Below are positions 1 through 64,000 of a stretch of 64,000 nt of DNA, in pieces. Each line of letters opens with the position of its first letter. Within the stretch, counting starts at the first letter, position 1. The position numbers and the translations under genes were made by a program. This DNA is from Octopus sinensis (lineage: Eukaryota): assembly GCF_006345805.1 (NCBI RefSeq), contig NC_043006.1, positions 74,338,001 through 74,402,000 on the forward strand, given 5' to 3'. Under the pieces are notes generated by a model. It was not told where the DNA came from, did not search any database, and saw only the letters and a program-made list of their open reading frames with translations.

Positions 1-814
1 CCAATAGAGAAAGAGTCGGTTTCTAACCAAAATCCGAGGCTCCACCATTGGAATTTCAACATCAACAACAGTGTATGTATGTATGTATGTATGTATGCAT
101 GTATGTATGTATGCATGTATGTATGTATGTATGTATGTATGTATGTATGTATGTATATATGCAGATTTGTATTGCTTTATGTATGTATTCTCATCCATAT
201 AGTTGCATATCTAAAACATGCTCATATATATTTGAATGATAAACTTCTGGAAAGTTTTACAGATTTTTATAGTTCCAGTGATGGCTTGAATCTGCAGTCT
301 TCGAATCAATTTTCTCCTTTCTGGTTTTGAGAAGCCTAATTTCTCAAGACTGGTATTTAAGCAGTGTGTTACATATCCCAGGCCGATGTATGTGTGCATA
401 CATGCATGTATGTAAGCCTGCATGTATGTACATATACACACACGTGACTATAAGCTCACACACACACTCACACACACACTCACACACACACCCACACAGA
501 CGAAAGAATTTAAGTACAATCCATTTCAGGCGATCAGAGAATGTTTGAGGATATTAGGTCATGTAGCGGTTTCATATCTGTTCCAGCCGTTTCATTGTAT
601 CTCTTGCATCTATGGTCGAGACTCTTAATCTCACACGCCTCATTAATAGGCACCGAAGTGTTATCGGTAATAGAATGGTACTCATTCCTATCTGGAGCAT
701 GGGGCGATATTTATCCTTTTATCTGCAAGAGGTTACGTAATCCGAAACTAACTCGTAATTAATTTTATGAGCACCTATGCTGTGTCGGTTTCAATCATTT
801 ATCCTAGCCTTAAT

Positions 815-1230
815 AATCATCATCATGATCACGAATATGTCATTATCATCATCATCATCATCATCAACCAACACCAACACGTTACCACCACCACTACAAC
901 CACTACCATCACCACCACCAACACCTCCACCACCACAACCAGCACCAGCATGAGCACCATCACCACCACCAGCATCACCGCCGCCACCACCACCACCAAC
1001 ACCGCCGCCGCCGCTACCACCGCCATCATCAACATCAACATCGTTATCATCGTTGTCGTCGTCTTCAGTATCATAATCATCATCATCATCATCATCGCTA
1101 TCAACAATAAACATTACCTCCTACAATAAGCATCACCACCACCATTGCCACCCCATCATCACCATTACCAGCATCACCGCCTGCAACCTCAGCGTGATCG
1201 CCGTTCAACTATCACGGGCATCGTCATCAT
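815..1230. repeat. Degenerate (CAC)/(ATC) trinucleotide microsatellite
   Basis: Direct inspection. Confidence 0.9.
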
Positions 1231-2224
1231 TATCATCCGAATATACTTTAAACACATGCAAAAACACGTCCTTGGATGCGCTGGTAAACACATACGCATA
1301 CATACACACATCTATTATATAAAATCCGTTCTGTTTGTGTGTGCGTGTGTGTGTGTGTGTGTGTCTTGTAGGATCTTGGGCATCCTCCATCCGATCGAAC
1401 TCAAATTTGATATGTAGATACCAACGGCATCAGGGCGTGTATAAGTCTTGAAAAAAATTACAAAAACCGAGTCCAGATGAGAATGCGACCGATAAAGCCG
1501 TGGGAACGTGCATTTGTACGCGCAAGCACATCAGCTGTTGAGATCGATACTACGCGTACGCGAGAAAAATGCACGTACAGTTTGCGCCAAAAAAGCCGGC
1601 TGGCTTGGAATAATGCCACAAAATGCAGTATATTTAAGAGACCAAAAATGTAAGACGCAAAAGAGATATTTTGTTCACACTTGGCACGAAGGAATGAAAG
1701 ACTATTTGGTTTCTCAAGAATTTTTATTTTTGCCTTAACTTCGTTTAACAAAACCAAAAATTTTATTGAAATAAAGGCATGCTTAATTATTTTTTAATGA
1801 AAAGTTTTGGGAAAATTTGGTTTAAATGTTTGACAACTCAGCACCGTCCATTGGACGCGGGAGGGGCGTTTTGCCCGTATATATGTTAGAGCTACATATG
1901 ACTGAAAATATTCTTGTGCTTTCGAAATAATATAATCTGACCTGTTTTTGCTTTTACGAGGCACATATTTAAATAGCTTCATCTATTGGTACACCATATG
2001 GGAAGTTCTCTCTAATCTTGTTTAATGAGATTTATTTATTTATTTATTTATTTTTTTATTTATTTATGCGCCCTTTTCAAGCCGAGCCAGTTTCCCGGTT
2101 TCTATGGCGCATATGTTCCTCCCCAGCTGGACCTCCACGTTTAATGAAATATCTACACTTTATCTTTTCCATAGCAGATTTTGTTTTTTTTACAGTGTTA
2201 GTTTTGCTGGTCGAGCATCTGATA

Positions 2225-2486
2225 CAATAATCCTTCGGCATATCGAATTTCACACATCGCAGTTCACCTATCGCGATTCACCTATCGCTGTTCGCCTATC
2301 GTGGTTTATTATTTAAGGTTAACTCGATTCCTCTGTGGTGTTGCTTTCCATTTATAATGCAATAAATATATACAAATTATGAAACTAATAAAACATATAT
2401 ACAATACACTAGTGTTTCTACTTCGCGGATTTTCACCTATCCGGGTTTTTCGGAAAGTAACAATCGCGATAGTCGAGGGATTACTG
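2225..2486. mobile_element. pogo/Tigger-like MITE
   Basis: Termini CAATAATCCTTCG...CGAGGGATTACTG, TA on the left flank; homologous to 28899-29724. Confidence 0.65.
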
Positions 2487-2745
2487 AATTGAGGTTTCTC
2501 CTTTAACTTACGAATAAGGACTGCTTACTACCCATGGGAAAATGTTCACAAGCCGTTGTGCCATGCATGCAAAAATAACAATCCATAATGCATCCGAAGT
2601 TTTCTTACAGCGTTTCTTGACCATTGCAAGGCAGCAAGTAACTTGCTTAAGAGTATATGGCAACCGCCCTTACTCAGAGCTGTTTCAGAATGAAAGCTCA
2701 CATCTACTATAAGGAAATATGCACCCACCCTTATTATTATTATTA

Positions 2746-2822
<77 letters not shown>

Positions 2823-2823
2823 A

Positions 2824-2971
2824 TTCAGATCACTGCCTGGAATCGAACTCGGAATCATGGGGTTAGTAGTCCGCGCTCTTAAGCACTACGCCCACGGGCA
2901 TCTGGCGTTGTCGTTAAAAGCGCGATCTATTAACCCCAAGATTCTGAGTTTGATTCCAGGCAGTGACCTGA
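2824..2971. mobile_element. Head-to-head pair of tRNA-derived (Pol III) heads
   Basis: Minus head 2824-2892 (A-box-like GGCGTAGTG, B box GAGTTCGATTCC) runs directly into (AAT)n; homologous plus head at 2896-2971. Confidence 0.75.
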
Positions 2972-3466
2972 GTCTTGGTATAAAAGATGACCTACAGCAA
3001 ATATTCTGCTCAATACCAAAGATTTGCTTGTCAGTTGTTTGACCTTAATCAGTTGAGCAAGACCCTTAGTGGCTGACGATATGTGCATCTCTGATAAACG
3101 AGGAAAAGTAGTGGGGGATCATCATAGCCATGTCTTGAGAGAGATTCTTTGGGATTTGAATAATTCACTTCTGGAAACTTGGGTGTTTTGTTCAACATCC
3201 TTAAACAACCCTTATTCAGGGACCTTTTGAACGGGATGAGTTACTCAACCAGAAGAAAATTCTAACTGGGCCCCACCTGCAAGTTCATGTGCTGTTTATT
3301 TTTATATGAGATCACCATGTCGCAGACATATGGTTGTGATACATGTGCCTAGTGTACCCTTATCAGACGGGTAGTCATGATGGGTATACGGGGCTTCGTA
3401 TATTTTACCCCAGTGTCACTCTGATGGCATGCACTGCTCTCTCACTCAATAATAATAATAATAGTA

Positions 3467-3495
<29 letters not shown>
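2972..3495 (+). mobile_element. (AAT)n-tailed, (AAT)n-targeting retroposon, 5'-truncated
   Basis: Homologous to 9273-9688 and 27713-28157; ends ...CTCTCTCACTC-(AAT)n. Confidence 0.8.
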
Positions 3496-3497
<2 letters not shown>

Positions 3498-3635
3498 GAT
3501 TACCATGTCGCGCACATATGGTTGTGATGCATGTGCCTGGTGTACCCTTATCAGACGGGTAGTCATGATGGGTATATTGGGCTTCGTATATTTTACCCCA
3601 GTGTCACTTTGATGGCATGCACTGCTCTCTCACTC

Positions 3636-3669
<34 letters not shown>

Positions 3670-3680
3670 TAATAATAATA
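3498..3680 (+). mobile_element. Second short 3' fragment of the same retroposon, in the (AAT)n tail of the first
   Basis: Repeats about 3313-3447 and carries its own (AAT)n tail. Confidence 0.8.
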
Positions 3681-3798
3681 ATAATAATAATAGTGATAAT
3701 GATGATGATGATGATGATGATAATAATGATGATGATGATGATAACAACAACATCGAAAAATACCTTAGGAATGCGAACCCAGGTTCGAAATTTCCCCA

Positions 3799-3845
3799 AG
3801 ACACCTGATGAACGCTGGAGGGTATACCAGCCGAAAAGTTGTGTT
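3799..3845 (+). ncRNA. Minimal type I hammerhead ribozyme (PLE type), probably mutated copy
   Basis: GACAC-CTGATGA-A-C-GCTGG-agggtata-CCAGC-C-GAAA-AG-TT-GTGTT. Stem I GACAC/GTGTT, stem II GCTGG/CCAGC; C3813 and A3837 break pairs expected in an active copy (GAAACGTT). Confidence 0.7.
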
Positions 3846-4071
3846 AAAAACAAACAGGATGATACAAAATTCCGTCAATTGTAAATAATATAATGTACGT
3901 AATTCCTCATCTCTTAAATATAGAACTACAACAGAAATATAGAAACGAGGTGAACCTAGAAATATAATTGTGTCAAATGAGAAAAAAATGCTTCAACAAA
4001 CAAATATGCACAAATAACGTAGTTTGCTATCTATCCCAGTGCTGTATATAAATAAACTCATAATTACAAAG

Positions 4072-4120
<49 letters not shown>

Positions 4121-4267
4121 AAATAAATATAAGAGAGTGGTCACTATATGGCTCACTCTAGCACCAGTTAATCCAAAAGGTTTCAACCACAAAGATACAT
4201 GTTTCCCATGAAAGTCAGTACGATTGTTAGCTCACACGGACAGGGCAAATAAAAATAACAAAAATAC

Positions 4268-4360
4268 AGATTATTTTGGGACAATTGTTTCGCTATTAAT
4301 GAATTAAATGTAATTTTACTTACAAAAAACCCACTTGTAGCTCGTCAGCCAAAACTATCT
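4268..4360 (-). ncRNA. Type I hammerhead ribozyme, copy 1 of the 529-bp unit
   Basis: Minus strand: AGATAGTTTTGG-CTGACGA-GCTA-(42 nt)-TAGC-GAAA-CAATTG-TC-CCAAAATAATCT. Complete CUGANGA/GAAA/UH core, 12-bp stem I (one G.U, one mismatch), 4-bp stem II, palindromic stem III, GUC cleavage triplet (C17 = 4280). Confidence 0.9.
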
Positions 4361-4796
4361 GGATGAATCCACTCAATCACACGCCAGATTTTACCATAAC
4401 GATAAATACGCGTGTGGTTCAATTGATTACATCCGACGTTATAATTCAAATGCCCCATAACAGCGCGCCAAACTTTCACGGAAAACAATACTGCATTAAG
4501 AAATAAATGCAGCATAATTATAATTAATTAATAAGGGTGAGAGAATTAGATACTAATTTAATAGTATATCTATTCAACACCAAGTGGCCTAGTCCTCCGA
4601 GAAACCTGGATTATTATAATATTTTATAATATATTATAATATTTTTACAAAATAATATAAGAGAGTGGTCACTATATGGCTCACTCTAGCACCAGTTAAT
4701 CCAAAAGGTTTCAACCACAAAGATACATGTTTCCCATGAAAGTCAGTACGATTGTTAGCTCACACGGACAGGGCAAATAAAAAATAACAAAAATAC

Positions 4797-4890
4797 AGAT
4801 TATTTTGGGACAATTGTTTCGCTATTAATGAATTAAATGTAATTTTACTTACAAAAAAATCCACTTGCAGCTCGTCAGCCAAAACTATCT
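4797..4890 (-). ncRNA. Type I hammerhead ribozyme, copy 2 of the 529-bp unit
   Basis: Same fold, 529 bp from copy 1 (C17 = 4809). Stem II 5' strand is GCTG, so pairing with TAGC is kept by a G.U wobble. Confidence 0.9.
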
Positions 4891-5430
4891 GGATGAAATC
4901 CACTCAATCACACGCCAGATTTTACCATAACGATAAATACGCGTGTGGTTCAATTGATTACATCCGACGTTATAATTCAAATGCCCCAACTAACTGTATT
5001 TTTGTTATTTTTTATTTGCCCTGTCCGTGTGAGCTAACAATCGTACTGACTTTCATGGGAAACATGTATCTTTGTGGTTGAAACCTTTTGGATTAACTGG
5101 TGCTAGAGTGAGCCATATAGTGACCACTCTCTTATATTTATTTTGTAAAAATATTATAATATATTATAAAATATTATAATAATCCAGGTTTCTCGGAGCA
5201 CTAGGCACTTGGTGTTGAATAGATATACTATTAAATTAGTATCTAATTCTCTCACCTTATTAATTAATTATAATTATGCTGCATTTATTTCTTAATGCAG
5301 TATTTGTTTTCCGTGAAAGTTTGGCGCGCTTAGTTGGGGCATTTGAATTATAACGTCGGATAATCAATTGAACCACACGCGTATTTATCGTTATGGTAAA
5401 ATCTGGCGTGTGATTGAGTGGATTTCATCC

Positions 5431-5523
5431 AGATAGTTTGGCTGACGAGCTACAAGTGGATTTTTTTGTAAGTAAAATTACATTTAATTCATTAATAGCG
5501 AAACAATTGTCCCAAAATAATCT
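5431..5523 (+). ncRNA. Type I hammerhead ribozyme, copy 3 (inverted array)
   Basis: CTGACGA 5442-5448, GCTA/TAGC, GAAA 5500-5503, CAATTG-TC (C17 = 5511), CCAAAATAATCT. One T is missing in the stem I 5' strand (possible homopolymer error). Confidence 0.88.
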
Positions 5524-6721
5524 GTATTTTTGTTATTTTTTATTTGCCCTGTCCGTGTGAGCTAACAATCGTACTGACTTTCATGGGAAACATGTATCTT
5601 GTGGTTGTGAAACCTTTTGGATTAACTGGTGCTAGAGTGAGCCATATAGTGACCACTCTCTTATATTTATTTTGTAAAAATATTATAATATATTATAAAA
5701 TATTATAATAATCCAGGTTTCTCGGGGCACTAGGCCACTTGGTGTTGAATAGATATACTATTAAATTAGTATCTAATTCTCTCACCCTTATTAATTAATT
5801 ATATATATATATATATATTCTGATTGTGGATTACGGAAATGCAACAACTAGTGTTTATTTATTCATAGACAAGAAATTGAGTGGGTGAGAGAAAAAGAAA
5901 GAGAAAGCGAGGACAGAGGAAAGAGAGAGGAGAGAGAGAGAGAGAGAGAGAGAGGCAGACTGACAGATAGACAGACAGAGCGGCGAATACAAATACGTGT
6001 ACAGAAATACAATCAACGCGAATACACACGAGAGTCTTTTCTTTGCGTTTGCATGTTCGCGATGAAGAGAGACAGAGCCGGAAACAAAGAAAAAGAAAGA
6101 CAGACAAACAGAGAGAGAGAGAGAGAGTGGGAGATAGAGAGACAGAGACACGCACACATAGAAAGACAGGAGGGAGGGAGGGAGAGAGAGAGAGAGAAAG
6201 CGTGGGAGAGAAAGAGAAAGAAACAGACAGAGATTCAGATCGACAAAGACTGACACACTGGCGGGCAGGGAGTCAGACAGAAAGACAGAATACGTTTTAG
6301 TCGTTTCATTATTTCATCTCGTACTGAAGAGCATCGCGTTGCGCAGAAATACACACAAGGACTTTATTGAATGAAGTGTTATTTGATCATTGCCAGCTAA
6401 CACTGTTATTACTGGTCGTGTGATGGTGGTGAGGATATTGGTGGTGGTGGTGGCCGTTCGGCTGCAGTTGTTGGAGGTGATGGCGTTAGTCGAATGAGAG
6501 AAATTGCGAAGCATTGGATCTTAATGCCTTTCGGTATATATACAGTGCTTTCGTCACGAAAGTTCAAAACCACTGCGGGGCATCAAAACTGCATTTTATT
6601 GCTCTGGGGGTTAGAGTTATCGTTGTGGTTACTAACTATCTGCAGGTCGTCGTTACTAATCGAAGCAACCTGAGATCAAAATGCGTTTCAGTTATAGACA
6701 AGTATTCATATCTCTGTTACT

Positions 6722-6972
6722 CATTTACTTGTTTCAGTCATTTGACTGTGGCCATGCTGGAGCACCGCCTTTAGTCGAGCAAATCGACACCCCAGGACTT
6801 ATTCTTTGTAAGCCTAGTACTTAATCTATCGGTCTCTTTTGCCGAACCGCAAAGTTACGGGGATATAAACACACCAAAATCGGTTGTCAAGCAATGTTGG
6901 GCGGACAAGCACAGACACAAAAACATACACACACACACACACGCGCACATATATATATCTATATATATATAC

Positions 6973-7003
<31 letters not shown>

Positions 7004-7196
7004 CATATATACGACAGGCTTCTTTCGGCTTATGTCTACCAAATCAACTCACATGGCTTCTTTCAGCTTATGTCTACCAAATCAACTCACGAGACTATAG
7101 TAGAAGACACTTGCCCAAGATGGAACACAGTGGGACTGAACCCGGAACCATGTGGTTGGTAAGCAAGCTACTTACCACACAGCCACTCCTACGCCT
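6722..7196 (-). mobile_element. tRNA-derived SINE family A
   Basis: tRNA-like head, GGGCAAGTGTCTTCTACTATAG core, internal (CA)/(TA) tract, TGACTGAAACAAGTAAA tail; short internal duplication at about 7018-7090. Confidence 0.85.
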
Positions 7197-7508
7197 ATTA
7201 AAATCCGTTTCATTTTGAGATATAGAAATATATTTTATGGTTTATCATTGTCTACATTTTGAATCATTTACGTATACTTCAGGACACCAAAGCCTTTTAA
7301 ATGCTTAGGGCCACTTCGGGCCTTAATCCTGCCCTGCCGCTCACCAACACACGATAACCTCAATCCTACAGAAGAGCTAACTTCTAATTTCTCGTCATCC
7401 ACAACTACTGCTTCAACGGTCATTTCTCCTTGGTGTTCGATTACAGCATACAACCCTGATCGAAACACACCTGTCATACCTGGCTCTCATTCTCATCTTC
7501 TGACTCAC

Positions 7509-7660
7509 TGCGCGTTTTCTCTCTCAGTTCTTCCACGTCCGCTACGTCGAACCTTTGGAATTTCTTTATTGTCCAAGCTTTTGGCCGCCATTATCTGATC
7601 GCCATGACAACCATTCAACACAAAGACATCGTTTTGTCGCCATTGTTGCGTCCGGTCCGA
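7509..7660 (-). promoter_or_regulatory. Candidate promoter/first exon
   Basis: CpG-richer unique sequence with three ATGGCG (YY1-like) motifs at 7591, 7605 and 7643, and a GCA|GTGAGT donor at 7509/7508. Confidence 0.2.
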
Positions 7661-7749
7661 ACGTGATTTCTCAGTAACTTTGAGAGACATAAACTGTGTG
7701 AATGACCCACGTGTGTGCGTGTGTGTTTATGCGTGTGTTTGTGTGTATT

Positions 7750-7819
<70 letters not shown>

Positions 7820-8605
7820 AGTGTGCAGTTGCGGCTTTGCGTTTACACAGCGTTGAATTCTCTTGGTTCGTTTGCAGTTCGCTAGAAGAGCGTGATAGAA
7901 TATACACTAAAAATAAATACTGCGATCGATTTCATAAACCAAACACTTCCAATTGGTAACACAATATGGCCGCTCTACGATATATATATATATATATATA
8001 AGCGGACTCTTATTTTCCACGGTTGTCGTCTTGAACATACTGGCTCGGTGTGTAAACACTTCCAAATCTTGGAAATAGGGGGTTTTTTCAAGACGATTTT
8101 ACAGACGTATACCTAATGTTTAGGAAGTAGAAATAAACAAATATCAACATCATTAAACAAGCACACAGAGACATCTATTCACTAGAACAACAAGCGTATG
8201 GATGCGTATATGTGCGTATGTTTGTGTTTGCGTGCGTGAGTGTGTGTGTGTGAGACACTAAGTTTGTATGTGTGTGAGTGGCGATACGAACAGGATAAAT
8301 AGAAGTTAATAAATAAGTATGAATATATACATTTTGTTATATTTAATCGGCATAAAAATGTATTGTCAGCCTTAGACTCGTAGAACAAGAACAGCATAAA
8401 GCAAGAATTGCATAGGAGAAGATATAGCTAGTGGTCATGAAGATCGCTTTGAAATTCCGTGATTGAATAAAACCTTGGGCAAGCCTCTAATACGTCGACG
8501 CGAGGCTGTTGCCTCGCATCGACGAACGCTTTTGGAAGGAATTCAGTTTTACGGAAAATGTATGGAAATACATCGTATATATGCAGGAGTGTGAATGTAT
8601 GCCTG

Positions 8606-8663
<58 letters not shown>

Positions 8664-8705
8664 ATATAATATATATATATATATATATCAATATATATAT
8701 AATAT

Positions 8706-8776
<71 letters not shown>

Positions 8777-8807
8777 ATATATGTGTGTGTGTGTTGTGTG
8801 TGGTCAA

Positions 8808-9081
8808 GGCGCATGGCTCAGTGGTTAGACCATCGCGCTTACGATCATGAGGTTGACAGTTCGAATCCCGGACCGGACTGCGTGTTGTGTTCTTGAGCAA
8901 GACCCTTTATTTCACGTTGCTCCAGTTCGTTAGGCTTTAGAAATGAGTTGCAACGTCACAGGTGCCAAGCTGCATCGGCCTTTGCCTTTTCCTTGGATAA
9001 CACTGGTGGCGTGGAGAGGGGAGGCCGGTATGCATGGGCGACTGCTGGTCTTCCATAAACAACATTGCCCGGACTTGTGCC
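8808..9081 (+). mobile_element. tRNA-derived SINE family B (variant tail)
   Basis: GGCGCATGGCTCAGTGGTTAG A box, GTTCGAATCC B box, CTTGAGCAAGAC central domain; tail shared with 54022-54222. Confidence 0.8.
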
Positions 9082-9272
9082 TTATTGCCATTAATAGCCG
9101 ACGAGAATGCATCGTATCTCTTCACTTGAGCATTTGAAACTCTGAGTACTATAATAACTTAATGATTGTCTTAAGCTATAAATATAAATAGTACTTTATT
9201 TACCTAATATCGAGGTCTCATTCTGATGTTGTTGCTTTTTATTATTATTATTATATTATTATTATTATTATT

Positions 9273-9688
9273 GAGTGAGAGAGCAGTTCATGCCATCAAA
9301 GTGACACTGGGGTAAAATATACGAAGCCCAATATACCCATCATGACTACCCGTCTGATAAAGGTACACCAGGCACATGCATCACAACCATATGTGCGCGA
9401 CATGGTGATCTCATATCAAGATAAACAGCACATGACCTTGCAGGTGGGGCCCAGTTAGAATTTTCTTCAGGTTGAGTAGCCCATCCCGCTCAAACGGTCC
9501 CTGAATAAGGGTTGTTTAAGGATGTTGAAAGAACCACCCATGTTTCCAGAGGTGAACTATTCAAACCCCAAAGAATCCCTCTCAACACATGGCTATGATG
9601 CTCCCCCACTACTTCTGCTCATGATCAGAGATGCACATATCGTCAGCCACTAAGGGACATGCTCAACTGGTTAAGGTCAAACAACTGA
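9273..9688 (-). mobile_element. (AAT)n-targeting retroposon, 5'-truncated
   Basis: Reverse-complement homolog of 2972-3495 with (ATT)n on both sides. Confidence 0.8.
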
Positions 9689-9719
<31 letters not shown>

Positions 9720-9764
9720 TGTTATTATATGTGTGTGTGTATATATATGTATGTGATGTGTGAA

Positions 9765-10071
9765 GGCACGTGGCTTGGTGTTTAGGGCATTCAGCTCACG
9801 ATTGTAATGTCATGAGTTCAATTTCCGGCGACTCGTTGTGTCCTTGAGCAAGATACTTTATTTCAAGCTGCTCCAGTGCACTCAGCTGTCAAAAGTGAGT
9901 AGTACCTGTATTTCAAATGTCCAACCTTGCCATACCCTGTGTCACATTGAGAACTATGTTAAGGGTACACGTGTCTGTAGAGTGCTCAGCCGCTTGCATG
10001 TTATTTTCTCGAGCAAGCTGTTCCGTTGATCGTATCAGCTTGGACCCACGTCGTCGTAACCGACGGAGTGC
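9765..10071 (+). mobile_element. SINE family B
   Basis: tRNA-like head, CCTTGAGCAAGATAC domain, GTCGTAACCGACGGAGTGC end. Confidence 0.8.
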
Positions 10072-10880
10072 TTTTATGTATGTAATGTGTATGTGTGTGA
10101 CTGTGTGTATGCATATGTATGTAATGAAGTATGTGCGTGTGTCAGTGTATAGACGTATGGATGTGTGATGTGTTTGTATATATATATCTTTGTGTTTGTC
10201 CCCAATCACTAGACAGATGGACTGCTAGAATAAGTACCAGTGATTTAGAAATATACTGAGATTGAATTGTTCTACTAAACTCTGGTAAGTGCTAACCCAG
10301 AGTGCCCGCAGTCCAATGCCTGAGACAAGTGTAAAATATACACAAACACACACACACAAGCAGAAACACACACACATGTCTATATATTATGTGCTATTCT
10401 TTTCCAGCTGAGTTTAGAATACTGAGGCCGTCCTGTATCTCAATTATCCAATTTGCTCAACTTAATATTAATTGCTCTGACCTTTAACTTAATTTCTAAA
10501 TCTCCTACTTCGGAATAGCCTTTACAGCCTGCACTGGTAATTTCTGTCAATCAGGCTCACACTCGAGGATGTATTACACGAATATATAGAGTCAAATCTA
10601 CTTCAGTGAACGAAATCGGATCATGCAAACCGTGCTATCGACCAAGGCTATACAGCCTACATGTCATATACATTTGTATCTCAATCATTTGCGGAGCCAC
10701 GCAGAAATTAAATAAAAAGAGGATATGCGAAAAACATCGAGACGGCAGTATAATTAACAAGTGTTTCTTTAATCTGCTGCATTGAGATTAAAAGAAAAAT
10801 CGCGTTGCGTGTGTATTAATTTCTGAAACTTAGACGCACTTTAGCAGGACAAGATGGGAGGAATTACTTGTCTATGCATC

Positions 10881-11272
10881 TTTTACTTGTTTCAGTCATT
10901 AGACTGCAGCCATGCTGGAGCACCGCTTTAAAGAATTTTTACTCGAATGTATTAACCCCAGTACTTACTTTTCATAATCGTAGTAATTGTTCTATCGGGG
11001 ATCTTTTGCCGAACTAATAGGTTACGGGGACGTAAACACACCAGCACCGGTTGTCAAACGGTGGTGAGGGGACGAACACAGACACAAAGACGCACACATA
11101 CACACACACATATACGATTGACTTGTTTTAGTTACCGTCTACCAAATCCACTCACAAGATTCTGGTCGTACCAAGGCTGTAGTAAAAGAGTCTTGCCCAA
11201 GATGCCCTGTAGTGGAACTGAACCCGAAACCATGTGCTTGGGAAGCAAGCTTCTTACCGCACAGCCGCGCCT
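10881..11272 (-). mobile_element. SINE family A
   Basis: Homologous to 32132-32545. Confidence 0.8.
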
Positions 11273-11293
11273 ATGTATATGTCATGTCTATAT

Positions 11294-11635
11294 AGGTGCA
11301 GGAATACCCGTGTGGTTAAGAAGCTTGCTTTGCAACCACGCGGTTTTGGATTCAGCCCAACAACGCTGCACCTTGGGCAAATGTCTTTTATTATAACTTT
11401 GGAGCGACCAATGCTTTTTTGTGATAGAATTTGGTTAACGGAAACTGTGTGGAAGCCCGCTGCACATGACTGTAATTGTTTGTCCTCACCATTTGGCAAC
11501 CAGTGTTGGTCTGTTTACATACTTAGCCTTTCGGTAAAAGATAGGATATACTCCACACTTAAAATTCAGAACTGGTGTCGATTCCTCCGACTAAAGCCCT
11601 CAATGCAGTGCCACAGCATTGCCTCAGAGAAACGA
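11294..11635 (+). mobile_element. SINE family A-related, diverged
   Basis: GTGTGGTTAAGAAGCTTGC head and CACCTTGGGCAAATGTCTT core. Confidence 0.65.
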
Positions 11636-11649
11636 AATATTAACCACAA

Positions 11650-12250
11650 ATACGCAGGTGAGATGAATAAACTGTCATCTAAATTACGTAAAAATGAAAA
11701 TAACACTGACATCCCATTTTAACACATACATTTACAAAAATTACATAAAAATATGTTGAAATACTGAAGAGGAAATTTAGTCAAGAAAATCGCCATTGGC
11801 TTCAACCACGGCCACCAGACGACTTCGGAATCACTTGCAACCCTTCTGGATGGTTTTGTTTAAGCTGGTGAATGCTGCCATAATCCTTACGTTCGGGTTA
11901 TCTGGTGTTACAAGAAGTTTTGCTGGTCATTCGCTCAACTACGCCACACGCATAATAATCAAAGGGGCTGCAGTCTGGGGAGTTACGTTGCCAGATGTTA
12001 GAGGTGATGTGGTCGCAGAAATTGTCTGACAGCCATGACTGAGTACTTTTGTTTGTGTGCAAAGTCATGTTGCGAGACATGGAGTGTTTCACCAGTTACC
12101 CTCTTGACCCAGGGTAGTAGTACCTCGTCCAGGCACTTGATGTAGGCCTCCGTGTTGAGTGTGAGGTCGTGTGGGAAGATGAATGTATCACTCTCGATAC
12201 ATGTCATCTGATTGCAATGTCCTGAGATTGACATCCAAACAAGCTCGTTC
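11650..12250 (-). mobile_element. Tc1/mariner transposase C-terminal relic
   Basis: FPHDLTLNTEAYIKCLDEVLLPWVKRV, then WLSDNFCDHITSNIWQRNSPDCSPFDYYACGVVE (degenerate WPPNSPDCNPLDY motif); frameshifted. Confidence 0.8.
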
Positions 12251-12258
12251 TGCAGGTT

Positions 12259-12292
<34 letters not shown>

Positions 12293-12711
12293 TGTGTGTG
12301 TACATACATACATACATACATACATACATACAGATAGACATATTTACATGTGTGTTTTTGTGTTTGCACCAATACCTCTTGCTTGAAAACCGGTGTTGAG
12401 TTGTCTTTACGTCGTCGTAACTCTTCAAAGCGATGTCTCAGTATGACCGCAGTCCAATGACCGAAACAATCTGTAGGTACGACATGATATGAACGTATGC
12501 ATACTGGGCATGCGTACATACAAGTCTGTCTAGATCAATGACTTACTGATTGACGTGACATAATAGTATGGTTCTTTTTTAATTGAAGAACACGTTGGCG
12601 TGTACACAGTTACTGCATCAGGACGAGCAAGCTACGGCGATTGGTTGTTGCGCCGTTTAAAAAAAATTGTTTTCATTTTGGACATATCTCCAATACACAC
12701 ACACACAGATG

Positions 12712-12744
<33 letters not shown>

Positions 12745-13120
12745 TATATATTATATATATATATATATATATAATATATATATATATATATAATAAATAT
12801 AATATTTATATATGAGATATTTCTCTATTATAAGTGGTTCTTTGTCATCTGTTTTACAAACGAAGCTAATCCATCATTTTACGTCATGGTCTTGACTAGT
12901 CGAAGAGTTAGGTTAAACGACTTACAATTGCATAATGGATAATTCCTTTTCAGTTCCTCCTTCATCTGCTCCTTCTCCTTCTTCATCTGCTCCTCCTTCC
13001 ATTTCCTTTCCTTGTCTTCCTTTTTGTGCTTAATTTCGTCCCCCTTCTTTGTCTTGTTCTCCTTCCCTCAGCTACCCCTCCCTTTTCTCCTCCTATTAAC
13101 TTCTTCCTTCAACCCTCTTA

Positions 13121-13186
13121 TCTTCTTCTTCTTCTTCTTCTTCTTCTTCTTCTTCTTCTTCTTCTTCTTCTTCTTCTTCTTCTTCT
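13121..13186. repeat. (CTT)n microsatellite in a pyrimidine-rich tract
   Basis: Direct inspection. Confidence 0.95.
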
Positions 13187-13425
13187 TTCCTCCTCTTCTG
13201 TTTTTCTCTTCTTTCTACTTTGCCGTCTTTCTTCTCCCACTTCTTTTCCACTTCCTTCCCATTCTTTTCGTGTTCTTGTTTTTCATCATCATCATCATCA
13301 TCATGTTCATTTCTTCTTCCTACGCGTCTTATTCTTTTCTCATTTTTCTTCACCTGTGTCACTGTCTACTTATTTCACTAGCGCCCCCTCTCCCTATCTC
13401 TCTTTCTCTCTCTTTTTTTCCTCTG

Positions 13426-13459
<34 letters not shown>

Positions 13460-13963
13460 CTACACGTTATATGAAATGTCACATCCTTCTGTTCTCAGGA
13501 AGTCAAGAAATATGGAGCATAGAACTATAATACTCTTCACAATGAAAGATATATAAAGATATTAACTTGAGTATGCGCTTTTTAGAATAAAGGTCCGGGA
13601 TCCTAAGAAGCTGGAGAGATCCTGTGGCGGTAACATTCAATGTAAATAAGAGCTAGTCCATATAATGTTGGTGGATAAAATCGGCATGTGGATTTGGAAG
13701 CTTAATGTTTTGGGCACTTGCTCCTCAATAGAGAGTAGAAAATATACAATATATATTTACATAACCACTTTTATCATCATCTATAAAAAGCCACTTTTCA
13801 TTTTGCTTTTGCGTGGTGAATGATAACAGTCCGAAACGGTAAATAGGATTTGCGTGTGTTCACACACACACACAGAAGCTCGCGCTCATGCGCACACACT
13901 CAGACTCATATACATATTACACACACAAACACAAATACTCTCACATACATGTATGTATATATA

Positions 13964-14035
<72 letters not shown>

Positions 14036-14274
14036 AGTAATGAATAGCTTATGACGAAACCATGGTATGCTTTCTGACTCTTTAATCATCTCATAATAAT
14101 GACTTTTATGACTTTTATTACTACCTCAGTCCATCTAATGTATATATCTGTCGTTACCTTTCATAAAAAGCCTTTTCTCTTTTTATTTACAATGTGCATT
14201 TTCGTTGATTCTTCTTATTTTCCCCTTACATTTCCACGTGCATTTTCTATTTTCTTTTTGTAACATATTTCTAC

Positions 14275-14359
<85 letters not shown>

Positions 14360-15289
14360 AAGAGAAAGAGTGAGAGAGAGAAGGAGATTCCACGAACTCT
14401 CATTCATTGTAGGCGTTTGAATTGTACCTAATCACACTCGCTGTGACGGGAATGAAGGTCATAACTTTGTCTCACGTTCTTCAAATTCACTAAAAAATAT
14501 CACAAAAAATTTTCTTCACATATTACAGCAAAAATACACAATCCAGTTTTAAAATGTCAGGAATGTGATTTTGAATGAGATTCGATACTATTTCTTTCAG
14601 ATGGAGGGAGCGTAATGCTTTGCCTGTTGACTTTGAGACAATAGAGGAACTAAACAATACTTATACAGACCCCCTATCATTTTCCCTCTCCACATAAAGG
14701 TGCACGCATGTCTTTGTGGTTAGGCAGTTCACTGTACAACAACTTCACTTCATAATATAGAAATTCGTAGCTATAATTTCACATAATTCAGCTTGGCGCC
14801 GACCATTTCTGACAATTCACCACCCAGCAGAGATAACCTTTGATAACCAAAATTAACAATATCAATATTAGAAAACACTAACTTAATTATGGTTAAGAGA
14901 ATGACGGATAAATGACTCTGATTCTAGAACGCTTTCATTCCTTGCAGGCATTCTCCTGGTCGGGTACATTGTTCTCTGTATTTTTTTCTAGCACGTTACT
15001 TTTCCAAGAGACTACTTAACTATAGTAAAATTAACCAACGAAATATACGTCAATGTAGATTAATATTTAATCTTTCTCAGATCAAGTTTGCAAACTTAAG
15101 GAAACTCGATTGTCTTTAAAGATCTAATGCCATGTGAAATGTATGAGCATCACGAAATCTTATTCCCTTTGCATATTTATATCGATATTATTTGTCTGTA
15201 AGAAATTAATTTTACATTAAACGATTGCACATCTAATGACAATTATTTACAGCATAAGGAAATGAACAATTAAGATGCATTCATGACTC

Positions 15290-15655
15290 TTTCATTTGTC
15301 ATTGGACTGCAGCCATAGAGGGCATTGCCTTGCTGTGCAGTGTTCAGTCGTACAAATAGTTAACTGGTTCAAATCTGGCGTTTATTATATCGGTCTCTTT
15401 TACCGAACTTCTACGTGACGTAGACGGTAACAGACCAACACCGGTTATCAAGCGGTGGGCAAGGGACAAACTCAAACACACACATGTACGTATATATACT
15501 CATATATGACCAAGATTCTTTACAGTTTCCAACTACCAAATTCACTCACAAGGCACGATGTACAGTAGAAGATACTTGACTCAGGCACTGCACAATGAGA
15601 CTAACCACGAAACTGTGATTTTAAAGCGATCTTCTTAACCGCACACCCAAGTTTG
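15290..15655 (-). mobile_element. SINE family A, diverged
   Basis: Matches to the family A body and tail. Confidence 0.6.
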
Positions 15656-16620
15656 CACCTGTTTATTCTTTTAATTTATTTTATTTTTGTTTACAGTAAC
15701 AGATCGATATTCTGATTTGTAAAATTTCCACAGTTTTGTCAGGTTCAATACAGTGAAACTTTTTAAGTGGCCAGCTGGCAGAATGTTTAGCACGCCGGGT
15801 AAAATTCTTAGCAGCTTTTCTGAGTTCTTATTCTGCCGATGTCCACTTTGCCTTTCATCCTTTCGGAGTTGATAAAATAAGTACCAGTTATACACTGGGG
15901 TGGATGTAAATGATTTACCTCTTCCCCAGATATTGCTGGCCTTATGACAAAATTTAAAACCAATATAGTGAAACTTCTTGTACATCAGTTCAAGACATAT
16001 GTTGATACAGTGGCAAATGTCTCTTCTTTGGTGCAATTTACTAGTCTTTGCTTCATTGCAAGCCCCCTCTCTAACCACATCACTCTTCCGCTCGTTAACA
16101 TTGCCTCTTCACCCTCAGAACTTTCCAGATCGATGAAGCAAATCACTTCAGGTATTTCGGCACGACTTACCTTTTTTTTCTCCTATACTATGTCTTTAAA
16201 ACAAGGTGAATGGATCTCCACCAGTTTCGACGGTGAGGATTCAGTTGCTGGCTCAACTGAATGACTGAATCATTGATTCGGTGTGAAGGTGGCAGAGCAT
16301 TACACACGCCCATACATGTGCGCGCGCGTATACCAGTAATATGTTCCTAAAGTAGATGCAAATAGGCCAAAAATAGCTGAAATTTTGCATTACGGGTACA
16401 ATCCATTCAACAGGCTCTGTGCACAATTTCTGTCTACCTAATTTCACTCACAACCTTTGGATTGGCCCAAGGCTATTTGAAAAGACACCCAGCATGACTG
16501 GTATCGAACCCAGGACCTCGTAATTGCAAAGCAATCTTCTTAACCATTAGGCCATACTGCATTAACTCGCTATATTAAACTCCAAATAACCCAACAACCA
16601 TCTTTCTCTTTCTCCACCGC

Positions 16621-16656
<36 letters not shown>

Positions 16657-16658
16657 GC

Positions 16659-16698
<40 letters not shown>

Positions 16699-16744
16699 AT
16701 CATCTATCTATCTATCTATCTATCTACCTATCTCTCTATCTACA

Positions 16745-16803
<59 letters not shown>

Positions 16804-18164
16804 TTATCTATTTATCTATCTATCTGTCTGTCTGTCTGTCTCTCTCTATCTGTTCGTCCGTACGTCTGTCTGTCTGTCTAGTTACTTATCTATGTATATG
16901 TTTCCTGCTTTGTCTTTTCCTCTTCAAATTATTTCACAGTGAAACTAAATATGTTTGCATATAACAATGTCATACATCACATGTGATATATTTTCTGCGC
17001 TATTCCTCGATTGCTTATCATTAATTCAACGGACGGGTCTAGATTTAAACTCGTATAAGACAATTTCTCCCCAATCCATACTGGAGAAAACGTGATGTAC
17101 TCTAGATTTTTGTTAAAACATAAATATTCTAAAAGCAAACAAAATTACATTCTTCGATTATTGCCTACGTGTCCACGCTATATTTCCTTCCACCCAACTC
17201 CTTTCACCACAAGCCATATTTTTCTCCATCTTTAAATTTGGATTATAGCTACTGAACCTCCATTACGGCGAGACTAACTTTTATTGAATATATAGAATGA
17301 ATATATTAATTCATACGTTCGTTTATCTTCTTTTGTCTAATATATTTTGTAATATTTTCCAAAAGTGTTTGAAAAACGTGGCTGTACAAATGCTTATCTG
17401 TTGTTTATTTTAGCAAACATATGTGAGTGTACATTATATTTCGTGCTTAAAAATCAAGCGCGACGCATAAAATCGATTAATTCAACTCAATTTTTTTTCA
17501 ATCGATTAATGAAAATGAAAATTAACGAAACAGATGATCGTCCCTATCGACAACAACAAAAAAAACAAAATATTAATAAAATTGATGTTCTTTCACAGAG
17601 CGTGTAATAGAGAACCATTAAATGAAATTATCCAACAAAAATGTTCCGGTAATGAAAGGGCAGAGATATGGAATAAATATGCATTTACGTTAACGTTCTA
17701 ATCTCCCAAGGAACAAACACCAATTCAGTAATCTTTGAATATCACTGGAACAGTTCTAAAAGGGATTTGACTTGTGGAATTCGTGGAACGAAAATAGTGA
17801 GATTGAGACGTTCTGAGATACAAACTTTTGGTCACTGTCTTGCTGCTCTTATAGGAAAATTATATAAAATAGCACACAACTTATCCTCTGTCTCACAATA
17901 TAGAAATATTTCTCATGGCACCAGCAGACAAAATGGAAAAGACATTGCCCCGGAGGGTAGCGAGGGAGATGGACAGGGACAGCCACTCTGACTCACAGGG
18001 CTCGCACATGCGGGCTGCAAACTCCGCTGCAATAGTGGTGAGCAAGGATATGTTCTGGGGCCCAAGAACGTCGTAGATTTCACCTACCACAGGCTCCACC
18101 ATAAATCTGCCGGAGACAACCAATACCTTAACAGTTTGCTTTTCTCAGCATGACGAACAGCGGA

Positions 18165-18222
18165 GCCACGTGCTCAGATAGTTGACACCAGCAACTTGGT
18201 GTCAACTATCTCAGCACGTGGC
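18165..18222. repeat. 26-bp inverted repeat hairpin with 6-nt loop
   Basis: GCCACGTGCTCAGATAGTTGACACCA-GCAACT-TGGTGTCAACTATCTCAGCACGTGGC; one mismatch. Confidence 0.92.
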
Positions 18223-18784
18223 ATCTCAGATGAGGGATCTACAGCCACGGGACGGGAAAATTGTCATGCTACCGTCGTTATTGACGTCTATTTTTTATGT
18301 GGTGTGCGTCTTAGGTTCGTACCAAAGTTGAGCCTTAATGCAAAGCAATTTTTATGATCAAAACGATTCCATCGACAGCCACATTATCGTTTCGGACATA
18401 GTTTATCTCTCTCAGTTCTCCCAGACAACATTATTGGTATTTTATTTATCGACTCTGAAATGAACGTTTGAAAGGAAAAGCTACTAGCAGCAGAAGTTTA
18501 ACTCAGAGCGTCGAGATACGAATGGATTACCGCAGACCCATCCATCCGACCCACTAAAGATTCTGCCAATTGACCGTTTGTGTGTGTGAGTATGTATGCG
18601 TGTGTGTATGTGGGTGGGTGCGTGTGTGTGTGAACACACGTGTATGTGTATGTGTTTACGTGTGTGTGAACGCCAATTTGTATGTGTGTTTGCGAGTGTG
18701 TGTATATGTGTGTGTGTACATATGTGAGTGTGTGCATGTATATATTATGTATGTATAGATAGATAGCACATACACACACACACT

Positions 18785-18844
<60 letters not shown>

Positions 18845-19433
18845 ACACATACATATGTAAACTAAATTTAAGATCGTATGTAGTCGGGAAAGTTACAGTC
18901 ACCATTTACGTGAGATTTCTGAGCTGAGCTAAAAATCGTTTTGGTTGCCCTTAGAGAACGAGATCTTGCTCATAGCGAGGAAACGTTAGAGAGACTAAGT
19001 AATTCTGCATGCGTGGTTGGGAAAAGAACAATGGCAGCAGAAAGATGAAAACAATATGAGACAGGATGATGTTGAGTCAAAAAAGGAGACGAATTGAATG
19101 GATTGCCGGTCGAAGGCTAAGGAATGGCTTCTGTTGTCCTATATTCGTTTACCTGTCAGTACACACAGTGTCATACACGTTAGGAGACAGTGTTTTGCAT
19201 AGAGTAAACGTACTGATATCATAATATCACTCACGGACAAAAATACAAACTCACAGACACACAGACACGCACGAGCACACACTCACACACACACACACAC
19301 ACACATACTTGTGACTATATAGGCACCTTAAAGAATTAGCAAAAGTATGGCACCAAGTACTATGTCATTGTTACTTGTTAGTGACAGTGAATGTCTTTCT
19401 TTTTGTATACACGCATACATGCATATGCAGATT

Positions 19434-19492
<59 letters not shown>

Positions 19493-20380
19493 TCAAAATA
19501 AGCAACAAGAATATCTCCGGTAGTTATTGTTGTTGCTTATTTTGATTATAATCACCCCATGGATTTATAAGGATAACACCATACAAAATTCTGGTGCATC
19601 TAACTTAAGTAACATATTCATTTGAATCTAAATTTTGCTGAACTTATATATATATATATATATTGGGGAGAGTTTACGAAAAAAAACATATATATGTATG
19701 TATGTATGTATCTATAGGGAATGAAAAGTATTTACATGTAAACAAGAAATGACGAATTAGTCTTATCTCTACAGCTGTTTCGAATGAAACTTGATTAATA
19801 CCATAGACATGTCTATTGCGTAATAAAGATCTATAATATTGTAGGTGTATAGAATTACACAAAATTTTATCGATCCGTGACAAAGATTCTGCCTAAAAGC
19901 TTTCTTCAATACACTATGTGTATATGTGTGGATGTATGTGTGTGAGTGCGTGTGTACGTGGGTTTATTTGTTGAAGGAGAAATGAGAAGAAAGTACGAAA
20001 AGAAAGATAAATTAATGAAAGAGGAAATCCATAAAAACTTATACAAAGCGTAATGCTGAACATGAGATAAGGCTAGAGAAAAAGAATGAAGCCGAAAAGT
20101 GAAATAAATATGAACGTAATTTAACGAAATCCGCCTGCTAGATACAGCTATGATTAATTGTCGTACTAGTGGAGTGGGCGGATAGCAATGTATGCCGTTG
20201 TTATTGTACAGTTTGGATGAGCATCGTCTTCTGCTCAAAGGCATACATACAGAAACACAGACACAAACATGTATCTATATCTATGTATGTCTCTCTGTCC
20301 CTCTGTCTATGTCTGTCTGCCTCCTCTCTCTCTCTCTATATATATATCTATCTATACATACATATATGTATAAATATATA

Positions 20381-20444
<64 letters not shown>

Positions 20445-20612
20445 TTGTTTATATTGTATAAAGGGCATTTATGTGTAATAATGCCTTCTATACAATATAA
20501 ACAAATGTTTTCAAGTGAAAAAATTTTCAGATTTTTTCTCTTATGAGCTTTTTCACGCTAACTACCTGATAATTTCTTGTTAAGATTCTTATTAAGATTT
20601 TATCCTTAATTG

Positions 20613-20658
<46 letters not shown>

Positions 20659-21302
20659 GTTTGTGTGTGTCTGTCTGTGTGGTCAAATGATTTGGCCATT
20701 TAAAGATTGCAAGGCTTTGACTTCGTGCGCGTCATGCATTTGAACAAAGCATGTTATTTCACATTACCCCAGTCCATTCGACTGAAAATCATTACAAGGT
20801 CATTGCTGATGTTGCCCTCTCTCCCTCTAAGCTGTCATACTTCGGGTGTCCTGCTTCATCAACGACGAAGTGATCTACAGGATTTACAATCGACTTAACC
20901 CATCACCAAAATTACTTGCATTGTGCCAAAATTAGAACCCAATATTAATGACACAGTGACACGTGATTTTGCGAGGTTTTTTTCTTATTTTTTTTTATTC
21001 ATTCATTTAATATTGCAGAGATAAAATGCAGCTATATATTAAATTTTGTCATTGAATCCACTCACTTCTGATATTTTGTTGTATTAGTGCATTACACCTT
21101 TTTGCGAATTTCTAACACGTTGGATACCATTGTACCTGATTTTGATCATTACATCTATTAATTCATAATTCGTCATGAGAAATTTCTTATATTAACTTAC
21201 GATTTAGTAACAATTGATCTTTCTCGTCAAGAGGATTTTCATATTTGCTTGGTAAGAATAATACGTTTAAGGTATTAATATCATTAACAGACTTAACACA
21301 CA

Positions 21303-21340
<38 letters not shown>

Positions 21341-21411
21341 ATATATGTATGTATACATACTCATATACATATACAAAGACGCACATCTGGCTGATATCTG
21401 TCTATCCATCC

Positions 21412-21485
<74 letters not shown>

Positions 21486-22039
21486 GTATCCATGTCTCTC
21501 TCTCTCTCCCTATATATATATATATATATATATATACGAGGGAGTGGATAAAGGAAAGAGAGTGGCTGTGAACATATTTAATATCGGTTTGACTCGGATC
21601 CACTGATCTGAAAGTCTTGGAACCTCGAGGTAACTCGTGAGTAACAGGAAATGAGACAATTTGAAGATGGCCTCTCCTGGTCGACCCACGTCACGTGGTG
21701 TCATTGCTTTGGGGGCGATATTTTTTCTTATCTTTGTTATCAGGATCATATGGTCTGATTGGATGTTGGTAAGGAACTGTTGCCATTATGTCTGGAGGCT
21801 GCAGTAATGCTTATTTAATGACATCAGTTTCTTCCTTTTACTGCTCGATGGCAGGACTGGGTGTTGTCGCAAGTTAGTGGAATACGAACGGTATAGCGGT
21901 GACAACCTTTCCGTGAGATTAACCAGATTTGGTGGAGCAAGGTCGGACTGTCGGCGTGGCTAGGATTGTAGTGTATACGTGTATCAGAAATTGAATATAC
22001 CCACTTAGTTAAACCTATGGTGGTATATCTGGATTGTCG

Positions 22040-22330
22040 GGTGCCAGTAGTTTATAGTTCATTATTATGGCATACCTCTTGTAGCAACAGTACGATAGTT
22101 GAAACTTCCTATTGATGGTTGCTGCAAGTTGGTGGAGTGCGTGAAATCTCTCGTGGAGGTGGTGTTGGCAATTACAAGCTTCAGGTGTCTGCAGAGGGAC
22201 CCTATCAATGATACTCCATTCGTGTGTGATAAAGTCATTCCCGTTGTCCCTAAAACTCCATATAAAACAGGGATGTGGAGTTTCTCTTAAACCTCCAACT
22301 GAAGGAGTACATATACTAGTATACCTTCCC
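22040..22330 (-). pseudogene. PLE GIY-YIG C-terminal fragment
   Basis: Part of ORF 22015-22383: HEWSIIDRVP...CNCQHHLHERFHAL...TINRK...CCYKRY resembles the PLE W.I...C.LC..EK..I...N.R.E...C.H ending. Confidence 0.45.
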
Positions 22331-22774
22331 TTGAAGTCCCTTACACAGGTAAACATACGCACAAACGCAGAATATATACTCATATAATAACTTTCACCCT
22401 TCGATGGTCATAATATCAAGAGTATTTATAAATGTCATATAATGGAATGTATATTTTTAGGATTTGCTTAAATTATATGAAAGTTGTTAAGAATTCGAAA
22501 CGTCTTGTACACGTTGTTTGAGACAACGAAATTAAACAAGGCATTACAATGATACAAGGATATGAGAAGAAATTCAAATGTCAATATTTGTATATTTTAG
22601 TAATTGCGAATTACTAAACAAACGAAGAACATACAAATATTGCTATGTGGATATGCATAAATTAATGCAAACATTGTGAGAATAAAATGAAAAATATGAG
22701 AATTATGTGAATATAAAAGAAGTTTAAAATGTAAGGAAATGCAGTATTAATAATGGCAATTATAAACTATAATA

Positions 22775-23015
22775 ATGGTAATAGTGATGATGATGATGAT
22801 GATAATGATGATGATGATGACGACAATGACGATGGTGACGACGACGACGATGATGACGATGATGACGATGATAATGACGATGATGATATTGATCATGTTG
22901 ACGAGGTCGACGACGACGACGATGATAATGATGATGACGATGATGGTGGTGATGGTGGTGGTGGTGGTGGCCGTAGTGGTGGTGGTGATTGTGGTAGTGG
23001 TGGTGGTGGTGATGA
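22775..23015. repeat. (GAT)/(GAC)/(GGT) microsatellite
   Basis: Direct inspection. Confidence 0.9.
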
Positions 23016-23119
23016 ATTAGTACTAAACGATACGGCTCACTACGCAATTTCTTGTCCTGGTAACTTAAATTCTTAAAAACCTTAAAAACATTCGAAAGTT
23101 TTTTTTTTGTATTTATTGA

Positions 23120-24110
23120 AACCGATCGGAAGAGAAGGCTGTTTTGAGCAATAATATTCCTCTACAATATCCACCATAGGTTATTGGCTGTTGCTCGATA
23201 TGTACTTATTATCTAACCGATGTCAAGCCTGATATAATCCATATTAAGATACTGAAGTCGTATTTCGCTTCTCAATCTATCAGAGAACTCTTAAATGTAT
23301 TTCCAGTAAAGGCCAATATAAATATTTTTAACAATCTTCCTGGAGATCATCTTTTCACAGTGACAAATTCTTTTGTGAGGTATTTGCCACCAAGAAAACA
23401 GCATGTTATATTAATGCAATTGTATTTGTGATGAACTGTGTAGAATATTTCTCTATGCGGAATATCTCTTGATGAAATATATTATGGATGCATTCAGATT
23501 TGCTGGTACAACTCTGACTGACTTTGATATGTTTATTGATATTATTTTGTATTAAGGTATTTGTAATAAAGATGGCTTCGTGGGAAATGCTTGCGTATAA
23601 AGCATATGAATCATTTGATATATTCAGCCAGAACAGGATTAAACTGAATAATTTTCTGTTTCTGGTTTCATTTGTTTTTATAATATTATGATGGTTACTG
23701 TATTCTTTCTGTGAATGAATCCTGTTTCAAGGCATCATTCTATGATCTGTCACTCAGTGAAGCGATTTTCCATCTAAAGCCATATTATTTATTATATGTT
23801 TTAGACGTACGTCGATGGTGATATATTCAGTTACAATATAATTTTCATTGGGTTTTCTGTGTGCGCAATATCTACTTGCCTTTAAGCTTGAAGATTTAGC
23901 AAGGGTTTTGTGTATCAATTATGAATGTTTCGAAAACCGTTATTAAATCTTTTGTAACACTAAATGATGGCCGTTCATATGGCGAGATATTATTAATGTA
24001 ATATCTTTGTAGAGATCTATTTCTAAAGCTATACATTTTGCGAAGCATATCAATTGAAGAAAGAAAGCATCGTTAGAGATAGGGCCGTATATAAATATAT
24101 AGATTTCTAT
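23120..24110 (-). pseudogene. Penelope-like element RT C-terminus plus GIY-YIG relic
   Basis: Minus-strand remnants KPNEN-YI, IASLSD, DALKQ (23722-23736), IRKHFP (23582-23599), LGGKYLTK and YIGL-TGNTFK (23290-23320), in the order expected for PLE ORFs; many stops and frameshifts. Confidence 0.65.
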
Positions 24111-25515
24111 AGGCACGCGCCGAAATTTTAAGTGGATTTGTATATACATACATATATATACATGTGTGTGCGTGTATTCGTGCATGTATTCTTGTACACA
24201 TGTATTTGTTTATAATATGTGTAATGCTGAACACTCGTTCTGTCTCCACTCAGTGTTTCATGCCGTGTGTGATCTTTCAGGTAACAAAAGTTGAATGGGG
24301 CGATTTATGGATACACAAATTGAAGACATTGCTGGTATCGTACTATTCAATTTTCATTGGTCAGCGTTCCTCAGGAGAAGAAAAACACAAGAATGTTTGA
24401 TGATCAGTTGGGAGGTCTCATAGGATTCAATTGTCTTTATAGCAAAGAATTCTTACTATTTTTTTCAGGCATCTCTACCAGTTAAATAAGAGTTGTTACC
24501 GTTCTACAATAGCAATTTTCTTAAAAGTATCTTTGTAGTTGGGAGCAAGCGGATAATATCTCGATTCTGTTTTTGGACAGCATTTTAAAGCTTTGACTTT
24601 GAGTATATTTTCAATGGTAGTATAACTCCACGCACCCCATATAATACCATAAAATGGCCATTTTAAAAAAAACCACCCATGCTACTCATCACAAATGACC
24701 TTTTCAAATCATATGATTAGATTCATAGTTACATGGCTAAGGCTGATAATTGAAAAGAAATAAAAATTGAAAAAACTATATTTTCTCTCGTCGACGTGGG
24801 CCACTCACGTCACGTCATTATCTTACGTCTCTTCGCAACATTTAAAAATGAGAAAAGATTGTAAATTTATGTTCGCCATTACATATTCTTGCCGACGTAG
24901 AACACTGCTAGTTTCATCGGACAATGTTTTCAAAAATTTATTTTTATGACTAGTTTATGTTATTTTGATAAGATGCCTCAAACTTCATAATGCGTCTTCG
25001 ACCTCTACTGAAGATATTGACTTCGTTATTCGTTCTATTCCTATGTCGTACTTCCAGGAATGGCAAACTAATTGGATTGTTGGTGTATAAGTAGGCTGAG
25101 AATCTTTGGAAATGTATGCGTATACGAATATAGATGTATGTATGTACGTATGTATGTATGAATGCATGTATGTATTTATGCATGTATGCATGAATCTATG
25201 TGTGTATATGTGTGTATGTATAGGTTGACAATGCTTTCCTTCTCGTCAAGCATTTTGCTGATTGTCTCAGCAGTTTATCTTCGTTTTTTCTCAATACTCA
25301 CCCGAGCAACACTAACATTTCTCATGGCTTTTATTTTCCTTTGACAACTTCCGTTCCGTTTCATGCATCTAGGTTTTTTATCCCATCCAGTTTTACTCTT
25401 TTTGCAATCAATCAAGTTCTTCCTTTACTTCACGCTAAGTCTTTTCAATTTCAGCCTCTGGGTTTGATTCGGATTATTTGTATCACCATTTGTTGCTATA
25501 CAATTTAAGCTTTAT

Positions 25516-25607
<92 letters not shown>

Positions 25608-26452
25608 TTGCTACAACAACAACTACTGCTACTACTGGTATAAGCATCATCATCATCATCATAATTGTTGTGGTCTTTTTGTTAGTATTGTTATTATCCT
25701 CATCAGCGTCTTCGTTAGTCTTCATCATCATCATTATACTCGTTGTGGTTGGAGTCGTCATGATGATAATCATCATCATCATCATCGTCATCGTCATCAT
25801 CATCATCATCATCCTCGTCATCATCACGATGAATATTATTATGCTTTTCAGCAAATGCAAGTCTTAGTTTTGCTCTCTCTATTAGATTTCGGATAACTAC
25901 CTTTTCCAAAGAATTTTATTATCTTGGAAACTAGGCATCATTTTAGTTGTTTGCGCCATTTCTAATTTTTTTCTTTTACTTTCTTTACAACCTAAATATA
26001 TCTTTTTCATATTTTAAACATTTTTTTCTTCTCGTCTCCTTCAACTTGATCCATAATGCCTTGAACCGAAGAAACGCTTCACAAAGCAAATCGAAAGAAG
26101 CAATTTCGCTACTCTGATAAAAAAAAATAATGATAAATAACTAGATATTTTTGAGAAAATTTTATTCTTTTAGAAATTCTGAGAACTTGCTGGGTGACTA
26201 CAAATGTGATGGCCAATGTATCATCGAACAGTCAATTCACTGCCTCAGCAACATCGTTTCATTCCCCAACCAATGTTACTTTCACGGCCTGGACACCAAC
26301 ACCGCATCCACCACCACTGTCATCACTACCGCATCCACCCTGACATCATTACTGCATCCACACAACGCTACCGCTACCGCTACGATACTGCCACAACAAC
26401 AACAACAATCACAACAACACTGACGCTCATATACAAACAGAAATATTAGCGT

Positions 26453-27059
26453 GAAGGCGGCGAGCTGGCAGAAACGTTAGCACGCCGGGCGAAATGCGTA
26501 GCCGTATTTCGTCTGCCGTTACGTTATGAGTTCAAATTCCGCCGAGGTCGACTTTGCCTTTCATCCTGTCGGGGTCGATTAAATAAGTACCAGTTACGCA
26601 CTGGGGTCGATGTAATCGACTTAATCCGTTTGTCTGTCCTTGTTTGTACCCTCTGTGTTTAGCCCCTTGTGGGTAGTAAAGAAATAGGTATTTCGTCTGC
26701 CGTTACGTTACGTTCTGAGTTCAAATTTCGCCGAGGTCGAATTTGCCTTTCATTCTTTCGGAGTCGATAAATTAAGTACCAGTTACCCACTGGGGTCGAT
26801 GTAATCGACGTAATCCGTTTTTCTGTCCTTGTTTGACCTCTCAGTGTTTAGCCCCTTGTGGGTAGTAAAGAAATAGGTATTTCGTCTGCCGTTACGTTCT
26901 GAGTTCAAATTCCGTCGAGGTCAACTTTGCCTTTCATCTTTTCGGGGTTGATAAATTAAGTACCATTTACGCACTGAAGTCGATGTAATTGACTTAATCC
27001 GTTTGTCTGTCCTTGTTTGTACCCTCTGTGTTTAGCCCTTTGTGGGCAGTAAAGAAACA
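26453..27059 (+). mobile_element. SINE family C: tRNA-like head plus three tandem 184-189-bp body units
   Basis: Units restart at 26504, 26688 and 26877 (GTATTTCGTCTGCCG); 14-bp TSD AGAAATATTAGCGT (26439-26452 and 27060-27073). Confidence 0.88.
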
Positions 27060-27280
27060 AGAAATATTAGCGTTAGGTTCTGTTAACCAGTGCCTCTAGC
27101 GTTGATAGAAATGGAGCAATGGTAAAGTTGTGTTTAAAGAAAGTGAATTTTATTCAGAACTAGGAGAAAAGAAAACGCATTTATTTTTGTTTCACAATAG
27201 AAGGAAAGCTTACTTTATATCCTGAAATAACGATTTAAAGGAGACTCTGACAGATGATGGGGCTTGAGTCATATTCTTAT

Positions 27281-27520
27281 ATCTTTTACTTGCTTCAGTC
27301 TTTAGACTGCGGCCATGTTGGGTCTCTGCCTTGAAGTTTTAGTCTAAGGATTCGACATCAGTATTTCATTTTAAAGCCTGGTACGTATTGCATCGACCTT
27401 TTTGACCGAACCGCTATGTTATGGAGATACAAATACACCATCGCCGGTTCTCAAAAAGTGGTGGTGGGACAAACATAGACCTAAATACATACATACGCAC
27501 AAATAGGTAGACATGCACAC

Positions 27521-27565
<45 letters not shown>

Positions 27566-27712
27566 ATATATATATGCGTGACAAAGAGACACACAAACAC
27601 ACAAACACATACATATATACGACGGGCTTCTTTCAGTTTCCATCTACTAAATCCACTCACAAGGCTTTGGTCGGCCCGCAGTTATAGTAGAAGACAGTTG
27701 CCCAAAGTGACA
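27281..27712 (-). mobile_element. SINE family A lacking the head
   Basis: Family A body, joined at 27713 to the (AAT)n retroposon. Confidence 0.75.
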
Positions 27713-28155
27713 CACAACCATATGTGTACGACATGGTGATCTCATATCAAGATAAACAGCATATGACCTTGCATGTGGGGCCCAGTTAGAATTCACTTCT
27801 GGTCTAGTAACCCATCCCGCTCAAAAGGTCCCTGAATAAGGGTTGTTTAAGGATGTTGAATTAAACACCCATGTTTGCAGAGGTAAATTATTGAAACCCC
27901 AAAGAATCTCTCTCAGCACATGACGATGATGCTCCCCCACTACTTCTGCTCGTGATCAGAGATGCACATATCGTCAGCCACTAAGGGACATGCTCAACTG
28001 GTTAAGGTCAAACAACTGACAAGCAAATCTGCGGTATTAGCAGGATATTTGCTGTAGCCCATCTTTTATACCAAGACAAAACAATGCACATGATAACACT
28101 TCCAATCAGTTTAGCTCAGAAGCATGAGAGCCACTGTCTGGTACTGCATCAAGGC

Positions 28156-28157
<2 letters not shown>
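27713..28157 (-). mobile_element. (AAT)n-targeting retroposon, 5' part
   Basis: Same family; extends further 5' than the 2972 copy and abuts (ATT)n at 28158. Confidence 0.75.
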
Positions 28158-28212
<55 letters not shown>

Positions 28213-28275
28213 AAGTGGTAGTAGTAATAGTAGCAGCAGCAGCAGTAGTAATAGTAGTAACAACAGCAGCAGCAA

Positions 28276-28327
<52 letters not shown>

Positions 28328-29016
28328 GGTGGTGGTGGTGGTAGTTGTACTACTTTAGTAGTTTGCATATTAAATTGCAATACCATAATCTCTTACACTT
28401 GCTTTTGACTGTGCATTATAATTTCCCCTCTCTTAAAATAAAAAAATCAACATTTCAAATATTCAAAGTTTAATCTTTTGTCTCTTAATATTTCTGTTTC
28501 ATTTTACTGCTAACACTTTTTCAAAGGTTTAAAATTTTAGACAACGATAGAACTGGTATTATTTATGCATCAGTTCGTTTGTCTCGTTTTGTCTTACTTC
28601 TAGTTTGTCTTTTCCTTTTGTCTAGTATTTGACAATTTTTAATGTGTTTTCAATGGAAACATTTCCAAATGTTCACGTAAATATTTAAAGTTTTTTTCTT
28701 GTCTATTTTGCAAAACTTCAATTTATATTTAATTTTGTCTGTCACTGACAACCGATGCGTATGTTTTTATTATGCTATTATAAATATTCTGAGCTGCAGG
28801 CACAACTGTTGGAATAAAACTTTCGCTTTGGGATCACGTTGTTTAAGATACAATCTCAGTGCGTGGTTATTCGGTGAAGTCAATGCCTCGTAAGTGTACA
28901 GTATTCTCTCGACAATCGCGTGTTATGTTCTAAAACAACCTCGTGATAGGTGAAGATCCGCGAAATAGAAACAGAACTGTTCTGTATATATATAAATATA
29001 TACATATATATATATA

Positions 29017-29459
29017 TATAACAATTTAGGAGTGACCCCAACAGGTCACTCGTCCACCAGAAAGAGCAGCCATAACTCACACCGCCAAGTAGTAGTAATT
29101 CAGAAATTAGGTGAAAATTTAAAAACATTTACCCTAATTCATCTTTTAGACGTTGCAACGTTTCTGTGTCATTAATGATTAAATTAGCTTAATTAAATTA
29201 AATTAAGCCAATCTACCATAGGTTACACTTCATCAGTAAAAGATGAAGTGTAACCTATGGTAGATTGGCTTAATTTAATTTAATTAAGCTAATTTAATCA
29301 TTAATGACACAGAAACGTTGCAACGTCTAAAAGATGAATTAGGGTAAATGTTTTTAAATTTTCACCTAATTTCTGAATTACTACTACTTGGCGGTGTGAG
29401 TTATGGCTGCTCTTTCTGGTGGACGAGTGACCTGTTGGGGTCACTCCTAAATTGTTATA
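29017..29459. repeat. Near-perfect palindrome with 218-bp arms and 7-nt loop (PLE pseudo-LTR fold-back)
   Basis: 29017-29234 is the reverse complement of 29242-29459; loop AGTAAAA; starts at a (TA)n tract. Confidence 0.92.
29138..29247 (-). ncRNA. Type I hammerhead ribozyme at the centre of a palindrome
   Basis: Minus strand: TTCATCTTTTA-CTGATGA-A-GTGT-(55 nt including a 12-bp hairpin)-ACAC-A-GAAA-CGTTGCAACG-TC-TAAAAGATGAA. Perfect 11-bp stem I, palindromic stem III, GUC (C17 = 29149); extra A on each side of stem II. Confidence 0.82.
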
Positions 29460-29551
29460 TTTATATATTTAGTCGATGACTATTTTCTCTTTTCCACCAG
29501 GCCGCTGGTTGCGATAAATTTCTATTGAATTTTTTTGCTACCCTAAACTGA

Positions 29552-29604
<53 letters not shown>

Positions 29605-32131
29605 ATTTTTATAATTTGTATGTATTTATTTTATTATAAATGGAAAACATCACCACGGAGGAATCGATGTAAGCTTAAATAATACACCACGATAGGTGAA
29701 CCGCGATATGGCGAGGGATTACTGTGCTTAGAAGACAGAAACTATGTCGAAAACCATCATGTGTGTGTGTGTGTGTGTGCTCGCGCACGCATGCGTGTGT
29801 CTTTGTTGTTCTATCTCACCGCTTGACTGGCGGAGTTGGTTTGGTTGCGTCTCCGCTTATTTGGGATTCGCAGTAAAAAGACCATTGCTGGAAATATGTA
29901 AAATGATCCATTTTGAACAACTAAAATATTCTATGAATATTGCCACAGTCCAGTGACTGAAACAATCAAAAGAATATTTTTTGCAGAATGCTTATTCCTT
30001 TAGTTGTTCTGTTTTCCTCATTTCCTTTCTTTGACTAAGTAACCATTTACAAGAATTTTCTTGAACTTTCCTTCACAACATCACCCAATGTAACAACACC
30101 TGGTCCATGAATGTCTTTAGCAGAGAGCATTCGATTTCATCTAGGCCATGCTTGGAAGTCAGCGAACAATTTTCCTTCTCCCCTCATGCGGTTGCCCTAA
30201 AATGTGTAATTTTCCTATTAATGACCATACCAATAACAAAAAATGTAGAGCTGTCAGCTACAAAACATTTGTATTCAAATCCGGTTTAATGTATCAGTCC
30301 ATAGCTTGAAGTTCTGTTCGTTTCTACCTGACTCTTCCACTATAACACATTTGTATAAGTATCTATGACTGTACGTGTTCGTATGGCTCAATGCGTGTGT
30401 ATGTGTGTATTTACGTATTTTTTGAAGCTATGAATGAGGAGTACTCAATACGTCCTTGACATTTCTCCTGTAAATTCAAAATTTAGTCTAATTCTAATAG
30501 CAATTCTAATAGTCTGATGCCAGCATAGCTCAAATGTCACCGTTTCCATCAAACGCACCATAGAAACAAAATTGATTTTTTTCTACATTCTTTGTAGGCA
30601 ATCTATTACAACCAAATATTCTTGCTTGCTTAATTAATTAATTTGTTTATTTATATATTTTGGACTGCGTTCGAACCATTTCGTGTCTATCGTCTGAATT
30701 TTCGTAGGCGTTTGAAAAAGTTTAATACCACGATGTGAAATTATTTTCATGGTTCCTGTGGCGTGGAATTCCTATTCTTGAAAATCAGAGCATCCACTCA
30801 ATTTATTAGATGAATTTTATTCATCTGTTATTCTGGTAATCATATATTTGGTGCAGAAGTCTAGTTTAAAATACATATACACTTTCAGCTTGGCTGTCAA
30901 TATTGTAGTATAGTGTGCGTGTGTATATGTTATTATTATCTTATAGTGTCTGTTTTTGGTCATTATTTTGAAACCTTAGTCTAGAATACTTATGGTCAAA
31001 GCCACGTTACTTTATTATGGATAATACTTCATTAAGGAATGTAACTGTCCAGTAAGGCAGTATAGTGGCACTCTGAAACCAAAAGAAACTTCGAGGTCGA
31101 TATATAGTATATTTTATGCAGAATGATGTTTACGTGCACGCATGTGATATACAAAAGTTCTCCAATTACAATACCAGTATATCTCTAAGAAAAAAAAAAC
31201 TTTTTTGAGGTTAACTGCCAATCACTATGAAATATTTCACCGTTTTCTCTTCACATCATACTATATCAGGGATATAGGCTGTCAGTTTAATAGTAGCACC
31301 TTGTTCTGGAGAGTATTCAGCATAGTTCTCTTAGTTTCACGCATTGAAACTAGACACCCGCTTTTGCCTATTTCCTCCCGCTTTCCCTTCTGCACCGTTA
31401 CATATGTTTTTTTTTTAAAGACATTTGGACAGGATATCGATAGCACCAATCTCAACAATATGGTAAAGCTTGAAAATATCATGGACAATAAAAAAAATAG
31501 CTCCACAAACTGAGTGTCTCTAAGTTCCTAGCCGACGTTTTCCAATCTTTTGGCTATCGCTACTGCAGTATCCTCTTCGTCTTAGAGCTAGCAGGGTTTA
31601 TGCCATATTAGCTCCTTACTCGCTTCTTGTTCCCCATTCGTCAACTGCATTATACCCAATACTTCTCAGGCATCGGATGAACAACAAAGTCCGGTCTCTC
31701 CTTTCTCTGTAAACCATAGATATTGAATTCATTCCCTGCAAATGTGATTTCTGCTGCTGACAAATTGCAGCTGTTTCTAGAACACTGACACTGTTGATCT
31801 CCATGTACTTAGAAAGCATTGCAAAAGTCTTCTCTCACGACGAAGCAAATAAAAGGGGGGATTTCTTCTTTTGTATAAATCATATTTAAAAATAGACCAG
31901 CAAATGTAAAGAAAAAGATTATATTACATTCCAGACCTCAGTAACTAGTATTAAGCAAAGATTTGAATGAGTCAACCCAATAAAACTCACAAATCGCCCA
32001 TACATATATGTATGTATATGTGTGTGCGTGAGAGATAGATAGAGAGAGAGACAGAGATAGACAGAGAGAGAGACAGAGAGAGAGAGAGTGTGTGTTATTG
32101 CGTGTACACATGTATACATATATGTATCTGT

Positions 32132-32545
32132 CTTTACTCTTTACTCTTTTACTTGTTTCAGTCATTTGACTGCGGCCATACTGGAGCACTGCCTTTAGTC
32201 AAGCAAATCGACCCCAGGACTTATTCTTTGTAAGCCTAGCACTTATTCTATCAGTCTCTTTCGCCGAACCGCTAAATTACGGGGACGTAAATACACCAGC
32301 ATCGGTTGTCAAGCGATGTTGGGGGGACAAACACAGACACACAAGCATATACGCACACATACATATATATATACATATATACGACGGGCTTCTTTCAGTT
32401 TTCGTCTACCAAATCCACTCACAAGGCTTTGGTCGGCTCGAGGCTATAGTAGAAGACACTCTCCCAAGGTGCCACGCAGTGGGACTAAACCCGGAATCAT
32501 TTGGTTGGTAAGCAAGCTACTTACCACACAGCCACTACTGCGCCT
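32132..32545 (-). mobile_element. SINE family A, well preserved
   Basis: Full head (AGGCGCAGTAGTGGCTGTGTGGTAAG), core, internal microsatellite and (GAGTAAA)n-like tail. Confidence 0.9.
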
Positions 32546-33209
32546 ATGTGTATCTATGTGTATGTATATTATCAATTTTCTATGTAAATGATGGAAGCTT
32601 GTGACTCCGCAAAAATTTCAAATTCATTAGGATTACATATATTCTCAATTTAATCTATAATGAATTCCATTTTATTAACGATGGGTTTATTGTGATAGTA
32701 GTTTATTAACCTCCAGAACATACTGACGAGCTACAAGTAGATCAGTTCAAATAAAAGAGCGAATCAGACTTTTCTGGGTTTCAGATTTATAAAGTCGTAA
32801 ATAGCAAACTAATCAATTTACTTGATATTATCTATTAAATGGGATACTTCAGTGACAAACAGTCAGACAGACAGTCGATAGATAGCGATCTTGTAATTAC
32901 AAGTTTTCGGTCATATTTAACCATAAAGCCTTATTCAAATTAGTTTTAAATATATATATATATATTATTGTAAGAGCGTACAGCAATTTTTATGAAGCCG
33001 TTAACAATCACCGACATATAGAGTTAAATACGAGAAAACTTAAAGTAAAGGTTAAGCGGTTTAAGCCAATATATTCAATCCGTGTCGAGAAAATATTTTT
33101 CCATCACGTTACGTACCACTTCTTTCCTAGCTTGAGATGTTTTTTTTTTTAAAATCATAAAATTTTAGCTATTAGACAAAATAAAACTTCACTAATGTGT
33201 CGAGGGTGA

Positions 33210-33212
33210 TTA

Positions 33213-33253
<41 letters not shown>

Positions 33254-33423
33254 TAATAATAACAATAATAATAATAATAGTAATAATAGTAATAATAACA
33301 ATAATAATAACAGTAATAATAATAATTACAATAATAATAATGATAATAATAATAATAACAACAATAATAATAATGATAATAATAATATAAAATAACAATA
33401 ATAATAATAATGATAATAATAAC

Positions 33424-33454
<31 letters not shown>

Positions 33455-33529
33455 GTAATAATAATAATGATAATAATAACAATACTAATAATAATAATGA
33501 TAATAATAATAACAATAATAATAATAATG

Positions 33530-33581
<52 letters not shown>

Positions 33582-33590
33582 TAATAATAG
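33210..33590. repeat. Long degenerate (AAT)n microsatellite
   Basis: Direct inspection. Confidence 0.95.
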
Positions 33591-34199
33591 CGAATTACCT
33601 AAACCTGAATAACAACTGCCCACTCCAAATATAATTGCCATCCAGTAAAGATTTGTCCGGTCGATGATAATTTTCTTGAAAATTCAATTATCCACTCAGC
33701 CACAGTCTAATATGGTATTAAACGGAACGGCATAGCCTGGCACAGAATTAATTGCATGTCCGTTTAAACTTGGATATTACCAGTATAATTATACATTCAG
33801 AAGTTGACAGTGACAATTCAGTACCATCCTCGTGACCTACATATGGTATTTGAAAAATAATAACTTAATCCACGGTTTTATATGGCGCCTTATACACAAA
33901 CTCATTTTCTAAACTATACATTATTCAAGAACTCTTCACTTTAAAACATCATATTAAATCTTTCAATATCAACTTCATCTTGTCTACATCTGCTTCGTTA
34001 TTTTCTTTAAATACCGTTCACCAACGACGTTCTAAAATGTTCGAGAAATTCAAAAAAAACATACAATTTGCGTATGACAATATTTGTTAATGGAACCGCC
34101 CGCGCATCTTAGCTTTTTACACGCTTCAGTCATTAGATTGCGCCCACGCTGGAGGAACACCTTGAATGGGGTTATCGAACAAAACGACCGCAGCTCTTA

Positions 34200-34678
34200 T
34201 TCTTTTACTCTTTTACTTGTTTCAGTCATTTGACTGCGGCCATGCTGGAGCACCGCATGACTTCAGCGTTAGAGCTGAAACGTATAATATAATAAAAGGA
34301 TAAAAGAATTCCCACGTATATCGACCCTATTCTTTGTAAGCCTAGTACTTATTCTATCGGTCTCTTTTGTCGAACCGCTAGGTTACGGGAAGGTAAACAC
34401 ACCAGCATCAGTTGTCAAGCGATGCTGGGGGGGGACAAACACAAACACACAAACATACACACACACACCACACACACACACACAAATATGTATATATATA
34501 TATATACATATATACGACGGGCTTCTTTCAGTTTCCGTCTACCAAATCCACTCATTAGGCTTTGTTCGGCCCGAGGCTATAGTAGAATACCCTTTCCCAA
34601 GGTGCCACGCACTGGGACTGAACCCAGAACCATGTGGTTGGTAAGCATGATACTTACCACGCAGCCACTGCTGCGCCT
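34200..34678 (-). mobile_element. SINE family A with an internal 65-bp replacement
   Basis: Homologous to 32132-32545; foreign segment at 34257-34321. Confidence 0.85.
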
Positions 34679-34784
34679 ATTGTATCATTTGTTTACGAAC
34701 TGCTAAGTTACGTAAACGTAAACAAACTAGCAGCAGTTGTAAGAAGATGGTGGGAAAATGTAAACAAAAAAAGCATACAGACAG

Positions 34785-35115
34785 GTTCCAGTAATCCCGT
34801 TCAGAGTAACGACCATGTACAGCAATAGTTCGGGATTCAAGGGCCCACAGATACTTAACGCTTTGCCAAAACATCTGTGGGATCTTCATGGAGTAGGAGT
34901 AGATATTTTCAAGAAACAACTTGACCTCCTACTATCTAAGGTCCAAGATGAACGTATATCACGGCAGGAAACTCAATAGAGGGCAGCAGTGTCGAATTCC
35001 GACCTTCATCAAAAGCCAGTCACATAAGATTGGCCATTGATAAGGTGATTTGTGGCGGTGCTCCAACATGGCCACAGCCTTAGGGCTGAAACGAATAAAA
35101 TAAAAGGATAAAAGA
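34785..35115 (+). mobile_element. CR1-group LINE 3' fragment
   Basis: NSSGFKGPQILNALPKHLWDLHGVGVDIFKKQLDLLLSKVQDE from 34824, typical of the CR1 ORF2 C-terminus, followed by a 3' tail. Confidence 0.7.
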
Positions 35116-35589
35116 ATTCCCACGTATATAAGACGACCCGGAGATATAGTAGAAGGAAACCGCCTAAGGCGCCGTGTAGCTTTGCATGATTTACGCCATC
35201 GTTAAGTAGAGTACAGAAGTAGGGTGATGTAAAAGGGGAAAAAATGTCAAAATATTGAAATTGGTGCCTGGTGTTATTTATTCCATTCCTCTGCGTACTG
35301 GGTTTAAATCCTACCGTGGTCTACTTGGGTGGGAGACTTAATTCGTCATCCGATGTAAAATGTAACAGCAACAGCTCGGGTGTCCTTAGTAGAGGGGACT
35401 CAGAAGAAAGCATGCTGAGCCCTGTAAAGAATTATGTGTGTGTGTGTGTGAGTATGTGTGTGAACATTTCTGGAATCAAAACTGAAAGAGATGAGAAATC
35501 GACTATGCAAACTTTCCAATAAGAGAGCTTCAAAAATGAGATAAAAGCTTGGTTTTGAAATTCCTATTTCGCTACTCGCTCGCGTACAC

Positions 35590-35897
35590 AAATATTCCAG
35601 AACTCTGGCAATACGTTTCTAGTACCTTCTCTTGCTTTGCGAAAATCGTCGACGTCCAGAGTAATCTGGAATGTTTCTGGTGGACGTACCTCTAATTTGC
35701 GTGATAAAATTGTTTGAAAATCTTTCTTTAATTGGAACTACCTTTACAAAGTTCGAATAGCACTTACGATACATTACCTCCATTCAAATCATAGTCTGGC
35801 TGAGCATTATTATTTCCAGTGAGTTAAACTTAAAAAGAAATGAAAATCAAGTGAGTCATCAGTTGCTAAAGTGTGTATACATTTTTGCAACACTGTA
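35590..35897 (-). mobile_element. Possible Tc1-like 5' end fragment
   Basis: Minus strand begins TA-CAGTGTTGCAAAAATGTATACAC and has a weak SGRRR motif downstream. Confidence 0.3.
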
Positions 35898-36428
35898 TAT
35901 ATATCCGATGGTGACGAGAAAATGAAAGCAAATTAAGGACGCAAATGAGTTAAGTTGAAAGCAAACTAGAATGAGACTGATTGGAGAACACAATAAAAAC
36001 GAGGAAATATATTTGTTCAGAGTTTAATATGAAGGTACTAACGAAGGTACTATAACAAACATAATCCCATCGACTGTTTATCCAGGAAGCCTGGATCAAC
36101 AACATAATCTACAGCATACTACCGATCAACATAGTAATAGGATTATTAATTTCTTGTATATTCATGAGATTTTGAACATTGTTATTATTGATATAGTTAT
36201 AATTGTTGTTGTTATAATAATAATAATAATAATAATATTAATAATGATTATTATTATTATTATTATTATTATTGGTAGTGGTAGTAGTAGGAGGAGGAAG
36301 AGGAGGGAGAGGCACATGAGTAGGAAGAGTAGGAGAGCGAAGGAGGAGGGGACGGTGGTGGTATTTTTGAATCGGTCTGGAGTAACTTCAAATATTACGG
36401 AGCACATACTCACACGCATACACACACG

Positions 36429-36495
<67 letters not shown>

Positions 36496-36602
36496 GCACG
36501 CACGCACTCGTATACAAAGATATATGGCGTATTTTCTGATCAAATTCACATCGATACACGTACGCACACAAGCAAACATTGATACATAGATACATCTGTA
36601 CA

Positions 36603-36678
<76 letters not shown>

Positions 36679-37017
36679 TACATATATGTAAGGATTCGCA
36701 CGCAGCACCGCGTGCGCACATATGAGAGAATTCGAAAGCCATACTGTATGTATATATTTAATTTTTATACCGAAACGGTATGAATTAAAATAATCGTGAT
36801 ACGCAGTCTCTTACAGAATAATTTCGAAATATATTTGCCTGTTCTCATTCAGCCGACTTCAAGGGTAAACCAAAGTATTTTTTCTCTTTCTCTTGTCTCT
36901 CTTACATTCTCTCACTTGCAAACGAAACGAAAAGGACTCGGCTAATTTCGTCTGGTTATTTCTGGCTGATAGAGCCGGAAATAAGGTGTTCTACGCAATA
37001 AGTAAAAATCATGATAA

Positions 37018-37165
37018 GCGCAGGCGTGGCTGTGTGGTAAGAAGTTTGCTTCCCAACTACATGGTTCCAAGTTCAGTTCCACTGCGTGGCACGGGCAAAT
37101 GCCTTCTCTTATAGCCCCGAATCGACTACAATCTTGTGAATAGATTTGGCAGATATAAATTGAAA
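37018..37165 (+). mobile_element. SINE family A 5' part
   Basis: GCGCAGGCGTGGCTGTGTGGTAAGAAG head, B-box-like GTTCAGTTCC. Confidence 0.7.
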
Positions 37166-37169
37166 GACG

Positions 37170-37208
<39 letters not shown>

Positions 37209-37243
37209 ACATGTGTGTGTATATATATATATGTATATGTATA

Positions 37244-37458
37244 CAGAGTGGCCCAAAATTAGGTTTACAATAAATCAACAATCTCTTTCGCATTTATATA
37301 TTAACTGTTTAGATTTTAATTATAAAAATATATGAAGCCTTTTTTCTATATAATTTAGTTAATTGTAAGATAGAAATTTAAATGTAATAATGTTTTAAAA
37401 AAATTTAAAGTGCCTCCATGATAACGTAAACCTAGTAAACCTACTTTGGAACACCCTG
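37244..37458. mobile_element. Tc1/mariner MITE
   Basis: TA-CAGAGTGGCCCAAAATTAGGTTTAC...GTAAACCTACTTTGGAACACCCTG-TA: imperfect TIRs and TA TSD. Confidence 0.7.
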
Positions 37459-37464
37459 TATAAA

Positions 37465-37510
<46 letters not shown>

Positions 37511-37554
37511 TATGTGTGTGTGTGTGTGTCTCTCTCTCTGTATGTATGTATATA

Positions 37555-37747
37555 TACGATAAGGAGCTGAAAAATTCCTAGCTTTTAGTAAAAGAAAATC
37601 AAGGAGGACCAGTTAATTATGATTCACTCACTTATTGCAGTGGTCCTCGAGATTTTCGAAGCTCTGTAAAAGAACTCGGAGGTTTGGCCCTCCAACCAGG
37701 CCTTTCGTGACACGCTTAGAGCCATGAACTTTTCAACACCTCCTGTA
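37555..37747. mobile_element. Mariner-like MITE, degenerate
   Basis: Loosely inverted ends GCTGAAAAATTCCTAGCT and AGCCATGAACTTTTCAAC, with TA termini. Confidence 0.4.
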
Positions 37748-38438
37748 TGTGTGTGTGAGTGTGTGTGTGTGTGTGTGAGAGTATGCGGTTCAACTACAGA
37801 GTCCGATAAAATAAGTAGCATGCTTTTAGAAATATATGTTCAGGGGGGCCGATTCGTTCGACTAAAATGCTTTAAGGCGGTGCTGCCGCAAAGCCGCAGT
37901 TGAATTGACTGAAAGGTATAAAAGGCAAAGATTAAAAAGTCAAAATTGGGTAAGACCCTAATCGATTATGCTCCGGTTCATAAAAAATGAAGGTTTGTGC
38001 TTGAGCTAAAACTCAATATTGTTAAACAAAATGGTTGAAGTACCGGAGGAGATGCTCTTGAATGCAGTGCCACAAAATTGTTCCGGCCCAATGTATGGAG
38101 AGGGAGTATATACACATGGTACAGGGTATGTATACACGTGGTACAGACATTTAGCTAATAGGAAAAATATCATCTATCTATCTATCTCTTCCTCTCTCTC
38201 AATCTTTCTTTCTGTATATGTACACACACACACACATACATACGCACACACACACACATACACACATACGTACACACACGCACACACACATACACATACA
38301 CACATATGTTCACATACATAAGGAAACAGGAATATAAATGAGAAATATATATAAACTGAAGATCACAGGATTAAAAAGAAACTCAAAATATAGATAGGTC
38401 TTAGCTTATTCTATTGATTATATATATATAGTCTATTG

Positions 38439-38477
<39 letters not shown>

Positions 38478-38479
38478 AA

Positions 38480-38858
38480 GCACTCCGTCGGTTACGTCGA
38501 CGAGGGTTCCGGTTGATCCGAATCAACGGAACAGCCTGCTCGTGAAATTAACGTGTAAGTGGCTGAGCACTCCACAGACACGTGTACCCTTAACGTAGTT
38601 CTCGGGGTTATTCAGCGTGACACAGAGAGTGACAAGGCCGACCCTTTGATATACAGGTACAACAGAAACAGGAAGTAAGAGTGAGAGAAAGTTGTGGTGA
38701 AAGAGTACAGCAGGGATCACCACCATCCCCTGCCGGAGCCTCGTGGAACTTTTAGGTGTTTTCGCTCAATAAACACTCACAACGCCCGGTCTGGGAATCG
38801 AAACCGCGATCCTATGACCGCGAGTCCGCTGCCCTAACCACTGGGCCATTGCACCTCC
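38480..38858 (-). mobile_element. SINE family B
   Basis: GGAGGTGCAATGGCCCAGTGGTTAGGG head, GTTTCGATTCC B box, same 3' end as 9765-10071. Confidence 0.85.
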
Positions 38859-38932
38859 ACATATATATATATATAGTGTGTGTGTGAAAATGTATGTGTA
38901 TATATGCGTGTGTGTGTGTGTATGCCTAGGCA

Positions 38933-39245
38933 TGGGCGCCTTGGACAAGTGGCTTTTCTTATCGCTTCGGGTCCACCAAAGCAGTGTGGAAACTGAAAGA
39001 AACCCGTGGTATACATATATATGTATATTTGTGTATGTGTGTGTGCGTCTTTCTGTCTATATTTGTCACCTCATCACAAATTGACAAGTGATGTTGGTGT
39101 GTTTATGTTCCCGTAACTTAGCGGTTCGTCAAAGGGTCCACAGAACTTATTAAAAACGTAATGAGGTCGATTCATTCGAGTAAATGTTCGAGGACGTGCT
39201 CCAGCATGGCCGCAGTCTAGTGACTAAAAGAAGTAAAAGATAAAA
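38933..39245 (+). mobile_element. SINE family A, partial
   Basis: CCTTGGACAAGTG core and GCTCCAGCATGGCCGCAGTC tail. Confidence 0.65.
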
Positions 39246-39265
39246 GGTATATGTATGTGTGTGTA

Positions 39266-39312
<47 letters not shown>

Positions 39313-39854
39313 TTATGTGTATGTCATTTGCGTGTTTGTATTCGGCAGGAATGACTCGCGAGTCAAGAGTTTCCTACATTGCAAATATCAGAGTCTGATA
39401 TGTTCGCTATTCAAAACAATGGCAGACGCTCGTCACACATGCACACACACTCACACACACACGCACACACGCACACACATACACACACACACGCACACAC
39501 ACACACACACACGTGCACACACGCTCACACACACATACACACATACGTACACATACATAAAGAAGCAGGAATATAAATGAGAAATCTATGTAAACTGAAG
39601 ATCACAGGATTAAAAAGAAGCTGGAAATATAACATCGGTCTTTGCTGATTCTATTGCCGTCGTTCGTTTCATTATAGGTTTGCATGATACCGTCCATACA
39701 TATTCAATTATTCATAATGCTGTACGTGTATACGTAACCTCCTGCCAACCTTCGTATACTTTTTATACGATTGACCACTCTCGCTTTGAACGTCTGTCCG
39801 ATCTGGTAAACGTAAAAAAAAAAAAAACAGAAATAAAAGACCACAGTCGTAATC

Positions 39855-39944
39855 ATTAATAATGATGATGATGATAATAATAATGATAATAATAATGATA
39901 ATAATAATGATGATGATGATGATGATAATAATGATGATGATGAA

Positions 39945-39986
<42 letters not shown>

Positions 39987-40114
39987 ATGAATGGTGATGA
40001 TGATAATGATGATGATGATATGAATGGTGATGATGATAATGATGATGATGATAAACTAAGGGATGGGAAGACACTTGGTAAGAAAAGGAAAGAAAATTAA
40101 AAGAAAAACTAATG

Positions 40115-40179
<65 letters not shown>

Positions 40180-40492
40180 AATAATAATCGTATGGTTGAT
40201 GATGATGATGATGATGATATGAATGATGATGATGACAATGATGGTGATGATGATAAGCTAAGGGATGTGAAGAAACTCGGCAAGAAATAGAAACAAAATT
40301 AAAAGAAGAAAAGTTAATAATAATAATAATAATAGTAATAATGATGATGACGATGACGAAGGTGGAGGGTGGGGTGGGGGGCAATACAGAAACATGTAAT
40401 AATGAAATGATAAAAATATGAAATAAGTATACACGGTATACACTGTAAAAGAAGGAACATATGCATAGCATACAAAAGTTAAAAAAATAATT

Positions 40493-40556
<64 letters not shown>

Positions 40557-40630
40557 CAACAATGAGGATGATGATGATGAGGAGGAGGAGGAGGAGGAGG
40601 AGGAGGAAATAATAATAATGATAATAATAA
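39855..40630. repeat. (GAT)/(AAT) microsatellite block with an about 200-bp local duplication
   Basis: CTAAGGGATG...AAAATTAAAAGAA occurs near 40056 and 40258. Confidence 0.85.
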
Positions 40631-40896
40631 TTCTATTTAATACGTCGGCAGTAGCGGCGTCTCTTCCGAGAATTGGTTATAGAGTTTCAGCGATGCAATA
40701 TTATTAAATATAATCTACGTTGTCAGATATCCAGTTCTTTCTGGTTATGTCTGTTTATTGGATTGTCATACATTTATGACAACGTCGGCCTATGTTGGAT
40801 CAACAGTGTATTTCCTGTGGGATATCGTAAATGAATGAGGTCAGTTGAATTGGGGGACATTTCCTTATTATTGCCATTAAGTTTTAGTTTTTGTAG

Positions 40897-40934
<38 letters not shown>

Positions 40935-41174
40935 TATTATTATTATTATCATTATTATTATTATTATTATTATTATTAATATTTTACTGTTTGTTCTTTC
41001 AGCATGTTAACGCTGAAGGAAATTGTCCGACAGATTAATGTTTGCTCATCATAAAGATAAAAAATATAACATAAGACTCTCATTAATACGTTTGACAAAA
41101 ATATCAGCAGATATGCATAAATTTGTCGATATATATTTGTGCATGATAATCTTCGTGAGTGGGTGTATGTTTAT

Positions 41175-41179
41175 GGACA

Positions 41180-41262
<83 letters not shown>

Positions 41263-41271
41263 ATATATATA

Positions 41272-41309
<38 letters not shown>

Positions 41310-41470
41310 CCTACCTATGTACCTATCTACCTACCTACCTACCTATCTACCTACTAACTACCTACTTACCTACCTACTTATCTCTCTTTCTATCTATCTA
41401 TTGTATCTACCTATCTATCTATCTATCTATCTATCTACCTACCTACCTACCTACCTACCTACCTACCTAT
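41175..41470. repeat. (TATC)/(TACC) tetranucleotide microsatellite
   Basis: Direct inspection; similar tracts at 16.6-16.9, 21.4-21.5 and 43.2-43.3 kb. Confidence 0.95.
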
Positions 41471-41530
41471 ATATATGTGCATAAGCATGCGTGGGAATAC
41501 GTACATATATGTGTGTGTGCGTGAATGTAT

Positions 41531-41807
41531 GTGGCTTAGGGGTTAGGATATTCGCTCACAATGATATAGTCTTAAGTTCGATTCCAGGTGGTGTGTTGTA
41601 TCATGACCAAGACACCTTTACTTCAAGTACCTCTAGTCCACTCAGCTCGCAAGAATGAGTCGTAGCTTTTCGCATTCTGTGTCACCCTCGACTTCTCTGT
41701 GAAGTACATTAAGGGCACACGTGTTTGTGGAGTGGTTAATTTCATGAGAAGGCTGCTTCGTTGATTCGATCAGTTGGAACATCTGTCGTCGTAACCGACA
41801 GAGTGCC
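41531..41807 (+). mobile_element. SINE family B, diverged
   Basis: Head and GTCGTAACCGACAGAGTGCC end. Confidence 0.7.
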
Positions 41808-41905
41808 TGTGTCTATACATAAATATATTTATATATATGTATATGTATATATGGGTGTGTATGTAAGTTTGTGTATAAATGTATGTATGCATATGTAAGT
41901 ATGCG

Positions 41906-41938
<33 letters not shown>

Positions 41939-41971
41939 AAGGAGATGTCGAACACGAGTGGTGATATATAA

Positions 41972-42151
41972 AAAAGGAAATGAAGAAAATGCTGACAAAT
42001 AATTGAAGTAATTTAAGAAATTTAATTAGGTGAAAGTTCTTTTTACCGGTTGCGCATTTAAGCATAACAAATGCGCAACCGGTAAAAACAACTTTCACCT
42101 AATTAAATTTCTTAAATTACTTCAATTATTTGTCAGCATTTTCTTCATTTC

Positions 42152-42156
<5 letters not shown>
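41972..42156. repeat. Near-perfect palindrome with 88-bp arms and 9-nt loop next to (TA)n
   Basis: 41972-42059 is the reverse complement of 42069-42156 with one mismatch; loop AAGCATAAC. Confidence 0.92.
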
Positions 42157-42183
<27 letters not shown>

Positions 42184-42456
42184 ACTACAGACACATATAT
42201 GTACATATATATACAGGCACACACACATATATATAGATATATACATACACACACACTCACACACGAAGAGCTATATGGACACCGTCAGATGCTTCTGAAC
42301 CAGTTGTGAGGCATCCCACCGGGACGGATCAATGCTAGATTGATCGAAACAATTGTAGTTATGAATAAAATCTCTCGTATCGTCCACCTTCCGTCTCTCT
42401 CATGAGCCGCACATACACACACACACACACACGCACAATGTAATCAAATAATATTG

Positions 42457-43181
42457 CAGCTTTGCCTAAATGGAGGACTACATCACTGGTGTAACATTCC
42501 GGTCCTTAAGAGGGTTGTGTGTGATTTTTAGAGAAATGTGGTCGCTTTTTCTAACTGGCCGAACATCCACATAGAAGCTGCAAAGCTGCAATACTATTAG
42601 ATTACAGTGTGTGTGTGTGGATTAATGCTGAGGAAATGTGAACAAGCCAGATGAAGTAATTCTACATCCGACTTTTCCATATTTCCTCACCATTAATCCA
42701 TCATGGATATTGTAAGAACTAAAACCGTGAAAGAAGCTGAACATGTAATTATCGAGAAATTTCACCCTCGTGTAACACTATACAAACAAGAAGATATATG
42801 GACATAAATTATATATATATATATGTACATATAAGTATGTAAGTATGCATGTATATGTACGTACACGCACAATTCACTCAAGAAGTATGGCCCATCATAG
42901 TACAAAACTTGACTTAAAAATAAAATTTAGCAAATCCTATTAGGTGGTGCCATTAAGTTAGCCTGGACCAATCTTTTGTCTTAACATATCAAAGTTCATT
43001 ATTTACATTATTTACATAATTCCTCATCTCTTAAATATAGAACCATATCAAAGTTATGTAACTTATCTAAGTTACATATCTATATACACGCAGATACACA
43101 TAGACACACATACACACAAACATATACACAAAAATATACATATACATGCATATATACATATTGATAAATAGATACATGAAC

Positions 43182-43269
<88 letters not shown>

Positions 43270-43784
43270 TGATTGATATGCTCGAGTCTATGTAACACAA
43301 GGGAGCTTTTGTATAACACTAACGACTCTGCCACTCACACCGCCTCTCTCAAATTACCTCAAACTGCAAACCCGTGGCACTCAATGTTAAATTCTTTAGT
43401 TTAAGATCATATCTTTGTAAGAGCTGATTAGGATGGAAACGCATTTAAGTAGATAATATTATTTCCCCGAAATGCTTGCATTTCTGCCGCAAGTAAACGA
43501 TAATAATTTCGGCAACTATGCGTAAAATTAAGTTATCATTAATTTCCATCGGTATCTTAATTATATTATTAATTAATGGATCAACAAATTACAACACATA
43601 TTCCCTATATAACGGAAAATAGTATTTTCAACTAAATTCATAATATTTCTAGCGAACAAGGCAGCATCTATGTGGATGTGCGGCCAGTTAGAAAAAGCGA
43701 CCACATTTCTCTAAAAATTACACACAACGCTCTTAGGAATTAAATGTTGCGTCGGTGATGTAGTCCTCTGTTTAGGCAAAGCTG
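42457..43784. repeat. About 125-bp inverted repeat pair (42457-42581 and 43661-43784)
   Basis: TTTTAGAGAAATGTGGTCGCTTTTTCTAACTGGCCG and flanks are present in opposite orientations. Confidence 0.85.
42997..43043 (+). mobile_element. 47-bp 5'-truncated, 5'-inverted insertion of the 3' end of the 3.9-kb HHR module
   Basis: 12-bp TSD CATATCAAAGTT (42985-42996 and 43044-43055); TAATTCCTCATCTCTTAAATATAGAAC identical to 3900-3926; the first part is the reverse complement of an AAATAATGTAAATAATG-type upstream sequence. Confidence 0.8.
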
Positions 43785-44559
43785 GAATTCTAATTGATTA
43801 CAGTTCTCTTCGTTGTCCAGAAACTAAAAAACACAACTGCGTCTAAAATAATTATGGTAGTACCACTTTTAATATTTAAGTATTAATACGTGTTTTCCTC
43901 GTTGTAAAAAGTAAAAAAGTCACTTTTTTCATGAATGATATATTGTAGGAGACTATCAAACTATTTTGAAGTCATCGTAAATTGCATCACGTTCTGGCTT
44001 TACAGTTCAGTGAATATAGATATTACTTATTAATCTTGTAAATTTGTCCTTTCAGTGACATAGTATATCTCCACTCTTTTACCAGTTCCAAAGCTTGAAT
44101 TTCACTAAAGGAAATATCAAGTATGCATAATAGAGTCTCCATATATAAAAATTCAAAATACAGTCACACACACACAAACACATACGCACACATGTAATAT
44201 ACATATATTTATGTAAGTATTGCCTATGCAAGTATGCATACATGTGTGTATATGTGTGTGTGTTTGTGTCTATGTGTATGTGTGTGTGTGTTTGTGTGCG
44301 TGTGTTACTCGTATGATATCATTGTCTTATGACAACCTATCAATGTTGTTACTAAATAATGTCATGCTGAATATGAACAGGTAAATTCACCAATCTTCGG
44401 ACATGGCTGAATGATGATTTACCATTGGATCCTTGTAACTACATTACATGGCTGTCATGATACTATAATAGTTAAACAAAAAATAATAATAATAATAATA
44501 ATAATGATATTAATAATAACAGCATGATCAATCTGAAGGAAGAAGAAAAAATAAACAAC

Positions 44560-44820
44560 TACGACGATTTAAAATGAGAAATACAAAGGTTGTGACCAAT
44601 GAACGGAGTAGGCGTGATGACAATAGTAATTGGTGCACTTGGATGTATCTGCACTGAACTACCAACATGGCTGAAAATCAGCATTGCTTGGAATTGCAAG
44701 AATTCTTCATAGGGTTCTTGAAGCATGACCAGTTAAACAAGTGTCACCTTAGTTTACTGGTTGTGGACAGCTGACACTTTCCATCATATCCAGCAAAATA
44801 AGCTCTGAGTTTTCATATAA
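44560..44820 (+). mobile_element. R4/Dong-like (restriction-like endonuclease) LINE 3' fragment
   Basis: VIGALG (44626-44643) and ALLGIARILHRVLEA* (44681-44728); lies between (AAT)n tracts. Confidence 0.7.
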
Positions 44821-44849
44821 CAACAGGAACAAGAACAATAATAATAATA

Positions 44850-44884
<35 letters not shown>

Positions 44885-44943
44885 AATAACAAATAATAAT
44901 AATAATGATACTACTAATAATAATAATGATAATAATAATAAGG

Positions 44944-44984
<41 letters not shown>

Positions 44985-45147
44985 GATAATAATAATAGGA
45001 AGAAGAAAAAGAAGAAAAGAAGCCATCTGAATCATGAAAAATTGAATACATTTATTCATACATACACACATACATACTTATACACACACACACACACAAA
45101 CACACACACAAACACACACACACACACATATATATGTAGCTATATAG

Positions 45148-45187
<40 letters not shown>

Positions 45188-45958
45188 TTATATAAATATA
45201 TATATATAAATGATTTTAGCTTATACTATGATCTCAGGAATCAGTGAAACATTGGCACCTCTGTAGTACATATATGAATATGTACCTACATATAATGGAC
45301 GGTGGTGTATGTTTGTATGTGTGTGTGCATAAATACCGCCATCTAACAGATTCCTAGAAGTTCTATAGAAAAGCGGTAAATTTGGTAAAATTTCCGGTAG
45401 ATATGTCAAACTAGTTTACTCGAACGTCCCAATACATGAAACAGCAAACATAACATTGGATAACAAGTGCGTATTATATTATAAAGTAAACTCATTTCCT
45501 GTACCAAGAAATATCTTGAGAAGTTTATGTTGTTCTGTCTGAATGAACTCAAATTCCGCTGTTTACAATTCAATCTAACGGCGCAGGAGGACTTGTTGCT
45601 TATGGGTACCCACCTGGGGTCGTATTGGTGGCGTTCTATATGATTAGTAGAAGAAACTTGTAAATAAATGTACGCATACATTGATCATAAATAACCGTAC
45701 ATTGATCATATGTTTATTACGACAAATACTGACTGATCGACTTATAGAATAGTTTGAAAAAAGTTTCAGCCTTACACTTATGATCCAACACAGCTCTAGC
45801 ATAAACTTCACGTCTTAACATTCTTGCATTCTAAGATATAAATATTGAAATAAGAATTACCACAGACAGTAGCTCCGTATGCAGAAAAATAAACCGCAAA
45901 TGCTTACATATGTACTCTGATAATGTTTATCCCTATAGGTATAAAATACCTATAGACA

Positions 45959-46350
45959 CCGGCGTGGCTTCGTGGTAAGAAGCTTGCTTCTCAACCAAAT
46001 GGTTCCAGGTTAAATCCCACTGTGTGGCACCTTGGGCAAATGTCTTCAACTATAGCCTTGGGCTGACCTGAGCCTTATGAGTGGATCTGGCAGATGGAAA
46101 CTGAAAGAAGCCCGTTGTATATATATGTGTATATTTATGTGTGTGTGTCTGTGTTTGTCCCCACGCCCTTGCTGGAAAACCAATGCTGGTATGTTCCCGT
46201 AATCTAGCGGTTCGACAAAAGAGACCGGTAGAATAAGTACTAGGCTGGCAACGAACATGTTCTGGGATCAATTTCTTCGATTAAAACCCTTAAGGCGGTG
46301 CTTCAGCATGGCCACAGTCAAATGGCTGAAACAAGTAAATGAATAAAAGA
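45959..46350 (+). mobile_element. SINE family A
   Basis: Full head, core and tail. Confidence 0.85.
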
Positions 46351-46940
46351 AATTCTTGTGTAGATGAGCCTTAACATTTTCGTTAATTAAAGAAGCTTTT
46401 AGAAAATTCAACATGTTAAACAAGTATCATTATATAATGCTACACTAATAAATTAGTAGACCAAACTAAAAAAAACAATACAACAAATTCTCTCAGATAC
46501 AGCACCCGTAAGCATACCCAAATTACGTATATACTACACGGAACAAATGCACTATGGTTCCTCAAAGGATAAATACGTCATTAAACGATTCATAAAAAAA
46601 GAACATAATATGTATCACATCGAACCACAAATTCATGATACATTTTATTACAAACACACCAGAATAAAGAAATAATAATCTTACCAAATCATCTATTCGA
46701 AACCGCAAATTTGCCAACTACAAAATGCTATTCAGAAAAGTAATGTAATATACAAATCCTAAAAGCTGTAAACTTCGTGACTCAAACTATTTCACCAGAC
46801 AAGCGTGTCAGACACTTTCCTGTTTATTAACTGTGCATTTATAACAGGAAACTATTGAAACTTACATTACACAAAATAAAATTAGATAAAATATTCGTTG
46901 ACACTCAAACAATTCTAAGAAGATTTCGATTAAAAATGAG

Positions 46941-47369
46941 GGATCTTTTCGGTTTGAACGGCAGTTTTTTCTAGCAGTGTCATGAAATCGTCACCCATAA
47001 TTATGACCCTAGAATCGATCTATTGCATTTCAATCTCTTTTAGGGTTAGGGTTAGTTATGGTTAGAGGTCAGGGGTGGGGGAAGGGTATCTTTTTTTCTT
47101 CACAAATGTAAATAAACCCAATCTGTTTCTTAAACGAGGGACATATTCATACGGCACAGAATGCTTCTTAACTCAATAGACGTCACTGATTGGTTGAAAT
47201 TGAGAAATTGAAGAAAAAAAACCCAAATATCTTACAAACTATAGAATTTTCTCAATAAAGGCAAGAGAAAAAGATGTTTTATAAACACATTCTACCAGTA
47301 TACGAAGTTTAAAATATTTTAGTTACCTAGAAATTATGTTAAAAAGTGTTGTTCAAACCGAAAAGATCC
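46941..47369. mobile_element. MITE with 19-bp TIRs and 8-bp TSD (Merlin- or hAT-like)
   Basis: Perfect TIR GGATCTTTTCGGTTTGAAC; TSD AAAATGAG at 46933-46940 and 47370-47377; internal TTAGGGTTAGGGTTAG. Confidence 0.85.
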
Positions 47370-49062
47370 AAAATGAGAAATTAAGCTTCGATAGCAAAAT
47401 AATCAGTAAATACCTCACACGTAAAATAACTCATGAAATCTACCCTGATGTAACCGTTGTATATTTTAAAAATATGGCGTGGATGATTTTACCATTTATT
47501 TTATCATTCCAACGATCCTTTGAAGTCTACGGTTAAGCGGGCGAACAGCATACTCTAATTACCATCAGTTCATTATTTGTAAAGTAAAATTCTAAAACCT
47601 TAGTGAATAAATGGATTTAGGAACGTTATATGTTCAAACAAAGCATAAAGGACCAATGACGAAATATGAAAAATACTTAATAAAAGAAATCACAGGCATA
47701 TGTTTAATAAAATATATATGCGAGTATGCTTCTTTTCTCTCTGATGCCTATGTATGCAAATAAGTATATGCTGAAAAATTACGCTATTAAATGAAATAGG
47801 TTGATTATGCGTAGACATTGTATAACCGATTAAATGTAATATAAGCCATTAGCTTTGTGTTTTTATGTTATTATATTGAATATTTGACTCAACCTGAAGC
47901 AAGATTTTCAATCTGAATATTTTGTATTTTAATTATGTACAATTCTCATTAAATTGCCATCTGTTATGTTATTTGGCTTATTTTTACAGATAATAGTTGA
48001 CACATGTATGACTAACAATGAATACGTAACTGCTCACCATTTCTGAATTTATCTGACATTGAGCATAAATTGTTATATACTCGCTTGATCATAATTATAC
48101 ATAAGTTAGGTATTTTTGATGTAATCCAGCTGATCAAAGGCGAATTCTTGTTACCCATACTTTATGATGTTGGGATTTCAGGGTTTTATATGCAGTAATT
48201 TCCCTGTAAAATTAACATTACGTTAGGAATAAATAATATGCAATTTATTATTGGAAAGCTTTTTGAAGTTGGAGAATTATTGTAAGAATGGATCGAACCA
48301 ATCTTCTACAAAATGATTGGTGCAGTTTTGAGTTCAAATCTCGTCGAGCTCAACTCTGCAGAGCTTTCCTCCGGTTACGAAAAGATAATACAACAGTCAT
48401 TTATTGAGACCTTTGTTATGAACAAACACCCACGCCACAGTGCCTCATGTCTATTTTATAAACAATCATTGATGTGTTTATGCATCAGTCTAAACACCCG
48501 CACGCCATTTCCAACGTTTTTTTTTTTTTTTCTTTTGGATACGAATTCATATCCAGCCGAGGTCAACTTTGCCTGTTATCCTGTCGGGGTTGATAAAATA
48601 AAGTACCAGTCAAGTACTGGGGTCGAGTATTATCGACTTATCCAATAACTTAATACAGTTGCTCTTGTGACTAAATCAGAGACCATTATTGTAGCTGTTG
48701 TTATATTTGTAGTTCGTGTTTTGTATCATGTTGGGGCAGATCTAAAAGATAATCCCAAAAGCAAGCTGCATATACTACTCTGTAGCATATGCACTGTTGT
48801 TCTAAGTAGTGCATACTTCTGGGCTGCTTGAAAATTGGTTTCAAATTTTTGGCAAAAGACCAGCAATTCCAAGGGAGCGGGTAAGTCTCATAGACTCCAT
48901 TGATTAATTCGTACTTATTTCATCGACCCGGAAAGGTTGAGAGGCAAAGTAAACATCAGTAGGATTTGAACTGAGAAAATAAAGTCGGAAAAAACGCCGT
49001 TAGACATTTTCCCGGCGCGTAACGATCCCGCCAGCTCTCCGATTTTGGGCTGCTTAAATATT

Positions 49063-49581
49063 TATTTCTTTATTGCCCACAGGGAGCTAAACATAGAGGG
49101 GACAAACAAGGACAGACAAACAGATTAAGTCGATTATATCGACCCCAGTGCGTAACTGGTACTTATTTAATCGACCCCGAAATGATGGAAGGCAAAGTCG
49201 ACCTCGGCGGAATTTGAACTCAGAACGTAGCGCCAGACAAAATATCTATTTCTTTACTACCTACAAGGGGCTAAACACAGAGAGGACAGACAAACGGATT
49301 AAGTCGACCTCGGCGGAATTTGAACTCAGAACGTAGCGTCAGGCGAAATATCTATTTCTTTACTACCCACAAGGGGCTACACACAGAGGGGACAAATAAG
49401 GACGGACAGACGGATTAAGTCGATTATATCGACCCCAGTGCGTAACTGGTACTTATTTAATCGACCCCGAAAGGATGAAAGGCGAAGTCGACCTCGGCGG
49501 AATTTGAACTCAGAACGTAGTGGCAGACGAAATACGTCTACGCATTTCGCCCGACGTGCTAACGTTTCTGCCAGCTCGCCG
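49063..49581 (-). mobile_element. SINE family C multimer with an internally deleted unit
   Basis: Three B-box/AAAGTCGACCTCGGCGG segments; candidate TSD TAAATATT. Confidence 0.85.
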
Positions 49582-50299
49582 TAAATATTAATATCGTTCG
49601 GGGTATGGTTGTTAAATTTTTCAATTCCCTTCTTTTTGAGTCCTACTATTCCAGTGAAGACTGGTATTATTTTTATCCCCATATTCCATAAACTACTATA
49701 AAGCATGAGAAAACCCAGCTGTTGAACAAACTATTGTACTTATGCGATTGCTTTACATTCTATTAAGAAGTGAAAAAATAAAAGTTTCGCCGTTCCTTAG
49801 TGTCCTCACTGACATTAATCTATTATCGCATGTTGATTCAGTGATGAATTAATTTTCATAAAGTTTAGAGATATTTCCTTAAGATTTGCTGCAATATTTA
49901 TTGCTTTTAAGTGATCCATGGGATGTCACCAGACATAAAGTGTCATTACAAAATGAAGATGCGTGTGAATAGAATCACCTTAACAAACCCATTTAATAGA
50001 AATGAATGCTATCGCACAATCTAGAAAATTAAGATTTATCGATTGGAGACATGTTATTTTGTTGCTATTTACTATCTAAAAAACTGCCTGTTTATTTCCT
50101 ACAATGAAATGTAAATTCACAAATACAGCTTACAAGGTAAGCAATGATGGTCGGTTATAATTATATGTTGTTTATATTAGAAACACATCCATATTAAGCA
50201 CAAGACTTTGTTGTTAGAAATAACAAATAAATCACTTCAAATTGTTATATAACGAAATAAAGGAAGATAACGCTGCTTCATCCTTTCTACTAAAGGAGC

Positions 50300-50470
50300 A
50301 AGGCCTGAAATTTGGGGCGTGGGGACTAGTCGATTACAACGACACCAGTGTTTTACTGGTACTTAATTTATCAACCCCGAAAGGATGAAAGGGAAAGTCG
50401 ACCTCGGCGGAATTTGAACTCAAAACGTAGCGATGGTCGAAATACCGCTTATCATTTCGTCTGGCGTGCT
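50300..50470 (-). mobile_element. SINE family C monomer
   Basis: Same body as the 26.5-kb units; further fragments at about 15770-15945, 48545-48650, 48880-49045 and 52530-52710. Confidence 0.75.
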
Positions 50471-51608
50471 TGCCCGCAGGCGTGGTTGTGTGGTAAGAAG
50501 CTTGTTTCCTAATCACATGGTTCCGAGTTCAGTCCCATTGCCTGACACCTTGGGTAAAGGTAACGCTGCTTAATGTCATCTTGGCAGCACTAAGACAGGG
50601 GTAAATAAATGGAATAGTCACGGATAGAAAGCGTTTGATCAAACCTCTATTAACTTTGCTAACGTATGCTAAACAGCAACATGGTTCCAATTTATGTCAT
50701 GAATTGTACGAAAATCAGTTTATTATTCATTACCACGACTTACAAAATTAACAGGAATTTATCTTTCGTTGACTTGTTTTGTATCAAGCTCAAATGAGTT
50801 AGTTTACGTCATATCTTGCGTGACAGTAAGTTAGTTCTACAAGAATAATAACTCACTATTATTGATTACTAGAACCGACGATTAAAACGGCTAGTATGCC
50901 TTCCTAGCTAGCCTGTTCTTTTCAGGTACAGCTATATGAACATTGAATCTTAAACATTCTAATTTAATTCGAACATTAGACACGGCGAAGCAGGAAAGAC
51001 CAATGTATGTGTGTTTTTGTGTGCGTGCGAGTAGGTGTTGCTGTGTTCTTTTGTTAGCGTGTACTCTGATATGATAATGCGATAGAATATCGTTCTCTCC
51101 AAGTTGTAGTTATCTACTGAAAGCCACCGAAACGTCTGCAGAAATCTACGAAAGCACCGATGTCTGAATACTCTTAGAAATTATGAGTAACGAGCATTTA
51201 AATCTTTACCTATGTTCCATCACTTCTCCGGTTTACGTTGAAATCCCATCATGGTTTATATGGCCGACAGACATAAACCACCATCCGGTTTAATAGCCAG
51301 AACCATATGGTACCTTGAATGCCATTAGCAGAATACTTTCTTTTGCAAGGACTCTGGCCAAGACCGCGATGTGAAGATACCCTCCTCCAATCCGTCTAAG
51401 AGACACTCTAAATAGTTATGGATACCGCCTGATCTTCATCAGTAAATGATTAAAAGAAACAGGAACCAAACTTGTTAAAATAAGGTTTCACCAATCGTGA
51501 ATGAGTTTGATTTCCAATTTCGGTGCGTTTACTCTCTCAGTTCAGTGAATAACAAATGTTTAATAATTTATGCACTCTATGAACTCAACCAACTGCAGTT
51601 ATAGACTG

Positions 51609-51668
<60 letters not shown>

Positions 51669-53173
51669 ACCCCCACCTCTCTCCCAGTTCAGACTTCAAA
51701 TAATCCAATGAACTACGATCTCGGTATCCAGACAAATAAGATGCCTGAATGTCGTCGTTCCATTTACTAGAAATAGCAGCCAATCACATCAACAGTATTA
51801 AAGTAAACGACATGGCAGATCGTAGACATACTGTGTACGGAAACAAATAAGGTTACAAAAGAGACTAAACGGTCACGTATGCTTTATTTTGTATCATATG
51901 TTTCCTTGTTCAGATGCGACCTGGAATTATATAGTAACAATAGTTATCTCTTTAGAACAATACATTAATACCTGTACAAGTGAACAATATGTCATGTGTA
52001 TTTTTGCATGAACCTGTATGTGTGGGAGTGTTGCGTGGGTAGTGTTGTTGTTATTGGCTGCTGTGCTGACTGGTCAAGTTGATGAATGAAAATATGTTTC
52101 TTGAGTTGTGTGAAGAAAGAACTGAACAACAGACATGAACATTTAGAAGAAGATTTTATTTTAGCAAATAAAAACAAACTATGTTGGCCTTTTATAGATA
52201 ACAACAGCAATAATTACATCCTGGGAGAAAGCGATACTGCATGGAGGTTAAGGCAAGCTACTGATATGGCAACATGTGGTTTGCCCGAGATAACTGGAAG
52301 CAACTGTACTACATTTGTGACAATGGAGGTTCCTGTTATTTATCTGTGCTCATGTGTCTTAGCTACCTTCCTGGGTCATCTTGCTGTCAAAATGCTCGCT
52401 GTCTGGTGTGGCATATATTAACGGTTTCAAATTTTAGCACATAAACTATTTTAACTATTTAAAAATGTTTCAGTTTCAAAGCTGCGGTCATGCTAGGGTG
52501 ACGAAAGATTTTGCATGAGTAAACCATAAGAGCATGGGTGAGTCCATTACATCGACTCTCAGTGCTCCACGAACACTCATTTTATGGAGTCCGAAACGAT
52601 GAAAGGTAAATTCGATCTCTGTGGAATTTGAAATCTATACGTTAAGAGTCAGAATGAATACCGCTAAATAATTTGTCTGACGCGCTTACAATTCTGCCGG
52701 TTTATCTTGCCCACCTACACACATACACACACACACTTAGTTGACATAATACAAATAACTCGTATATTACTTGTTCACTAAAAATATTCAGAGAAATATA
52801 TTAATCTCCTAAAATATTTCTCATTATGAACATATCAGGCGCAGCCAAATGGAACTTGCAATTTTCGGCCGTCATTATTTCTTTTAATATATATATTTCT
52901 ATTTTTTACAGTGTTCGGTAAACGAATAAAACCCGTTTCACTGCGAAATAAAATCATTCATATCTCTTAAACCTGTGTCACGTTCCCAGCATTAAGTAAT
53001 GATTACTCCATTTTACCCGACGATTCAACTGCATGTACAATGAACGGCTTGGACAGCAAAATTATAGTACTGAAATTCTAACTTTATATTCCTGAAGCTA
53101 ATATATTAATCACTCAACTTCTCACTTGTTATTCATAAAATTACAATACAATACCATAACTTTTGTTTCAAAG

Positions 53174-53255
53174 TAAATGTGTGAAGTGTGGTATGGGTGA
53201 AGAAAATCTCGAGAAGGAAGACCTGATGCACATCAAAGTGATAAAGATAAAGAAG
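53174..53255 (+). CDS. Candidate isolated internal exon, unidentified protein
   Basis: TTTTGTTTCAAAG acceptor, open frame KCVKCGMGEENLEKEDLMHIKVIKIKK, AAG|GTACGT donor; no recognisable homology. Confidence 0.2.
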
Positions 53256-54021
53256 GTACGTTCATAAAATTTCAACATAAACACTTGCCGCGTATAATAA
53301 AATGAAATGAAGGCCTTAAGATAGCTTAAAGCAAATGGAAGCTTTTGTACACAAACAATCAATTGTGCCTGTGTTTTATGTGTATTGACATGGCACATGC
53401 TGCGAAGAGAATGTTTGTTCCCTGGGCACTTAAGACAGGAAATTGAGCTAATCGATGAATAGAATTTCAATTTTCTTTGTATAAAGATTTTGTCCTGGAT
53501 TTTCAAGAAATAAACGTAGTAGTTATTTGAGCGTCATTATAGCAATGGATAACTAAACTTGAGTGAGTATATGTAACTAAGTAGTCACTATTAGTCCGGT
53601 GTCATACGCTATAATTCGACTACATATATATTATACCTATGAGGATGAACATTATAAGTGTGTATACATACGTTTTTGCGTTTTTCCTGCATACGGTGCT
53701 GTTGTCTCTGATATTTATCATTCCAACATTTATATCTAAGAATGGAAGGACGTTATGTCATGACTTTTATACTAGAGCTGTGTTGGATCATAAATGTAAG
53801 GGCGAAACTCTTTACAAGATATTTTTTAAGACGATAGGTATTTTTGTCTGTATTTATTGTAATAAACATATGACCAGCGTACGTGATGCAGATAGTATGA
53901 GTTTGTATATTAAAAAAATTTCCCGTGTTAATCATGTAGGTGAAGTGTTCAGCCTTTGTGGCCAACCACAGATGTTAGCTGTAGAATCTACGCATGTTTA
54001 TTATAATTGCTTAACTTCTTG

Positions 54022-54222
54022 ACACTGGTGCCAAGCTATATCGGCCTTTGTCTTTCCCTTGGATAACATCGGCGGCCTGGAGAGGGGAGGCTGGTATGCA
54101 TGGACGACTACTAGTCTTCCATAAACAAACTTACCCGGACTTGTACTTCGGAGGGTAACTTTCTAGGTGCAATCCCATGGTCATTCGTGACCGAAGGGGG
54201 TCTCTGAATAACTTCCCGTATG
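54022..54222 (+). mobile_element. 3' fragment of the family B variant tail
   Basis: Homologous to about 8960-9081. Confidence 0.65.
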
Positions 54223-54885
54223 CTGCTTCCAATGCGATGAAGACAATCGTTAGATTTAGATTTTGACATAAAAATTCACATCTCCGTTTAATATGTTCTT
54301 TAAAATCGATTAAATACAAACCGATTAAAAACCGAATGAAAATTACAGGGGTCTTTTTCTAAATGCAATTTATTTATTAATTTGAATTTTTATAGAGTTG
54401 TTGTCGAAGGAAAATTATTGGGTAAACACGAGGTTCCAAAAATACTGTGGAATGGTGTTCTTATTGATTAGCAAGATACAATAGAATTGTATGATGAGGT
54501 CGGGTATGAAAGGTAGATGCAGGAGCTTTTTCTACGGATGCAAGAAATTATTCTACGAAGTGATGATTGGTACACAATAAGCAAAAATCAAGAAGTTAAA
54601 AACCGTATGGAAAGACTGTTGAAACCATAGCAAAGACTTCAAAGGAACTAGGATGTTGAACAATTATACGAAAAGTTTTTGCTGGAATGAAGACTTGAAT
54701 AATGTGCGGAGATAGAAAGCAAATGTACGGTTGTATTTGTTGTTATTTAGCATGAAATTAGATTGTGGTTCTCAAACAGACCAAGGATTAAACCATATTA
54801 CATCTCTCTCTCTTTCTTTCATTCTCTCTTTCTCTCGCTATACACACACGCACACATACACATGTTTATATATATACATATACGT

Positions 54886-55255
54886 GGCACTCCGTCGGTT
54901 ACAACGACGAGAGTTCCAGTTGATCCGATCAACGGCACAGCCTGCTCGTGAAATTAACGTTCAGGTGGTTGAGCACTCCACAGACACGACTGTCCTTAAC
55001 GTAGATCTCGGGGAGATTCAGTGTGACAAGGCTGGCCCTTTGAAATACTGTAACCACAGAAACAGGAAGAAAGAGGGAGAGAAAGTTGTGGTGAAAGAAT
55101 AGAATACAGTAGGGTTCGCCAGCACCACCCCTGCCGGAACCTCGTGGGGCTTTAGGTGCTTTCGCTCAATAAACTCTCACGACGCCCGGTCTGGGAATCG
55201 AAACCGCGATCCTACGACGCGAGTCCGCCGCCCTAATCATTGGGCCATTACTCCT
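54886..55255 (-). mobile_element. SINE family B
   Basis: Homologous to 38480-38858. Confidence 0.85.
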
Positions 55256-55275
55256 CAACTCACACATATACACAC

Positions 55276-55314
<39 letters not shown>

Positions 55315-55321
55315 TATATAT

Positions 55322-55355
<34 letters not shown>

Positions 55356-55361
55356 ATAAAC

Positions 55362-55625
55362 TGGCACTCGATTGTGACAATGAGTGTTGCACTTGATCCG
55401 ATCAAGGGAACATCCTGTTAATGGAATTAATATGCAAGTAGCTGAGTACTCCACAGACACGCATACCCTTAACGCAGATCACAGAGTACAGAATGTGACA
55501 TGGCTGGCCCTTTGAAATACATATACTACTCATTTTTGATTGCTGAGTGGACCGGAGCAACGTGAAATAAAATATCTTGCCCAAGGATACAACACACCAC
55601 TGGGAATGAACACGTAGCCTTACGA
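55362..55625 (-). mobile_element. SINE family B, diverged
   Basis: Homologous to the reverse complement of 9765-10071. Confidence 0.65.
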
Positions 55626-56904
55626 TAGTCTGCCTAGAATGGAGAGATTGTATTGTTAGTACGCTTTTAGAAAATATTTAACATTGTTTTGGTGAGACCA
55701 TACAAGAACCGGGCCTATAAACTATTCTTCGGTGCTGAAATTAACTCACGAAATTATTTGCTGAAAACTTGTGATAATTCATGTGCCACAAGAGAGTAAT
55801 TTGGTGATATCGATAAAACATGGTAGCAGCCGCCTTGCTCTGGGATAATCACTGTCTGTCTATTAGTTGCTTTATTCTAGTAAGAAGGGTGATATTAAAG
55901 AATAGTCTCGCAAAAATTCTGTTTGAGATAAAATTATTTCAGTCGATATATAAAACTAGCCAATAACGAATTTTGGTTATTTGATTAGTGTAGAAATGTG
56001 CACATAACATAAAAATTGGGTAACTGATCGATTGATATAAATATGAAGATGCTTCTCTGAAATGATCTTTTACTGTTGAAATGGAATCTACTTATCTAGC
56101 ATCTTCTAAGCTGTTTTATTAGATACACACAGGAATATGACAAGAGAGGAAATAAATATGTGATAGAAATGAATGAAAACGCGCGATGGTTGTGGTCTTC
56201 GAAGACGATGACTTCAGAAGGGGATGATTGGGAAATAGATGTGCTCGCTGCACGGAGAAAAGATACGACCGAAGACATGTTAGTACTTTGAGCAGTTCGG
56301 AGAGAGAGAAATTAAATATATATATAAACAGAATTGGATGGGGTGAGAGAGAGGCAGAGTAATTGGAAATGTTTGATCCGATATCCAGATAAAAGACATG
56401 AGTGAGTAGACTACAAATGCACAGATACGAAGTTTCGAAAAAAGCGTTGCGTAAAGAATGTATCAGAGACAAACTGAAAGATGCGTGTCTTGCAGAGGCA
56501 TAGAATGTGTGGTAAGGAATAATGCGTGGGATCTAGTTCGGATCAGATCTTAGTTATGACTTCAGTTTTAATTTTTGAAATCTAGGAAAGAATTAACGAT
56601 ATTCGTGCGCGATGTGATACTCCTCCGTGGAAACATTTGCTCAAACGTGTACAACAGACTAAATAGGGTACATGAATATATCCATAGTGTGTACGTTCCC
56701 TTATAATTTCGGCAAATCAAAATTGAATCCTTTACAAAAATGGAAATAATAATTGTGAGCGTATTATATTCAGTACTCAGACGCACTACAATTCGATAGT
56801 AAATGGTTAAAGTGGCGACAGAAAACTGCAATAACTAACAAATTCTAAGGCTCACGCACAGTACACTTAATAAAACACAGAGGAGCAGAATCGTGGACAG
56901 TAAG

Positions 56905-57220
56905 TGGAGGCGCAATGGCCCAGTGGTTAGGGCAGCGAACTTGCGGTCGGAGGATCGCTGTTTCGATTCTCAAACCGAGCATTGTGTGTGTTTATTGAGC
57001 AAAAATACCTAAAGCTCCACGAGGGTCAGGCAGGGGGTGGTAGCGACCGCTGTTGTACTCTTTCGCCCCAACTTTCTTTCATTCTTTCCTCCTGTTTCTT
57101 GGGTAACGCTGCAATGGACTGCCGTCCCGTCCAACTGGGGGGAACACATACGCCATAGAAACCGGGAGACCGGGCCCATGAACCTGGCTAGGCTTGAAAA
57201 GGGCGCATAAATAAAAAATA
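56905..57220 (+). mobile_element. SINE family B head with a different 3' tail
   Basis: GGAGGCGCAATGGCCCAGTGGTTAGGG head; tail GAAAAGGGCGCATAAATAAA also present inverted at about 2062-2135. Confidence 0.75.
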
Positions 57221-57934
57221 AAAGAACAATAAAGAAGAAAGATGCATATGTACGTAAAGAGTAGTGATGGCGAATTTTGTGAAGCATGGGAATTTGGAAA
57301 TATGCAGTTTTCTGACAGCTAACAAGAGTCCAGCATATTGTATTCAATACCTCGGCGATTTTGTGCGAAAAATAAGGTTTCTGAAATCATGGTTGCTGAG
57401 CTGTTTTCGTTTCTTTATATTTTACATTTTACAATTCTCTTTAAGTTATACCAGTAATTTATATGGCTGGTTTTCTATAACAAATGAATGGTTGATAAGT
57501 CGACATGTTAAGAGAAATCTAGTAAATAAACAGTTAAAGAAGGGAACAACCTGAGGTTTAAAACGGTGCGTTCTAATACCGAGTGTACGGCAGATTATGA
57601 TTTTCTTTACTCAAAACTACATAAATTACTTTGTCAATTTATTATCTGTTAAGCAGATATAAGTATTTACCAGCCTCAAGGTATCATATGGTCTTCAGTT
57701 ATGTAGAATATATAAGCATCCATTTAAATAAGCTTTGATTTGACGAGTATCATATGCAAAATTTATTTGTGTAGTAAACATGGTATTTTCATGCGTTAAA
57801 GCAAGGCGGTGGTGAACGACCAGTCTATGTTATCTATATGCCTAAAATATAAAAGAGAATATGTTTGTGAGTAGAAAGACAGATAGACAGACAGACAGAG
57901 AGACAGATAGACAGACTAATATACGGATAGATAG

Positions 57935-57987
<53 letters not shown>

Positions 57988-58324
57988 CAGAAAAATAACG
58001 AAGAAAGAAGGATGATGACAATGATAATAATGATGAAATACGATAGTGATGATGATGTGGAAGGTTAAGAAGAATGAGATGCTGTTGAAGATGATTTTCA
58101 TATTTCAGAGAAAATATTTTGCTTTCTTTTTATTCCATTTTTTTTCATCTCACCAGCATGTATGAAAGCTACTTTTAGTAAATTAAGCTTAAGAAATATC
58201 TGAAAAATATCAAAGGTAAAATAAAAACAAAAACATTAAAAGCCAATAGTGCTGACGATCCGTAAAATAAAAATTTTCAAAGAATATCATTTTGAATGGC
58301 TATACATTAACTTTCATGTATAGA

Positions 58325-58483
58325 CTTATTTACATATATATATTTATGTGTGTGTATATATATATATATATATATAAATATATGTGTGTGTGTGTGTATA
58401 TATATATATGTGTGTGTATATATATATATATGTGTGTGTGTGTGTAATATATATATATATATGTGTGTGTATATATATATATA

Positions 58484-58530
<47 letters not shown>

Positions 58531-58599
58531 ATATATGTGTATATATATATATATATGCGTGTGTGTGTGTATATATATACATATATATATATAACTGTA

Positions 58600-58657
<58 letters not shown>
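58325..58657. repeat. Compound (TA)/(TG) microsatellite
   Basis: Direct inspection. Confidence 0.95.
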
Positions 58658-58849
58658 AAGTATATTTGTTTCTTAAATGTGGCTAACCACTAAGGGTGGA
58701 TGATACTGTAGCTTGTAGCCCCAGGAGAACATCTTCTCCAGCTGGCTATTGACACACTTTCTGTGCCCTATCTGACAAATATACTTCACATTGTCGTGCA
58801 GCTACTGTTTATACCTCGTTCAGAGATTTATTATGGCTTATATATATAT

Positions 58850-59900
58850 ATATATTAAATTAGAGATAAAACCACTATTAGGCAAATCAAACAGTGAAAA
58901 TCATAAGCCAATACATAGAAATAAAATTAATTAAAAAAATATAAAAGTTAAAATTTAAAAATTATTTAAATAATTTAAACTTATAAATTTTAAATATATA
59001 TATATATATATATATTATTTAATTAATTTATTTATTTTTTAAATTATATAAATATCAAAAAGTATTTAAAATTTAATAAAAGATAAAGAGTAAAAACACT
59101 ACGATCGTTTCATGGCTGTAACCAATTTGAATAACAATAATTTAAATTCAATTAATAATTCGAATTATGGTTACAGTCAATCTTCAGGTTAATTGTAATA
59201 TTTTAATAAATAATCAGAAATATTTAAACAATATTTTTAAGAAATAAATAATATGATAATTATACTTATAAAAAAATTTTATTATCAAACTAGAAACTTA
59301 AAACTTAACGATTATGATTATATCAAACCATCTATTATAATGTTAAATATTAATTTTAATTTTTAAGTATTAATTTTTAAGGTAAGAAACCCACCAATAA
59401 TTTAATATCTGTAATAGTCAATATCTAATTACATAAATATTTTACAAAAAAAAGACTATTATATATAAATTATTAATGAAAATATATAAATGTATATAAA
59501 TATTATAATTAAGATCTAAAATAATCACTATAAATAAATATATATGCACATATAATAAAGACCTAATAAATTATTTTTTCATATTTAAAGATGAAATAGC
59601 TAATTTCAAAAATACAAACAAATAATCTTAAACGAACGCTGTAACATATTAACTATCTTTATATCTCGTTGGCTAAATAATAACTTTCGGAAATCTTATA
59701 TTTAAAATACTTAAAGAAATAATCAATTCGTAGTTATATAGTATCAAATAAATATTATAAATACTATAAATATATTTATCAATGGGAATAAAACTAGCAA
59801 ATATCAATTTAAAAAGACAATATATAAGTTAAAATAATAATTATAAGAAATTTAAAACTACGATTAATGCTATTAATACATGTATATACATAAACCTAAC
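58850..59900 (+). mobile_element. Heavily decayed Penelope-like element: inverted pLTR plus GIY-YIG endonuclease relic
   Basis: Frameshifted plus-strand remnants NN-EIFKQ (59209-59231) and QTNN/LNERCN (59615-59645) resemble PLE GIY-YIG regions; minus-strand HHR just upstream; (TA)n flank. Confidence 0.5.
59090..59195 (-). ncRNA. Decayed hammerhead ribozyme in an inverted PLE pseudo-LTR
   Basis: Minus strand: CTGAAGA (59181-59187), 9-bp stem II CTGTAACCA/TGGTTACAG, GAAA-CGATCG-TA with palindromic stem III; stem I largely lost. Confidence 0.6.
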
Positions 59901-60681
59901 TTTAAACAACTCGTATACTTGCTATCAAACAACATATCTATCGCTAAGTAAAATCTTACGAATAAAATTAAAGTTAATATCTAATAATTATATGGAAAAT
60001 TACGATAATTAGATCATTACATACACAACGATATTTACATAAAAAAAACAATATTATTACACTTATAAAATATTAAAATTTATATACACCTCCCCTTCTC
60101 CCCTTCCAGTTTTTTCTCACTTATCCTATCTCCAATTTTTTCCTCTCCCCTTCAAAGTTCTCTGTCACTCTCTCTCCATCACTCTTCCTCCCTTGCTCAC
60201 GTTGCTCTCACGTGACCATCGGCCTTCTTTCTTCTCCTAACTTGTGTTTCTTTCTTTCTCTCCGTTGTAGATGGATCAAGGATTACGTGTTCTTGCCTTC
60301 TCCTGTCCAAAGTTGATTTTCGCGTTCGCCACCACAACCTCGATTAGGCTTAGCAGTGGTTCCTGTTTGTTTTCACTGTCCTGTTTTTGTTACCAATTTT
60401 GACCCTCCGTAAAATCCCAAATTTAGTTTAATTTGCTTTGCGGGAGAAAATGTATTATCTAAAGCGTATCTTGTTAAATGTTCAAAATACGTGAGTAGAA
60501 AAACTGCTAATAACTGATGAAGGGTCGTTCTTTGCGTTCTTTGCCTCGTTTTCCATATGTGTTTTTCGTTGTTCGAAAAATAGTTCATATTCAATGTACT
60601 TGTACTTCATATTTTTGTTGTACACGTTTCGTGACGTCCTGTGCTCCCACCCACACACACACACACTCACATATATATATT

Positions 60682-61102
60682 TACTCTCTTTACTCTTTTT
60701 CTTGTTTCAGTCATTTTACTGTGGCCATGCTGGAGCTCCGCTTTTAGTCGAGCAAATCGATCCCAGGACTTCTTCTTTGTAAGTTTTGTATTTATTCTGT
60801 CGGCCTCTTTTGCCGAACTGCTAAGTTACGGAGACGTAAACACACCAGCATCGGTTGTCAAGCGATTTTGGGGGGCCAAACACAGACACACAAGCATATA
60901 CACAGACACACACACACACATATATATATATATATGTATATATACAGGCTTCTGTCAGTTTCTGTCAACCAAATCCACTCACAAGGCTTTGGTCGGCCCG
61001 AGGCTATAGTAGAAGACACTTGCCCAAGGTGCCACGCAGTGGGACTGAACCCGGAACCATATGGGTCGTTAGCAAGCTACTTACCACACAGCCACTGCTA
61101 CG
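60682..61102 (-). mobile_element. SINE family A
   Basis: Homologous to 32132-32545. Confidence 0.85.
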
Positions 61103-61133
61103 TATATATATATATGTATGTATGTATGTATGT

Positions 61134-61167
<34 letters not shown>

Positions 61168-61252
61168 GTATATATATATATATATGTATGTATGTATATA
61201 TGTATGTATATATATATATATATGTATGTATATATATATGCATGCATGTATA

Positions 61253-61283
<31 letters not shown>

Positions 61284-61344
61284 TTATATATATGTATGTA
61301 TGTATATATATATGGATGTATGTATATATATATATGTATGTATG

Positions 61345-61411
<67 letters not shown>

Positions 61412-61698
61412 ATGTATGTATGTATATACAAAATGAGAAAATGGAGAAACATACCTAAATCAATCATCAACCATCAGATAATACCCAATCAATACTTTAT
61501 TGAACCATTACACAACAGTAATGACATTATACATAATATATTACAAATATAACAAGACATATGTATGTATATATATATATATTATGTATGTATTTATGTA
61601 TGTATATATATATATATATGTATGTATATAGATATCTATGTATATATATATGTATGTATATATATATATGTATGTATGTATATATATATATATGTATG

Positions 61699-61734
<36 letters not shown>

Positions 61735-61898
61735 ATATATATATATATATGTATGTAGTATATATATATATGTATGTATGTATATATATATATGTATGTA
61801 TTATGTATGTATGTTTATATATATGTATGTATGTATATATATATTATGGATGTATGTATATATATATATGTATGTATGTATGTATATATATATATATA

Positions 61899-61940
<42 letters not shown>

Positions 61941-62110
61941 ATATATGTATGTTGTATATACAAAATGAGAAAATGGAGAAACATACCTAAATCAATCATC
62001 AACCATCAGATAATACCCAATCAATACTTTATTGAACCATTACACAACAGTAATGACATTATACATAATATATTACAAATATAACAAGACATATGTATGT
62101 ATATATATAT
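61100..62110 (+). repeat. About 532-bp tandem duplication of (TA/TATG)n plus a unique about 135-bp segment
   Basis: CAAAATGAGAAAATGGAGAAACATACC...AAGACATATG is identical at 61429 and 61961. Confidence 0.85.
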
Positions 62111-63101
62111 ATATTATGTATGTATTTATGTATGTATATATTATATATATATATGTATGTGTATATATATATATATGTATATATATATGTATGTATATAT
62201 ATATATGTATGTATGTATATATATTATATGTATGTATGTATATATATATATATATATATATATAGGTATGTATGTATATAATATATATGTATATATATAT
62301 ATGTACATATGTATATATATGTATATATGTATATATACATATATATGTATATATACGTATTGATGTAAGTATGTATATATGCATATATATGTGTGTGTGT
62401 GTGTGCGTGTGCGTGCGTATGTATGTTTGTACGCATACCTAATTACATACATACATTAAATCGGCGAGCAGGCGAATTTGTCGCACTTGCTGTGCGGTAT
62501 TCGTTCTTGTTGCCACATCAATGTGAAACCTCCTTTTGAGTGCTATAAATATATCACGATTCTCTTATAAGGTGAGGTTAATCCTTCTTCTCTTCTTCTT
62601 TGTCCTTCTTCTTAACTTCTGCCTCCACCTCCACCTCCCCCGCGTTTCTTCTCCTCCCTTTGTCTCTGTTTGGAAGTAGATGTCAGTCTTTTCTCAGATT
62701 ATATAATACCCTGTTAAAAATTCGAAAGAACTCAGTTGTGCTTTGACCTGAAGATCGACGTGTTTTGTCAGCTTTAACCACCCAAAGCACAACGAACGTC
62801 TCAACCTTATATTTGTGATTCAATGTGTTCATAATACATCAGTTGTGTAGAAAAGAAATTTCAGATAGTAGATCAATATTTAATAGGCAGATATATTTTA
62901 CATAAGTTTCCACATATAACTAAAATGAAATCCAGTTGCTAGCAAACAAGGATAATCAGTAACTGTTTAACATGTGAATAACGAATGACATTTAACATAA
63001 ATTTAGTTAAAGGTGCAAACATATCTAATTACAACAGCATATCTCTTGATCGACACTATTTTGAATAAGGCAATTTGCATTCCCAAAGTGTACTTCGAAA
63101 A

Positions 63102-63146
<45 letters not shown>

Positions 63147-63411
63147 GATAATGTAATCTAAAGATTATATAAGCTATCTTGTTATACATTGTATCAGACT
63201 TTAGTTCTTTGGTATATTTCGGTGAGATCATATCTGGTTTTGAAAGAAAGGTTAAATGACTTTTGTATGGTTAAGGGGATAGCTTCAGTTTCAGATATAA
63301 ATAGTAAATTCATAATTAAATTAATATTGGCGCATCAATACACATTCATACAAGCGCACACATATACACTCACCCACATATAAATTGCTAGATACAGACA
63401 CACACCATACA

Positions 63412-63419
63412 TTTATATA

Positions 63420-63481
<62 letters not shown>

Positions 63482-63590
63482 TTATATTTATATATATATA
63501 TTTATATATAATATATTTATATATTATATTTATATTATATATATATATTTATATATAATATATTTATATATATATATATTTATATATATA

Positions 63591-63666
<76 letters not shown>

Positions 63667-63671
63667 TATAT

Positions 63672-63704
<33 letters not shown>

Positions 63705-64000
63705 TTATATATATATTTATATATATATATATTATAATATATTTATATATTTATATTTATATTTATATATATATATTATATTATATAATATATATATATA
63801 TATAATATATATTATATTTATATATATATATTTATATATATTATATTTATATATATTATATATATATATAATATATATTATATATATATTATATATATAT
63901 ATTTATATATATATATATATAATATATATATATTATATATATTATATATATATATATATTTATATATATTTATATATATATTATATATATATATAATATA
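63412..64000. repeat. Long interrupted (TA)n tract running off the window end
   Basis: About 590 bp, almost pure A/T. Confidence 0.95.

What the first reader, a model, noticed from the sequence alone, without database searches (positions are those of the whole stretch)
4119..5794. 529-bp tandem repeat with one canonical hammerhead ribozyme per unit (retrozyme/circRNA-like satellite)
Seen: three intact type I HHR folds (4268-4360 minus, 4797-4890 minus, 5431-5523 plus), each with the full CUGACGA/GAAA/GUC core, a long stem I and a self-complementary stem III (ACAATTGT). I found no recognisable protein coding in the unit. Established: tandem HHR repeats (non-LTR retrozymes of corals, mussels, amphibians and trematodes; newt satellite 2; schistosome SMalpha) are transcribed as multimers, self-cleave to monomers and can circularise; palindromic stem III is typical of PLE-associated HHRs that cleave as dimers. 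Inference: a minus-strand transcript would release a 529-nt monomer (4808 to 4280), longer than the roughly 170-400 nt usually reported. I know of no description of this family in a cephalopod.
Basis: partly seen in the sequence, partly recalled or inferred. Interest (0 to 1): 0.92.

Follow-up and report, generated by a model that had tools for sequence, protein, structure and literature searches.

The report
Hammerhead-ribozyme retroelement inserted in a microsatellite
A real but ordinary find: one insertion of a small non-coding mobile element carrying a self-cutting RNA motif, of a kind already known from many animals, laid down as two short arrays facing each other inside a (TA)n microsatellite.

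Summary
A roughly 529-bp non-coding unit occurs 3.2 times between 4120 and 5803. Each HHR-bearing stretch has a complete type I hammerhead ribozyme (HHR) core. The cleavage-site cytosines (C17) are at 4280 (-), 4809 (-) and 5511 (+).

The locus is not one tandem array. It is two short arrays placed head to head, with 5' ends meeting at 4993/4994 and 3' ends abutting (TA)n on both sides. The arms are not mirror images.

Rfam Hammerhead_1 matches all three copies over the full model at 26-30 bits. That is below its 34-bit cut-off, because a 38-39 nt hairpin sits in loop 2. The 529-nt monomer folds far better than shuffles (z = -7.6). The unit has no ORF longer than 62 aa and no Pfam match.

The best reading is a non-autonomous "non-LTR retrozyme", dependent on a Penelope-like element (PLE). 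It would have been integrated in one event by reverse transcription primed from both strands of an AT-rich target.

The unit size is not unusual: published consensus lengths run from 51 to 972 bp. The host could not be identified and no other copy could be retrieved. Copy number, covariation, transcription, cleavage and circularisation are therefore untested. This is a new member of a known kind, of modest interest.

The parts
4074..4119 (.). Left flanking (TA)n microsatellite, about 45 bp, abutting the 3' end of the minus-strand array.
4120..4993 (-). Left array, read on the minus strand. It holds monomer nt ~345-529, then a full 1-529, then 1-~161 (numbered from the cleavage site). It carries two HHRs. 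Its 3' boundary is uncertain by about 40 nt because the unit is AT-rich there.
4280..4808 (-). The 529-nt monomer bounded by two HHR cleavage sites. It is the only unit at this locus that self-cleavage could release. GC is 33%. Circular MFE is -153.6 kcal/mol against -106 +/- 6 for shuffles.
4266..4362 (-). HHR copy 1. C3 is at 4348 and C17 at 4280, with cleavage after 4280. Helix I is 7 bp, an A.A mismatch, then 5 bp. Helix II spans 50 nt.
   Evidence: (30.1 bits, RF00163).
4795..4892 (-). HHR copy 2. C3 is at 4878 and C17 at 4809. The fourth pair of helix II is G-U instead of A-U.
   Evidence: (29.6 bits).
4993..4994 (.). Head-to-head junction of the two arrays. It is blunt, with no target sequence between them and no microhomology.
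4994..5803 (+). Right array, read on the plus strand. It holds monomer nt 11-529, then 1-~291, and carries one HHR.
5429..5525 (+). HHR copy 3. C3 is at 5442 and C17 at 5511. A one-base deletion shortens the inner helix I to 5 bp.
   Evidence: 26.2 bits.
5800..5818 (.). Right flanking (TA)n, about 19 bp. It overlaps the last 4 bases of the array, where the boundary is ambiguous.

Best explanation
The locus is a single insertion of a small non-autonomous retroelement of the metazoan "non-LTR retrozyme" kind. It is a ~529-nt non-coding, strongly self-paired RNA carrying one type I hammerhead ribozyme.

Inferred life cycle, none of it tested here: a multimeric transcript of the ribozyme strand self-cleaves after GUC. 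Cleavage probably needs two neighbouring ribozymes pairing through the palindromic ACAAUUGU helix III. The released monomer can be closed into a circle by a host RNA ligase. The linear multimer or the circle is then copied into DNA by the reverse transcriptase/GIY-YIG endonuclease of an autonomous Penelope-like element.

Inferred origin of this locus: the target, a (TA)n microsatellite, was nicked on both strands and each 3' end primed cDNA synthesis on more than one unit length of template. The two cDNAs ran towards each other and were joined 5' end to 5' end. That left two opposed, unequal partial arrays with their 3' ends against (TA)n.

What the sequence shows directly is the motif, the arrangement, the flanks, the lack of coding capacity and the predicted RNA structure.
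For: - **Ribozyme.** The core is complete, with three helices in type I order, in all three copies. Chance expectation is 0.005-0.03 per window. RF00163 matches the full model at 26-30 bits, E = 2e-5 to 8e-5 for the stretches searched. Helix II continues as an 8 bp + 5 bp rod, and the 106-nt motif folds with z = -3.2. Helix dimensions and the palindromic loop 3 match the canonical animal HHR described in PMC4209133.
- **Unit.** It is non-coding and 33% GC. Its circular MFE is z = -7.6 against shuffles. The antisense strand folds no better than shuffles.
- **One event.** Differences among the five unit segments are few, about 1-2%. Almost all are private to one segment, a star-like pattern expected if all units were identical on arrival.
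- **Retrotransposition rather than DNA duplication.** The two arms are not mirror images. Their 5' ends are at monomer nt ~345 and nt 11, and their 3' ends at ~161 and ~291. Both 5' ends meet with nothing between them, and both 3' ends face (TA)n.
- **Published mechanism that fits.** PLE insertions are typically partial tandems with an adjacent inverted 5'-truncated copy, and several clades prefer (TA)n (PMC8557442). A purified PLE protein nicks and extends both strands of AT-rich DNA (PMC11167929). Retrozymes are argued to be non-autonomous PLE derivatives, and 75% of families have at most 7 units per array.
Against: - Only one locus is available. No second copy exists in the 64 kb, and none was found in the metagenome, viral or prokaryotic collections or in the protein database. 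Multi-copy status and covariation are therefore untested.
- The HHR stays below Rfam's curated cut-off.
- The two 3' ends differ by about 130 nt. The one PLE studied in vitro starts reverse transcription at a fixed internal site, which gives a 30-40 bp "tail".
- (TA)n covers 3.5-5% of this window, so landing in it by chance has p of about 0.04.
- The folding asymmetry between strands (44 kcal/mol) lies within the upper tail of ordinary windows here (mean 15.5, sd 13, maximum 61).
- A 5-bp alternative pairing, GACGA with UUGUC, competes with the active core in the predicted MFE.
- No PLE gene was seen. Only the unit's own open frames and seven other stretches of the window were put through Pfam. 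No min-HHR motif occurs elsewhere in the window.
Confidence: 0.72

Rival explanations
1. It is a heavily truncated or internally deleted copy of an autonomous Penelope-like element. The repeated 529 bp would be that element's pseudo-LTR, not a separate retrozyme family.
For: HHRs sit in PLE pseudo-LTRs. The tandem/inverted architecture and (TA)n site are PLE signatures. Retrozyme consensus sequences in Xenopus are homologous to PLE termini.
Against: The repeat period equals the whole unit (529 bp), with two complete periods and no RT or endonuclease remnant. A partial tandem of an autonomous element would have the element's full length, roughly 3-4 kb, as its period. PLE HHRs are mostly minimal variants with helix II of 7-8 bp and no helix III. 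This one is the canonical type. In practice this rival merges with the main reading if retrozymes are PLE derivatives.
Confidence: 0.12
2. It is a local DNA-level duplication and inversion (small satellite, foldback-type palindrome or replication error) of a sequence that holds a hammerhead-like motif by chance. There would be no RNA function.
For: There are only 3.2 units at a single locus in a very repeat-rich window. The descriptor's chance rate of 0.005-0.03 per 64 kb implies hundreds of chance motifs in a genome of a few Gb. The Rfam score is below the gathering threshold.
Against: The arms are offset by about 190 nt at the centre and about 130 nt at the ends. A foldback or hairpin duplication would be symmetric. 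Beyond the descriptor, the motif has a palindromic loop 3, a G10.1-C11.1 pair, loop-2 nucleotides (CA...AAUA) that align to the Rfam consensus, and a well-formed helix II extension. The whole unit is strongly structured on the ribozyme strand.
Confidence: 0.1
3. The head-to-head arrangement is an assembly or long-read chimera artefact. The real locus would be a simple one-orientation array, or two separate loci.
For: PLE-type tandem/inverted structures are known to cause assembly problems. Several differences between units are single-base indels in homopolymer runs, a typical long-read error.
Against: A strand-switch chimera gives an exact mirror image about the switch point. Here the sequence to the right of 4993 is not the reverse complement of the sequence to its left. 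Both outer ends join the same kind of flank, (TA)n.
Confidence: 0.05

Closest known systems
Metazoan non-LTR retrozymes (Cervera & de la Pena 2020, PMC7229834; Li, Clavereau & Pollet 2026 preprint, 10.64898/2026.07.22.740005)
   Same: It has one type I HHR per non-coding, low-GC unit in direct repeats. It has no LTR and the monomer is predicted to be highly self-paired. Arrays are short, and the unit length falls within the reported 51-972 bp range.
   Different: The unit is larger than the 170-400 nt first reported for invertebrates. The HHR carries a 38-39 nt hairpin inserted in loop 2. The locus is a head-to-head pair of arrays. No expression, circle or copy-number data exist. The literature searches found no cephalopod family, but the host here is unverified.
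Penelope-like elements and their HHR-bearing pseudo-LTRs (PMC4209133, PMC8557442, PMC11167929)
   Same: It shows the partial tandem plus adjacent inverted 5'-truncated copy. It is inserted in (TA)n/AT-rich DNA, and the HHR has a palindromic helix III. Priming from both strands, shown in vitro for a PLE, would produce exactly this head-to-head layout.
   Different: It has no RT/GIY-YIG ORF. The HHR is canonical rather than minimal. The two 3' ends are not at one fixed site, so the "tail" signature is not seen.
Newt satellite 2 and Schistosoma SM-alpha hammerhead repeats (the basis of Rfam RF00163)
   Same: It has the same type I topology, CUGAYGA core, 4-bp helix II and very short palindromic helix III that favours cleavage as a dimer. 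The Rfam model built on these aligns end to end.
   Different: Those are high-copy families with long arrays and units of about 330 bp. This locus has 3.2 units of 529 bp and an extended helix II, and it scores under the family threshold.

Membership tests
Hammerhead ribozyme, type I (Rfam RF00163) | Conserved core: C3 U4 G5 A6 N7 G8 A9, G12 A13 A14, the A15.1-U16.1 pair and H17. | tested here: met
   All positions are present in all three copies.
Hammerhead ribozyme, type I (Rfam RF00163) | Three helices around the core with helix I open (type I), and a G10.1-C11.1 pair closing helix II. | tested here: met
   Helix I is 5-7 bp plus a further 5 bp. Helix II is 4 bp plus an extension. Helix III is 2 bp plus an AAUU loop.
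Hammerhead ribozyme, type I (Rfam RF00163) | Score at or above the curated gathering threshold of 34 bits. | tested here: not met
   The scores are 26.2, 29.6 and 30.1 bits. A 38-39 nt insertion in loop 2 is penalised.
Hammerhead ribozyme, type I (Rfam RF00163) | Compensatory changes in the helices across homologues. | not testable with these tools
   No homologue was retrievable. The only variation within the locus is A-U to G-U in helix II of copy 2 and a 1-nt deletion in helix I of copy 3.
Hammerhead ribozyme, type I (Rfam RF00163) | Mg2+-dependent self-cleavage after H17. | not testable with these tools
   This needs in vitro transcription.
Metazoan non-LTR retrozyme | At least two type I HHRs in the same orientation in direct repeats of a few hundred bp. 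| tested here: met
   The minus-strand array has HHRs with C17 at 4809 and 4280, 529 nt apart.
Metazoan non-LTR retrozyme | A non-coding unit with low GC and no LTR, PBS or PPT. | tested here: met
   GC is 33%. The longest ORF is 62 aa and there is no Pfam hit. No terminal direct repeats other than the unit itself were found. PBS and PPT were not searched for specifically.
Metazoan non-LTR retrozyme | A monomer RNA that is highly self-paired. | tested here: met
   67% of bases are paired, and the circular MFE has z = -7.6 against shuffles. It is only about 1.7 sd below ordinary windows of this locus's neighbourhood.
Metazoan non-LTR retrozyme | A dispersed multi-copy family in the genome. | not testable with these tools
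   No eukaryotic genome collection is on hand. There is no other copy in the 64 kb.
Metazoan non-LTR retrozyme | Expression as linear and circular monomer RNA. | not testable with these tools
   No transcriptome data are available.
Penelope-like element (autonomous) | An ORF with a telomerase-like RT and a GIY-YIG endonuclease. | tested here: not met
   There is no ORF and no Pfam match in the unit.
Penelope-like element (insertion signature) | A partial tandem with an adjacent inverted 5'-truncated copy. | tested here: met
   Two opposed partial arrays join at their 5' ends at 4993/4994. The signature is described.
Penelope-like element (insertion signature) | Insertion into AT-rich DNA or (TA)n. 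| tested here: met
   (TA)n lies at both outer ends. A chance landing has p of about 0.04, so one locus is only suggestive.
Penelope-like element (insertion signature) | A fixed internal reverse-transcription start, giving a constant 3' end with or without a 30-40 bp tail. | tested here: inconclusive
   The two 3' ends lie at monomer nt ~161 and ~291, not at one site. Both boundaries sit in AT-rich stretches and are blurred by the microsatellite. The feature is described.
Satellite DNA (newt satellite 2 type) | Long homogeneous one-orientation arrays. | tested here: not met
   There are 3.2 units in two orientations.
Foldback / palindromic duplication | Arms that are exact mirror images about the centre. 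| tested here: not met
   The arms start at monomer nt ~345 and nt 11, and end at ~161 and ~291.

The most novel reading that the evidence does not exclude
Its hammerhead variant would keep the canonical core and loop-2 nucleotides but carry a 39-nt hairpin inserted in loop 2. The anatomy of the locus would also be direct structural evidence that animal retrozymes are integrated by Penelope-type reverse transcription primed from both strands into (TA)n. That link has so far been argued mainly from co-occurrence and sequence relatedness.
Probability: 0.45. Interest if true: 0.45.

Novelty: new member of a known kind. Interest (0 to 1): 0.35.

Why it matters
If the family proves to be multi-copy and expressed, it would extend ribozyme-made circular RNAs to one more animal lineage. 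It would add a natural hammerhead that tolerates a large insertion in loop 2, which bears on how the loop 1-loop 2 contact works.

The locus is also a clean, young example of a retrozyme insertion. Two unequal arrays meet 5' end to 5' end inside a (TA)n tract. That layout matches what a Penelope-like enzyme does in vitro, namely nicking and extending both strands of AT-rich DNA. A genome-wide survey of such junctions could test that integration model without any biochemistry.

It does not change what is known about the class.

Tried and rejected
- **Rfam at default settings.** It found nothing in the whole window, and nothing for hammerheads at E <= 10 in a 2.1-kb stretch. The matches appeared only when 116-651 nt stretches were searched with laxer filters.
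- **Search for other copies by DNA pattern.** An HHR pattern with 23 specified bases gave one hit in the metagenome collection. It lies inside a bacterial coding region and is the roughly one chance match expected. The viral and prokaryotic genome collections gave none.
- **Search for other copies by protein.** I concatenated all open frames of the unit as a handle for spurious ORF calls in public assemblies. Nothing was found.
- **Host identification.** A mariner-like remnant at 11901-12534 (-) has only two database relatives, at 50% identity and without names. The SINE core string appears in no held paper. There are no tRNA genes.
- **Autonomous PLE or minimal HHRs nearby.** No min-HHR motif exists in the window. 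There is no Pfam hit in the more protein-like open frames that I submitted. The window was not scanned exhaustively in six frames.
- **Strand asymmetry of folding as evidence for selection on RNA structure.** I rejected it as decisive, because ordinary windows here reach 61 kcal/mol.
- **Foldback element and strand-switch artefact.** I rejected both because the arms are not mirror images.
- **Supplementary HHR lists of PMC8557442.** They are not held as text.
Full report
**What is there**

Reading 3600-6400 and the repeat search show a unit of about 529 bp. Its direct copies are spaced 528-531 bp apart. Long inverted matches of 97-100% link 4110-4883 to 4994-5808. blastn of one unit against the whole window finds copies only between 4081 and 5803.

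I cut the copies at the ribozyme cleavage sites and aligned them on the ribozyme strand. Numbering the monomer from the first base after the cleavage site gives this layout:
- On the minus strand, 4993 down to 4120 holds monomer nt ~345-529, a complete 1-529 (4808 to 4280), and 1-~161.
- On the plus strand, 4994 to 5803 holds nt 11-529 and 1-~291.

The two arrays therefore meet 5' end to 5' end at 4993/4994, with nothing between them. Their 3' ends point outwards into (TA)n, at 4074-4119 and 5800-5818.

**The ribozyme**

I wrote a descriptor requiring CUGANGA, a helix II of at least 3 bp, GAAA, a helix III of at least 2 bp, UH and a helix I of at least 4 bp. C3/C17 are 4348/4280 and 4878/4809 on the minus strand and 5442/5511 on the plus strand.

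Two hundred dinucleotide-preserving shuffles of the window give 0.03 hits per window. With helix I of at least 5 bp and helix II of at least 4 bp, they give 0.005. At that rate a genome of a few Gb would still hold hundreds of chance motifs, so the motif alone is not proof. The three copies are also one family, not three independent events.

Independent support comes from several features:
- Rfam. The whole-window scan at gathering thresholds and a 2.1-kb scan at E <= 10 reported no hammerhead. When 116-651 nt stretches were searched, RF00163 matched all three copies over the full model (positions 1-45). The scores were 30.1, 29.6 and 26.2 bits, with E-values of 2e-5 to 8e-5 for the stretches searched. 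The family cut-off is 34 bits.
- The cause of the shortfall. The alignment shows a 38-39 nt insertion in the middle of loop 2. The loop's flanking nucleotides, CA...AAUA, still align to the consensus.
- The inserted stretch folds as an 8-bp and a 5-bp helix, so helix II is a long rod. The 106-nt motif folds with z = -3.2.
- Helix III is A15.1-U16.1 and C15.2-G16.2 capped by AAUU. ACAAUUGU is self-complementary, and two copies can form an 8-bp intermolecular helix (-6.4 kcal/mol).

These dimensions match what PMC4209133 calls the canonical metazoan type I hammerhead. That paper gives helix I as 6 bp, helix II as 4 bp, and helix III as 1-2 bp with a 2-4 nt palindromic loop, and says cleavage works best as a dimer in tandem transcripts.

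One caveat: the predicted minimum-energy fold pairs GACGA of the core with UUGUC at the cleavage site. This is an inactive alternative that the real RNA would have to escape.

**The unit**

It has no ORF above 62 aa, and its open frames match no Pfam family. GC is 33%.

Folded as a circle, the 529-nt monomer reaches -153.6 kcal/mol against -106.1 +/- 6.2 for shuffles (z = -7.6), with 67% of bases paired. Its antisense strand reaches only -109.4.

I checked whether that strand asymmetry is special, and it is not clearly so. Ordinary 529-nt windows of this region show a mean absolute difference of 15.5 +/- 13 and a maximum of 61. Their better strand averages -118 +/- 20. The monomer is thus well structured for its composition, but only moderately so compared with its repeat-rich surroundings.

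**How the locus arose**

Differences among the five unit segments amount to about 1-2%. Almost every one is private to a single segment, and several are one-base indels in homopolymer runs. That star-like pattern fits units that were identical when they arrived.

The arms are not mirror images. Their inner ends are offset by about 190 nt and their outer ends by about 130 nt. This rules out a simple foldback duplication or a strand-switch chimera.

Two independent insertions would be expected to leave target sequence between them, and there is none. The simplest account is one event in which both strands of a nicked AT-rich target primed cDNA synthesis on a template longer than one unit (a multimer or a circle). 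The two cDNAs were then joined at their 5' ends.

The literature supports each element of this account:
- PLE insertions are typically partial tandems with an adjacent inverted 5'-truncated copy, and they show a microsatellite bias. Hydra-clade PLEs carry canonical HHRs, occur in molluscs among other phyla, and almost always sit in (TA)n (PMC8557442).
- A purified PLE protein nicks and extends both strands of AT-rich DNA, unlike R2 or L1 (PMC11167929).
- Animal retrozymes co-occur with PLEs and resemble their pseudo-LTRs (preprint 10.64898/2026.07.22.740005).

Two points weaken the fit:
- (TA)n covers 3.5-5% of this window, so a random landing has p of about 0.04.
- The studied PLE starts reverse transcription at a fixed internal site. 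Here the two 3' ends differ, although both lie in AT-rich stretches where the boundary with the microsatellite is blurred.

**What this locus could do**

Only the minus-strand array has two ribozymes, so only a minus-strand transcript could release a monomer (4808 to 4280, 529 nt). The plus-strand array would be cut once.

The ribozyme strand has T5-T7 runs inside helix II and just after the cleavage site. From general knowledge of Pol III termination, this makes Pol III an unlikely source of multimeric transcripts.

Transcription, cleavage, circularisation and mobility are all inferred from the family, not shown.

**Comparison and novelty**

The element meets every feature of a metazoan non-LTR retrozyme that I could test. 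It fails the defining feature of an autonomous PLE, which is the ORF. It is not a satellite in the sense of newt satellite 2.

Early invertebrate examples were 170-400 nt. Consensus lengths of 51-972 bp are now reported, averaging 650 bp in ray-finned fish, and most families have at most seven units per array.

Searches of the held literature found no hammerhead or retrozyme described from an octopus or other cephalopod. PLEs are annotated in Octopus vulgaris.

I could not confirm that this window is cephalopod. No copy or close protein relative was retrievable, and the abundant SINE core of the window (7 copies) matches no held paper.

The finding is real and correctly classified in kind. It is a new member of a known class, with a modest structural twist (the loop-2 hairpin) and an instructive insertion anatomy.

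Noticed in passing
window 26504-27057, 49195-49511, 50397-50421: A SINE-like repeat with a tRNA-type B-box-like core (GAGTTCAAATTCCGCCGAGGTCGAC) occurs 7 times, partly as 189-bp and 106-bp tandem copies. ARAGORN finds no intact tRNA gene in the window.
   Followed up: partly
window 3309-3684: A 188-bp unit is repeated twice at 94% identity, just upstream of the hammerhead locus, followed by long (AAT)n/(TGA)n runs. It is unrelated in sequence to the 529-bp unit.
   Followed up: no
window 11901-12534 (-): A frameshifted remnant that I read as the C-terminus of a mariner/Tc1-type transposase, judged by eye. It has no Pfam hit, and only two unnamed database relatives at about 50% identity.
   Followed up: partly
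window 58334-58630 and 61103-64000: Very large, degenerate (TA)n/(TG)n-rich tracts with GC of about 20% fill the last 3 kb of the window. Overall, (TA)n covers 3.5-5% of the window, which sets the background for any claim of (TA)n targeting.
   Followed up: partly
window 4612-4645, 5148-5181, 5677-5710 (monomer nt ~165-200): The unit itself holds a 35-nt TA-rich tract, (ATATTATAAT)n-like. If the mobilising enzyme prefers (TA)n, this could serve as a target for further insertions of the same family. It also blurs the left array's 3' boundary.
   Followed up: no
L001 1008-1090 (-), metagenome contig Ga0210057_1000062: This is the only public hit to the HHR search pattern. It lies inside a GC-rich bacterial coding region and is a chance match. 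It is a reminder that a 23-base gapped HHR pattern yields about one false hit per collection.
   Followed up: yes
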